The translations under genes and the position numbers were made by a program. From IMG/VR virus record IMGVR_UViG_3300021255_004328: a stretch of 28,456 bases of DNA, one strand, 5' to 3'. Source of the DNA: a virus (lineage: Duplodnaviria > Heunggongvirae > Uroviricota > Caudoviricetes). The notes under the pieces were generated by a model that saw only the letters and a list, made by a program, of their open reading frames with translations, was not told the DNA's origin and ran no database searches. Shown here in pieces: positions 1-28,456 of this stretch. How positions within the stretch are numbered: the first letter of the stretch is position 1; each line of letters starts with the position of its first letter.

Positions 1-392
1 TCATAAAAGTCTTCCAGCGTCAATTCACAATTTTTCAAAATATGTTCAATTGCGACATCACCACTTTTTGCTCTGAACAAAAAACGCCACTTATCATCAC
101 CGCCTCCGACAACGGGAGCATACTGTGTCATAACAATTCTATCACTAACAGTGCGATACACTTTAATAGGATAGACATTTTCAAGATGTTCAGAAACATC
201 TTTTTTATCAATAACATCATACAAGTCTGGGAGCGCGCTGTCAAAGCAGAGACGCCAATCACTAGGAGTAATCATATTATCTGGCTTAAAATTATGCTGC
301 GCTCTCCAATTAAGAATGTCTGAGTCTTTAATGATGTTTGAAATCCAATCATCTGTTTTTCGATACTCTTCAAGTGATATAAGTTTTGGCAT
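1..392 (-). CDS. Hypothetical protein, runs off the left edge (>130 aa, MPKLISLEEYRKTDDWISNII...)
   Basis: Not in the ORF track. ATG at 392-390 overlaps the TAA of the CYTH gene (TAATG), with GAGGAG upstream. The frame is open to base 1. Confidence 0.8.
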   Translation of the reverse strand, partial: MPKLISLEEYRKTDDWISNIIKDSDILNWRAQHNFKPDNMITPSDWRLCFDSALPDLYDVIDKKDVSEHLENVYPIKVYRTVSDRIVMTQYAPVVGGGDDKWRFLFRAKSGDVAIEHILKNCELTLEDFY

Positions 393-1030
393 TATGACTC
401 CTCTTCGATAATTGTAGGCCAGTCTCTTTTATCAAATTCTTTGATACCGAGACACCAAAAATACTGTTCAATTTCAGACTGTGCTTGACGCTTTTCATTA
501 TTATCTGCATCATCAGAAACGATTGTTTCAATTTCAAGGAAGGGACCCACGCCACTTACATTGACAATTTCGCAATGAAGCTCGTGTTTCATTTTGTCGC
601 CTTGAACATAAAAAGAAACTGAGTTTTTGTTTTTGCTGAAATAAGGCTTAAAGTTTGCAACTGCCATCGCGTGACGGAAAGCGCAAGCAGCGTCTTCTGA
701 TACTTCACCTTCGTATTCTTCATTCATTTCAACGCCATTGCAGTCAGTGTTCTTTCTTTTAACTGTAAGGTATGTTTTCATATCACCGATTTGAATATAA
801 CCGCCGTGAATAATATCAAGGAAGGTGCCATCTGTAATCTTTGCTTCAGTTCTTTCACGAACAATGTTTTTAGGCTTAAGAGGAGCGTCACCGTTGAATG
901 AATAAAAAACATCCTTTTTGAAAAGGCCTTCCCAACCGCCACCTCTTGTGATACGGAAAGAATCAACTTTATCGTTTATACAAAGTTCAGCAATCTCATC
1001 AGAGATTTTTGCTTTCATTTCAATTTCCAC
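392..1030 (-). CDS. cyaB: CYTH-domain protein, class IV adenylate cyclase (CyaB)-like / triphosphate tunnel metalloenzyme
   Basis: N-terminal ExExK motif (EIEMK), RxR (RERTE), basic YLTVKRK strand, EEYE and GxFLEIE (GPFLEIE). GTG start with AGGAG upstream. Confidence 0.8.
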   Translation of the reverse strand: MEIEMKAKISDEIAELCINDKVDSFRITRGGGWEGLFKKDVFYSFNGDAPLKPKNIVRERTEAKITDGTFLDIIHGGYIQIGDMKTYLTVKRKNTDCNGVEMNEEYEGEVSEDAACAFRHAMAVANFKPYFSKNKNSVSFYVQGDKMKHELHCEIVNVSGVGPFLEIETIVSDDADNNEKRQAQSEIEQYFWCLGIKEFDKRDWPTIIEEES

Positions 1031-1431
1031 GATCTTCTCCTTACAACTTTATCAAGAAAGTAACCGTTATCAAAACCGCCAAGTTCTTTGTTCTTCTTTT
1101 TACGGGCTGCTTTTATATCTTCTTTTTTAATGTCGTAGCTTTCACGAAGAACCTTAATAACGTCAAGTAAGTCACCTACTTCTTCGATGACTTTTGCCTT
1201 CAATTTTTCTTCATTTTCCAAAACTGCAAAGTAACTGTTGGCTTCAGTAGTGTAATCTACTAATGCTGCAGCAACTTCTTTTGCTTCTTCAACAACTTTA
1301 TCTGCAAGAGCTTTTGGAAACTTGTCAATGTCCATCGGAACGAAAGTGTAATCAATCACATCAGGATCATTTTTAATTTTATCAGGAATTTTATCCCTTA
1401 CAAGTTTTCGATACTTAACTGTTTTTCTCAT
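1015..1431 (-). CDS. MazG-like all-alpha nucleoside triphosphate pyrophosphohydrolase
   Basis: YRKLVRDKIP N-terminus, KVVEEAKE and EEVGDLLDVI metal-binding helices, and C-terminal KKNKELGGF typical of the phage/house-cleaning MazG family. Confidence 0.85.
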   Translation of the reverse strand: MRKTVKYRKLVRDKIPDKIKNDPDVIDYTFVPMDIDKFPKALADKVVEEAKEVAAALVDYTTEANSYFAVLENEEKLKAKVIEEVGDLLDVIKVLRESYDIKKEDIKAARKKKNKELGGFDNGYFLDKVVRRRSWKLK

Positions 1432-1582
1432 TATGCTTTTTTACCCACGAGTTGACTGTTGAACCAATAGCACACCATAAAACAAGTCCAACAATCCAAA
1501 TAGGAGAGTCAGGAAACTTCTTTTGAAGTGCTTCTATCAAAACCATAGAGCCGCATCCAAAAACGTAACCAGTGATATACAT
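1415..1582 (-). CDS. Small 55-aa membrane protein with two hydrophobic segments
   Basis: Below the ORF-track cutoff. MYITGYVFGCGSMVLIEALQKKFPDSPIWIVGLVLWCAIGSTVNSWVKKHNEKNS, with AAGGAG RBS and a GTTAATAT motif upstream. Confidence 0.7.
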   Translation of the reverse strand: MYITGYVFGCGSMVLIEALQKKFPDSPIWIVGLVLWCAIGSTVNSWVKKHNEKNS

Positions 1583-1600
1583 AAAAACTCCTTATATTTT

Positions 1601-1608
1601 ATATTAAC
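1601..1608 (-). promoter_or_regulatory. GTTAATAT promoter motif (class II)
   Basis: Exact motif between the terminator T-tract and the RBS of the 1582 ORF. Confidence 0.65.
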
Positions 1609-1630
1609 TAAAAGCGGGCCGAAACCCGCT
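1609..1630 (-). terminator. Rho-independent terminator
   Basis: AGCGGGT-TTCG-GCCCGCT followed by TTT, just after the stop of ORF 1638..2036. Confidence 0.8.
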
Positions 1631-1637
1631 GACCTTT

Positions 1638-2036
1638 TTATCTTTCGAACTTAATTGAACGAGCTGTTACTCTCCAACCCTTTCCGTCTTCAGCTCTTAC
1701 GTCAAACGGATACTTGCGGCGGCGAGTATTGTAATCTTCAATTGAACAGAAGCCAAGTCCTGAAACAAACCACTTCTTGCTGAAAATGTCTTCCTTAGGA
1801 ACATCGTTCCATCTTGGATCATTTGCAACAAGATCATTCTTTGCCCACATCATCAGGCGCGGATTGATTTCCTTCTTTCCATTTTCATTGACTGCCTTTG
1901 CCTTAATTGTCATTGACAAGTCATAATCACCATAACGCATATTACTTGGTGCAAGAGTGAAGCCATACTTCTTAAGTACCTCATTTACTGCGGCATTGAT
2001 TTCCTCGTGAAGTTTTGCAGCAACTGATCTTTCCAT
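1638..2036 (-). CDS. Hypothetical protein (probable early gene)
   Basis: 132-aa ORF with AAGGAG RBS, a class I promoter upstream and a terminator downstream. Confidence 0.85.
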   Translation of the reverse strand: MERSVAAKLHEEINAAVNEVLKKYGFTLAPSNMRYGDYDLSMTIKAKAVNENGKKEINPRLMMWAKNDLVANDPRWNDVPKEDIFSKKWFVSGLGFCSIEDYNTRRRKYPFDVRAEDGKGWRVTARSIKFER

Positions 2037-2067
2037 AATTTACTCCTTATTGATTTGTTACAATAAT

Positions 2068-2096
2068 AATATAAAAAGAAATTATTAGAAGTTTAA
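2068..2096 (-). promoter_or_regulatory. Class I (early-type) promoter TTAAAC-N17-TATATT
   Basis: TTAAAC at 2096-2091, 17-nt spacer, TATATT at 2073-2068, then ATTATTGTAA. Same layout at three other sites. Confidence 0.75.
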
Positions 2097-2115
2097 ATAA
2101 ATTTATCCTCAATTC

Positions 2116-2151
2116 TCATATTTATTCCCTCCATTATAGTTCAAAAATTCG
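2116..2151 (-). repeat. 36-bp exact repeat, copy 1 (minus strand CGAATTTTTGAACTATAATGGAGGGAATAAATATGA)
   Basis: Identical to 24002..24037. Contains TATAAT, GGAGG and an ATG opening an 8-codon minigene MRIEDKFI (2119-2093). Confidence 0.95.
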
Positions 2152-2180
2152 CAGTTTTTGATTTTTGTTAATTTAATTAT

Positions 2181-2393
2181 ATGTTTAAGCTGATTATCGC
2201 CCACGGTGACATAGGAAAGCGTATCGAAAAGTATGGACCATTAGAAAGAGGTGAATTGTTTTATGATACAATTGAAGGCCTTTTACTTATAGGACTTGGA
2301 CACGGTCAGATGGATGCTTTTAAGGGTGTTTCAGTTTCTGAAGATTGCTCAAAAATAAATAATATTCCGTTGCAAATGCCGCCACACGGTTAA
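2181..2393 (+). CDS. Small protein with a tail-fibre N-terminal-like GELxYDT..LxIG motif; probably leaderless
   Basis: LERGELFYDTIEGLLLIGLG resembles the GE.G.ETDT.K.KIGDG motif at fibre N-termini. GTTAATTT-N6-ATG upstream, no SD. Confidence 0.5.
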   Translation: MFKLIIAHGDIGKRIEKYGPLERGELFYDTIEGLLLIGLGHGQMDAFKGVSVSEDCSKINNIPLQMPPHG

Positions 2394-2396
2394 TAT
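2389..2396 (+). promoter_or_regulatory. GTTAATAT promoter motif (class II) upstream of the clamp gene
   Basis: Exact motif overlapping the upstream stop codon, 30 nt before the ATG at 2427. Confidence 0.6.
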
Positions 2397-2426
2397 AAAA
2401 ATAAATAATTTTTTCAAGAGGTTAAG

Positions 2427-3650
2427 ATGAAATTTACAATTTCTAAAGCTGAACTTGCAAAGTTGAATACTTTGGTAAAGACATCACAGGTAATCTCTGA
2501 TGTTTCTATTAAGGCATCTCACTTTATGTTCAAAGTTGACAACGACAGCTTGTCTTGTTCAATTTACGGCAGCGGAAATGCCGTAACATTTTCCGTAAAC
2601 GTAACAGCCGTTTCAAAAGATCCTAACGAAAAGGGATATTTTAATGTTGATGTAAATCAGATGATTCAGGCAATGGAAAAAGTTGCCGCTGCTTCAGGAA
2701 ACGATGAAGTCACAGCCGATGTAGGCGCAAATAAGATTTCAGTTTCTGCAGGAAAATCAAAGATTTCCGTAAATCTTTTTGATGTGCTTGATGATGCTGA
2801 ATTCGATGAAGCTTTTGCTGCAATTGATACAAAGAAAGCAGAAAAGTTTGTTGCAACTGACCCATCATTTGCACTTATCACAAATGAGGTTGTTTCATTC
2901 CTTGAAACAGTTGGTAAGTTTATTTCAATGATTGGTACCGACCGTGTATCAGGTTTGAGTCTTGAAAACAATCACATTCTTTATTGTGACCAAGCATTCT
3001 CAATTATCGACAAGAAAGTTGCTGATACATTGACAAAAGGCGACAAAGTTTTCATTCCGCAGTCTATCTTTGGATTGCTTACTGCAATTCACAAACTTTC
3101 AGGTAATTTCAATATCACATATTCTGATTGTGAACAGTACATTTACATTGATGTGCCAAACATCAATTTCAGAGCCGTTATTGCTGCTCCTCAGACATTG
3201 TGTGAATACCCTGAAGCATCAGTTCTTGCACAGATTGCACCTGACCCAGCAACATCTCTTGCATTTGATGTTGACATTAAGACTTTGCTTACAAAGATGC
3301 AAATGTTTGATGGTGTATTCCCTGCTTCACAGTGGCGTTGGAAGACAATCGAATTCTATTATGTTGCTGCAGAGAAAGCTTTGAATATGCGTTACAACAA
3401 TATGTGCGCCGAAGTTGATACTGACCTTCCTGTAGAGTCAATCGGAACAACAGGAGCAGTTGGTGACTTCTCATTCCGCCTTGCATCAATTTTGATTGCT
3501 GATTACTTGAGCAAACTTGTTGATGGCTCAACTGCAAAAGTTCTTGTTTCTCCGTTTGCAGAAGATCAGGAACACGGTGTAGGTGTAACATTTGAGGTTG
3601 GAGACTTCAAGCTTGTAACTTCAAAAGTTGTTGCTGATACAGACCTTTAA
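2427..3650 (+). CDS. dnaN: DNA polymerase III beta-type sliding clamp, divergent phage copy
   Basis: MKFTISKAEL N-terminus and a three-domain repeat pattern: AEFD at the end of domain I, VFIPQSIFGLL and EYPEASVL in domain II, FSFRLASILIADYL in domain III. 407 aa. Confidence 0.75.
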   Translation: MKFTISKAELAKLNTLVKTSQVISDVSIKASHFMFKVDNDSLSCSIYGSGNAVTFSVNVTAVSKDPNEKGYFNVDVNQMIQAMEKVAAASGNDEVTADVGANKISVSAGKSKISVNLFDVLDDAEFDEAFAAIDTKKAEKFVATDPSFALITNEVVSFLETVGKFISMIGTDRVSGLSLENNHILYCDQAFSIIDKKVADTLTKGDKVFIPQSIFGLLTAIHKLSGNFNITYSDCEQYIYIDVPNINFRAVIAAPQTLCEYPEASVLAQIAPDPATSLAFDVDIKTLLTKMQMFDGVFPASQWRWKTIEFYYVAAEKALNMRYNNMCAEVDTDLPVESIGTTGAVGDFSFRLASILIADYLSKLVDGSTAKVLVSPFAEDQEHGVGVTFEVGDFKLVTSKVVADTDL

Positions 3651-3670
3651 TCTCTTGAAGATTTGAATAT

Positions 3671-3700
3671 AAGGGAGTCGGTAAAGCCGACTCTCTTTTT
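3671..3700 (+). terminator. Rho-independent terminator
   Basis: GGGAGTCGG-TAAAG-CCGACTCTC followed by TTTTT, after the clamp gene. Confidence 0.85.
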
Positions 3701-3702
3701 GT

Positions 3703-3710
3703 GTTAATAT
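3703..3710 (+). promoter_or_regulatory. GTTAATAT promoter motif (class II), leaderless geometry
   Basis: GTTAATAT-ACATTT-ATG(3717), no SD, directly abutting the terminator T-tract. Confidence 0.7.
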
Positions 3711-3716
3711 ACATTT

Positions 3717-4478
3717 ATGGTAGATTTTGATATTAAGCATTACTTAAATGAAGACGCAAACTTTGAGTATGACCCAGATAGATTTGAAGGCGTATTTTAT
3801 GGTGAGTTTGAAAATAAGCCTGAAACGGAACAAGAACTTTTAACATTACAGGCAGAATACTTGAAAACAAGAGACCAAGCTATATGGCAGAAAATGTTTG
3901 GCATTTGTTGGTCTTATATGAAGTCTTTGATACTTCAAAGAATTCAAAAGAAAGCAGAAGGCTATAAAGATCCTGAAGTTGTTGATGATAGAACAACATC
4001 TGCAACACTCGCTTTTATGAGTCAGTATTTGACAAGACCTGATTTTGAAGTTGGCACATCTTTCGCAGGTATGATGAAGTGGAAGATTGTTGAAGTTCTT
4101 TACAAAGACAAAAATCCAAAAAAGAAAGGCGGAGAACCTATATCGTTATCTTTGGAAATTTCTGATGATGGCAAAGCAACTCTTGAAGACTTGATTGCTG
4201 CAGAAGGTCCTGTGTATTCGCCTGAAGATGCAATTTGTCGAAGAAGTCCTTATGAGATTATCAATGAAATACTTGAAGAACTCGACGAAACACTTGACTG
4301 TGAAAACAGAGAATACATAAGAAACATTGTTCGTTTATACATTGTACTTTGTATGAGACATCCTAAAAACAGACACGCAAAGAAAATGTTTTTGGATAAG
4401 TGGGCAAAGAATTATAAAATCGAAAAGCTTATTGATTATGTTATGCTTGAAATAAGAAACCGTTTGTATGAGGGTTAA
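3717..4478 (+). CDS. Phage sigma70-family RNA polymerase sigma factor, divergent region 4
   Basis: Region-2-like (DQAIWQKMF...FEVGTSFAGMMKWKIVEVL) and region-3-like (ISLSLEISDDGKATLEDLI...SPED) segments, and a C-terminal helix IEKLIDYVMLEIRNRL. Confidence 0.7.
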   Translation: MVDFDIKHYLNEDANFEYDPDRFEGVFYGEFENKPETEQELLTLQAEYLKTRDQAIWQKMFGICWSYMKSLILQRIQKKAEGYKDPEVVDDRTTSATLAFMSQYLTRPDFEVGTSFAGMMKWKIVEVLYKDKNPKKKGGEPISLSLEISDDGKATLEDLIAAEGPVYSPEDAICRRSPYEIINEILEELDETLDCENREYIRNIVRLYIVLCMRHPKNRHAKKMFLDKWAKNYKIEKLIDYVMLEIRNRLYEG

Positions 4479-4480
4479 AA

Positions 4481-5008
4481 TTGAGCTCAAATGATACACT
4501 TGCAGATGCAGTAAATGCAATGTCTTCGATGATAGTAGGGAACACATCTCGTGGTGGCGCTTCATCAATGGTTGCAGGTTCACAAGTTGCAAATTTATTT
4601 AACACGCTCCAATCACAGCAAAATGATTATGTTGAAAAAGCAATCAAACTCAAACTTAGTGTAAAAGGCAAAGATTATGATTGGGAAGTTGATGCAGGCT
4701 TAAACGGTAAATCAATAAAACAGGCTGTGAATGAAATCAATACTGTCTTTTATCCATTTTTATTATCTCAATATGTAGAAGAGATGTATGTTCCACCCGC
4801 TGTTTTAAGTTATCTAAAATTATTATCATTATATGAGTCACATAGGGTTATCCCAAGAAATCCAGATATTTATCTTGCAGGTTATATAAATGATATTAAA
4901 ATTTATAGAATGCCTGAAGAAGTTTTCAAAGATGATTTCACTTGTGTATGCCACACAAAATACGACGAATGGACTAAAGCAAAGATTACGAATGTCTCCG
5001 GTTACTAA
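4481..5008 (+). CDS. Short protein resembling the C-terminal (A-domain) half of a T4-like major capsid protein
   Basis: MYVPPAVLSYL and YLAGYINDIKIYRMP recall the gp23-type IxSxxVxxxL and F/YxGxLxGxYKVYxD motifs. TTG start; lies in the virion gene block. Confidence 0.45.
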   Translation: MSSNDTLADAVNAMSSMIVGNTSRGGASSMVAGSQVANLFNTLQSQQNDYVEKAIKLKLSVKGKDYDWEVDAGLNGKSIKQAVNEINTVFYPFLLSQYVEEMYVPPAVLSYLKLLSLYESHRVIPRNPDIYLAGYINDIKIYRMPEEVFKDDFTCVCHTKYDEWTKAKITNVSGY

Positions 5009-5014
5009 TTTTTT

Positions 5015-6190
5015 ATGGTTAGTAATGTAGATTATTTGTTATCTTTAGTTGGTACAAGAAACGACATAATTCGTGATACTTGGGTTTTGCAAGGAACAAT
5101 GATTGCATCCAAAATGACTCGTCGTTACATCAAAGATAATATTTTTCAAGTATCTTGCTCAGAAGGAAAGCCTCTTAATGGCGCTCTTATATATTGTTTA
5201 ACTGATTACGAAGTGGACAATGATATATGGCCTTGCATTGATTGGGACCAATATGAAATTGAAGATATTGATACTTGTTTCATCGGTTCTTTTCAAGGCG
5301 TTCAGTCTCCATTTTTCAAATTATTATTAAAGAAAGAAGACGTCGATGCACTTGCAAATGTCCCAGTAAATGAAGACTTGGATATTTCAGGTAATGATGA
5401 CGGCGGTGTTGTTATAGATGATGAGCAGTTAGGTATTATGCTTACCGAAGTAGGTGTGCCTTTCTTGAGAATTGATGAACTTGAATACACTGCAAATGCA
5501 ATTAAAAAATATTGCTTAAAACCAGTTTTTGATACTTACTTTGGATTTTTCCCAATTATAAAAGAAGATGTTATAGGACAGATGAGCGGCGGAACAGAGT
5601 TCAAAAAAGAGTTCCCTCCTAACGCTTTCGCTGCAGTCCCATATTATGTACTAGGCGCAGGTGGCGGAGCAGAGTTCCGTGGTGCGTTCTCTTTGTATCG
5701 TGAACAGATGATGTATGGTGGCGGTATGATGTCAGGCGGTGGCTTCGGTCGCGGTGTTTCATATCGTAAGCCTGTCCCTGGGTTTGTTGGTTTGCAACAA
5801 GGCGATGCAAATATGAATATGAGAGCAGCACAGCAAGGTTATGTAAATTACTTCAGAAGAGAGCACGTCCGTACAATAAAAGAAAACGGAAAAAGATACT
5901 GCATAGGTTACTCAACAGTAGGCGGCTCTGTAAACGTTAAGTGGCTTTGTTGTTCATATGACTTTGATGATATAAAATTCTCAATCAGAACTGACTTCCG
6001 TAATCTTGGAAAAGCAGCAATCCTTCGTAATTTAGGAATGTTAAGAGCATTGGTAAAATCTGACGTCCCAGGTGCAATCGACTTTTCATTGTATAATTCA
6101 AGAGCCGATACACTCGAGCAAAAAGTAATTGAAAAATGGGAAAAGCAGGCATCTAACCTCGCACTCTCTGTGATGCGCGGAGGATTGTAA
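5015..6190 (+). CDS. Putative virion neck / head-completion protein (T4 gp13-like)
   Basis: C-terminus ILRNLGMLRALVKSDVPGAIDFSLYNSRADTLEQKVIEKW resembles gp13-type tails, with a Gly-rich insert. Immediately upstream of terL. Confidence 0.5.
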   Translation: MVSNVDYLLSLVGTRNDIIRDTWVLQGTMIASKMTRRYIKDNIFQVSCSEGKPLNGALIYCLTDYEVDNDIWPCIDWDQYEIEDIDTCFIGSFQGVQSPFFKLLLKKEDVDALANVPVNEDLDISGNDDGGVVIDDEQLGIMLTEVGVPFLRIDELEYTANAIKKYCLKPVFDTYFGFFPIIKEDVIGQMSGGTEFKKEFPPNAFAAVPYYVLGAGGGAEFRGAFSLYREQMMYGGGMMSGGGFGRGVSYRKPVPGFVGLQQGDANMNMRAAQQGYVNYFRREHVRTIKENGKRYCIGYSTVGGSVNVKWLCCSYDFDDIKFSIRTDFRNLGKAAILRNLGMLRALVKSDVPGAIDFSLYNSRADTLEQKVIEKWEKQASNLALSVMRGGL

Positions 6191-6206
6191 TCCATAAGGG
6201 GGATGT

Positions 6207-8621
6207 ATGTCAGAATTACTCAAACTTGGTGAAGAGTTTTATGATAAGCGGGATAAGGCTTATGAAGAACCTGAAGAACCAAATTTTACAAAAGCTCAAA
6301 AGAAAGCATTTTTGAACGGAGATGATGTTCCTGAAGGACAGGCAGCAAATCCGTGGTCTATAACAGTTGAACAAACTGAAGATGAAAACGATTATAAAAA
6401 AGAACACCCAATCAATGAAGTTCCTATCTTAAATAAACAACTCCACGAAAATGGCTGTTCTTTAGACTCTGAATATGCTGAAGCATTGGCAAGCGTAGGC
6501 GATATTATTGCTGCAGTTGTCGCAGGAGATCCTAAGGCAAGAGAAAGACCTGAATTCAGAACTCTCAACTTCCCTGCAATTAAAGCGGCAATTGAATGGC
6601 TTGTAAAAACAAATCAAATGACAGGCACTGCAAAAGTTGATTTGATGCATAATGCTTGGATGCTCAACTTCAAAGCTAAACCGCCTACACCTGAAGAGTT
6701 TATTTCAGAAAAATATATTGGTGACCAAGCAAATACTTTACACCCTTGGGTAAGAGATGTATTTGCGGATTTCTTCGACCCACTTAAACCTTACAGAACA
6801 TTGGTATTGACTCAACACATTGGTGCAGGTAAATCAACATTCTCAACTCTTGCACAGTTATATATCTCAGTTCACTATGCGTTGATGTGGCACCCATATC
6901 GTTTCTTTGGTATGGCTCCTTCTTCAATCTTTACACAATGTATGGGTGGTTGGAATCAAAAGAAAGCATCAGAATTGTTGCTTGAACCTTTCGTTCAGAT
7001 TCTTGAATGTTCTCCTTATTTCAAAAGAGTTCGTACTCATCAGGATTTGACTGAAGCATCAGCTGAAGAAGTTGCAGAATGTTTGCACTGGACAACATCT
7101 TCTCCTACTTCTTGTCTTTCTTTCCAAAACGGTGTTAATTACAAGATTATTAACGGCGCAGGCTCAATCTTGGGACAGAACATTATTTCAGCCGTTATAT
7201 CTGAGTTGACAATGTTCTCTGAAAACGGCTGGTCTGATGAAAAGATTTACACATTCTTTACAAAGCTTCGTAAAAGAATTGACTCTCGTATGAAAGGCAA
7301 TTACTACGGGCGCTTCATAATCGACTCTCAGCCAAACTCTTTGGAGTCTCCAATTGATGAATGGATTTGGGATAATAAAACAAAAAAGAATAAAGAGAAC
7401 TTAATTATTTCAGGTGAAAGATGGAAGTTCTTCCCAGAAGAATTCCCACAAGCTTGGGAGACACCACGTTCAGATTGGAAACAACCTATGAACTTAAAGA
7501 AGGACTTTGTACACGCCTTCCCAGTATTCAAAGGTGGTGACGGACAACCTCCTAAAGTTGTTGAAACTGAAGCAGAACTTGAAACATATGAACCTGTAGA
7601 TATTGAATGGTCTCCTATGTTACAGATTACTGCATCAGGTGTTAAGTCAATGAAAGATAACGCTGAGGAATCTCCAATCAACTTTTTAAGAGACCAATGT
7701 GGTATTCCTTCAGGAGCTGCTGACCGTTTGATTTACAATAAAGAATGGATTGACCATACTTTTGATAATAATCTTAAAAACATTTATTCAACAATTATTG
7801 CTAAAGCAGAAGATGAGCCTGAGCATTTGATTTGGAACCAAGTTAAAGATAAGTTCTTCCATAAGATTCTTGGTAAGTATCATTTTTATTATGAGCCTGC
7901 GTTACCTCGTGTTGCATCAATCGACTTGGCTGTGTCGGGCGATACGGCGGGTATCTCAATAAGCCACGTTGAAAGAGACCCAGTTCGTTTGGATTCTCAA
8001 GGTAACCCATTAAAAGTTTATGTTACGGACTTAGTTGTTCCTGTAATTCCTAAGACAGGCGCAATCAACCTTGATGCTTTCAAATTTTTTATTTTGGATT
8101 TGATAAGATTGGGTAATATGAATATCCGCCACGTTTCTTTCGACTCTTTCCAATCAAAAGCTATGATGCAAGCACTCGAAAGAGCAGGACTTGAAGTTGA
8201 ATATATTTCAGTTGATAAAAATAATTCTCCTTACTTGTCATTAGTTGATTATGTAATTCATAAAAGATATTATTGCGGTAAGTCAATTATGGTAAAGAAC
8301 AATTTGTTATCCTTGCAAATGGTAAAAAGAAAGACTTCGGGTACAATGAAGATAGATCATATGAATGGAGATAATGTTTACACTGATGAATATTGTCTCC
8401 CAGGGTCTGTTTATAATGATACAAGTTGGACTTTTAGTAAAGTTGGATATTTTGCAAAAGACTTGACAGATTGTATCGCGGCAAATGTTTCTTTGCTTGA
8501 CGAACACGATAACATTTATATTCCTCTTCACGCCTGGGACCCAACCAAAGAATTGGAAAGAACCTACGAAGGCGAAAAGAAGAAATGTTATAATTTGATG
8601 AAAAGTATGTCTTTATACTAA
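6207..8621 (+). CDS. terL: Terminase large subunit with a long N-terminal extension
   Basis: Walker A TQHIGAGKST, Walker B-like SAVISEL, coupling motif IIDSQP, and RNase H nuclease motifs ASIDLAVSGDTAG, VSFDSFQS and KDLTDCIAA. Confidence 0.92.
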   Translation: MSELLKLGEEFYDKRDKAYEEPEEPNFTKAQKKAFLNGDDVPEGQAANPWSITVEQTEDENDYKKEHPINEVPILNKQLHENGCSLDSEYAEALASVGDIIAAVVAGDPKARERPEFRTLNFPAIKAAIEWLVKTNQMTGTAKVDLMHNAWMLNFKAKPPTPEEFISEKYIGDQANTLHPWVRDVFADFFDPLKPYRTLVLTQHIGAGKSTFSTLAQLYISVHYALMWHPYRFFGMAPSSIFTQCMGGWNQKKASELLLEPFVQILECSPYFKRVRTHQDLTEASAEEVAECLHWTTSSPTSCLSFQNGVNYKIINGAGSILGQNIISAVISELTMFSENGWSDEKIYTFFTKLRKRIDSRMKGNYYGRFIIDSQPNSLESPIDEWIWDNKTKKNKENLIISGERWKFFPEEFPQAWETPRSDWKQPMNLKKDFVHAFPVFKGGDGQPPKVVETEAELETYEPVDIEWSPMLQITASGVKSMKDNAEESPINFLRDQCGIPSGAADRLIYNKEWIDHTFDNNLKNIYSTIIAKAEDEPEHLIWNQVKDKFFHKILGKYHFYYEPALPRVASIDLAVSGDTAGISISHVERDPVRLDSQGNPLKVYVTDLVVPVIPKTGAINLDAFKFFILDLIRLGNMNIRHVSFDSFQSKAMMQALERAGLEVEYISVDKNNSPYLSLVDYVIHKRYYCGKSIMVKNNLLSLQMVKRKTSGTMKIDHMNGDNVYTDEYCLPGSVYNDTSWTFSKVGYFAKDLTDCIAANVSLLDEHDNIYIPLHAWDPTKELERTYEGEKKKCYNLMKSMSLY

Positions 8622-9167
8622 ACCATTAAACTTGCGGTGAAGATAATCGTTAAAGGCAATGTCGTTTTCGAGAGTCTCACCACCAAGTGGTGCTCTTCCG
8701 CGATTGTTTTTAAACCCGTTATCGATTTCCTCATTAAGTTTTGATTTTGCAGCAGATACTTTAGGTGCTTCAGTTTTATCTTTTTTGCAAGTACGCTCAA
8801 GATAGAACTTAAGTTCGCCAATATCAACTTCTTCATCTTTTGTGCTCAAATTAGACTGTGCAGCGTAAACAGCACTTTCTGATTTTCCTGCAGCAAGTTC
8901 CTCGTGTGTATGGTTGTCTGCTGATACCCAGATTTCATAAGGTGTTGTTCTCGCAGAAAGCGCAATCTTTACATTTGCAATAAGATGCTCTTTTACAGGT
9001 TTTCTGATTGCCAAAACAGCAAACTTGTCATCATAAGATACAACATCAAACTCAAGGTCAAGAATTGCTTCTGCACATTTTGTTGCAATGTTCTCCCACT
9101 GCATTTTTGAAATTTTTATCATCTCACCACTTTTTAATTCTTTGCATTTTTCTGAAAGCTTACTCAT
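8613..9167 (-). CDS. Hypothetical protein
   Basis: 184-aa ORF with GGAGG RBS and TAATG coupling. Converges on terL. Confidence 0.8.
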   Translation of the reverse strand: MSKLSEKCKELKSGEMIKISKMQWENIATKCAEAILDLEFDVVSYDDKFAVLAIRKPVKEHLIANVKIALSARTTPYEIWVSADNHTHEELAAGKSESAVYAAQSNLSTKDEEVDIGELKFYLERTCKKDKTEAPKVSAAKSKLNEEIDNGFKNNRGRAPLGGETLENDIAFNDYLHRKFNGLV

Positions 9168-9394
9168 TACAGTTTTCCTCCAAGTTTTTTATATGCAATT
9201 AAGTAATCATTGAGCGACTTAACTAAACCTTTTGCAACTTTACCATTGCTGATGTAAGGAAGAACTTTCTTTACTTCCTTACAAAGTGCCAAAGAATACG
9301 CGCTCAACTTTTTCTCGTTAATTGTAGGCTCTTTCGTCTGGGATGTCGAAGCAGTACTTTTTTCCTTCGTATTCATATTCATCTCCACTATCAA
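9167..9394 (-). CDS. Hypothetical protein, start uncertain
   Basis: Stop overlaps the next ATG. The 5' part overlaps ORF 9318..9503, so the true start is probably further in. Confidence 0.55.
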   Translation of the reverse strand: MIVEMNMNTKEKSTASTSQTKEPTINEKKLSAYSLALCKEVKKVLPYISNGKVAKGLVKSLNDYLIAYKKLGGKL

Positions 9395-9503
9395 TTAGCT
9401 GCTGCAACTTATTGTCATCAATACCAAACTTTTTTGTTACATCATCACGGATTGCAAGTTTAGCATCGTGATTTTTTTCAATAATTAAAACTCTTTCAAT
9501 CAT
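9318..9503 (-). CDS. Hypothetical small protein
   Basis: 61 aa, GAGGTAAGGA RBS, fills the gap between neighbours. Confidence 0.7.
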   Translation of the reverse strand: MIERVLIIEKNHDAKLAIRDDVTKKFGIDDNKLQQLIDSGDEYEYEGKKYCFDIPDERAYN

Positions 9504-9507
9504 ATCC

Positions 9508-9795
9508 TTACCTCAAATCTAATTCTACGCCATCAAAAATTTCAGGCCATATATCAAGAAGCTTATCTGCGACTCTTGTTGGACACATACACTTCTTAAC
9601 TGTATATACTCTGAACAACTCAGTTATATCCTTCCAATCACAGGGCTCTCCGTTCTTGTCAATCAATTCATCATCTTCATCAAGAGCATATTGCTCTAAT
9701 GAAACGAAATCGCGAACTGCTTTTGACTCTTCGTCATTTGAATGATGAGAAACATAAACATCATAATCAGCATCGTCGTCTTTACCAAGCCACAT
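9508..9795 (-). CDS. Hypothetical protein, member of the PxFF(D/E)G paralogue family
   Basis: Ends CMCPTRVADKLLDIWPEIFDGVELDLR. Confidence 0.8.
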   Translation of the reverse strand: MWLGKDDDADYDVYVSHHSNDEESKAVRDFVSLEQYALDEDDELIDKNGEPCDWKDITELFRVYTVKKCMCPTRVADKLLDIWPEIFDGVELDLR

Positions 9796-9797
9796 TA

Positions 9798-10550
9798 TTA
9801 TTCAATACCTCTTACTTCAAAAGACATATCTTTTTTAATGTTTTCGATTTCTTTTGGGTCTTTGTTTTCTTTAAGAGCCTCTTCATACTTTTTTCTACAA
9901 ATAGTACATTCTGTATCTGCATAAGTACCTAAAGAACAAGAACCCCATTTTAATTCAAAAGGCCAAACAGGAGATGCGCCGTGGTATTGTTCATACCAAT
10001 CTTTATGATGCTTTTTCATATGAGCGCCTTCCCACTTTTGCATCTTTTTAACATCTTCATTTGTTAAAGAGTAGCTGCTGTCATACTTATCAGAACATTC
10101 AACCTTTTCAATGACTGCATAATTCCAAGGATAATAATCACATCTACTTTCATAGGCGTTTATTGCTTGCTCAAGTAATTGAATTGCCATACCAGCTTTA
10201 GCGGCAAGGTCTCCTAATCCGCCTCTTTGAAGATCATATATAGGTGTATCATCAGGCTGTGCAGAATGAGGTTTGCAAATATGATCCTTGAGCGATAATG
10301 CCCAAAAGTTACCTTTATAGTGAAAGACAATCTGTTCATTTTTTATAAATCTTTCTGGGATCATATTACATAAGAACTCAACTGAAGAGTCTTTTACAAC
10401 AAACTCTTTCTCATTGTTCATTGACTTAATAAGATCGAAGTCTTCGTCCATACTGAGGTCTTTATGTTCGTTAAGCCCTTTGCTTCCGCCTGTCCAGTAT
10501 TTATGATACTTAACATTCTCAACAAATTTCTTAAGTTCATTATAATTCAT
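9798..10550 (-). CDS. Hypothetical protein
   Basis: 250-aa ORF with AGGAG RBS. Weak copy of the family motif (FVVKDSSVEFLCNMIPERF) in the N-terminal part. Confidence 0.85.
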   Translation of the reverse strand: MNYNELKKFVENVKYHKYWTGGSKGLNEHKDLSMDEDFDLIKSMNNEKEFVVKDSSVEFLCNMIPERFIKNEQIVFHYKGNFWALSLKDHICKPHSAQPDDTPIYDLQRGGLGDLAAKAGMAIQLLEQAINAYESRCDYYPWNYAVIEKVECSDKYDSSYSLTNEDVKKMQKWEGAHMKKHHKDWYEQYHGASPVWPFELKWGSCSLGTYADTECTICRKKYEEALKENKDPKEIENIKKDMSFEVRGIE

Positions 10551-10558
10551 ATCATCTC

Positions 10559-10858
10559 CTACTTTGAAAACTTATCACAAAAGATTATTGCTTTAGTCTC
10601 ATCAAAATGTAATTCAGTTGTAAATGCAACTTTTATAAGGCTGTTCTCTTCAAAGAATACAACAAAACCAGAATGAAACATCTCAAAGATTGTTTTTCTA
10701 TCTCGCTGATTTACAACGCCCCATAAACCATCGTAATCATTTTGTAGTGTTACACATAGATTAGGAAAACCGTATTTTGCAAACAATTCATTAAGCTTCT
10801 TTTCAGACTCTTCTTTCTCTGAAAAGTCAAAACGGAAAACCTCAATTATTGCCTTCAT
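10559..10858 (-). CDS. Hypothetical protein
   Basis: Start moved to ATG 10858 (MKAIIEVF) with AAGGA upstream, which reduces the overlap with the upstream ORF. Confidence 0.7.
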   Translation of the reverse strand: MKAIIEVFRFDFSEKEESEKKLNELFAKYGFPNLCVTLQNDYDGLWGVVNQRDRKTIFEMFHSGFVVFFEENSLIKVAFTTELHFDETKAIIFCDKFSK

Positions 10859-10979
10859 CAGATAATTCCTTTTCTGCCATCTCCTGAATTTCTGCAAAAG
10901 TTTTTCCATTAAGAGGGTTGTTTTCCTCTCCTAAATGCTTCTGTATCATTTCATCAATGAGCTCTTGATTTAATTCCAT
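10842..10979 (-). CDS. Small acidic hypothetical protein (45 aa, MELNQELIDE...)
   Basis: ATG 10979 preceded by GGAGG and a class II promoter. Confidence 0.7.
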   Translation of the reverse strand: MELNQELIDEMIQKHLGEENNPLNGKTFAEIQEMAEKELSDEGNN

Positions 10980-10999
10980 ATATGGACCTCCATATATCA

Positions 11000-11007
11000 A
11001 TATTAAC
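11000..11007 (-). promoter_or_regulatory. GTTAATAT promoter motif (class II)
   Basis: TTTTGTGTTAATAT directly after the terminator stem. Confidence 0.7.
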
Positions 11008-11036
11008 ACAAAAGGAGTTGCGCTCCGCAACTCCTT
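11008..11036 (-). terminator. Rho-independent terminator after hsp20
   Basis: AAGGAGTTGCG-GAG-CGCAACTCCTT followed by TT. Confidence 0.85.
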
Positions 11037-11059
11037 ATTAAAACCTCCAGAATGTATCT

Positions 11060-11674
11060 TTACTTTTTGAACTTAGGATTGAAGTTTATCTTCTTTGGCT
11101 CAAATGTGATACGAACGACACCGAATTCAAACTCAACAATAGGTTCTTCTATGTTGTATCTTGTGTTGTCTACCTTGAAAGGAACACGAGTATCCTTTAC
11201 AGTGAAGCCCTGAACTTCATAGGTTTTGCTTTCAACTTTTGGCTCTTCAGTTTCAGAAGTGTTTTCAGCATCGGATTTCTCTTCTGCTTCTGATTCTTCT
11301 TTTGCTTTTGGCTCTTCTGCCTTGACGCCACTTGAAAGAACAAGGTCAATGTAATCTGGATTTTCTTTGTTGATTTCAAAAGAAATGTTCTTTGGATCAT
11401 ATCCGGCACACGCAAACTCGTAGGTCTTTCTACCTTCGTTATCGTCGATAATGTTTACACGGATTGCGTCTGAACGAACAATATCTTTAGGTGGGCGATT
11501 ACGGCCATAGGAATAAGTGCGAACAATCTTTTCGCCAACTTTATTTCCATTGTCGTCTGTGATGTCTCTGCGGTAAACACGAGACCCTTCTGGAAGGTTA
11601 CCTTCCTGCATTGCTCTACAAATCTCTGCTGGGATTGCAAGAGCTTCATTAAATAAATCATCGAAACTACCCAT
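11060..11674 (-). CDS. Small heat-shock protein (Hsp20 / alpha-crystallin domain) with an acidic insertion
   Basis: YEFACAGYDPKNISFEI matches the Hsp20 h.h.hPG...dI.h pattern, and IVEFEFGVVRITFEPKK matches the A.h.nGVL.I.hPK motif. Confidence 0.75.
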   Translation of the reverse strand: MGSFDDLFNEALAIPAEICRAMQEGNLPEGSRVYRRDITDDNGNKVGEKIVRTYSYGRNRPPKDIVRSDAIRVNIIDDNEGRKTYEFACAGYDPKNISFEINKENPDYIDLVLSSGVKAEEPKAKEESEAEEKSDAENTSETEEPKVESKTYEVQGFTVKDTRVPFKVDNTRYNIEEPIVEFEFGVVRITFEPKKINFNPKFKK

Positions 11675-11771
11675 TGGTACGTCTCCCTTATAAAATATAT
11701 TCTATCGCCTTGCGGCGCATAGTTGCAATTGGATATAAAGAATGTTTTGCAACCATTCCTTATAACCAATT
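11675..11771 (-). promoter_or_regulatory. Structured 5' leader of hsp20 (candidate RNA thermometer or switch)
   Basis: Long hairpin AATTGG-T-TATAAGGAATG/CATTCTTTATA-T-CCAATT, an alternative GTTGCAA/TTGCAAC helix, and a GCAA-tetraloop hairpin at 11702-11722. Confidence 0.5.
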
Positions 11772-11774
11772 AGT

Positions 11775-11782
11775 ATATTAAC
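11775..11782 (-). promoter_or_regulatory. GTTAATAT promoter motif (class II) upstream of hsp20
   Basis: Exact intergenic motif in the correct orientation. Confidence 0.65.
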
Positions 11783-11795
11783 ATAAATTTGAAGA

Positions 11796-12476
11796 TCACT
11801 TATTTCCCATCTCTGCCATTGCTTGCTGTGCAAGTGATGTAGGATCTTCTGGGTCTTCATACTTGTCAGTCATATCTGAAGAGTTCTTTTCTGCAATACC
11901 GTTTCTTGACAACTGACCAAGTTGGAAAGCATATTGGTCCCAGCTATCAATAAGACGACGGAACAAAGAAACTTTGGACTCTGCCAACTGAATCTGAGCC
12001 TGCAAAGCAGCATATTCTTTTCGGTATCTGACAATAACCATCTTGTCAATCTCTTCTTTTTTATACCACTTTGCTGCAGACTCACTTGCTTTGTTTACAT
12101 CTTTTCGAACTTCCAAAAACTTTACAGCTTCCCATTCGTTAAATGCTTGTTTCGCTGAATTCCACTTCCATCTTGCCTGTTCATACAATGCAGTAAGAGC
12201 AAGCATTACGTGTTCGTGCTGCATAATAGCACGGTCAATCAATGGGAGAGGTGGCGATGTATTGCCGTCAAAGAGAAGCTTTTGGTCCATCTTTGCAACT
12301 TGCTTTGATACAAACTCAATAAACTGATTTTCTGCGGCAGACATTGCTCCGCCAATTTCAGTATTTGATGTTATAGCAGTATCATCGAAATCAAGATCAT
12401 CATCGGCTCTTTCATACAAAGGCTTTGGTTTTTCTTCAACAGGCGGTTCTTGAATGATACGTCTTCCTTCAGGCAT
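11796..12476 (-). CDS. UvsY-like recombination mediator / coiled-coil protein
   Basis: Long helical run ending LAESKVSLFRRLIDSWDQYAFQLGQL resembles UvsY-family C-termini. Acidic N-terminal extension. Confidence 0.45.
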   Translation of the reverse strand: MPEGRRIIQEPPVEEKPKPLYERADDDLDFDDTAITSNTEIGGAMSAAENQFIEFVSKQVAKMDQKLLFDGNTSPPLPLIDRAIMQHEHVMLALTALYEQARWKWNSAKQAFNEWEAVKFLEVRKDVNKASESAAKWYKKEEIDKMVIVRYRKEYAALQAQIQLAESKVSLFRRLIDSWDQYAFQLGQLSRNGIAEKNSSDMTDKYEDPEDPTSLAQQAMAEMGNK

Positions 12477-12811
12477 TACTCACCTCTTTTAAAAGTTGCT
12501 CTTCTCATTTTCAAAAATGACTTTTCATCACGAAGAGTCTTTTTATAAATGCCACACTTACAAGGTCCTTCACTATCGCGTGTATAAAAATCTTTACACA
12601 TACAGCGTTCGCCATTACCTGAAAGGCAGCACCAATTGTTATCTTTAACTTTCTGTTTAAGCCCAGGCTCAACTTCAGTTATCATATAACGGTCTTCCAC
12701 CCAAACCTCAAATCTTTTAGGAGACTTTGGGATTGCTGCAAGTTCTTCATCAGACCAAGCCTGCTCTTTCTCTTCCTGCTCTTCTTCCCAATCTTCTTTT
12801 GATTTTGCCAT
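12476..12811 (-). CDS. Ferredoxin:thioredoxin reductase catalytic-subunit-like Cys-rich protein
   Basis: WCC...CMCKDF...GPCKCGIY parallels the CPC...CPC...CHCGLF pattern. Start moved to ATG 12811 with AAGGA RBS. Confidence 0.6.
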   Translation of the reverse strand: MAKSKEDWEEEQEEKEQAWSDEELAAIPKSPKRFEVWVEDRYMITEVEPGLKQKVKDNNWCCLSGNGERCMCKDFYTRDSEGPCKCGIYKKTLRDEKSFLKMRRATFKRGE

Positions 12812-12813
12812 AT

Positions 12814-13008
12814 TTATTCCTTCTCCACAAACAAGCAATCATCTTTCTTGCCTGCCATATAAAGTGATTTAATTAAGTCCATCAAGGACATTTTTTCCTT
12901 TGTTGAAATCTCATCTTTTGTATCAACTTCAGTAAACTTGAACTCTCTGTTTGAGTTTTCAAATACAACTGTTGTGACATTATCTTTCTTATTGATTTTT
13001 ATATCCAT
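12814..13008 (-). CDS. Hypothetical small protein
   Basis: ATG 13008 (MDIKINKK) with AGAGG RBS and a class II promoter. Confidence 0.7.
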   Translation of the reverse strand: MDIKINKKDNVTTVVFENSNREFKFTEVDTKDEISTKEKMSLMDLIKSLYMAGKKDDCLFVEKE

Positions 13009-13025
13009 AGAAACCTCTTTCAATA

Positions 13026-13033
13026 ATATTAAC
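13026..13033 (-). promoter_or_regulatory. GTTAATAT promoter motif (class II)
   Basis: TTTTTGTGTTAATAT directly after the terminator stem. Confidence 0.7.
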
Positions 13034-13062
13034 ACAAAAAGGATAGGGCAAGCCTATCCTTT
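13034..13062 (-). terminator. Rho-independent terminator after the RNA ligase gene
   Basis: AAAGGATAGG-CTTGC-CCTATCCTTT followed by TT. Confidence 0.85.
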
Positions 13063-13099
13063 ATAACTTTTGAAATCCTTTATAGATTTTTATACTTTT

Positions 13100-14347
13100 T
13101 TACTTACGGGCAAGCTTTGCAATCTCACCAAGACCTTTGTCAGCATAATCTGAGTTCTTTACTTTGAAAGAACAACCAATATTGCTATCCTTGTCGTAAT
13201 TCATAGTGCGAACTACAACGCCTTCGTGCTGCAAGTAATCAACCCAAATCTTGTCCTTTGGCTGAACTTCATAAAGAAGATTCTGACAACCTGAAACCAC
13301 TTTCCAAGCAGCCTTTTCTGCGTAAGCAACTGCAGCGTTTACATCAGGCATAATGTCCTTAAGCAAAACATTTGACTGAATAACAGGAACAAAGTGGAGA
13401 CCGAAGTCAAGAGTTGCAACCTTGATAGCTTCTTCAGGTGGAAGCTGCTTTCCTGTGTTGTAATCCTTTATAGTGAAAACAAACCAATCATTTTCAGCAA
13501 AGTTGTAAATGTTCTGCTGAATTGTCGGGCCTACCTGTTCTCCCTGAAGAATGTAAGCGTTGCCTGTCTTCTTGTAAATCTGCTTCATCTTGTTGATGAT
13601 GTCTTTCTTACGCATCATTTCCCAGAAGATTGAATTGTCAGGAAGAGTGTAAGCATTGTTACGAGAACAAGGATAAGCGCCTGTAAGCTTCTTTCCCTTG
13701 AATACAGGAACAACAGTAAATGACTGACCTTCCATTTTTGCAGTTACATAAACTCGTTCATCAGCAAACTTCTGAAGAGTTCCCTTCATATTCTGAATTG
13801 TTGTTTCATCAGATTTTGAAATCAAATTTGAAGGGAAGCCGCCTGAAGAGTTCTGATGATTCTTCTGCCAAATACGACCAATCCAACGAGTAAGAGTATG
13901 TGAAAGGCAGAACTTAACCCACTTAGGATAAGCCTTCTTTGACTCACCTTTTGTTGGAGATGCGTCTTCCTCAGGCTCATACTTACGGATTTCAAGAACA
14001 TCAGTAATGTCATCACCTGCCTTAAACTTTTTCCAAACCTTTTCATCAAGGCCAAGTTCGTTAAGCGGAACAATCAAACCCCAAGACTTGATTGTTGCAA
14101 ACTTCATAGGCTTGATAACAAAACCATTTACTGACTCTTTGAAGCAGCGCTTACGAAGCCATTCCCAAGTATCTTTTACTGGGAGAATTGAGCCTTCCTG
14201 AATAAAAGCAACAAGCTGCCCAGGCTGAATGTCCTTTGACACCATTGCTTCATATGAGTTTTCAACCATTGAAGCGCCCTGTACCTTGTCTTTTCCTTCG
14301 AGCGGCCAAACCTTTTCAATAGTGCAAATTGAAGCTAAATCTCGCAT
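13100..14347 (-). CDS. ATP-dependent RNA ligase, DRB0094 / Rnl5 family
   Basis: N-terminal OB-like module (LASICTI...GQLVAFIQEGSILP), KSDETTIQN, motif I TAKMEGQS, LQGEQVGPTIQQN, EGVVVR and FKVKN. Confidence 0.9.
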   Translation of the reverse strand: MRDLASICTIEKVWPLEGKDKVQGASMVENSYEAMVSKDIQPGQLVAFIQEGSILPVKDTWEWLRKRCFKESVNGFVIKPMKFATIKSWGLIVPLNELGLDEKVWKKFKAGDDITDVLEIRKYEPEEDASPTKGESKKAYPKWVKFCLSHTLTRWIGRIWQKNHQNSSGGFPSNLISKSDETTIQNMKGTLQKFADERVYVTAKMEGQSFTVVPVFKGKKLTGAYPCSRNNAYTLPDNSIFWEMMRKKDIINKMKQIYKKTGNAYILQGEQVGPTIQQNIYNFAENDWFVFTIKDYNTGKQLPPEEAIKVATLDFGLHFVPVIQSNVLLKDIMPDVNAAVAYAEKAAWKVVSGCQNLLYEVQPKDKIWVDYLQHEGVVVRTMNYDKDSNIGCSFKVKNSDYADKGLGEIAKLARK

Positions 14348-14363
14348 TTATAAACCTCCGTTT

Positions 14364-15449
14364 CTAATCATACCAATGCTGTGAATTGTCTGCAAAGTAA
14401 CGGGCAATTTCACAAAGCTTATTGTACATTTTATCGTAAATCTCTCGCTGAGTAATTTCATCGAAAGTTTTATATCTTTCTGTCAAGTTCTCTTTTTCCA
14501 AGGCTTCATCATAAGTATGTTCTGTGTTGTCCATAAGTTCAATAACAAACTTATGATAGTCACGAAGCATTTTTCTGAAAGTCCAAATTGAACGAACTTT
14601 TGGAATTGCACCGCGTATGTGACACATAAGATCTTTTGAAAACTTTTTGTAGTCAGTAATGTCTATGTCAAAAGTATGCTGTGCAAAAGTGAAATCCTCA
14701 AAGGTCCATTCAGGCAAATGCTTTTTAATTACATTAGGATTTGTAGGATCTGGGATTGGTAAAAATTGATACTTATTAAAGTCATTTATTACTTTCCCAA
14801 ACTTTTTGATTGACTTGACTGTCTTTACAGCTATGTCGTCTGTTTCATACTTAAGAGCATCATTGCCTTTTTCAATCAAGTACCAAAGTTCTCTTTCGCC
14901 TCCAAGATCATAACCATCAAATTCAGCAATATAAACCAAATCAATGTTACGATTCTCTGCGTGCTTATCCCAGCAAAGTGTTACACCTGCAATGTCAAGA
15001 TGTGCGCCGTTTTTAATCGACTTCTTATCATAGACATAATTTGTGCAATCTTGATAAAAGAACTCATCACAGAAGAATTCATTTTTGTTGATTTTGTGAT
15101 GACATATATCTTTTAACGATTGCAAAGTTCTTTTCCAAATAAGCAACTCATCTGCTTTGTTTCCATAAGCAGAAATTGCACCACCGTCAATGTAAGACTT
15201 GCTTTCATCGCAATACCATCGAAGATTGTAAAGCATATGACTGAGTTTGATGTCAAAGTATCTGTACATTGCATCAGGCCCGTCCCAAGTGTTTGCCAAT
15301 CGGAAAGCATTGAAAGTTGTTTCTTTACATTTCTTTCCATACCCATTGACATACTTATATGTTTCGTGGCGCCAACGGTACCAATACTCTGTTTCAAAGA
15401 ATTGCCCTACAACTCTTTTTAATTCTCTTAAAGGATTGTTTCTTATCAT
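14364..15449 (-). CDS. Hypothetical phage protein
   Basis: 361-aa ORF. WD...DIKLSHM and terminal HWYD motifs recall a common uncharacterised phage family. Confidence 0.85.
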   Translation of the reverse strand: MIRNNPLRELKRVVGQFFETEYWYRWRHETYKYVNGYGKKCKETTFNAFRLANTWDGPDAMYRYFDIKLSHMLYNLRWYCDESKSYIDGGAISAYGNKADELLIWKRTLQSLKDICHHKINKNEFFCDEFFYQDCTNYVYDKKSIKNGAHLDIAGVTLCWDKHAENRNIDLVYIAEFDGYDLGGERELWYLIEKGNDALKYETDDIAVKTVKSIKKFGKVINDFNKYQFLPIPDPTNPNVIKKHLPEWTFEDFTFAQHTFDIDITDYKKFSKDLMCHIRGAIPKVRSIWTFRKMLRDYHKFVIELMDNTEHTYDEALEKENLTERYKTFDEITQREIYDKMYNKLCEIARYFADNSQHWYD

Positions 15450-15922
15450 AATTCAATTTTTCCAAGAATCTCAGAAAGCTTTGCTGCTTCCTCTTTTGTC
15501 AAAATCAATCCTGTGTCTTTCGGCATAGGTCCTGCTGTTTCAGTGCCACACAACTTTGAAAGATTGATAAATGTTGTGCCGCAAGTTACACCATCGCCGC
15601 CAACATCTTCACATCTGTCGGGCCAAGCAACACATTTCTGTTTGTTCTTAAAAGTACAAGGATAAGAAACCTGAACCCAATCACTAGGTATAAGTTTATC
15701 ATCCTTAGGATGTTCGATACAGCTCTGAATAAAGTCGATGAAAGCCTGTGACTCAATGTCTTCTTCAACACTTTTCATATCGACTTCATCGCCAACGGGT
15801 GTTGGGTCATTATGTCCTTGCAAGTAAAACAAATATAACAGCTCTTTCATTGATAGAGGATTACTTTTTTGCATTTCATAAAACTTTTCAAAATTGTTTT
15901 TCAACTGTTCACTGTTTGTCAT
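15446..15922 (-). CDS. Hypothetical protein with a Cys-containing C-terminal region
   Basis: AGGAGG RBS; ATGA overlap with the next gene. Confidence 0.8.
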   Translation of the reverse strand: MTNSEQLKNNFEKFYEMQKSNPLSMKELLYLFYLQGHNDPTPVGDEVDMKSVEEDIESQAFIDFIQSCIEHPKDDKLIPSDWVQVSYPCTFKNKQKCVAWPDRCEDVGGDGVTCGTTFINLSKLCGTETAGPMPKDTGLILTKEEAAKLSEILGKIEL

Positions 15923-16079
15923 TGTTCCTCCTAGAGCACATCTTATGAAGCTTCCTTAATTTTATATTAACTTCTTTACCTACAAAAGAGGTAACATCGA
16001 TTTTAATTGGCACATATTTTTGATAACCTTTGACTTTATCTCTTAATTCATAGTAATTAAGTCTACTTGCGGTCATCAT
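15909..16079 (-). CDS. Hypothetical small basic protein (56 aa), start uncertain
   Basis: Fills the gap between 16063 and 15922. Start taken at ATG-ATG 16079. Confidence 0.45.
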   Translation of the reverse strand: MMTASRLNYYELRDKVKGYQKYVPIKIDVTSFVGKEVNIKLRKLHKMCSRRNNDKQ

Positions 16080-16473
16080 ATCCAATAAACTCGTATGTGT
16101 TCTTGTCGTAATCAATCTCAGAGTGCAATGCATATCTGTCAAGAAGCGCCTCCATCTTTTCAACTTTTTCAAGTTTTGCTTCCATCTGATGCATTTTATC
16201 TTTTGTCTTACTCAACTCTGCTCTAAGCAGGTCTTCTTTATCTTTGAATGAACGCTCAACTCTGACGAGTTCTCTTTCAAACTGATAATCAAAATCACGC
16301 TGAGAGTATATCTTTTCAGTGTAATCTGGGTCAGAGTTTACTTTATTATTATTGTAATAATCATCAAAAAGTTGCTCTTCTTCTTCAAGAGACATTTTTG
16401 TTTGTTTATCTTTCCAACGGCGGAATTCCAATTCATCCCAGTCGTCACCAAAGGCATCAGGATTCAATCTCAT
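16063..16473 (-). CDS. Hypothetical coiled-coil protein
   Basis: GAGGAG RBS; charged helical sequence. Confidence 0.75.
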   Translation of the reverse strand: MRLNPDAFGDDWDELEFRRWKDKQTKMSLEEEEQLFDDYYNNNKVNSDPDYTEKIYSQRDFDYQFERELVRVERSFKDKEDLLRAELSKTKDKMHQMEAKLEKVEKMEALLDRYALHSEIDYDKNTYEFIGYDDRK

Positions 16474-16648
16474 TCTCCTCAGTTCCTAGCATTATATATG
16501 CGCCTGTTTTTTCAACTTCATCTTTAATTGCCATCCACTTTTCAAGCAGTGTTCTATGTGGGTGGCACAAAGGTCTACCCCAAGACTTTCCATCATCAAG
16601 AAACTCATTGAGGTATTCAATTTCTTTTTCTGTAAGTGCCAACTGCAT
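16457..16648 (-). CDS. Hypothetical small protein
   Basis: TAATG coupling to the upstream gene. Confidence 0.7.
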   Translation of the reverse strand: MQLALTEKEIEYLNEFLDDGKSWGRPLCHPHRTLLEKWMAIKDEVEKTGAYIMLGTEENEIES

Positions 16649-17034
16649 TATTTGTTTCCTACTGTGTAATCAATATAATCTTTGATGTATTCAAAGTTTT
16701 CCAAAAACTTTCCGATGTCTTTCCACATTCTAACATCAGCTGTTGTAATGCGATCTGGGATTACAGCAAGTGCAGGCTTTCCTTTTTCTAAAGAAACCTC
16801 AACACCCCAAGTTGTGTAACCATTTTTATATTCAAATGTGAATGTTGCAAAGTCACGAGGCTGTCCGTCTACAGTAAGCAGCGAAAGGCGAATTCCCCAG
16901 TGGTCATTCTTAAGAAGTCTTTCAAGTTCTTTTGCAACAACTCTTGCTGCACTCAACCAAAATTTTACTGTATTTCCTGCAACAACCACATCATCGTGGG
17001 CTCCTGCAATTATTGAAGCTGAAGTATAAACCAT
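16648..17034 (-). CDS. Hypothetical protein
   Basis: Start moved to ATG 17034 (MVYTSAS) with AAGGAGG RBS. Confidence 0.75.
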   Translation of the reverse strand: MVYTSASIIAGAHDDVVVAGNTVKFWLSAARVVAKELERLLKNDHWGIRLSLLTVDGQPRDFATFTFEYKNGYTTWGVEVSLEKGKPALAVIPDRITTADVRMWKDIGKFLENFEYIKDYIDYTVGNK

Positions 17035-17044
17035 AAGGTCCTCC

Positions 17045-17248
17045 TTATATTTTATTTTTATAATCAAGATGAATTTCTAAGCCTGAAGCTTTATCTTTGA
17101 AACAAACATCTTCTTCTTCAAGACAACAAAAACTGCCATCTTCATCATCAAAAATCGGATTGCCTGTATGTGTAAAACTGATATTATATTTTTCACAAAG
17201 TTCGAGCAATTCTTTATTGAAGGCTATTCTTCTTTCTTCAAAACCCAT
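17045..17248 (-). CDS. Hypothetical small protein (probable early gene)
   Basis: AAGGAGG RBS; class I promoter directly upstream. Confidence 0.8.
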   Translation of the reverse strand: MGFEERRIAFNKELLELCEKYNISFTHTGNPIFDDEDGSFCCLEEEDVCFKDKASGLEIHLDYKNKI

Positions 17249-17277
17249 AAAAACGTCCTCCTTTATCTTACAAATAT

Positions 17278-17306
17278 AATATAAAGAAGGACAGTCAAAA
17301 GTTTAA
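17278..17306 (-). promoter_or_regulatory. Class I (early-type) promoter TTAAAC-N17-TATATT
   Basis: TTAAAC at 17306-17301, 17-nt spacer, TATATT at 17283-17278, then ATATTTGTAA. Confidence 0.75.
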
Positions 17307-17325
17307 TTTTTTGAAAAAAAAATTT

Positions 17326-17634
17326 TTAGAGCGGCATATTTGCTAAAGCCTGACGGTCAGAGAAAATCTGTCGATTTCCGTTGCCGTCATCAGCATTATT
17401 ACAACATTGCAGCTTTTGCATTATGTCAAAAAATACATAATCTCTTTGCTGCAAAGTTTCATATGAAAACTCATCGCCATCAATAATGATTTTGAAGTTG
17501 CCTCTTACTTCCTGCCAATCATCATCACCGCTTTTATGAAAAGGAGACATCACTTCGGCTTTTTCAAACTTTTTACATTTGTATAAGTCGATAACGCAAT
17601 TCTTAAGCTGGTAAAGAAGCATTGGCTGGTACAT
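17326..17634 (-). CDS. Hypothetical protein
   Basis: 102-aa ORF starting 1 nt after the AAA ATPase stop. Confidence 0.7.
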   Translation of the reverse strand: MYQPMLLYQLKNCVIDLYKCKKFEKAEVMSPFHKSGDDDWQEVRGNFKIIIDGDEFSYETLQQRDYVFFDIMQKLQCCNNADDGNGNRQIFSDRQALANMPL

Positions 17635-17635
17635 T

Positions 17636-18865
17636 TTACACTCTCTCCTCCGCAGGGATAGGATATGCTGCGCCTCTTACTGGAGTTAAAACAGGCTCTT
17701 TTGCTGATGATAAGGCTACTTTATTAGGAATGTAGTCCTCATAGCCGCAAACTCTTCCACGAGAACTTATGGCCTCTGTGTCGTAAAGTTCAACTTTCAA
17801 AATCTTTGGCTGATAATAATCTCCGCCATAATCTGACCAATTGATTGTTGCATAAGGAGAAACATCAACCGCGCCATACACTGGGATTCTGACATTTCTC
17901 ATATCAACCTTTATATAGCCTTCAAAAGGCATTTTGGCTTTGTCTTCTTCCTCAGTAGAGTCGATTTCAAAACCAACGTTTGTGCGACCTGTAAACCAAG
18001 TACCTGCATTTTCAACGTCAATACACTGCTTGCCATTTTTGTCGATATAGGTAACTCTTGCTTCAAGATTGATGCGTTCAACCTGAATGTTCATATATTC
18101 CATTGCTTCAGGAACAGTAACATCAAAGCTGTTTACTTCATCAACAAGAGCTTGAATAATGTCCAAAGAAACATATCTTGTTGCAAGAAGCTCGGACACA
18201 ATCTCGTCTTCAAGGTCTCTCTTCTTTAAGTTGTCAGCACAATAATTGCGAATTGTTTCTTCTGTGCAGCTTTCATATCTGTAATGATATGCGATACGGC
18301 CTGGGCGAGATTTCAAGTTATCGTTCAAGCGGCTTGTTTCATTACAAGTCAAAAGATAAAGGTTATGAGTACCTGCAGCAGTACCGTCAAGGAGAGAAAG
18401 CATTTCATCTTGCTTTGATGGCGCGTCTGTGTTTCTGTCAGAGCCATCAACATTACCCTGAATTGTTTTCTCAAACTCGTCAAATAAGATAACAGCATTT
18501 GAAATCTGTTTTAAGAAATCAAACATCCCAGGGATGTATTGATTAACAATAATTACAGGGTGCTTCTTGTGAAGCTGTTCGATTACCAATCTTGCTGTAA
18601 GAGACTTACCAAGACCTTTACCGCCGCTCAAAAGAACACCGAGGTTTCTATCTCTTTTAAGATAACTCTCTACAATATGATTTGCAATCTTTGTGGCATT
18701 ACCATAAATCTTTCCGTGCGATGTTTTGTAATCGGTATTTACCAAATAAAGGCCACGCATTTTATCAAAAGTAAATTGATAAAATCTGATAGGCAGTTCT
18801 TTCTCAATGTCGATTGCTTCGCCATCAACCATTACTACTGAAGTTTTGTCAACTAAGTATTCCAT
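17636..18865 (-). CDS. AAA+ ATPase
   Basis: Walker A GVLLSGGKGLGKS, Walker B VILFDEFEK, sensor LLTCN and arginine finger RPGRI. Confidence 0.92.
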   Translation of the reverse strand: MEYLVDKTSVVMVDGEAIDIEKELPIRFYQFTFDKMRGLYLVNTDYKTSHGKIYGNATKIANHIVESYLKRDRNLGVLLSGGKGLGKSLTARLVIEQLHKKHPVIIVNQYIPGMFDFLKQISNAVILFDEFEKTIQGNVDGSDRNTDAPSKQDEMLSLLDGTAAGTHNLYLLTCNETSRLNDNLKSRPGRIAYHYRYESCTEETIRNYCADNLKKRDLEDEIVSELLATRYVSLDIIQALVDEVNSFDVTVPEAMEYMNIQVERINLEARVTYIDKNGKQCIDVENAGTWFTGRTNVGFEIDSTEEEDKAKMPFEGYIKVDMRNVRIPVYGAVDVSPYATINWSDYGGDYYQPKILKVELYDTEAISSRGRVCGYEDYIPNKVALSSAKEPVLTPVRGAAYPIPAEERV

Positions 18866-18866
18866 T

Positions 18867-19865
18867 TTAATTTCCTAAAAGCTTCTCTACAGCTTCTTTT
18901 TCTTTTCTTGTAGCTTCTTTTGAGCACAACTCATCTAAGTGTTCCCAAAGATCCAAACTCTGATTGCCTTCTGCAGCTTTGCTTGCATCGCATTGTGCAA
19001 TCAAGTACAGTCTGTTCATTTCGGATTTTGTCAGATTGTATTTGTCCCTTAGTACTTTTTTCTTTTCGCCAATGCGTCCTCTTTCACGCATAAGCTCTTT
19101 TTCCTGCTCTTTTGCTTTTCGATTGGCATCCTCAAGTGTTAAGAACTCTGGCGGATTTTCTGTATCAAGAATAAAACATTTTGAATGACTTTCAGTGTCA
19201 CACATAACAACCTGTAAGTCTTTATTCTTTATACAAAGAACTTCACCGCCTCTTGTTTCTGTATGTCCAATTACTTGCTTTTCAAAAAGATAGTCTTTGA
19301 ATAAAGCAGTTGGGCGTACCCATAATGGACCTTGAAATCTTGAGTCACCATACCCAGTGATGTCCCAATCTGAAAATCTAAAGCAGTATACATTTCTTGT
19401 CTTTAGCATTTGATTTGCAAACTCAATTGGCTTATCAGCAAGTTCAAAGTTTGCAATTCTTTCTTTGAAGCGTTTCATTGTTTCTTCAACCCAAGTCTTT
19501 GTAAAACCTGCGTGAGAGAAAACCCAGCCGTCATATTCAACGGCAATCTTAAACATATCAGAGTTCTCTTCAAAGAACTGATGATACGCTTCATAGCAGC
19601 CCATCTGAAAGCCTGAACAATGACCGCATCCAAACCAATAATTCTCAAACTCGTGATTACCTACAAGAAGGTCGATGCGTGGGTCTGCCTTTGCGGCTTC
19701 AATTATCTCCTTTACGTTTGCAAGAGCAGGGAGTCCTTTTTCATCCTCATTAAAAGAGTCTACATAATCTCCCAAGAAGACAATTTTGTCGCAATCTTTG
19801 AGCTTTTCAAGATTCTTTTTCCAGTGCTTACTTCCGTGCACATCTGGAATCACACCTATTTTCAT
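18867..19865 (-). CDS. Calcineurin-like metallophosphoesterase with a C-terminal helical extension; probably leaderless
   Basis: DVHG, GDYVD, GNHE, SHAG and GHT motifs. GTTAATAT-N6-ATG upstream. Confidence 0.92.
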   Translation of the reverse strand: MKIGVIPDVHGSKHWKKNLEKLKDCDKIVFLGDYVDSFNEDEKGLPALANVKEIIEAAKADPRIDLLVGNHEFENYWFGCGHCSGFQMGCYEAYHQFFEENSDMFKIAVEYDGWVFSHAGFTKTWVEETMKRFKERIANFELADKPIEFANQMLKTRNVYCFRFSDWDITGYGDSRFQGPLWVRPTALFKDYLFEKQVIGHTETRGGEVLCIKNKDLQVVMCDTESHSKCFILDTENPPEFLTLEDANRKAKEQEKELMRERGRIGEKKKVLRDKYNLTKSEMNRLYLIAQCDASKAAEGNQSLDLWEHLDELCSKEATRKEKEAVEKLLGN

Positions 19866-19871
19866 AAAATT

Positions 19872-19879
19872 ATATTAAC
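19872..19879 (-). promoter_or_regulatory. GTTAATAT promoter motif (class II), leaderless geometry
   Basis: GTTAATAT-AATTTT-ATG(19865), no SD. Confidence 0.7.
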
Positions 19880-20090
19880 CTCTATACTTAAATCTTCCTC
19901 GAATTTTATCGTGATATTCATCTCTTTTCTTGATATGATGTTTGTGACACCAAATAAGAAGAACAATAAGTACGATAACATCAATAATAACCCAGATGAT
20001 TAGGCTATCGCCTATCAAATAACTTGAGATTGTAAAAACGCCACAAATCATTCCAAGAATAAAACCAATCAAGCCTCTAAGCATATTCAC
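19875..20090 (-). CDS. Small membrane protein with two TM helices and a basic C-tail
   Basis: LIGFILGMICGVFTISSYLI and LIIWVIIDVIVLIVLLIW; AAGGAG RBS. Confidence 0.8.
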   Translation of the reverse strand: MNMLRGLIGFILGMICGVFTISSYLIGDSLIIWVIIDVIVLIVLLIWCHKHHIKKRDEYHDKIRGRFKYRG

Positions 20091-20093
20091 TCC

Positions 20094-20693
20094 TTACTCA
20101 AAATGCATACCACACTTCTTGCACTTTTTTACAGTTAAAAAGTCTTCAAAACCACAAGTCGGACAGGCCACTTTAGGAGCAGCCTTTAACACTGTTACAC
20201 TTGATGCTGCATATTGCATATTTTTACCACCTGCAGTCTTTGAAAGATAACCTGTAATTCTTTTTGGGTGAGGTGTTAACTTTTCACCCTCAGATTCTGT
20301 ATCAAGTGTTTCTGCGATGTCCATTTTATCGAAAAACTCAGGACATACAGAAGTTATCTTTTCCAATACTTCTTGATTTACAAACACCTTATAATTGTGT
20401 TCAAGAATATAAGTATGAAGATTTGGAATATCTTCTGTTTCAAAATAATCTGAAGCGTTACGATATACATCACGGAAGTCAATAAGAAGATAATCTTTTC
20501 CTGCGTCAATCTTCGCAAATGTAAGATTGATACCTTCAACGGATTTTACTTTTCCACCACGAGGATCATCATATCTAATTATAAACTTTGCAAGTCTATC
20601 TCCAATACCTTCAGGAGTAAGATGCCCAGGAGATACATCATAGCCTTCTACAGTATGAATAAGCCTTGTGATTTTATCAAAAATTTTATTCAT
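20094..20693 (-). CDS. PxFF(D/E)G-family protein with a C-terminal zinc ribbon
   Basis: VFVNQEVLEKITSVCPEFFDKM and CPTCG...CKKCG. Confidence 0.85.
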   Translation of the reverse strand: MNKIFDKITRLIHTVEGYDVSPGHLTPEGIGDRLAKFIIRYDDPRGGKVKSVEGINLTFAKIDAGKDYLLIDFRDVYRNASDYFETEDIPNLHTYILEHNYKVFVNQEVLEKITSVCPEFFDKMDIAETLDTESEGEKLTPHPKRITGYLSKTAGGKNMQYAASSVTVLKAAPKVACPTCGFEDFLTVKKCKKCGMHFE

Positions 20694-21135
20694 CTAAACT
20701 ATAAAACTCCAATCCCGAAAAGAACAATGGGTAGCAATCACAAATGTCACTAATCGGTGTGTCATCATCAACCCAAACCTTCGCTTTATCTTTAAGCAAA
20801 TACTTTCTTAGTAGTCTTAAATCATTCAAGCCTTTGATACACATATCTGCTGATAGAAACATCCAAATGCTGCTTGTATCCCAATGGAACAATGTTGAAG
20901 ATGGATGCTCAGTATCAATGCTTGCTTGAAGTCCTCTCATATCAAAAATCTTTTCATCAGGAGTTACACGAAGATGCAGTTCATAAATGTTTTCAATATG
21001 ATTGTCTTTTGTAAATGTGTTTATCTCCCAGTCATCTTCGTCTTCAAGAGTTGATGGTGGTAAACGCTCTTCCTGCTTCTTGAGCACTCGCTGTTTATTT
21101 CTTTCCTTCCATCTTTCTTCTCTTGCTTTGTTCAT
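20686..21135 (-). CDS. Hypothetical protein, PxFF(D/E)G family
   Basis: Ends VWVDDDTPISDICDCYPLFFSGLEFYSLDE; overlaps both neighbours. Confidence 0.8.
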   Translation of the reverse strand: MNKAREERWKERNKQRVLKKQEERLPPSTLEDEDDWEINTFTKDNHIENIYELHLRVTPDEKIFDMRGLQASIDTEHPSSTLFHWDTSSIWMFLSADMCIKGLNDLRLLRKYLLKDKAKVWVDDDTPISDICDCYPLFFSGLEFYSLDE

Positions 21136-21374
21136 AAGTCCTTTATCTCCAAATTGATGCCCTCGAAGTATGTAGGAGACATATCTATAAGTCTTTCAAC
21201 AACGATAGGCGATGCAATAACCTTAAGTGCATCTTTAATCTTCAGATGGCAATAAACTTCGTAGCCCTGTGTGTACAAAACATCCCAGCATCTATCTAAA
21301 TCGAGTACGCCGCCATCTGTAGCATCATCAAACTTATTATCAATTACATATTTTAATGCTTCGTTATCATTCAA
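21132..21374 (-). CDS. Hypothetical protein, PxFF(D/E)G family (smallest member, 80 aa)
   Basis: Ends VIASPIVVERLIDMSPTYFEGINLEIKDL. Confidence 0.8.
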   Translation of the reverse strand: MNDNEALKYVIDNKFDDATDGGVLDLDRCWDVLYTQGYEVYCHLKIKDALKVIASPIVVERLIDMSPTYFEGINLEIKDL

Positions 21375-21723
21375 ATGACTTCACCTCGAACTGTTCAACG
21401 CCGTCAAAGTATGCTGGGTCCATTCCCATAAAAAACTTTATAACGTATTCATCTCCTATGATGCCTTTTTCATTGCTGCAAATAATGTTGTGAAATGCGT
21501 GCATCACAGGCGCGGGCCATTCTGAAATATGAATTAAGTCAACACTTTTTAGTTCTCTTAAATCATAATCAAGGCCTTTAGTAATCCTGTCCATAATATC
21601 GTTAAACTGGTCAGCTCTTTTAACAAGGTCACCACAAGGATTTTCATAATCGGTGTTTTCTTCCATATTGTAAATCTGTCTCAATCTTTCAATTAAAAAA
21701 GATGGTGGGCTGTTTTCTTCCAT
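21367..21723 (-). CDS. Hypothetical protein, PxFF(D/E)G family
   Basis: Ends IIGDEYVIKFFMGMDPAYFDGVEQFEVKSFE. Confidence 0.8.
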   Translation of the reverse strand: MEENSPPSFLIERLRQIYNMEENTDYENPCGDLVKRADQFNDIMDRITKGLDYDLRELKSVDLIHISEWPAPVMHAFHNIICSNEKGIIGDEYVIKFFMGMDPAYFDGVEQFEVKSFE

Positions 21724-21737
21724 AACTTAACACCTCA

Positions 21738-22226
21738 TTAAAAGACTTTCATTGTTGACTCAATTACATCACTTTCACCAATTAAAGTCAACCCATCAAA
21801 AAAGTCGGGGATTATATCAATAAAAAGCTTAAGTGTTGTTTCATCAACCAAAATTTTTGGTTTTTCCTTTTTGAACTTTTCATCCATCTCAACTGCAATT
21901 GAAGGGATTTCAACAATTGATTTTCTGTCAGACGGAGAAATCATCATCAAGTTGAAATACCTAAAAGGGTATTCACACACAATATAATCAAGAATACTTT
22001 TTGCCCGCATCACCTGATAATCTTTTGCAATCTTCTGAGCAGACTTCATTGCAAACTCTGCATCTGTTCTACAATAAGCATCAAACAAAGCCTGCATAGC
22101 GTCTGCGTGTTTGTTACTAAACTCATTCTCAGTACGAGCTGCCACTTCTTTCCACGCCTGTCGTATGCGGTTAGCGCGTTTAGCAATCAATTTTTCTCTA
22201 AGTTCAGTTGCTCGTTTCTCAGTCAT
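21738..22226 (-). CDS. Hypothetical protein, PxFF(D/E)G family
   Basis: Start moved to ATG 22226 (8-nt overlap with the ligase stop). Contains ILVDETTLKLFIDIIPDFFDGL. Confidence 0.8.
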   Translation of the reverse strand: MTEKRATELREKLIAKRANRIRQAWKEVAARTENEFSNKHADAMQALFDAYCRTDAEFAMKSAQKIAKDYQVMRAKSILDYIVCEYPFRYFNLMMISPSDRKSIVEIPSIAVEMDEKFKKEKPKILVDETTLKLFIDIIPDFFDGLTLIGESDVIESTMKVF

Positions 22227-23289
22227 CTGCAAGCCCTTCAATATGTGGGATGATCTCACCGCGTTTTACAATCTTTACTTTTGAGCCAATCTCAATTCCA
22301 CGAGCAGCAAGCCATTTTGTATTTGAACAAGAAGCTCTTTTTACTGTTGTTCCGTTCAACTCAACTGGCTCAATAAGAGCAACTGGGCTGAAATACTTTC
22401 CTGACTGAGACCAATCAAAACCAATAACTGTTGCAACTGCAACATCAAGTTCAAACTTGATTGCACAACTGTTCTTTGGTGTTCTGTTCTTAAGGTCTTC
22501 GTAATCAATTACTGCAGGCTTTACAACTACGCCATCAATATCATATTCAATGTTTTCACGGTTTTCATACTGTGAAGTTCTAAACTCAAATGCTTCCTCA
22601 ACAGAAGAAACTTTCTTGAAAGCAGGGATTTCAAAACCGTTGCAAACAAGATACTTAAGTTTGTCTTCTTCAGTTGTAATGAATTTCTTTTCAGCAGTTT
22701 CCTGCATATCGTAGGCAACAAAGTTGAGGTTGTCAAGTTCTGAACCGTCAAGATGTTTCATAATTCCTGCTGCGGCATTGCGGCAGTTCTTCATCTTGTC
22801 TTTGTAGTTTTTATTGAACATTGAGTGAGACATCAAGATTTCGCCACGAATTGAACCTGTAAGAGGCGGGTTTACACAATCAAGCTGAACACCTTTTACA
22901 AGCTTTGCATTTTCTGTAATGTCATCGCCTTCAAAACCTGTTCCACGAGTTACTGCCTGAACAAGTTTTCCGTTGCGGTATTTAAGTTCAATTCCTGCAC
23001 CGTCCATCTTCTGTTCCATCATATAAATGCCTGGGTGCTTTTTGAACCAATCTTTGAACTCTTCTTCGTTCTTACATTTTGCAAGAGTACCTGTAACCAA
23101 GTCGTGTTTTGCTTTTGGGAAGCCTTCAACGTGGTCATCATAGGTTACTGTATCAACATAAGTTGGGTCAAGAGTTTTAAGTTCATTGACAAGCTGGTCG
23201 AACTCCTTATCTGACATAATAGGATTTGCTTCGCCGTAAGCCTTTGAAGCTTCTTCGATCTTTGCTTTAAGTTCGTCAATTCTTGCCAT
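22219..23289 (-). CDS. ligA: NAD-dependent DNA ligase, short form (Ia + adenylation + OB domains only)
   Basis: Domain Ia PIMSDKEFDQL, motif I EQKMDG, TRGTGFEGDDIT, IRGE, YDIDGVVVK, AIKF and OB KRGEIIPHI. Stops 6 residues after the OB motif, with no Zn finger, HhH or BRCT. Confidence 0.92.
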   Translation of the reverse strand: MARIDELKAKIEEASKAYGEANPIMSDKEFDQLVNELKTLDPTYVDTVTYDDHVEGFPKAKHDLVTGTLAKCKNEEEFKDWFKKHPGIYMMEQKMDGAGIELKYRNGKLVQAVTRGTGFEGDDITENAKLVKGVQLDCVNPPLTGSIRGEILMSHSMFNKNYKDKMKNCRNAAAGIMKHLDGSELDNLNFVAYDMQETAEKKFITTEEDKLKYLVCNGFEIPAFKKVSSVEEAFEFRTSQYENRENIEYDIDGVVVKPAVIDYEDLKNRTPKNSCAIKFELDVAVATVIGFDWSQSGKYFSPVALIEPVELNGTTVKRASCSNTKWLAARGIEIGSKVKIVKRGEIIPHIEGLADD

Positions 23290-23310
23290 ATTTTAACTCC
23301 TTACAATAAT

Positions 23311-23339
23311 AATATAAAGAAAAGAAGCCGTAAGTTTAA
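23311..23339 (-). promoter_or_regulatory. Class I (early-type) promoter TTAAAC-N17-TATATT
   Basis: TTAAAC at 23339-23334, 17-nt spacer, TATATT at 23316-23311, then ATTATTGTAAGGAG. Confidence 0.75.
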
Positions 23340-23672
23340 TTACGGCATCTCAAAAATGTCAATTTTTTCAAAGTATTTTGGGTCGTAATTATCGACTAAC
23401 CATTGAATACAGTCTTTAGGCATAAAAACCGCGTCCATTTGCTCCATATACGCTTTATAACTATCAAGGTGCAAACAACCATTATCCCATCTGTCCGCGA
23501 AACGGTCGCCTCTTTCATCATAGATTTTTGTATCATTTGGATTGTCAGGGTCGGGTTTAATTTGCCACCTTAAAGTAAGTATCGACTTATGAGCCCAATC
23601 ATCGCCATAACAGGCTTTCAGGATTTTCGCAAATTCGCTCTGCGGCTCCGTATATCGCGGCATCCCAGTCAT
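23340..23672 (-). CDS. Hypothetical protein, PxFF(D/E)G family
   Basis: Ends VFMPKDCIQWLVDNYDPKYFEKIDIFEMP. The 5' 74 nt overlap the FlgM-like ORF in another frame. Confidence 0.7.
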   Translation of the reverse strand: MTGMPRYTEPQSEFAKILKACYGDDWAHKSILTLRWQIKPDPDNPNDTKIYDERGDRFADRWDNGCLHLDSYKAYMEQMDAVFMPKDCIQWLVDNYDPKYFEKIDIFEMP

Positions 23673-23718
23673 AAGTACCGTCCTTAATTGCTTTCTTAAT
23701 CATTTCAACCTTGCTCAT
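23599..23718 (-). CDS. FlgM-like anti-sigma-factor peptide (39 aa)
   Basis: Not in the ORF track. MSKVEMIKKAIKDGTYDWDAAIYGAAERICENPESLLWR, with TGATG coupling and GGAGG RBS. KVxxIKxAIxxGTYxxD...AERI matches the sigma-binding C-terminal half of FlgM. Confidence 0.65.
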   Translation of the reverse strand: MSKVEMIKKAIKDGTYDWDAAIYGAAERICENPESLLWR

Positions 23719-23939
23719 CAGTTTCCTCCCATAGCTTCTTTGATAAAGCCATATATTTCCTCAACTGTTGCATCAACAAGCAAGTCATTTCCGTTCTGAA
23801 AATAAACCCAACTCTTTTTATCATCGTCCTCATCAGGCTCAATTGCTGTTACCCAAGGCAAGAAAATCAACTTACCGCCGATAAGTAAAATACCTCTTGT
23901 TGGGTCAGTTGATTGAAAAGTACTGGTAAATGGTGGCAT
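23718..23939 (-). CDS. FlbD/SwrD-like small protein
   Basis: VTAIEPD...SWVYFQNGNDLLVDATVEEIYGFI parallels the FlbD IE.IE..PDT.ITL.NG....V.ES.EEV...I pattern. AAGGAG RBS. Confidence 0.5.
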   Translation of the reverse strand: MPPFTSTFQSTDPTRGILLIGGKLIFLPWVTAIEPDEDDDKKSWVYFQNGNDLLVDATVEEIYGFIKEAMGGN

Positions 23940-23961
23940 ATAAATCTCCTTTACAAGAATA

Positions 23962-23969
23962 ATATTAAC
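23962..23969 (-). promoter_or_regulatory. GTTAATAT promoter motif (class II) upstream of the FlbD-like/FlgM-like operon
   Basis: Exact intergenic motif followed by TATTCTTGTAAAGGAG. Confidence 0.6.
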
Positions 23970-24001
23970 TTAAAAACAAATATAAATTTATTCTTATCTT
24001 T

Positions 24002-24037
24002 TCATATTTATTCCCTCCATTATAGTTCAAAAATTCG
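24002..24037 (-). repeat. 36-bp exact repeat, copy 2
   Basis: Identical to 2116..2151. Its ATG opens the minigene ATG AAA AGA TAA (24005-23994). Confidence 0.95.
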
Positions 24038-24040
24038 TTT

Positions 24041-24772
24041 TTACAGTTGAATTTCTTCTGCGCCTTTAAGAATATAAATCCAACCCTTTTCCAAGTTTTC
24101 AGTTGTAGAGTCAATAACTGCATCTTCAACATTTGGACAAACCCAGCCAGTTTTCATATCAACAATATCGTTTCTTGTCAAAGTAACGATTTTTGTTTTT
24201 GTGCCTTTTCCCTTTTTAACTGCAAGGAATGTGTACTGAGGAACTGGGCGGCGCATATTCTGCTTTACAGCAACAATACCGACTTTATTATAACGTTCCC
24301 ATTCATCAGAACCAAAGTCCCAACCTGCAGGCATTTTGTTATTAAAGCCGTTATCTTTAAGTTTTTTGTCTTCGTCTTTTGTTACGAGGCAGACGTGATA
24401 GTACTTATCAAAAAATGCTTTTGCTGTTTCTTCTGACTTTGAAATTTTGTCATAATTTTTCAAAAGGATTTCACTAAGAACCGCACAGGGTACACAATGC
24501 TCCCAAGTTGTATCTGTTCCAAAAACAAGGTCAATCCCATTTGCTTCAGCATCGAGAACTGCTTGTGATTTATATTCAACTGTTACATCTTTTGAATAAA
24601 GACGCTGTGAAGGATAAAGTCCATCAGGATGTACACGATAAGCATACGAACGAATAAGTGAACCAATTTTACTTTCACCTAAAACATCAGCTGATGTCTT
24701 AAGCCAATCAACAAATTCTTTAGCGGGTAAATCACCTGCAAGAGCTTTAGGGTTATATTTCTTTCCTTTCAT
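24041..24772 (-). CDS. Putative HNH / His-Me-finger-like nuclease-fold protein
   Basis: WEHCVP followed by CLVTKDEDKKL...NKMPAGW...DEWERY, an EHxxP beta-beta-alpha-Me-like layout. Confidence 0.45.
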   Translation of the reverse strand: MKGKKYNPKALAGDLPAKEFVDWLKTSADVLGESKIGSLIRSYAYRVHPDGLYPSQRLYSKDVTVEYKSQAVLDAEANGIDLVFGTDTTWEHCVPCAVLSEILLKNYDKISKSEETAKAFFDKYYHVCLVTKDEDKKLKDNGFNNKMPAGWDFGSDEWERYNKVGIVAVKQNMRRPVPQYTFLAVKKGKGTKTKIVTLTRNDIVDMKTGWVCPNVEDAVIDSTTENLEKGWIYILKGAEEIQL

Positions 24773-24785
24773 TTTTTTTTACCTC

Positions 24786-25295
24786 TTAATCGTAATAATC
24801 TGAAACTTCTTCACCGTTCCACAACTGCATTGGTCCACACCAAGAACCTTTGTAATACCCAGGGATATAGAAACCGCCGTCTTTTGCAGGCTTTGCCATA
24901 ATTCTTTTTGGCTGCAGGCATTCACGGTAGTTTGAAACAACTGTAAAGTCATCCCAGAAGTTTTCGTTATTTGCTTTTGCAAGTTTGTGGGCTTCGTCAA
25001 ACTGTTCTCTTGAACCTTTGAGAACATCAAAACCATATTTTTTATTGCAAGCTTTGTAAGCAGCTTCAACATTTTTCAAAGTTTCTTCGTCAGGAAGTTT
25101 GTAAGAATAACCTGTTCCGCCGCCTTCGTGGTCGAAGTGTGTTTGCTTTGACGGCATTTTGATTACAAGTACTGATTTCTTTGAAGTACCAATAACCTTG
25201 AAGAAGGTTGATGAATTGCACCAATGCTGAACCATAATTGTTCCTGCAGGAATATCTTCAGGTGTCTTCAAAGACTTAATATCAAGCTTTTCCAT
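24786..25295 (-). CDS. Hypothetical phage protein
   Basis: Start moved to ATG 25295 with AAGGAG/GGAG RBS. GTIMVQHW...TFFKVIG and terminal LWNGEEVSDYYD recall a common mobile-element family. Confidence 0.8.
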   Translation of the reverse strand: MEKLDIKSLKTPEDIPAGTIMVQHWCNSSTFFKVIGTSKKSVLVIKMPSKQTHFDHEGGGTGYSYKLPDEETLKNVEAAYKACNKKYGFDVLKGSREQFDEAHKLAKANNENFWDDFTVVSNYRECLQPKRIMAKPAKDGGFYIPGYYKGSWCGPMQLWNGEEVSDYYD

Positions 25296-25306
25296 ACTCC
25301 CTCTCC

Positions 25307-25660
25307 TTACTGAAACTGAAAGTAATTTTTCATTGGACGAATCTCGTCGATGTGATCCATATTCAATACAACGTCGTCCCAAACAATAAACTGAGCAGGG
25401 ATTTCTGCGTCTTTTCCTGCAGCCATTAAAGGCTCGATTATTTCCTTACGAACTTTTTCCTGAGCATCTGCAAGGTCATAAGATGGGACGTGTTCTTTTT
25501 CAAAAGCTTTCTGCCATTCAACTTCAGGTTTGTAAGTCATCATTTTTGTAACTTTTCTAAACCTTATCATCCTGAGGCAAGCATCAGCTTCCTCAAAGAT
25601 ACCTGTGCAATAGCCATCAACTGTTCTAAAACTGTAAAGATTACCCTCAGTAATTATCAT
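25307..25660 (-). CDS. Hypothetical protein, possible SH3/Sm-like barrel with a helical insert
   Basis: Start moved to ATG 25660 with AAGGAG RBS. Confidence 0.7.
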   Translation of the reverse strand: MIITEGNLYSFRTVDGYCTGIFEEADACLRMIRFRKVTKMMTYKPEVEWQKAFEKEHVPSYDLADAQEKVRKEIIEPLMAAGKDAEIPAQFIVWDDVVLNMDHIDEIRPMKNYFQFQ

Positions 25661-25670
25661 ATCTGTCTCC

Positions 25671-26156
25671 TTAGTCTTTAAGAAAGTTTTCGATAAGTTC
25701 TTCACGAACCTGAGCAGGAGTCATACCATCGTGAGCAACAGCCCAGTCAGCCCATTCTGCACGGAAGTTTTCTGACCTAAGGTTGTTTGCGATATATTCC
25801 ATACCCTTTTTGATTTCACCAACTGTTGGGAGGTAAACTCCGTTTGAACCGCCTCTTGAAAGAACTTCGTGAACCCAAATACGATGCTTGTAAGAACTGT
25901 AGCCATAGCGGCGATTTGCAAGTTCATAGCGGTCATATTCACGAATATCACAAGAAGCAAGTTTTGCCTCTTCCTTTGTATCAAAAATTGTTCCGCGGCC
26001 TGATCTCTGTGGGAAGAAAGTTCCGTGTTCAAGGCCTTCAGTAATTACATAGGCGTATTCCCAATTTTTCTCTTCTTCCCAAGTTTTGCGAGAAGAGTCG
26101 AATGAGGTCTTAATAACTGCGTATCCGATGAATTGTGAATAATCTTTCTTAGCCAT
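25671..26156 (-). CDS. Hypothetical protein (probable early gene)
   Basis: AAGGAG RBS; class I promoter variant directly upstream. Confidence 0.85.
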   Translation of the reverse strand: MAKKDYSQFIGYAVIKTSFDSSRKTWEEEKNWEYAYVITEGLEHGTFFPQRSGRGTIFDTKEEAKLASCDIREYDRYELANRRYGYSSYKHRIWVHEVLSRGGSNGVYLPTVGEIKKGMEYIANNLRSENFRAEWADWAVAHDGMTPAQVREELIENFLKD

Positions 26157-26176
26157 AATTTACTCCTTACAAATAT

Positions 26177-26205
26177 AATATAAAGTCAGTTTAATGAAAG
26201 TTCAT
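26177..26205 (-). promoter_or_regulatory. Class I promoter variant ATGAAC-N17-TATATT
   Basis: Same 17-nt spacing and downstream ATATTTGTAAGGAG as the other three copies. Confidence 0.65.
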
Positions 26206-26208
26206 TTT

Positions 26209-26216
26209 GTTAATAT
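26209..26216 (+). promoter_or_regulatory. GTTAATAT promoter motif (class II), leaderless geometry
   Basis: GTTAATAT-ATTTTT-ATG(26223), no SD. Confidence 0.7.
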
Positions 26217-26222
26217 ATTTTT

Positions 26223-27143
26223 ATGGGAAAAGATTTATATTCAAAAACAGACAAAAATGAGTTTTTTCCGACTCAAGAATTCCTTAAAAATGAACTTTAT
26301 TCTGAACTTGATAAATACAACTTCAAACTGATTTTAGACCCTTGCTGCGGAGATGGTGGCCTTGAAAAATTTGGACAAGGTTATACTTATGGACTTTATG
26401 ATATTGAAGATCGTGGTGTTAATGCAAAGATTTGTGACTTCTTGAAAGCAGAAGTTGATAGAACATATGACTGTGCAGTAATCAATCCGCCTTTTGGGCT
26501 TACTGTTGAGTTTGTTAATAAAGCAAAAGAGTTTACACAAGACATATTTTTGATTGCACCTGTAAAGACTGTTATCAAAAACTTTGGTGAAAATATAAAA
26601 TGGATTTCAGTCAAAGTTGATTATGGGTATAAGTGTTTCGGCATTATGACAACAGTTGGCTTATTTCATTTGCATTTTAAGGGCACAGGCAACTTTACTT
26701 TCGGGGCAATCAAAAAACCGACTTATGCTGACTTTCTCGGCCCACAAATACCAATTGAAGACTCTTGGGAAACACATTTCTTTGAAGCAGATAAAGCTCC
26801 TGATAAGTTCTTTATTGTTGATAGGTTGACTAAGGCAAGAGTTGTAAGATATGAACAATTTATTAAAGATGATGACTTGTATCAGCCTAATGACGACTCA
26901 GCTTTTATTGCAGTTTGTGGAAATATCAACATTAAAGCAGGTGACAGAGTCAAAAGAAGAATATGTACTTTTGATACTTTTGAGGAAATGAAGGCTTGGC
27001 AGGAGTTTTTCAATTCGCACGAAGAAGAGCTCCGTGATTATATGTATCGTTATGGAGATACAATCTTAAAGTATAAACAAAAACCTTTTATTACCGTTCA
27101 AAATATCGGCGAGATGCAGCAAATACTAAAGGGCGAATGCTAG
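26223..27143 (+). CDS. N6-adenine DNA methyltransferase (gamma-class motif order), orphan
   Basis: EFFPT motif X, SAM-binding LDPCCGDGG and catalytic NPPF, followed by a putative target-recognition region. Confidence 0.88.
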   Translation: MGKDLYSKTDKNEFFPTQEFLKNELYSELDKYNFKLILDPCCGDGGLEKFGQGYTYGLYDIEDRGVNAKICDFLKAEVDRTYDCAVINPPFGLTVEFVNKAKEFTQDIFLIAPVKTVIKNFGENIKWISVKVDYGYKCFGIMTTVGLFHLHFKGTGNFTFGAIKKPTYADFLGPQIPIEDSWETHFFEADKAPDKFFIVDRLTKARVVRYEQFIKDDDLYQPNDDSAFIAVCGNINIKAGDRVKRRICTFDTFEEMKAWQEFFNSHEEELRDYMYRYGDTILKYKQKPFITVQNIGEMQQILKGEC

Positions 27144-27624
27144 GTATAAGTTGTTGAGCATCTCTTAAGGTTGTTCCTGTTGCAATAATGTTATCCACAA
27201 AATAAATTGGTCCTTCAATATCAGCAAGGGCCTCTTTCAACATAATACCTGAAGAAAACTTTGTATCTTTAGTAATCTTTTTAACTTTCTTTTTCATATC
27301 ATATAATGTATCTCTTGGCTCGCAAGATAATACATCAAGAATTACTATGTTGTGAGGATTTATTTTTTCGATTATTTTACAGATTTCGAGAGTGTATTCA
27401 GCTTTACCTGTATGCTGAGGCGCAGGCACAAGAAAGCAGTCTTCATCAATCATTTTTGAAAGTTCAGTTGCCATCTCTTTAATTGCTTCTGGGTCGTGGT
27501 GCTTAACGCCCATAGCAACATCATAAACATAACCTGCTGAATACACATACACCAATTTCCCGTCAAGCGATACTCTTGGTGCATTTTCTTTTGTGTATAT
27601 ATTTACTGCATTTTCAAAACTCAT
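27091..27624 (-). CDS. Phosphoribosyltransferase-fold (ComF-like) protein
   Basis: LVPAP loop and PRPP-binding loop YFVDNIIATGTTL. Confidence 0.82.
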   Translation of the reverse strand: MSFENAVNIYTKENAPRVSLDGKLVYVYSAGYVYDVAMGVKHHDPEAIKEMATELSKMIDEDCFLVPAPQHTGKAEYTLEICKIIEKINPHNIVILDVLSCEPRDTLYDMKKKVKKITKDTKFSSGIMLKEALADIEGPIYFVDNIIATGTTLRDAQQLIPSIRPLVFAASRRYFER

Positions 27625-27630
27625 ATAAAT

Positions 27631-28456
27631 TTAGTTCAAAGCAATCGGCTTTTCTGCTACTGCAATTTGAACATTAAGTCCGTTTGTTTCAAGGAATGCT
27701 TTTAATGCAGTTTGTGCTTCAGAGTCACCGTGAACTAAAATAATCTTTTTAAGTTTTGATTTGTCAATATCTCTCAACCAACGCCACATTTCATTGTAAT
27801 CAGCGTGAGCGGAGAAGCCGTCAATTGATACAACTTCTGCTTTCAATTCGTAATCTTCATCTTCAATCTGAACGACAGGTTCTTGATTGAGAATGCGTCT
27901 ACCCAAAGTGTTTTCAGCCATATAGCCAACAACTACGATTGTGTTTTTAGGATTGCTCAAACCTGTCTTAAGGTGATTGATAACTCTTCCTGCTTCACAC
28001 ATACCGTTTGCTGCAATTATGATACAAGGCTTATCAGTTTTTGCAATTCTTTGTGAGTCCTTGAAGTCAGTAATACAGTGCAAAGATCGAACACTGAACG
28101 GATTTTTACCTTGGCTTACAAACTGCTCAACAATCTTTTTATTAAAACACTCAGGGTGAATGTTGAAAACGCCTGTCGCTGCAGTTGCCATAGGAGAGTC
28201 AACATAAACAGGAACTTTTGGAATTTTCTTATCCCTCATCAAAAGTTTAATGTTGTAAATAATTTCCTGAGCTCTTTCAATCGCAAAAGACGGGATGATA
28301 ACTTTACCGCCTCTTTCGATTGTTTTATTGATAATCTCTTCAAGCTGTGTGTAACAAACTTCAGAAGACTGATGCAAACGGTTACCGTATGTACTTTCCA
28401 TCACAATGTAATCAGGCGCAGGCATACAAGTTTCAGGCTCATTTGTAATTGGATTT
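27631..28456 (-). CDS. Metallo-beta-lactamase / beta-CASP ribonuclease (Ysh1-like), 5' end beyond the window
   Basis: MESTYGNRLH, IPSFAIERAQE, YVDSPMA, ANGMCEAGR, VGYMAENTLGR, GFSAHAD and LVHGD. The frame is open to the right edge. Confidence 0.93.
   Translation of the reverse strand, partial: NPITNEPETCMPAPDYIVMESTYGNRLHQSSEVCYTQLEEIINKTIERGGKVIIPSFAIERAQEIIYNIKLLMRDKKIPKVPVYVDSPMATAATGVFNIHPECFNKKIVEQFVSQGKNPFSVRSLHCITDFKDSQRIAKTDKPCIIIAANGMCEAGRVINHLKTGLSNPKNTIVVVGYMAENTLGRRILNQEPVVQIEDEDYELKAEVVSIDGFSAHADYNEMWRWLRDIDKSKLKKIILVHGDSEAQTALKAFLETNGLNVQIAVAEKPIALN

Follow-up and report, generated by a model that had tools for sequence, protein, structure and literature searches.

A 39-codon gene of an uncultivated rumen jumbo phage whose product resembles the sigma-binding end of FlgM

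A gene of 39 codons, here named pep39, lies in the stretch of DNA analysed in this study (28,456 nt; hereafter the window), which is part of an uncultivated rumen jumbo phage. pep39 is a real gene, and the classification that fits it best is that of a new form of a known anti-sigma factor, FlgM, that is shortened and carried by phages. Because its product matches only the sigma-binding end of FlgM, the protein is likely to silence a sigma factor of the host. According to our main reading, to which we assign a probability of roughly 0.5, pep39 would be a minimal FlgM derivative confined to the cytoplasm that clamps domain 4 of the host FliA/SigD or of a close group-3 relative.

Organization of the pep39 locus

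The features of the locus are listed in Table 1. The ATG start and TGA stop codons of pep39 are located at 23718–23716 and 23601–23599, respectively, on the minus strand, and the product is MSKVEMIKKAIKDGTYDWDAAIYGAAERICENPESLLWR. A preliminary description of this DNA had reported a 39-codon ORF with a GGAGG ribosome-binding site and TGATG coupling to the upstream gene, and an overlap with the next gene that is unusually GC-rich; all of these elements are present exactly as described. The TGA stop codon of p73 (23720–23718) shares its A with the pep39 start codon, generating the TGATG, and the 74-nt overlap has a G+C content of 51% compared with 37% for the whole window. The AAGGA site of p110 sits inside pep39.

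The C-terminal motif of p110 is common to paralogues within the window, and searches of Pfam, PHROGs and NCBIfam returned no match for this protein. No match was found in PHROGs for pep39, p73 or the neighbouring genes, either. The assignment of p73 to FlbD/SwrD (PF06289) was considered and rejected: p73 had no Pfam match at E ≤ 10, and its hhalign probability against FlbD was 0.2%. The same PF06289 model finds real FlbDs at 76–87 bits in flagellated relatives, and nothing at E ≤ 1 on the related 306-kb phage contig C130 (see below). The promoter-like repeat upstream of the unit has a second copy at 2028–2183 and at least nine copies in C130. A programmed frameshift or a p73–pep39 fusion was also rejected, as the junction differs in every relative; p73 is replaced or set apart from pep39 in these phages.

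Table 1. Positions of pep39 and associated features in the window
Feature	Position	Strand	Basis and remarks
pep39, 39 codons, mini-FlgM-like protein	23599..23718	(-)	ORF, purifying selection, family, FlgM matches
Shine-Dalgarno (SD) site GGAGG of pep39	23725..23729	(-)	Sequence; 6 nt 5' of the ATG
Dual-coding overlap, 74 nt	23599..23672	(-)	pep39 codons 16-39 and stop over p110 codons 1-25, in different frames
p110, 110 aa, downstream gene, function unassigned	23340..23672	(-)	Own AAGGA site at 23685-23681
p73, 73 aa, upstream gene	23718..23939	(-)	TGATG-coupled to pep39 in the window phage only
Repeated promoter-like element	23953..24046	(-)	Upstream of the p73-pep39-p110 unit
Intrinsic-terminator-like hairpin and T-run	23327..23346	(-)	Directly 3' of p110; ends the unit
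Conserved phage protein, 253 aa, putative divergent sigma-70-family factor	3717..4478	(+)	Weak RpoD region-3 matches, fold

Conservation of pep39 in related phages

The nearest IMG/VR record, with a length of 23 kb and a completeness rating of 8%, is 97% identical to the window in this region. The window is also colinear, at 80–94% identity, with C130 (JAZNWZ010000130.1; 306,108 bp). Three related phage contigs carry an undamaged pep39 ORF, in each case with a different upstream context and an SD site; the amino acid identity is 100% in a close relative and 87% in IMGVR_UViG_3300028832_000157, and the C130 copy is likewise intact. In all, the ORF and its SD site are retained across four different upstream contexts, the sites being GGAGG in contig L004, AAGGAG in C130, and GAGGAG in the gut-metagenome contig L008. 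A one-base deletion in L004 makes p73 overlap pep39 by 14 nt, and C130 carries an additional 58-aa Cys-rich ORF between p73 and pep39. The homology of two rumen RNA-library contigs ends at 23725. Some related phages, for example those of the L005/L006 type, do not carry pep39.

The homologue in L008, MTKVELIKKAIKDKTYDWEAAIEGAAERILEHPESLLWR, is free-standing, with the GAGGAG site on its 5' side and a gene for an unrelated HExxH protein on its 3' side, and is not overlapped by another gene. Over the whole gene, the window and L008 differ by 18.9 synonymous and 14.1 non-synonymous changes (pS 0.79, pN 0.15), and for the 23 codons corresponding to the overlap of the window the values are pS 0.89 and pN 0.18. 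Synonymous sites are saturated, and the two proteins are 82% identical. Since no overlapping gene is present in L008, the C-terminal half of pep39 is conserved as protein without second-frame constraint. The concern raised earlier that only the overlapping 23340..23672 frame might be conserved is thus answered by this purifying selection, which acts on the small ORF's own frame. Since no overlapping gene is seen in other members of the family, the N-terminus of p110 is the younger, overprinted frame. Between close relatives, neither frame is favoured by the few changes within the overlap: seven separate the window from L004, of which approximately three are synonymous and four non-synonymous in each frame.

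It is very improbable that pep39 is a chance open frame, with a fortuitous FlgM-like motif, that covers the intergenic spacer and the start of p110. Such a reading can draw on the shortness and heavy overlap of pep39, on its Pfam score below the cut-off (see below), and on the L004 comparison, which favours neither frame, but it would have to account for the free-standing L008 homologue with its saturated synonymous sites and conserved protein sequence, for approximately 20 protein clusters of the same family in unrelated contexts, and for the SD site found in every context.

pep39 has been called by public gene callers in some assemblies (P0001 and P0002). It is also covered by contigs from rumen metatranscriptome libraries, one identical (X1) and two from a variant (X2 and X6), which cannot show transcription, strand or translation, as such libraries can contain DNA. 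A 182-aa fusion with CW_7 (P0003) was taken as a recombination joint or chimera and not as an ancestral long form. The locus provides a clean example of a conserved gene of fewer than 40 codons that is mostly missed by standard annotation, and a clean case of overprinting in which the N-terminus of p110 was created over the 3' half of pep39 in this lineage.

A family of tiny phage-borne proteins

When 1.84 billion representative proteins were searched exhaustively with a profile (threshold, E ≤ 1e-3), 25 matches were returned, approximately 20 of which are metagenomic proteins of 36–68 aa with the domain at the C-terminus. Several of the longer calls evidently result from mis-called starts, and the likely true starts give about 39–45 aa. 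The family, which is an undescribed group of tiny phage-borne proteins, has the consensus KVxxIKxAIKxGTYDWxxAIExAAxxIxENPESLLWR. I11 and A21 are invariant, and K8, Y16, I29 (kept in 22 of the 23 members), P33, L36 and W38 are nearly so. The NPESLLWR tail with which the family ends is its best-conserved segment.

The contexts of the homologues in contigs L008, L050, L052 and L056 are phage-like, with many small ORFs of no known function and genes for a methylase, an AAA ATPase, a PD-(D/E)XK nuclease and a ligase BRCT fragment. No flagellar genes were found near family members in the window or in these four contigs, and no conserved partner gene adjoins them in the contexts examined. In L008, a gene for a GGDEF c-di-GMP enzyme lies near the pep39 homologue, which may be a coincidence.

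No member of the family was found in PHROGs, where the family is unannotated, or by blastn and tblastn in 50,697 deposited phage genomes, and Pfam precomputed matches tag it only faintly. Among 401 Clostridia genomes, the only true member was that on phage contig C130.

Relationship to FlgM

Sequence comparison indicates that pep39 is very probably homologous to the C-terminal two-helix module of FlgM. The preliminary description had named a search against Pfam FlgM as a check, and a match to FlgM was obtained in both collections searched, in each case as the sole match and below the curated cut-off: 21.0 bits for PF04316 in Pfam (E 4e-4; cut-off, 25) and 18.9 bits for TIGR03824 in NCBIfam (cut-off, 40.75). 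In the Pfam match, residues 2–20 correspond to profile positions 28–46 of 55. Genuine FlgMs from flagellated relatives in the family of the metagenome-assembled genome (MAG) containing C130 score 22.5–35 bits on the Pfam model, so 21 bits for one-third of the domain is unremarkable; other Clostridia FlgMs score 40–76 bits. FlgM was matched by 14 of the 23 family members at E ≤ 0.1 (best, 9.6e-7), and no other Pfam family was matched by more than two of them.

In a reciprocal six-frame search of the 401 Clostridia genomes with the family profile, matches were found in eight genomes; beyond C130, eight ORFs were matched, seven of which are bona fide FlgMs of 93–103 aa (54–73 bits on the Pfam model). 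BLASTP of pep39 against one of these gave 14 identities in 34 positions with one 2-residue gap, aligning residues 3–36 of pep39 with residues 62–93 of the 95-aa FlgM. This alignment bears out the earlier proposal that pep39 consists of the sigma-binding end alone, the export region being gone. When the family alignment (A4) was compared by hhalign with 30 clostridial FlgMs chosen by Pfam score alone, the probability was 95.6% (E 1e-8) over 34 columns that include both helices. A similar value (95.7%) was obtained with a set of 12 FlgMs that is biased, seven of the 12 having been picked by A4 itself, and the probability with five divergent FlgMs was 41.5%.

Against PDB, the top matches of the family profile were FlgM 9wsf_B (E 0.007) and the Aquifex FlgM 1rp3_B (E 0.15). 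With a profile built from the four closest copies only (A2), FlgM ranked second in PDB (E 0.92), and the hhalign probability against the five divergent FlgMs was 8%; the FlgM signal was clear only once the wider family was added. We found no report in the literature of a phage FlgM-like protein, nor of a phage that took over a host anti-sigma factor in shortened form for use against an alternative sigma factor.

Retained and lost parts of FlgM

The N-terminal region of Salmonella FlgM carries the flagellar export signal, and free FlgM is disordered. The start of pep39 corresponds to approximately residue 60 of a 95-aa FlgM, the N-terminal ~60 residues being absent.

In the structure of the Pseudomonas aeruginosa sigma28–FlgM complex published in 2026, FlgM has two helices joined by a six-residue linker (PMC12784957). 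Helix 1 contacts sigma2 with its first part, and V77, I80 and I84 in its latter part pack on L200, L204 and L210 of sigma4; V96, A97, L100 and L101 of helix 2, followed by E104 and R107, lie in a sigma4 groove, and this helix touches all three sigma domains (PMC12784957). The part of FlgM that pep39 matches runs from immediately ahead of V77 to the end; the opening segment of helix 1, which contacts sigma2, and the entire N-terminal region are absent from pep39. V4, I7 and I11 of pep39 align with V77, I80 and I84, and, after a two-residue insertion, A25, A26, I29 and C30 align with V96, A97, L100 and L101. These sigma4-contact positions are hydrophobic or small throughout the family.

The AlphaFold2 (AF2) model of pep39 built from the family alignment is a confident helical hairpin (pLDDT 93.7) with helices at residues 3–13 and 18–31, a GTYD turn between them, and a short helix at residues 33–36. 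A Foldseek search of PDB with the 39-aa model returned nothing meaningful, a helical hairpin of this size being too small for such a search.

Predicted complex with sigma28

The complex of pep39 with clostridial FliA was predicted using a 34-sequence clostridial FliA alignment paired with the pep39 family alignment. The ipSAE was 0.60 (0.60, 0.56 and 0.61 in the individual runs) compared with 0.00 for the best of three controls, with at least 78% contact agreement among the runs and a partner pLDDT of at least 76. Of 80 solved complexes, 58 attain the ipSAE mark, as do 2 of 110 mismatched pairs, but a pass at 0.60 or below falls in a weak band that contains only 7 of the 80 solved complexes together with both passing mismatches. 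Moreover, because sigma28–FlgM complexes have already been solved, the pass may reflect memory or a restatement of the sequence likeness. The pass of the model shows likeness to FlgM, not binding by this particular copy.

The multimer prediction with FliA suggested earlier as a check thus gives weak support for the pairing over its controls and is open to memory of known structures. As for the phage FlgM mimic claimed in the preliminary description, none of the outcomes named there as refuting it was observed, and the homology to the C-terminus of FlgM held (hhalign, 95.6%), whereas sigma28 binding is a prediction in the weak band. We consider it fairly probable that pep39 binds domain 4 of some sigma factor, and see close to an even chance, or slightly less, that the sigma factor bound is host sigma28 or SigD.

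Phage and host context

GGAG/GAGG sites were identified 5' of at least 25 of the 41 genes in the window, and this use of SD sites argues for a Firmicutes-type host. C130 was binned into a 'Candidatus Fimenecus' MAG (G002); the binning of a phage contig is weak evidence of host, yet it is the only host hint for this phage, for which Li et al. 2024 gave no host. C130 encodes a canonical 285-aa flagellin of clostridial type that is 47–54% identical to Clostridia flagellins, and the FlgM fragment is likewise of clostridial type. In a fragment from a relative, the 3' end of pep39 is joined to CW_7 and GH25 cell-wall genes, which are typical of Gram-positive phages.

FliA and FlgM were found in 38 and 37, respectively, of 101 sampled Clostridia, which, like the features above, speaks for a flagellated host of the Firmicutes type. 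On the opposite side, in the MAG that contains C130, no FliA, FlgM, FliS, FliW or CsrA was detected, and the sole flagellin is the one on C130; FliA exceeded the cut-off in only 3 of the 61 genomes of that MAG's family. The MAG encodes several group-3/sporulation-type sigma factors that score 105–117 bits on the FliA model. Sigma28-type promoters (TAAA-N14-17-CCGATA) are absent from the window and occur twice in C130, where two are expected, and none was found 5' of the C130 flagellin gene. The phage does not use promoters of this type, and the purpose of targeting sigma28, if it is targeted, would be host shut-off and not the timing of phage genes.

The protein encoded at 3717..4478 is probably, on the basis of its model, a very divergent sigma-70-family factor, and is an alternative candidate target of pep39. 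It has 37 homologues and weak matches to RpoD region-3 HMMs. In a Foldseek search with its AF2 model (pLDDT 68.6), the top matches were almost all sigma factors (best E 0.03; none at E ≤ 0.001), and a TM-score of 0.72 was obtained with the sigma2 domain of SigC. The protein had no match to Sigma70_r2 or Sigma70_r4 HMMs, and no match to these HMMs or to that of FliA was detected on C130.

Proposed action of pep39 and alternative functions

According to the main reading, pep39 would be made from the p73–pep39–p110 transcription unit as the equivalent of the last two FlgM helices, the hydrophobic faces of which pack onto domain 4 of sigma28 in the solved complexes. It would clamp domain 4 of the host flagellar sigma factor (FliA/SigD) or of a close group-3 relative, and the clamped sigma factor would be held off RNA polymerase, leaving its regulon off for the rest of the infection. 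Because pep39 cannot be secreted, the usual relief of FlgM inhibition would not apply. The phage would likely benefit from loss of a flagellar receptor, from saved resources, or from control of SigD-dependent autolysins. What we infer is that pep39 binds, which sigma factor it targets, and how the phage benefits.

Several observations speak against the anti-sigma28 reading. The copy in the window scores under the curated FlgM cut-offs of both Pfam and NCBIfam, the complex prediction with FliA passed within the weak band, the MAG that contains C130 lacks the flagellar regulon, and family members do not lie near flagellar genes. NPESLLWR, the most conserved part, has no FlgM counterpart, and the folded monomer model contrasts with the disorder of free FlgM. 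In addition, because the sigma2-contacting segment of FlgM is absent, the affinity of pep39 could be too low.

Two alternatives that accept the FlgM origin can be weighed against the main reading, and we regard both as unlikely. The slightly less unlikely one is that pep39 is no longer an anti-sigma factor and has become a small folded helical protein whose LLWR tail binds some other host or phage partner. The conservation of the non-FlgM tail, in which P33, L36 and W38 are nearly invariant, would fit this idea, as would the prediction that the monomer folds alone, the weak-band score of the complex, and the lack of both a conserved neighbour gene and a flagellar context. However, the FlgM-like helix positions are as conserved as the tail (I11 is invariant, and K8, Y16 and I29 are nearly so) and are those important for contacting sigma28 in the structures solved, and none of our searches pointed to another partner.

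The other alternative is that the FlgM-derived module has been retargeted, either to domain 4 of the phage's own putative sigma factor at 3717..4478, thereby timing middle/late transcription, or to a host sporulation sigma factor of the sigmaF/G type. The group-3 sporulation sigma factors of the sigmaF/G type are the closest relatives of sigma28 in Clostridia. MAG G002, with several high-scoring sigma factors of the group-3/sporulation type and no FliA, is consistent with such a shift, although a phage contig in a MAG bin is weak host evidence. The phage itself encodes the conserved protein of 253 aa, which shows the weak RpoD region-3 similarity and whose model has hardly any matches other than sigma factors, but without a Sigma70_r2 or Sigma70_r4 match a docking site of the FlgM type is unproven there. 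The novel conserved NPESLLWR tail could confer a new specificity, and sigma28-type promoters are not in excess in the phage, whereas the hydrophobic residues that have been retained are specifically those at the sigma28-contacting positions.

It is possible, at somewhat below even odds, that pep39 represents the first phage-encoded anti-sigma28 factor, that is, a non-secretable 39-residue 'dominant' FlgM that turns off the late flagellar, chemotaxis and autolysin regulon of the host or, in non-flagellated clostridial hosts, might act on the related sporulation sigma factors. If so, it would constitute a new form of phage control of motility that possibly removes a receptor against flagellotropic superinfection, saves resources, or controls SigD-dependent autolysins. 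It might then belong to a wider phage motility/signalling programme, together with the C130 flagellin gene and the GGDEF cyclase gene near the L008 homologue. Provided that pep39 binds sigma28, it would define the minimum natural FlgM module that suffices for inhibition and be a ready genetic tool to turn off flagellar late genes.

Comparison with known anti-sigma factors

The housekeeping sigma factor is a known target of phages, which silence or redirect it; AsiA of phage T4 binds region 4 of sigma70. AsiA and gp39 of Thermus phage P23-45 (PMC3950348) are small phage proteins shown to act on sigma domain 4, whereas this action is only proposed for pep39. They also differ in that AsiA and gp39 target the housekeeping sigma factor, whereas pep39 has its origin in an anti-sigma factor of the host and would act on an alternative sigma factor. 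No sequence or fold relationship was found between pep39 and AsiA or gp39. RsiG of Streptomyces, which sequesters the sigma28-family factor sigma(WhiG) (PMC7005675), does so by means of a helical hairpin, like other hairpin anti-sigma factors of sigma28-type factors, and is similar in this respect to pep39, which is predicted to form a hairpin, but RsiG is far larger, requires c-di-GMP, and shows no detectable homology to pep39.

Of the closest known systems, FlgM itself (PF04316 and TIGR03824; structures 1RP3 and 1SC5 from Aquifex and 9WSF from P. aeruginosa) shares with pep39 the pattern KV..IK.AI..G.Y.vD followed by.A.k(I/L)(I/L). FlgM proteins are 85–110 aa in length and contain an export region and a sigma2-contact segment, whereas the 39-aa pep39 lacks both, has a two-residue insertion where the second helix begins, and ends in the added NPESLLWR sequence. 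The pep39 family is phage-encoded without flagellar gene neighbours, whereas FlgM is associated with flgN/flgK and fliA, and the pep39 monomer is predicted to be folded, in contrast to FlgM, which is disordered when free.

Accessory block and overprinting of pep39

The accessory block that contains pep39, the 39-codon mini-FlgM-like gene, is dispensable, because the whole of it (pep39 included), between the genes for the beta-CASP nuclease and the ligase, is absent from two related phage contigs, L005 and L006 (Table). In the window, codons 1–25 of the downstream gene p110 overprint the last 24 codons of pep39. The other genes of the pep39 family lack a comparable overlap, and the N-terminus of p110 therefore arose over an existing gene, pep39, in the lineage of the window. 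The C-terminal motif of p110 is also present in paralogues within the window.

The surroundings of pep39 vary among relatives. On C130, a 306-kb phage contig colinear with the window, a further insertion lies between pep39 and the upstream gene p73, and pep39 has an AAGGAG site of its own. On contig L009, phage homology starts within pep39, and a GH25 muramidase gene adjoins the ORF in which CW_7 repeats are fused to the end of pep39; this fusion arose either by natural recombination or as an artefactual chimera during assembly. The free-standing pep39 homologue of the gut-metagenome contig L008 is located ~650 nt upstream of a gene for a membrane GGDEF diguanylate cyclase (L008:882-2012 and L049:4019-5407), and an HD_4 protein is also encoded nearby. 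The domain content of the window ligase, together with the separate 282-aa protein encoded on contig L052, suggests that the ligase of these phages is split.

Features of the window and related contigs
Feature	Location	Strand	Remarks
p110 remnant, 50 aa	L005:2941-3093; same in L006		All that remains of the accessory block
Cysteine-rich ORF, 58 aa	G002:C130:263745-263920	-	Extra insertion separating p73 from pep39
ORF, 182 aa	L009:1709-2257		Two CW_7 repeats in frame with last 30 residues of pep39
Flagellin, 285 aa	L015:1060-1917 = G002:C130:75407-76261		Related 306-kb phage contig; Flagellin_N, E 1e-40
pep39/p110 overlap	window 23599-23672	-	Dual-coding
NAD-dependent ligase, 356 aa	window 22219-23289	-	Adenylation and OB domains only; adjoins p110
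Separate protein, 282 aa	L052:4080-4928		Zinc-finger/HhH/BRCT part; near another pep39 homologue
Conserved phage protein, 253 aa	window 3717-4478	+	AF2 model resembles sigma factors
Repeated element, ~90 nt	window 23953-24046 and 2028-2183	-	Upstream of genes
TTGTTAAT(A/T)T-type motif	window 2160-2180, 3696-3716, 26202-26222	+	Directly 5' of genes without SD

Flagellin gene on C130

The flagellin encoded on C130 is canonical, sharing 47–54% identity with Clostridia flagellins, and its gene adjoins one for an HNH-type endonuclease. It is the sole flagellin in G002, the MAG holding C130, in which no FliA, FlgM, FliS, FliW or CsrA was found. The region upstream of the gene contains no sigma28-type promoter.

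Sigma-like protein and promoter-like elements

The 253-aa protein contains no Pfam domain. Its AF2 model matches almost exclusively sigma factors (best E 0.03; TM 0.72 for the sigma2 domain), and the protein probably represents a highly diverged sigma factor encoded by the phage.

The ~90-nt repeated element, of which C130 carries at least nine copies, consists of TATAAT, a GGAGG site with a mini-ORF of 3–8 codons, and GTTAATAT, in this order, with GTTAATAT ~24 nt 5' of the ATG of the gene; it is probably a phage promoter of one particular class together with a leader. The plus-strand genes at 2181, 3717 (the sigma-like gene) and 26223 lack an SD site and are immediately preceded by the TTGTTAAT(A/T)T-type motif, an arrangement suggesting expression as leaderless transcripts from a -10-like element.

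Follow-up and report, generated by a model that had tools for sequence, protein, structure and literature searches.

One of the described small proteins to which the locus examined here comes closest is SwrD (FlbD), for which crystal structures have been solved from both B. subtilis and B. burgdorferi (PMC13740483). The hallmarks of SwrD are an Asn15-xxx-Ile/Leu19 pore motif, Glu20, Glu23, and a Pro26-Asp27-Thr28 loop, and the Asn15-xxx-Ile19 motif stabilises the SwrD hexamer (PMC13740483). SwrD was related to RemA, LytTR, and ComK by the authors of the crystal structures, and by Pfam taxonomy about 8% of the annotated SwrD proteins belong to the Spirochaetota (PMC13740483). The spirochaete T. 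denticola has FliA, a FlgM homologue, and a sigma-28-dependent flaB2 (PMC9481697). A described phage system that acts on flagella is TldR, a group of phage-encoded RNA-guided repressors of host flagellin (PMC13418256).

The stretch of DNA that we analysed, here called the window, is 28,456 nucleotides long. A first-pass annotation had described in it an FlbD/SwrD-like gene of 73 codons coupled to an FlgM-like gene and had proposed that the two form a motility-control cassette acting on both the flagellar motor and flagellar transcription. We find that the 73-aa gene is the first gene of a three-gene unit that runs from a promoter-like, multi-copy element through the 73-aa, 39-aa, and 110-aa ORFs to a terminator-like hairpin, with the following features:

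23953-24048, minus strand: multi-copy intergenic element upstream of the 73-aa gene, with a 39-nt box and a 3-codon mini-ORF
23946-23986, minus strand: promoter-like hexamers and proximal motif TATTATTCTTGTAAAGGAG, including the ribosome-binding site
23718-23939, minus strand: 73-aa ORF, sequence MPPFTSTFQSTDPTRGILLIGGKLIFLPWVTAIEPDEDDDKKSWVYFQNGNDLLVDATVEEIYGFIKEAMGGN
23599-23718, minus strand: 39-aa ORF with the FlgM helix motif (residues 1-20)
23340-23672, minus strand: 110-aa ORF, in the +1 frame relative to the 39-aa ORF, with a 74-nt overlap
23346-23327, minus strand: terminator-like hairpin with a T-run; it overlaps the 110-aa stop and belongs to family D1

The sharing of one base between the first two minus-strand ORFs was confirmed, the TGA of the 73-aa ORF (23720-23718) and the ATG of the 39-aa ORF having base 23718 in common in a TGATG junction. 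The 74-nt overlap between the 39-aa and 110-aa ORFs and the closing hairpin were missing from the earlier description. Each of the three ORFs has its own translation signal: AAGGAG lies 6 nt upstream of the 73-aa start; GGAGG lies 6 nt upstream of the 39-aa start, within the invariant M70-G71-G72 codons that end the 73-aa gene; and the 110-aa ORF has a conserved ATG and an AAGGA site. The promoter motif previously noted upstream of the 73-aa ORF is borne out in the form of the promoter-like multi-copy element, where a consensus scan predicts a promoter from a sigma-70-like pair, TTTATA-16-TATTAT, at 23986-23959. The 19-nt motif TATTATTCTTGTAAAGGAG at 23946-23964 is also present upstream of the ligase gene; when up to 3 mismatches are allowed it has 3 matches, where 0.09 would be expected. 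Around the unit lie genes for an NAD-dependent DNA ligase and an RNA ligase, for an ATPase and a phosphoesterase, nuclease genes, and genes of unassigned family. A contig from an RNA library of the source sample covers 23472-23805, which is evidence of presence only, as RNA-library contigs over parts of the unit give neither strand, start, nor true transcription.

The window is collinear with a contig of 306,108 bp (JAZNWZ010000130.1, G002:C130) at 80-95% nucleotide identity, and gut metagenomes of sheep, cattle, and goats, drawn from 12 studies, contain the same DNA. Among viral records the nearest, G001, comprises 23 kb and is rated 8% complete. The element upstream of the 73-aa gene (23953-24048) has at least nine further matches on the 306-kb contig at 80-91% identity, and its 39-nt box (23999-24037) is 97% identical to positions 2113-2151 of the window. 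The mini-ORF of the element (24005-23994), located behind GGAGGG, encodes MKR, or MKK in L002. Family D1 is 42 nt long and has four copies in the window (2057-2098, 17267-17308, 23300-23341, and 26166-26207). Two multi-copy intergenic families precede minus-strand genes, one of the GGAGGG and mini-ORF type and one of the hairpin and CTTTATATTATTATTGTAAG type, and both recur many times on the 306-kb relative.

The ATPase in the window is ~31% identical to ATPases of large phages of Gram-positive bacteria, and a tRNA search of the window gave no hit. A close relative encodes a full-length flagellin (L020:1060-1968, minus strand, equal to G002:C130:75407-76261), and this gene adjoins an HNH-like ORF of 241 aa. 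The best solved relatives of the flagellin are spirochaete FlaB filaments, at 362 bits and an identity of ~68% as read by eye from the alignment (PDB entries 10PP and 10PL, which belong to a study of Treponema flagella, and 9PIL and 9PIM, to one of spirochaete flagella), compared to at most 252 bits and 56% identity in 201 sampled Bacillota genomes. The 306-kb phage was binned in a 2.1-Mb Clostridia MAG without flagellar genes; the binning is probably wrong and could mislead host assignment. We rejected the "Candidatus Fimenecus" label of this MAG (G002) as host evidence since the rest of the bin has no FlhA, FlbD, FlgM, or flagellin, and as a host it also fits poorly with a phage flagellin that is far closer to spirochaete FlaB than to the flagellins of the sampled Bacillota. 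With a Treponema-type FlaB on a close relative and a MAG that lacks flagellar genes, a motile, Treponema-like spirochaete is therefore a plausible host, and the earlier expectation of a motile host is to this extent upheld by the flagellin. The presence of the flagellin gene on the relative also suggests phage interference with flagella. By eye, no sigma-28 promoter (TAAA-N15-GCCGATAA) was seen upstream of this flagellin gene, and the 306-kb contig encodes no recognisable sigma factor (no sigma-70 region 4 match).

The 73-aa ORF has 10 close homologues with 68-96% identity and many invariant columns and is therefore no chance ORF. More distant homologues are few, and a search of 1.8 billion representative proteins returned only P0011 and P0012. 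The phage carrying P0011 also encodes a STAS-domain protein of the anti-sigma-antagonist type (L014:5522-5857), a dUTPase, and an HD protein. No match was obtained when the DNA of 22000-26000 was compared to cultured phages or when the 73-aa protein was used in a tblastn search, PHROGs gave a chance-level match only, and NCBIfam gave none for either the 73-aa or the 110-aa protein. A PDB sequence search with the 73-aa profile returned chance matches and no SwrD chain, the SwrD entries probably being newer than the copy searched. The protein is strongly acidic, with 12 D/E against 5 K/R and a net charge of about -7 as read from the sequence. It has a disordered N terminus of 16 residues, and the chain ends 4 residues past the helix; some relatives extend the chain by DDEQG only.

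A Pfam profile search was the obvious check of the FlbD assignment. With PF06289, which has a gathering score of 24.7 bits, none of the 12 family members matched at an E value of ≤10 and the 73-aa protein did not match at an E value of ≤1, nor did a six-frame search of G001 find a match; of 81 Bacillota genomes sampled with this model, 46 had an FlbD. In a profile-profile comparison (hhalign) against 22 genuine FlbD proteins from Bacillota genomes, the 73-aa family scored 18.0 over 33 columns (P = 0.007; probability, 5.5%), a score reached by 4 of 200 column shuffles. The comparison with RemA gave 17.1 (P = 0.011), and with RemA and FlbD scoring equally, the weak profile signal is therefore not specific to FlbD. 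The FlbD alignment follows the register IE..D..NG...V.E.V.EEI, as in the pattern on which the first-pass annotation was built, and places E34 at Glu23, D38 at Asp27, and S43 at Thr28, with Thr31 in place of Glu20. Asn15 and Ile19 of SwrD lie outside the aligned region, and the corresponding turn of the 73-aa protein is L27-P28-W29; an N-x-x-x-V at the position of the pore motif is found in the distant homologue P0012 only. SwrD's C-terminal tail, which is charged and disordered, is absent from the model of the 73-aa protein, and flagellar-operon context (fla-che; flbD-motAB) is absent around its gene. The nearest Atlas cluster by sequence features that bears a Pfam domain has FlbD on 17% of its members. 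At the level of profile searches, the 73-aa protein is thus no detectable member of the FlbD family; given the weak FlbD-specific signal, there may still be a distant link between the two.

The structural comparison leads to a class of folds and not to one family. An AF2 model of the 73-aa protein, built on a shallow alignment of 12 rows, has a pLDDT of 76 and comprises strands at residues 17 to 20, 23 to 26, 30 to 35, 43 to 47, and 52 to 55, a turn at residues 27 to 29, and a helix at residues 59 to 69. The order of these elements, a β-hairpin and a 3-10 element of one turn, then three strands, then the helix at the C terminus, is the topology of the SwrD crystal structures (PMC13740483). In an exhaustive fold search of the PDB, the first rank was held by RemA (7bme_A; Z score of 5.3 and root mean square deviation of 2.4 Å over 52 residues), followed by the AgrA LytTR domain (3BS1) and the LytTR domain 3D6W, both with a Z score of 4.2, and ComE (4CBV) reached 3.4. 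In the Atlas, LytTR folds had TM scores of 0.66 to 0.68, ComK had 0.64, and an FlbD cluster had 0.65 with 2.0 Å over 57 residues. Foldseek gave nothing below an E value of 1e-3 against the PDB and Swiss-Prot, and the top 30 Swiss-Prot matches did not include SwrD. All of these matches are modest (best Z score, 5.3; Foldseek E values above 1e-3) and fall in a range where common small β arrangements also score. The viral structure library contains many small phage proteins that match, two of which are annotated as flagellar/swarming motility proteins and one as a DNA binding regulator, and the same fold occurs in phages of non-flagellated hosts, including Mycobacterium, Gordonia, and Klebsiella. 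The caution given earlier that similar small β-rich ORFs abound in phages was well founded. As for the FlbD call itself, the SwrD/FlbD type of fold was recovered but family membership was not, and the non-flagellar RemA and LytTR folds match at least as well as FlbD, which takes away part of the ground for a flagellar assignment.

A prediction with four copies of the 73-aa protein scored 0.53, compared to 0.04 for the best control. A score this high was attained by 20 of the 30 proteins known from structures as pairs of one chain and by 1 of the 23 known as single chains, counts that hold roughly since the calibration was made with two copies and the four-copy run lies outside it. A closed ring or a stoichiometry is not derivable from the score. 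The four-copy runs agreed in at least 59% of their contacts, and the pLDDT of the partners was at least 72. In the predicted interface, strand 23 to 26 of one copy pairs with strand 30 to 34 and helix 59 to 66 of the next, which is the cross-subunit sheet described for SwrD (PMC13740483). The pass of this self-association test may reflect a memory of solved RemA-type rings. Together, the modelled fold and head-to-tail self-association are predicted to place the 73-aa protein in the SwrD(FlbD)/RemA/LytTR/ComK class, which is widespread among small phage proteins.

Within this class, the likeness to SwrD/FlbD consists of a chain of ~70 residues with β1-β2, a 3-10 turn, β3 to β5, and a terminal helix, a predicted sheet across subunits formed by β1-2 of one copy with β3-5 of the next, an acidic, Pro-Asp-containing β3-β4 loop, and a weak register IE..D...NG...V.E.V.EEI. 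The 73-aa protein differs in having no Pfam match, no Asn15, no charged C-terminal tail, and no flagellar operon, in its disordered 16-residue N terminus, and in being equally similar to RemA. The suggestion that, when the phage infects a motile spirochaete, the protein works as a functional SwrD/FlbD mimic on the flagellar motor or stator draws on the shared topology and predicted cross-subunit sheet, the FlbD profile comparison (P = 0.007; 4 of 200 shuffles), the FlbD-bearing Atlas neighbour and TM score of 0.65 to the FlbD cluster, the Treponema-type FlaB on a close relative, and the occurrence of SwrD among the Spirochaetota. We nevertheless regard it as quite unlikely, as Pfam FlbD was found neither in the 12 members at an E value of ≤10 nor in the six frames of G001, RemA has the same profile score and the best structural Z score, the Asn15-xxx-Ile19 motif is unaligned with L-P-W at the turn, the charged disordered tail is missing, and phages of non-flagellated Mycobacterium, Gordonia, and Klebsiella have the same fold. 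Since the flagellin of the relative has ~68% identity to host-type FlaB, one would expect an flbD captured recently to be recognisable too, which the 73-aa gene is not. An action on the flagellar motor, as proposed earlier, is unsupported.

The best structural matches, RemA (PF04025; PDB 7BME) and the LytTR domains, share with the 73-aa protein the segment G-x-h-h...h-h-x-h-h-x-P-(D/E) common to all, and RemA forms rings, as the 73-aa protein is predicted to self-associate. These proteins raise the alternative that the 73-aa protein regulates transcription, of the phage or of its host, as a DNA binder like RemA or LytTR, which would agree with DNA-binding RemA, AgrA, and ComE as the best structural matches, with the RemA profile comparison (P = 0.011), with the one viral structural neighbour annotated as a DNA binding regulator, and with the position of the gene among DNA-metabolism genes. 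This is unlikely, in our view, because RemA and LytTR domains are basic DNA binders whereas the 73-aa protein has a net charge of about -7 with five basic residues, and the DNA-contacting arginine loop of RemA, YGRRTR, is replaced by EPDEDDDKK, its β3-β4 loop. None of the members of the 73-aa family has a Pfam match to RemA-like (PF04025) or LytTR (PF04397) either. The strong acidity and the EPDEDDDKK loop argue against RemA/LytTR-type DNA binding and would instead favour a protein target. On balance, we therefore favour a reading of the 73-aa gene as a conserved gene of an uncultivated ruminant-gut jumbo phage of ~300 kb, encoding not an FlbD but a putative acidic oligomer of the SwrD/RemA/LytTR/ComK class with a protein target. 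In the mechanism that we propose, the protein would assemble into a ring- or arc-shaped homo-oligomer, and its acidic β3-β4 loop, which is exposed, would bind a protein of the host or of the phage.

When compared by hhalign to 30 genuine FlgM domains, the 39-aa ORF had a probability of 86% and a P value of 4.9e-6 over 20 columns, a score reached in 0 of 300 shuffles, so the FlgM likeness reported for this ORF is significant at the profile level. Searches with the family models stayed below threshold, with 21 bits for FlgM in Pfam (PF04316; E value, 4e-4) against a cutoff of 25 and 18.9 bits for TIGR03824 against a cutoff of 40.75. Four further variants of the peptide had 19.8 to 20.7 bits for FlgM in Pfam, and the most divergent copy, in which Lys replaces the conserved Gly, lost the Pfam match. 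The likeness is limited to residues 1 to 20 (KVxxIKxAIxxGTYxV), which match the conserved helix-turn EKVxxLKxxIxxGTYxV of FlgM; residues 21 to 39 are unaligned. The product differs from FlgM in being only 39 aa long, in missing the N-terminal half, and in leaving the last helix (ekiAekml) unmatched. A search for longer proteins that contain the peptide found two phage ORFs and no cellular FlgM. In P0013 (L069:671-919), from another phage, 43 in-frame residues with a CxC motif precede the FlgM-like segment to make an ORF of 82 aa; P0013 also has its own GGAG site before an internal ATG, and either a fusion or two genes is possible.

Six of the seven variable sites in the 46 non-overlapped nt of the 39-aa ORF are at third codon positions. 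In the overlap with the 110-aa gene, 10 of 74 sites vary, half as much as in the rest of that gene (75 of 259). Compared to the stand-alone copy in L069, the 39-aa ORF has 17 codons with synonymous changes only and 6 with nonsynonymous changes, and the +1 frame under the peptide encodes nothing similar in L069. This pattern of substitution marks the 39-aa ORF as a genuine gene, and by the profile match its FlgM motif is significant. In the close relatives, the 39-aa frame invariably shares 74 nt with the 110-aa ORF, and gene callers leave it uncalled there, which could also be understood if the frame were no separate gene, being either the N-terminal portion of a product joined to the 110-aa protein by a +1 frameshift or a chance effect of the overlap. 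We give this very little credence, as the 39 codons are kept in L069 with an unrelated +1 frame, the 39-aa ORF has its own GGAGG and the 110-aa ORF its own ATG and AAGGA, and the third-position bias sits upstream of the 110-aa start. The N-terminal half of FlgM carries the export signal. By this textbook route of export, an FlgM-like peptide without the N-terminal half would stay unsecreted and could then keep sigma-28 bound for good. As the most likely reading of the 39-aa product we tentatively put forward a truncated, non-exportable sigma-28 binder.

The 110-aa protein has no family match and no usable match in the Atlas, and its model, with a pLDDT of 46.8, was too poor for a fold search. 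Similar C-terminal motifs (D-x-x-P-x-(F/Y)-F-D/E-G/K) are found in several minus-strand ORFs of the window, 9508-9795, 20686-21135, 21367-21723, 21738-22259, and 23340-23672, the last being the 110-aa ORF.

The occurrence of the two genes across phages gave a mixed result for the proposed coupling. Nine distinct close relatives were compared. In six of them the 73-aa and 39-aa ORFs abut or overlap, the overlap amounting to 1 nt or to 14 nt. In the other three (L007, L010, and L018), a Cys-rich gene of 58 to 59 aa lies between the two ORFs. The inserted gene is zinc-ribbon-like without a family match (L018:3219-3395, L010:311-490, and at the same place in L007). Elsewhere each gene occurs without the other: L071 has kept the 110-aa gene and part of the peptide frame and has no 73-aa gene, L069 and L070 have the peptide without a 73-aa or 110-aa neighbour, and the distant 73-aa homologues (L014 to L017) have other neighbours and no FlgM-like ORF in the DNA covered at these loci. 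HMM scans of all of the loci bore out these absences. In place of the 73-aa gene, L071 (57-2257) has a GH25 lysin and an ORF of CW_7 repeats. The latter ORF continues, without a change of frame, into the final 28 codons of the FlgM-like frame, which is either a junction of recombination within the small gene or an assembly chimera. Apart from the stand-alone L069 and L070, the peptide frame overlaps the 110-aa gene in every copy seen. It is the 110-aa gene, more than the 73-aa gene, to which the peptide is linked, and the adjacency of the 73-aa and 39-aa genes is a feature of one phage clade and not an obligate pair.

These distributions do not agree with a fixed cassette of two genes. That the 73-aa and 39-aa genes form a dedicated two-part system for motility control is suggested by their abutting or overlapping in 6 of 9 relatives within one promoter-to-terminator unit, by the resemblance of both products to flagellar proteins, and by the presence in Treponema of sigma-28, FlgM, and a sigma-28-dependent flaB2 (PMC9481697). 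We consider it very unlikely in view of the Cys-rich gene between the ORFs in three relatives, the absence of a 73-aa gene from L071, the lone peptide of L069 and L070, and the lack of an FlgM-like ORF in L014 to L017. A broader scheme would be protein-based flagellar remodelling in a jumbo phage of rumen spirochaetes, where a non-exportable FlgM mimic would silence the sigma-28-dependent flaB genes of the host, the phage would supply its own FlaB, and a SwrD-fold oligomer would act on the motor. We mention this scheme as a distinctly long shot; if true, it would be a counterpart, made of proteins, to the RNA-guided TldR. As with TldR (PMC13418256), it would concern phage interference with host flagellin expression, and a relative of the present phage also has a flagellin gene. 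It would differ from the RNA-guided TldR in that the candidate regulator is a putative protein mimic of an anti-sigma-factor motif and in that the present phage is a jumbo phage not known to be temperate.

In conclusion, we find that the FlbD look-alike is better described by its predicted fold class, SwrD/RemA/LytTR/ComK, which is widely used by phages, and such a description guards against the over-annotation of phage genes as motility genes. What remains of interest at this locus is a previously unannotated 39-aa gene with an FlgM motif that overlaps another gene, together with the Treponema-type flagellin on a relative, which suggests that spirochaetes are the hosts of these ~300-kb phages of ruminants. 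Should the peptide bind sigma-28, phages would have in it an anti-sigma module of minimal size and a new means of controlling host flagella.
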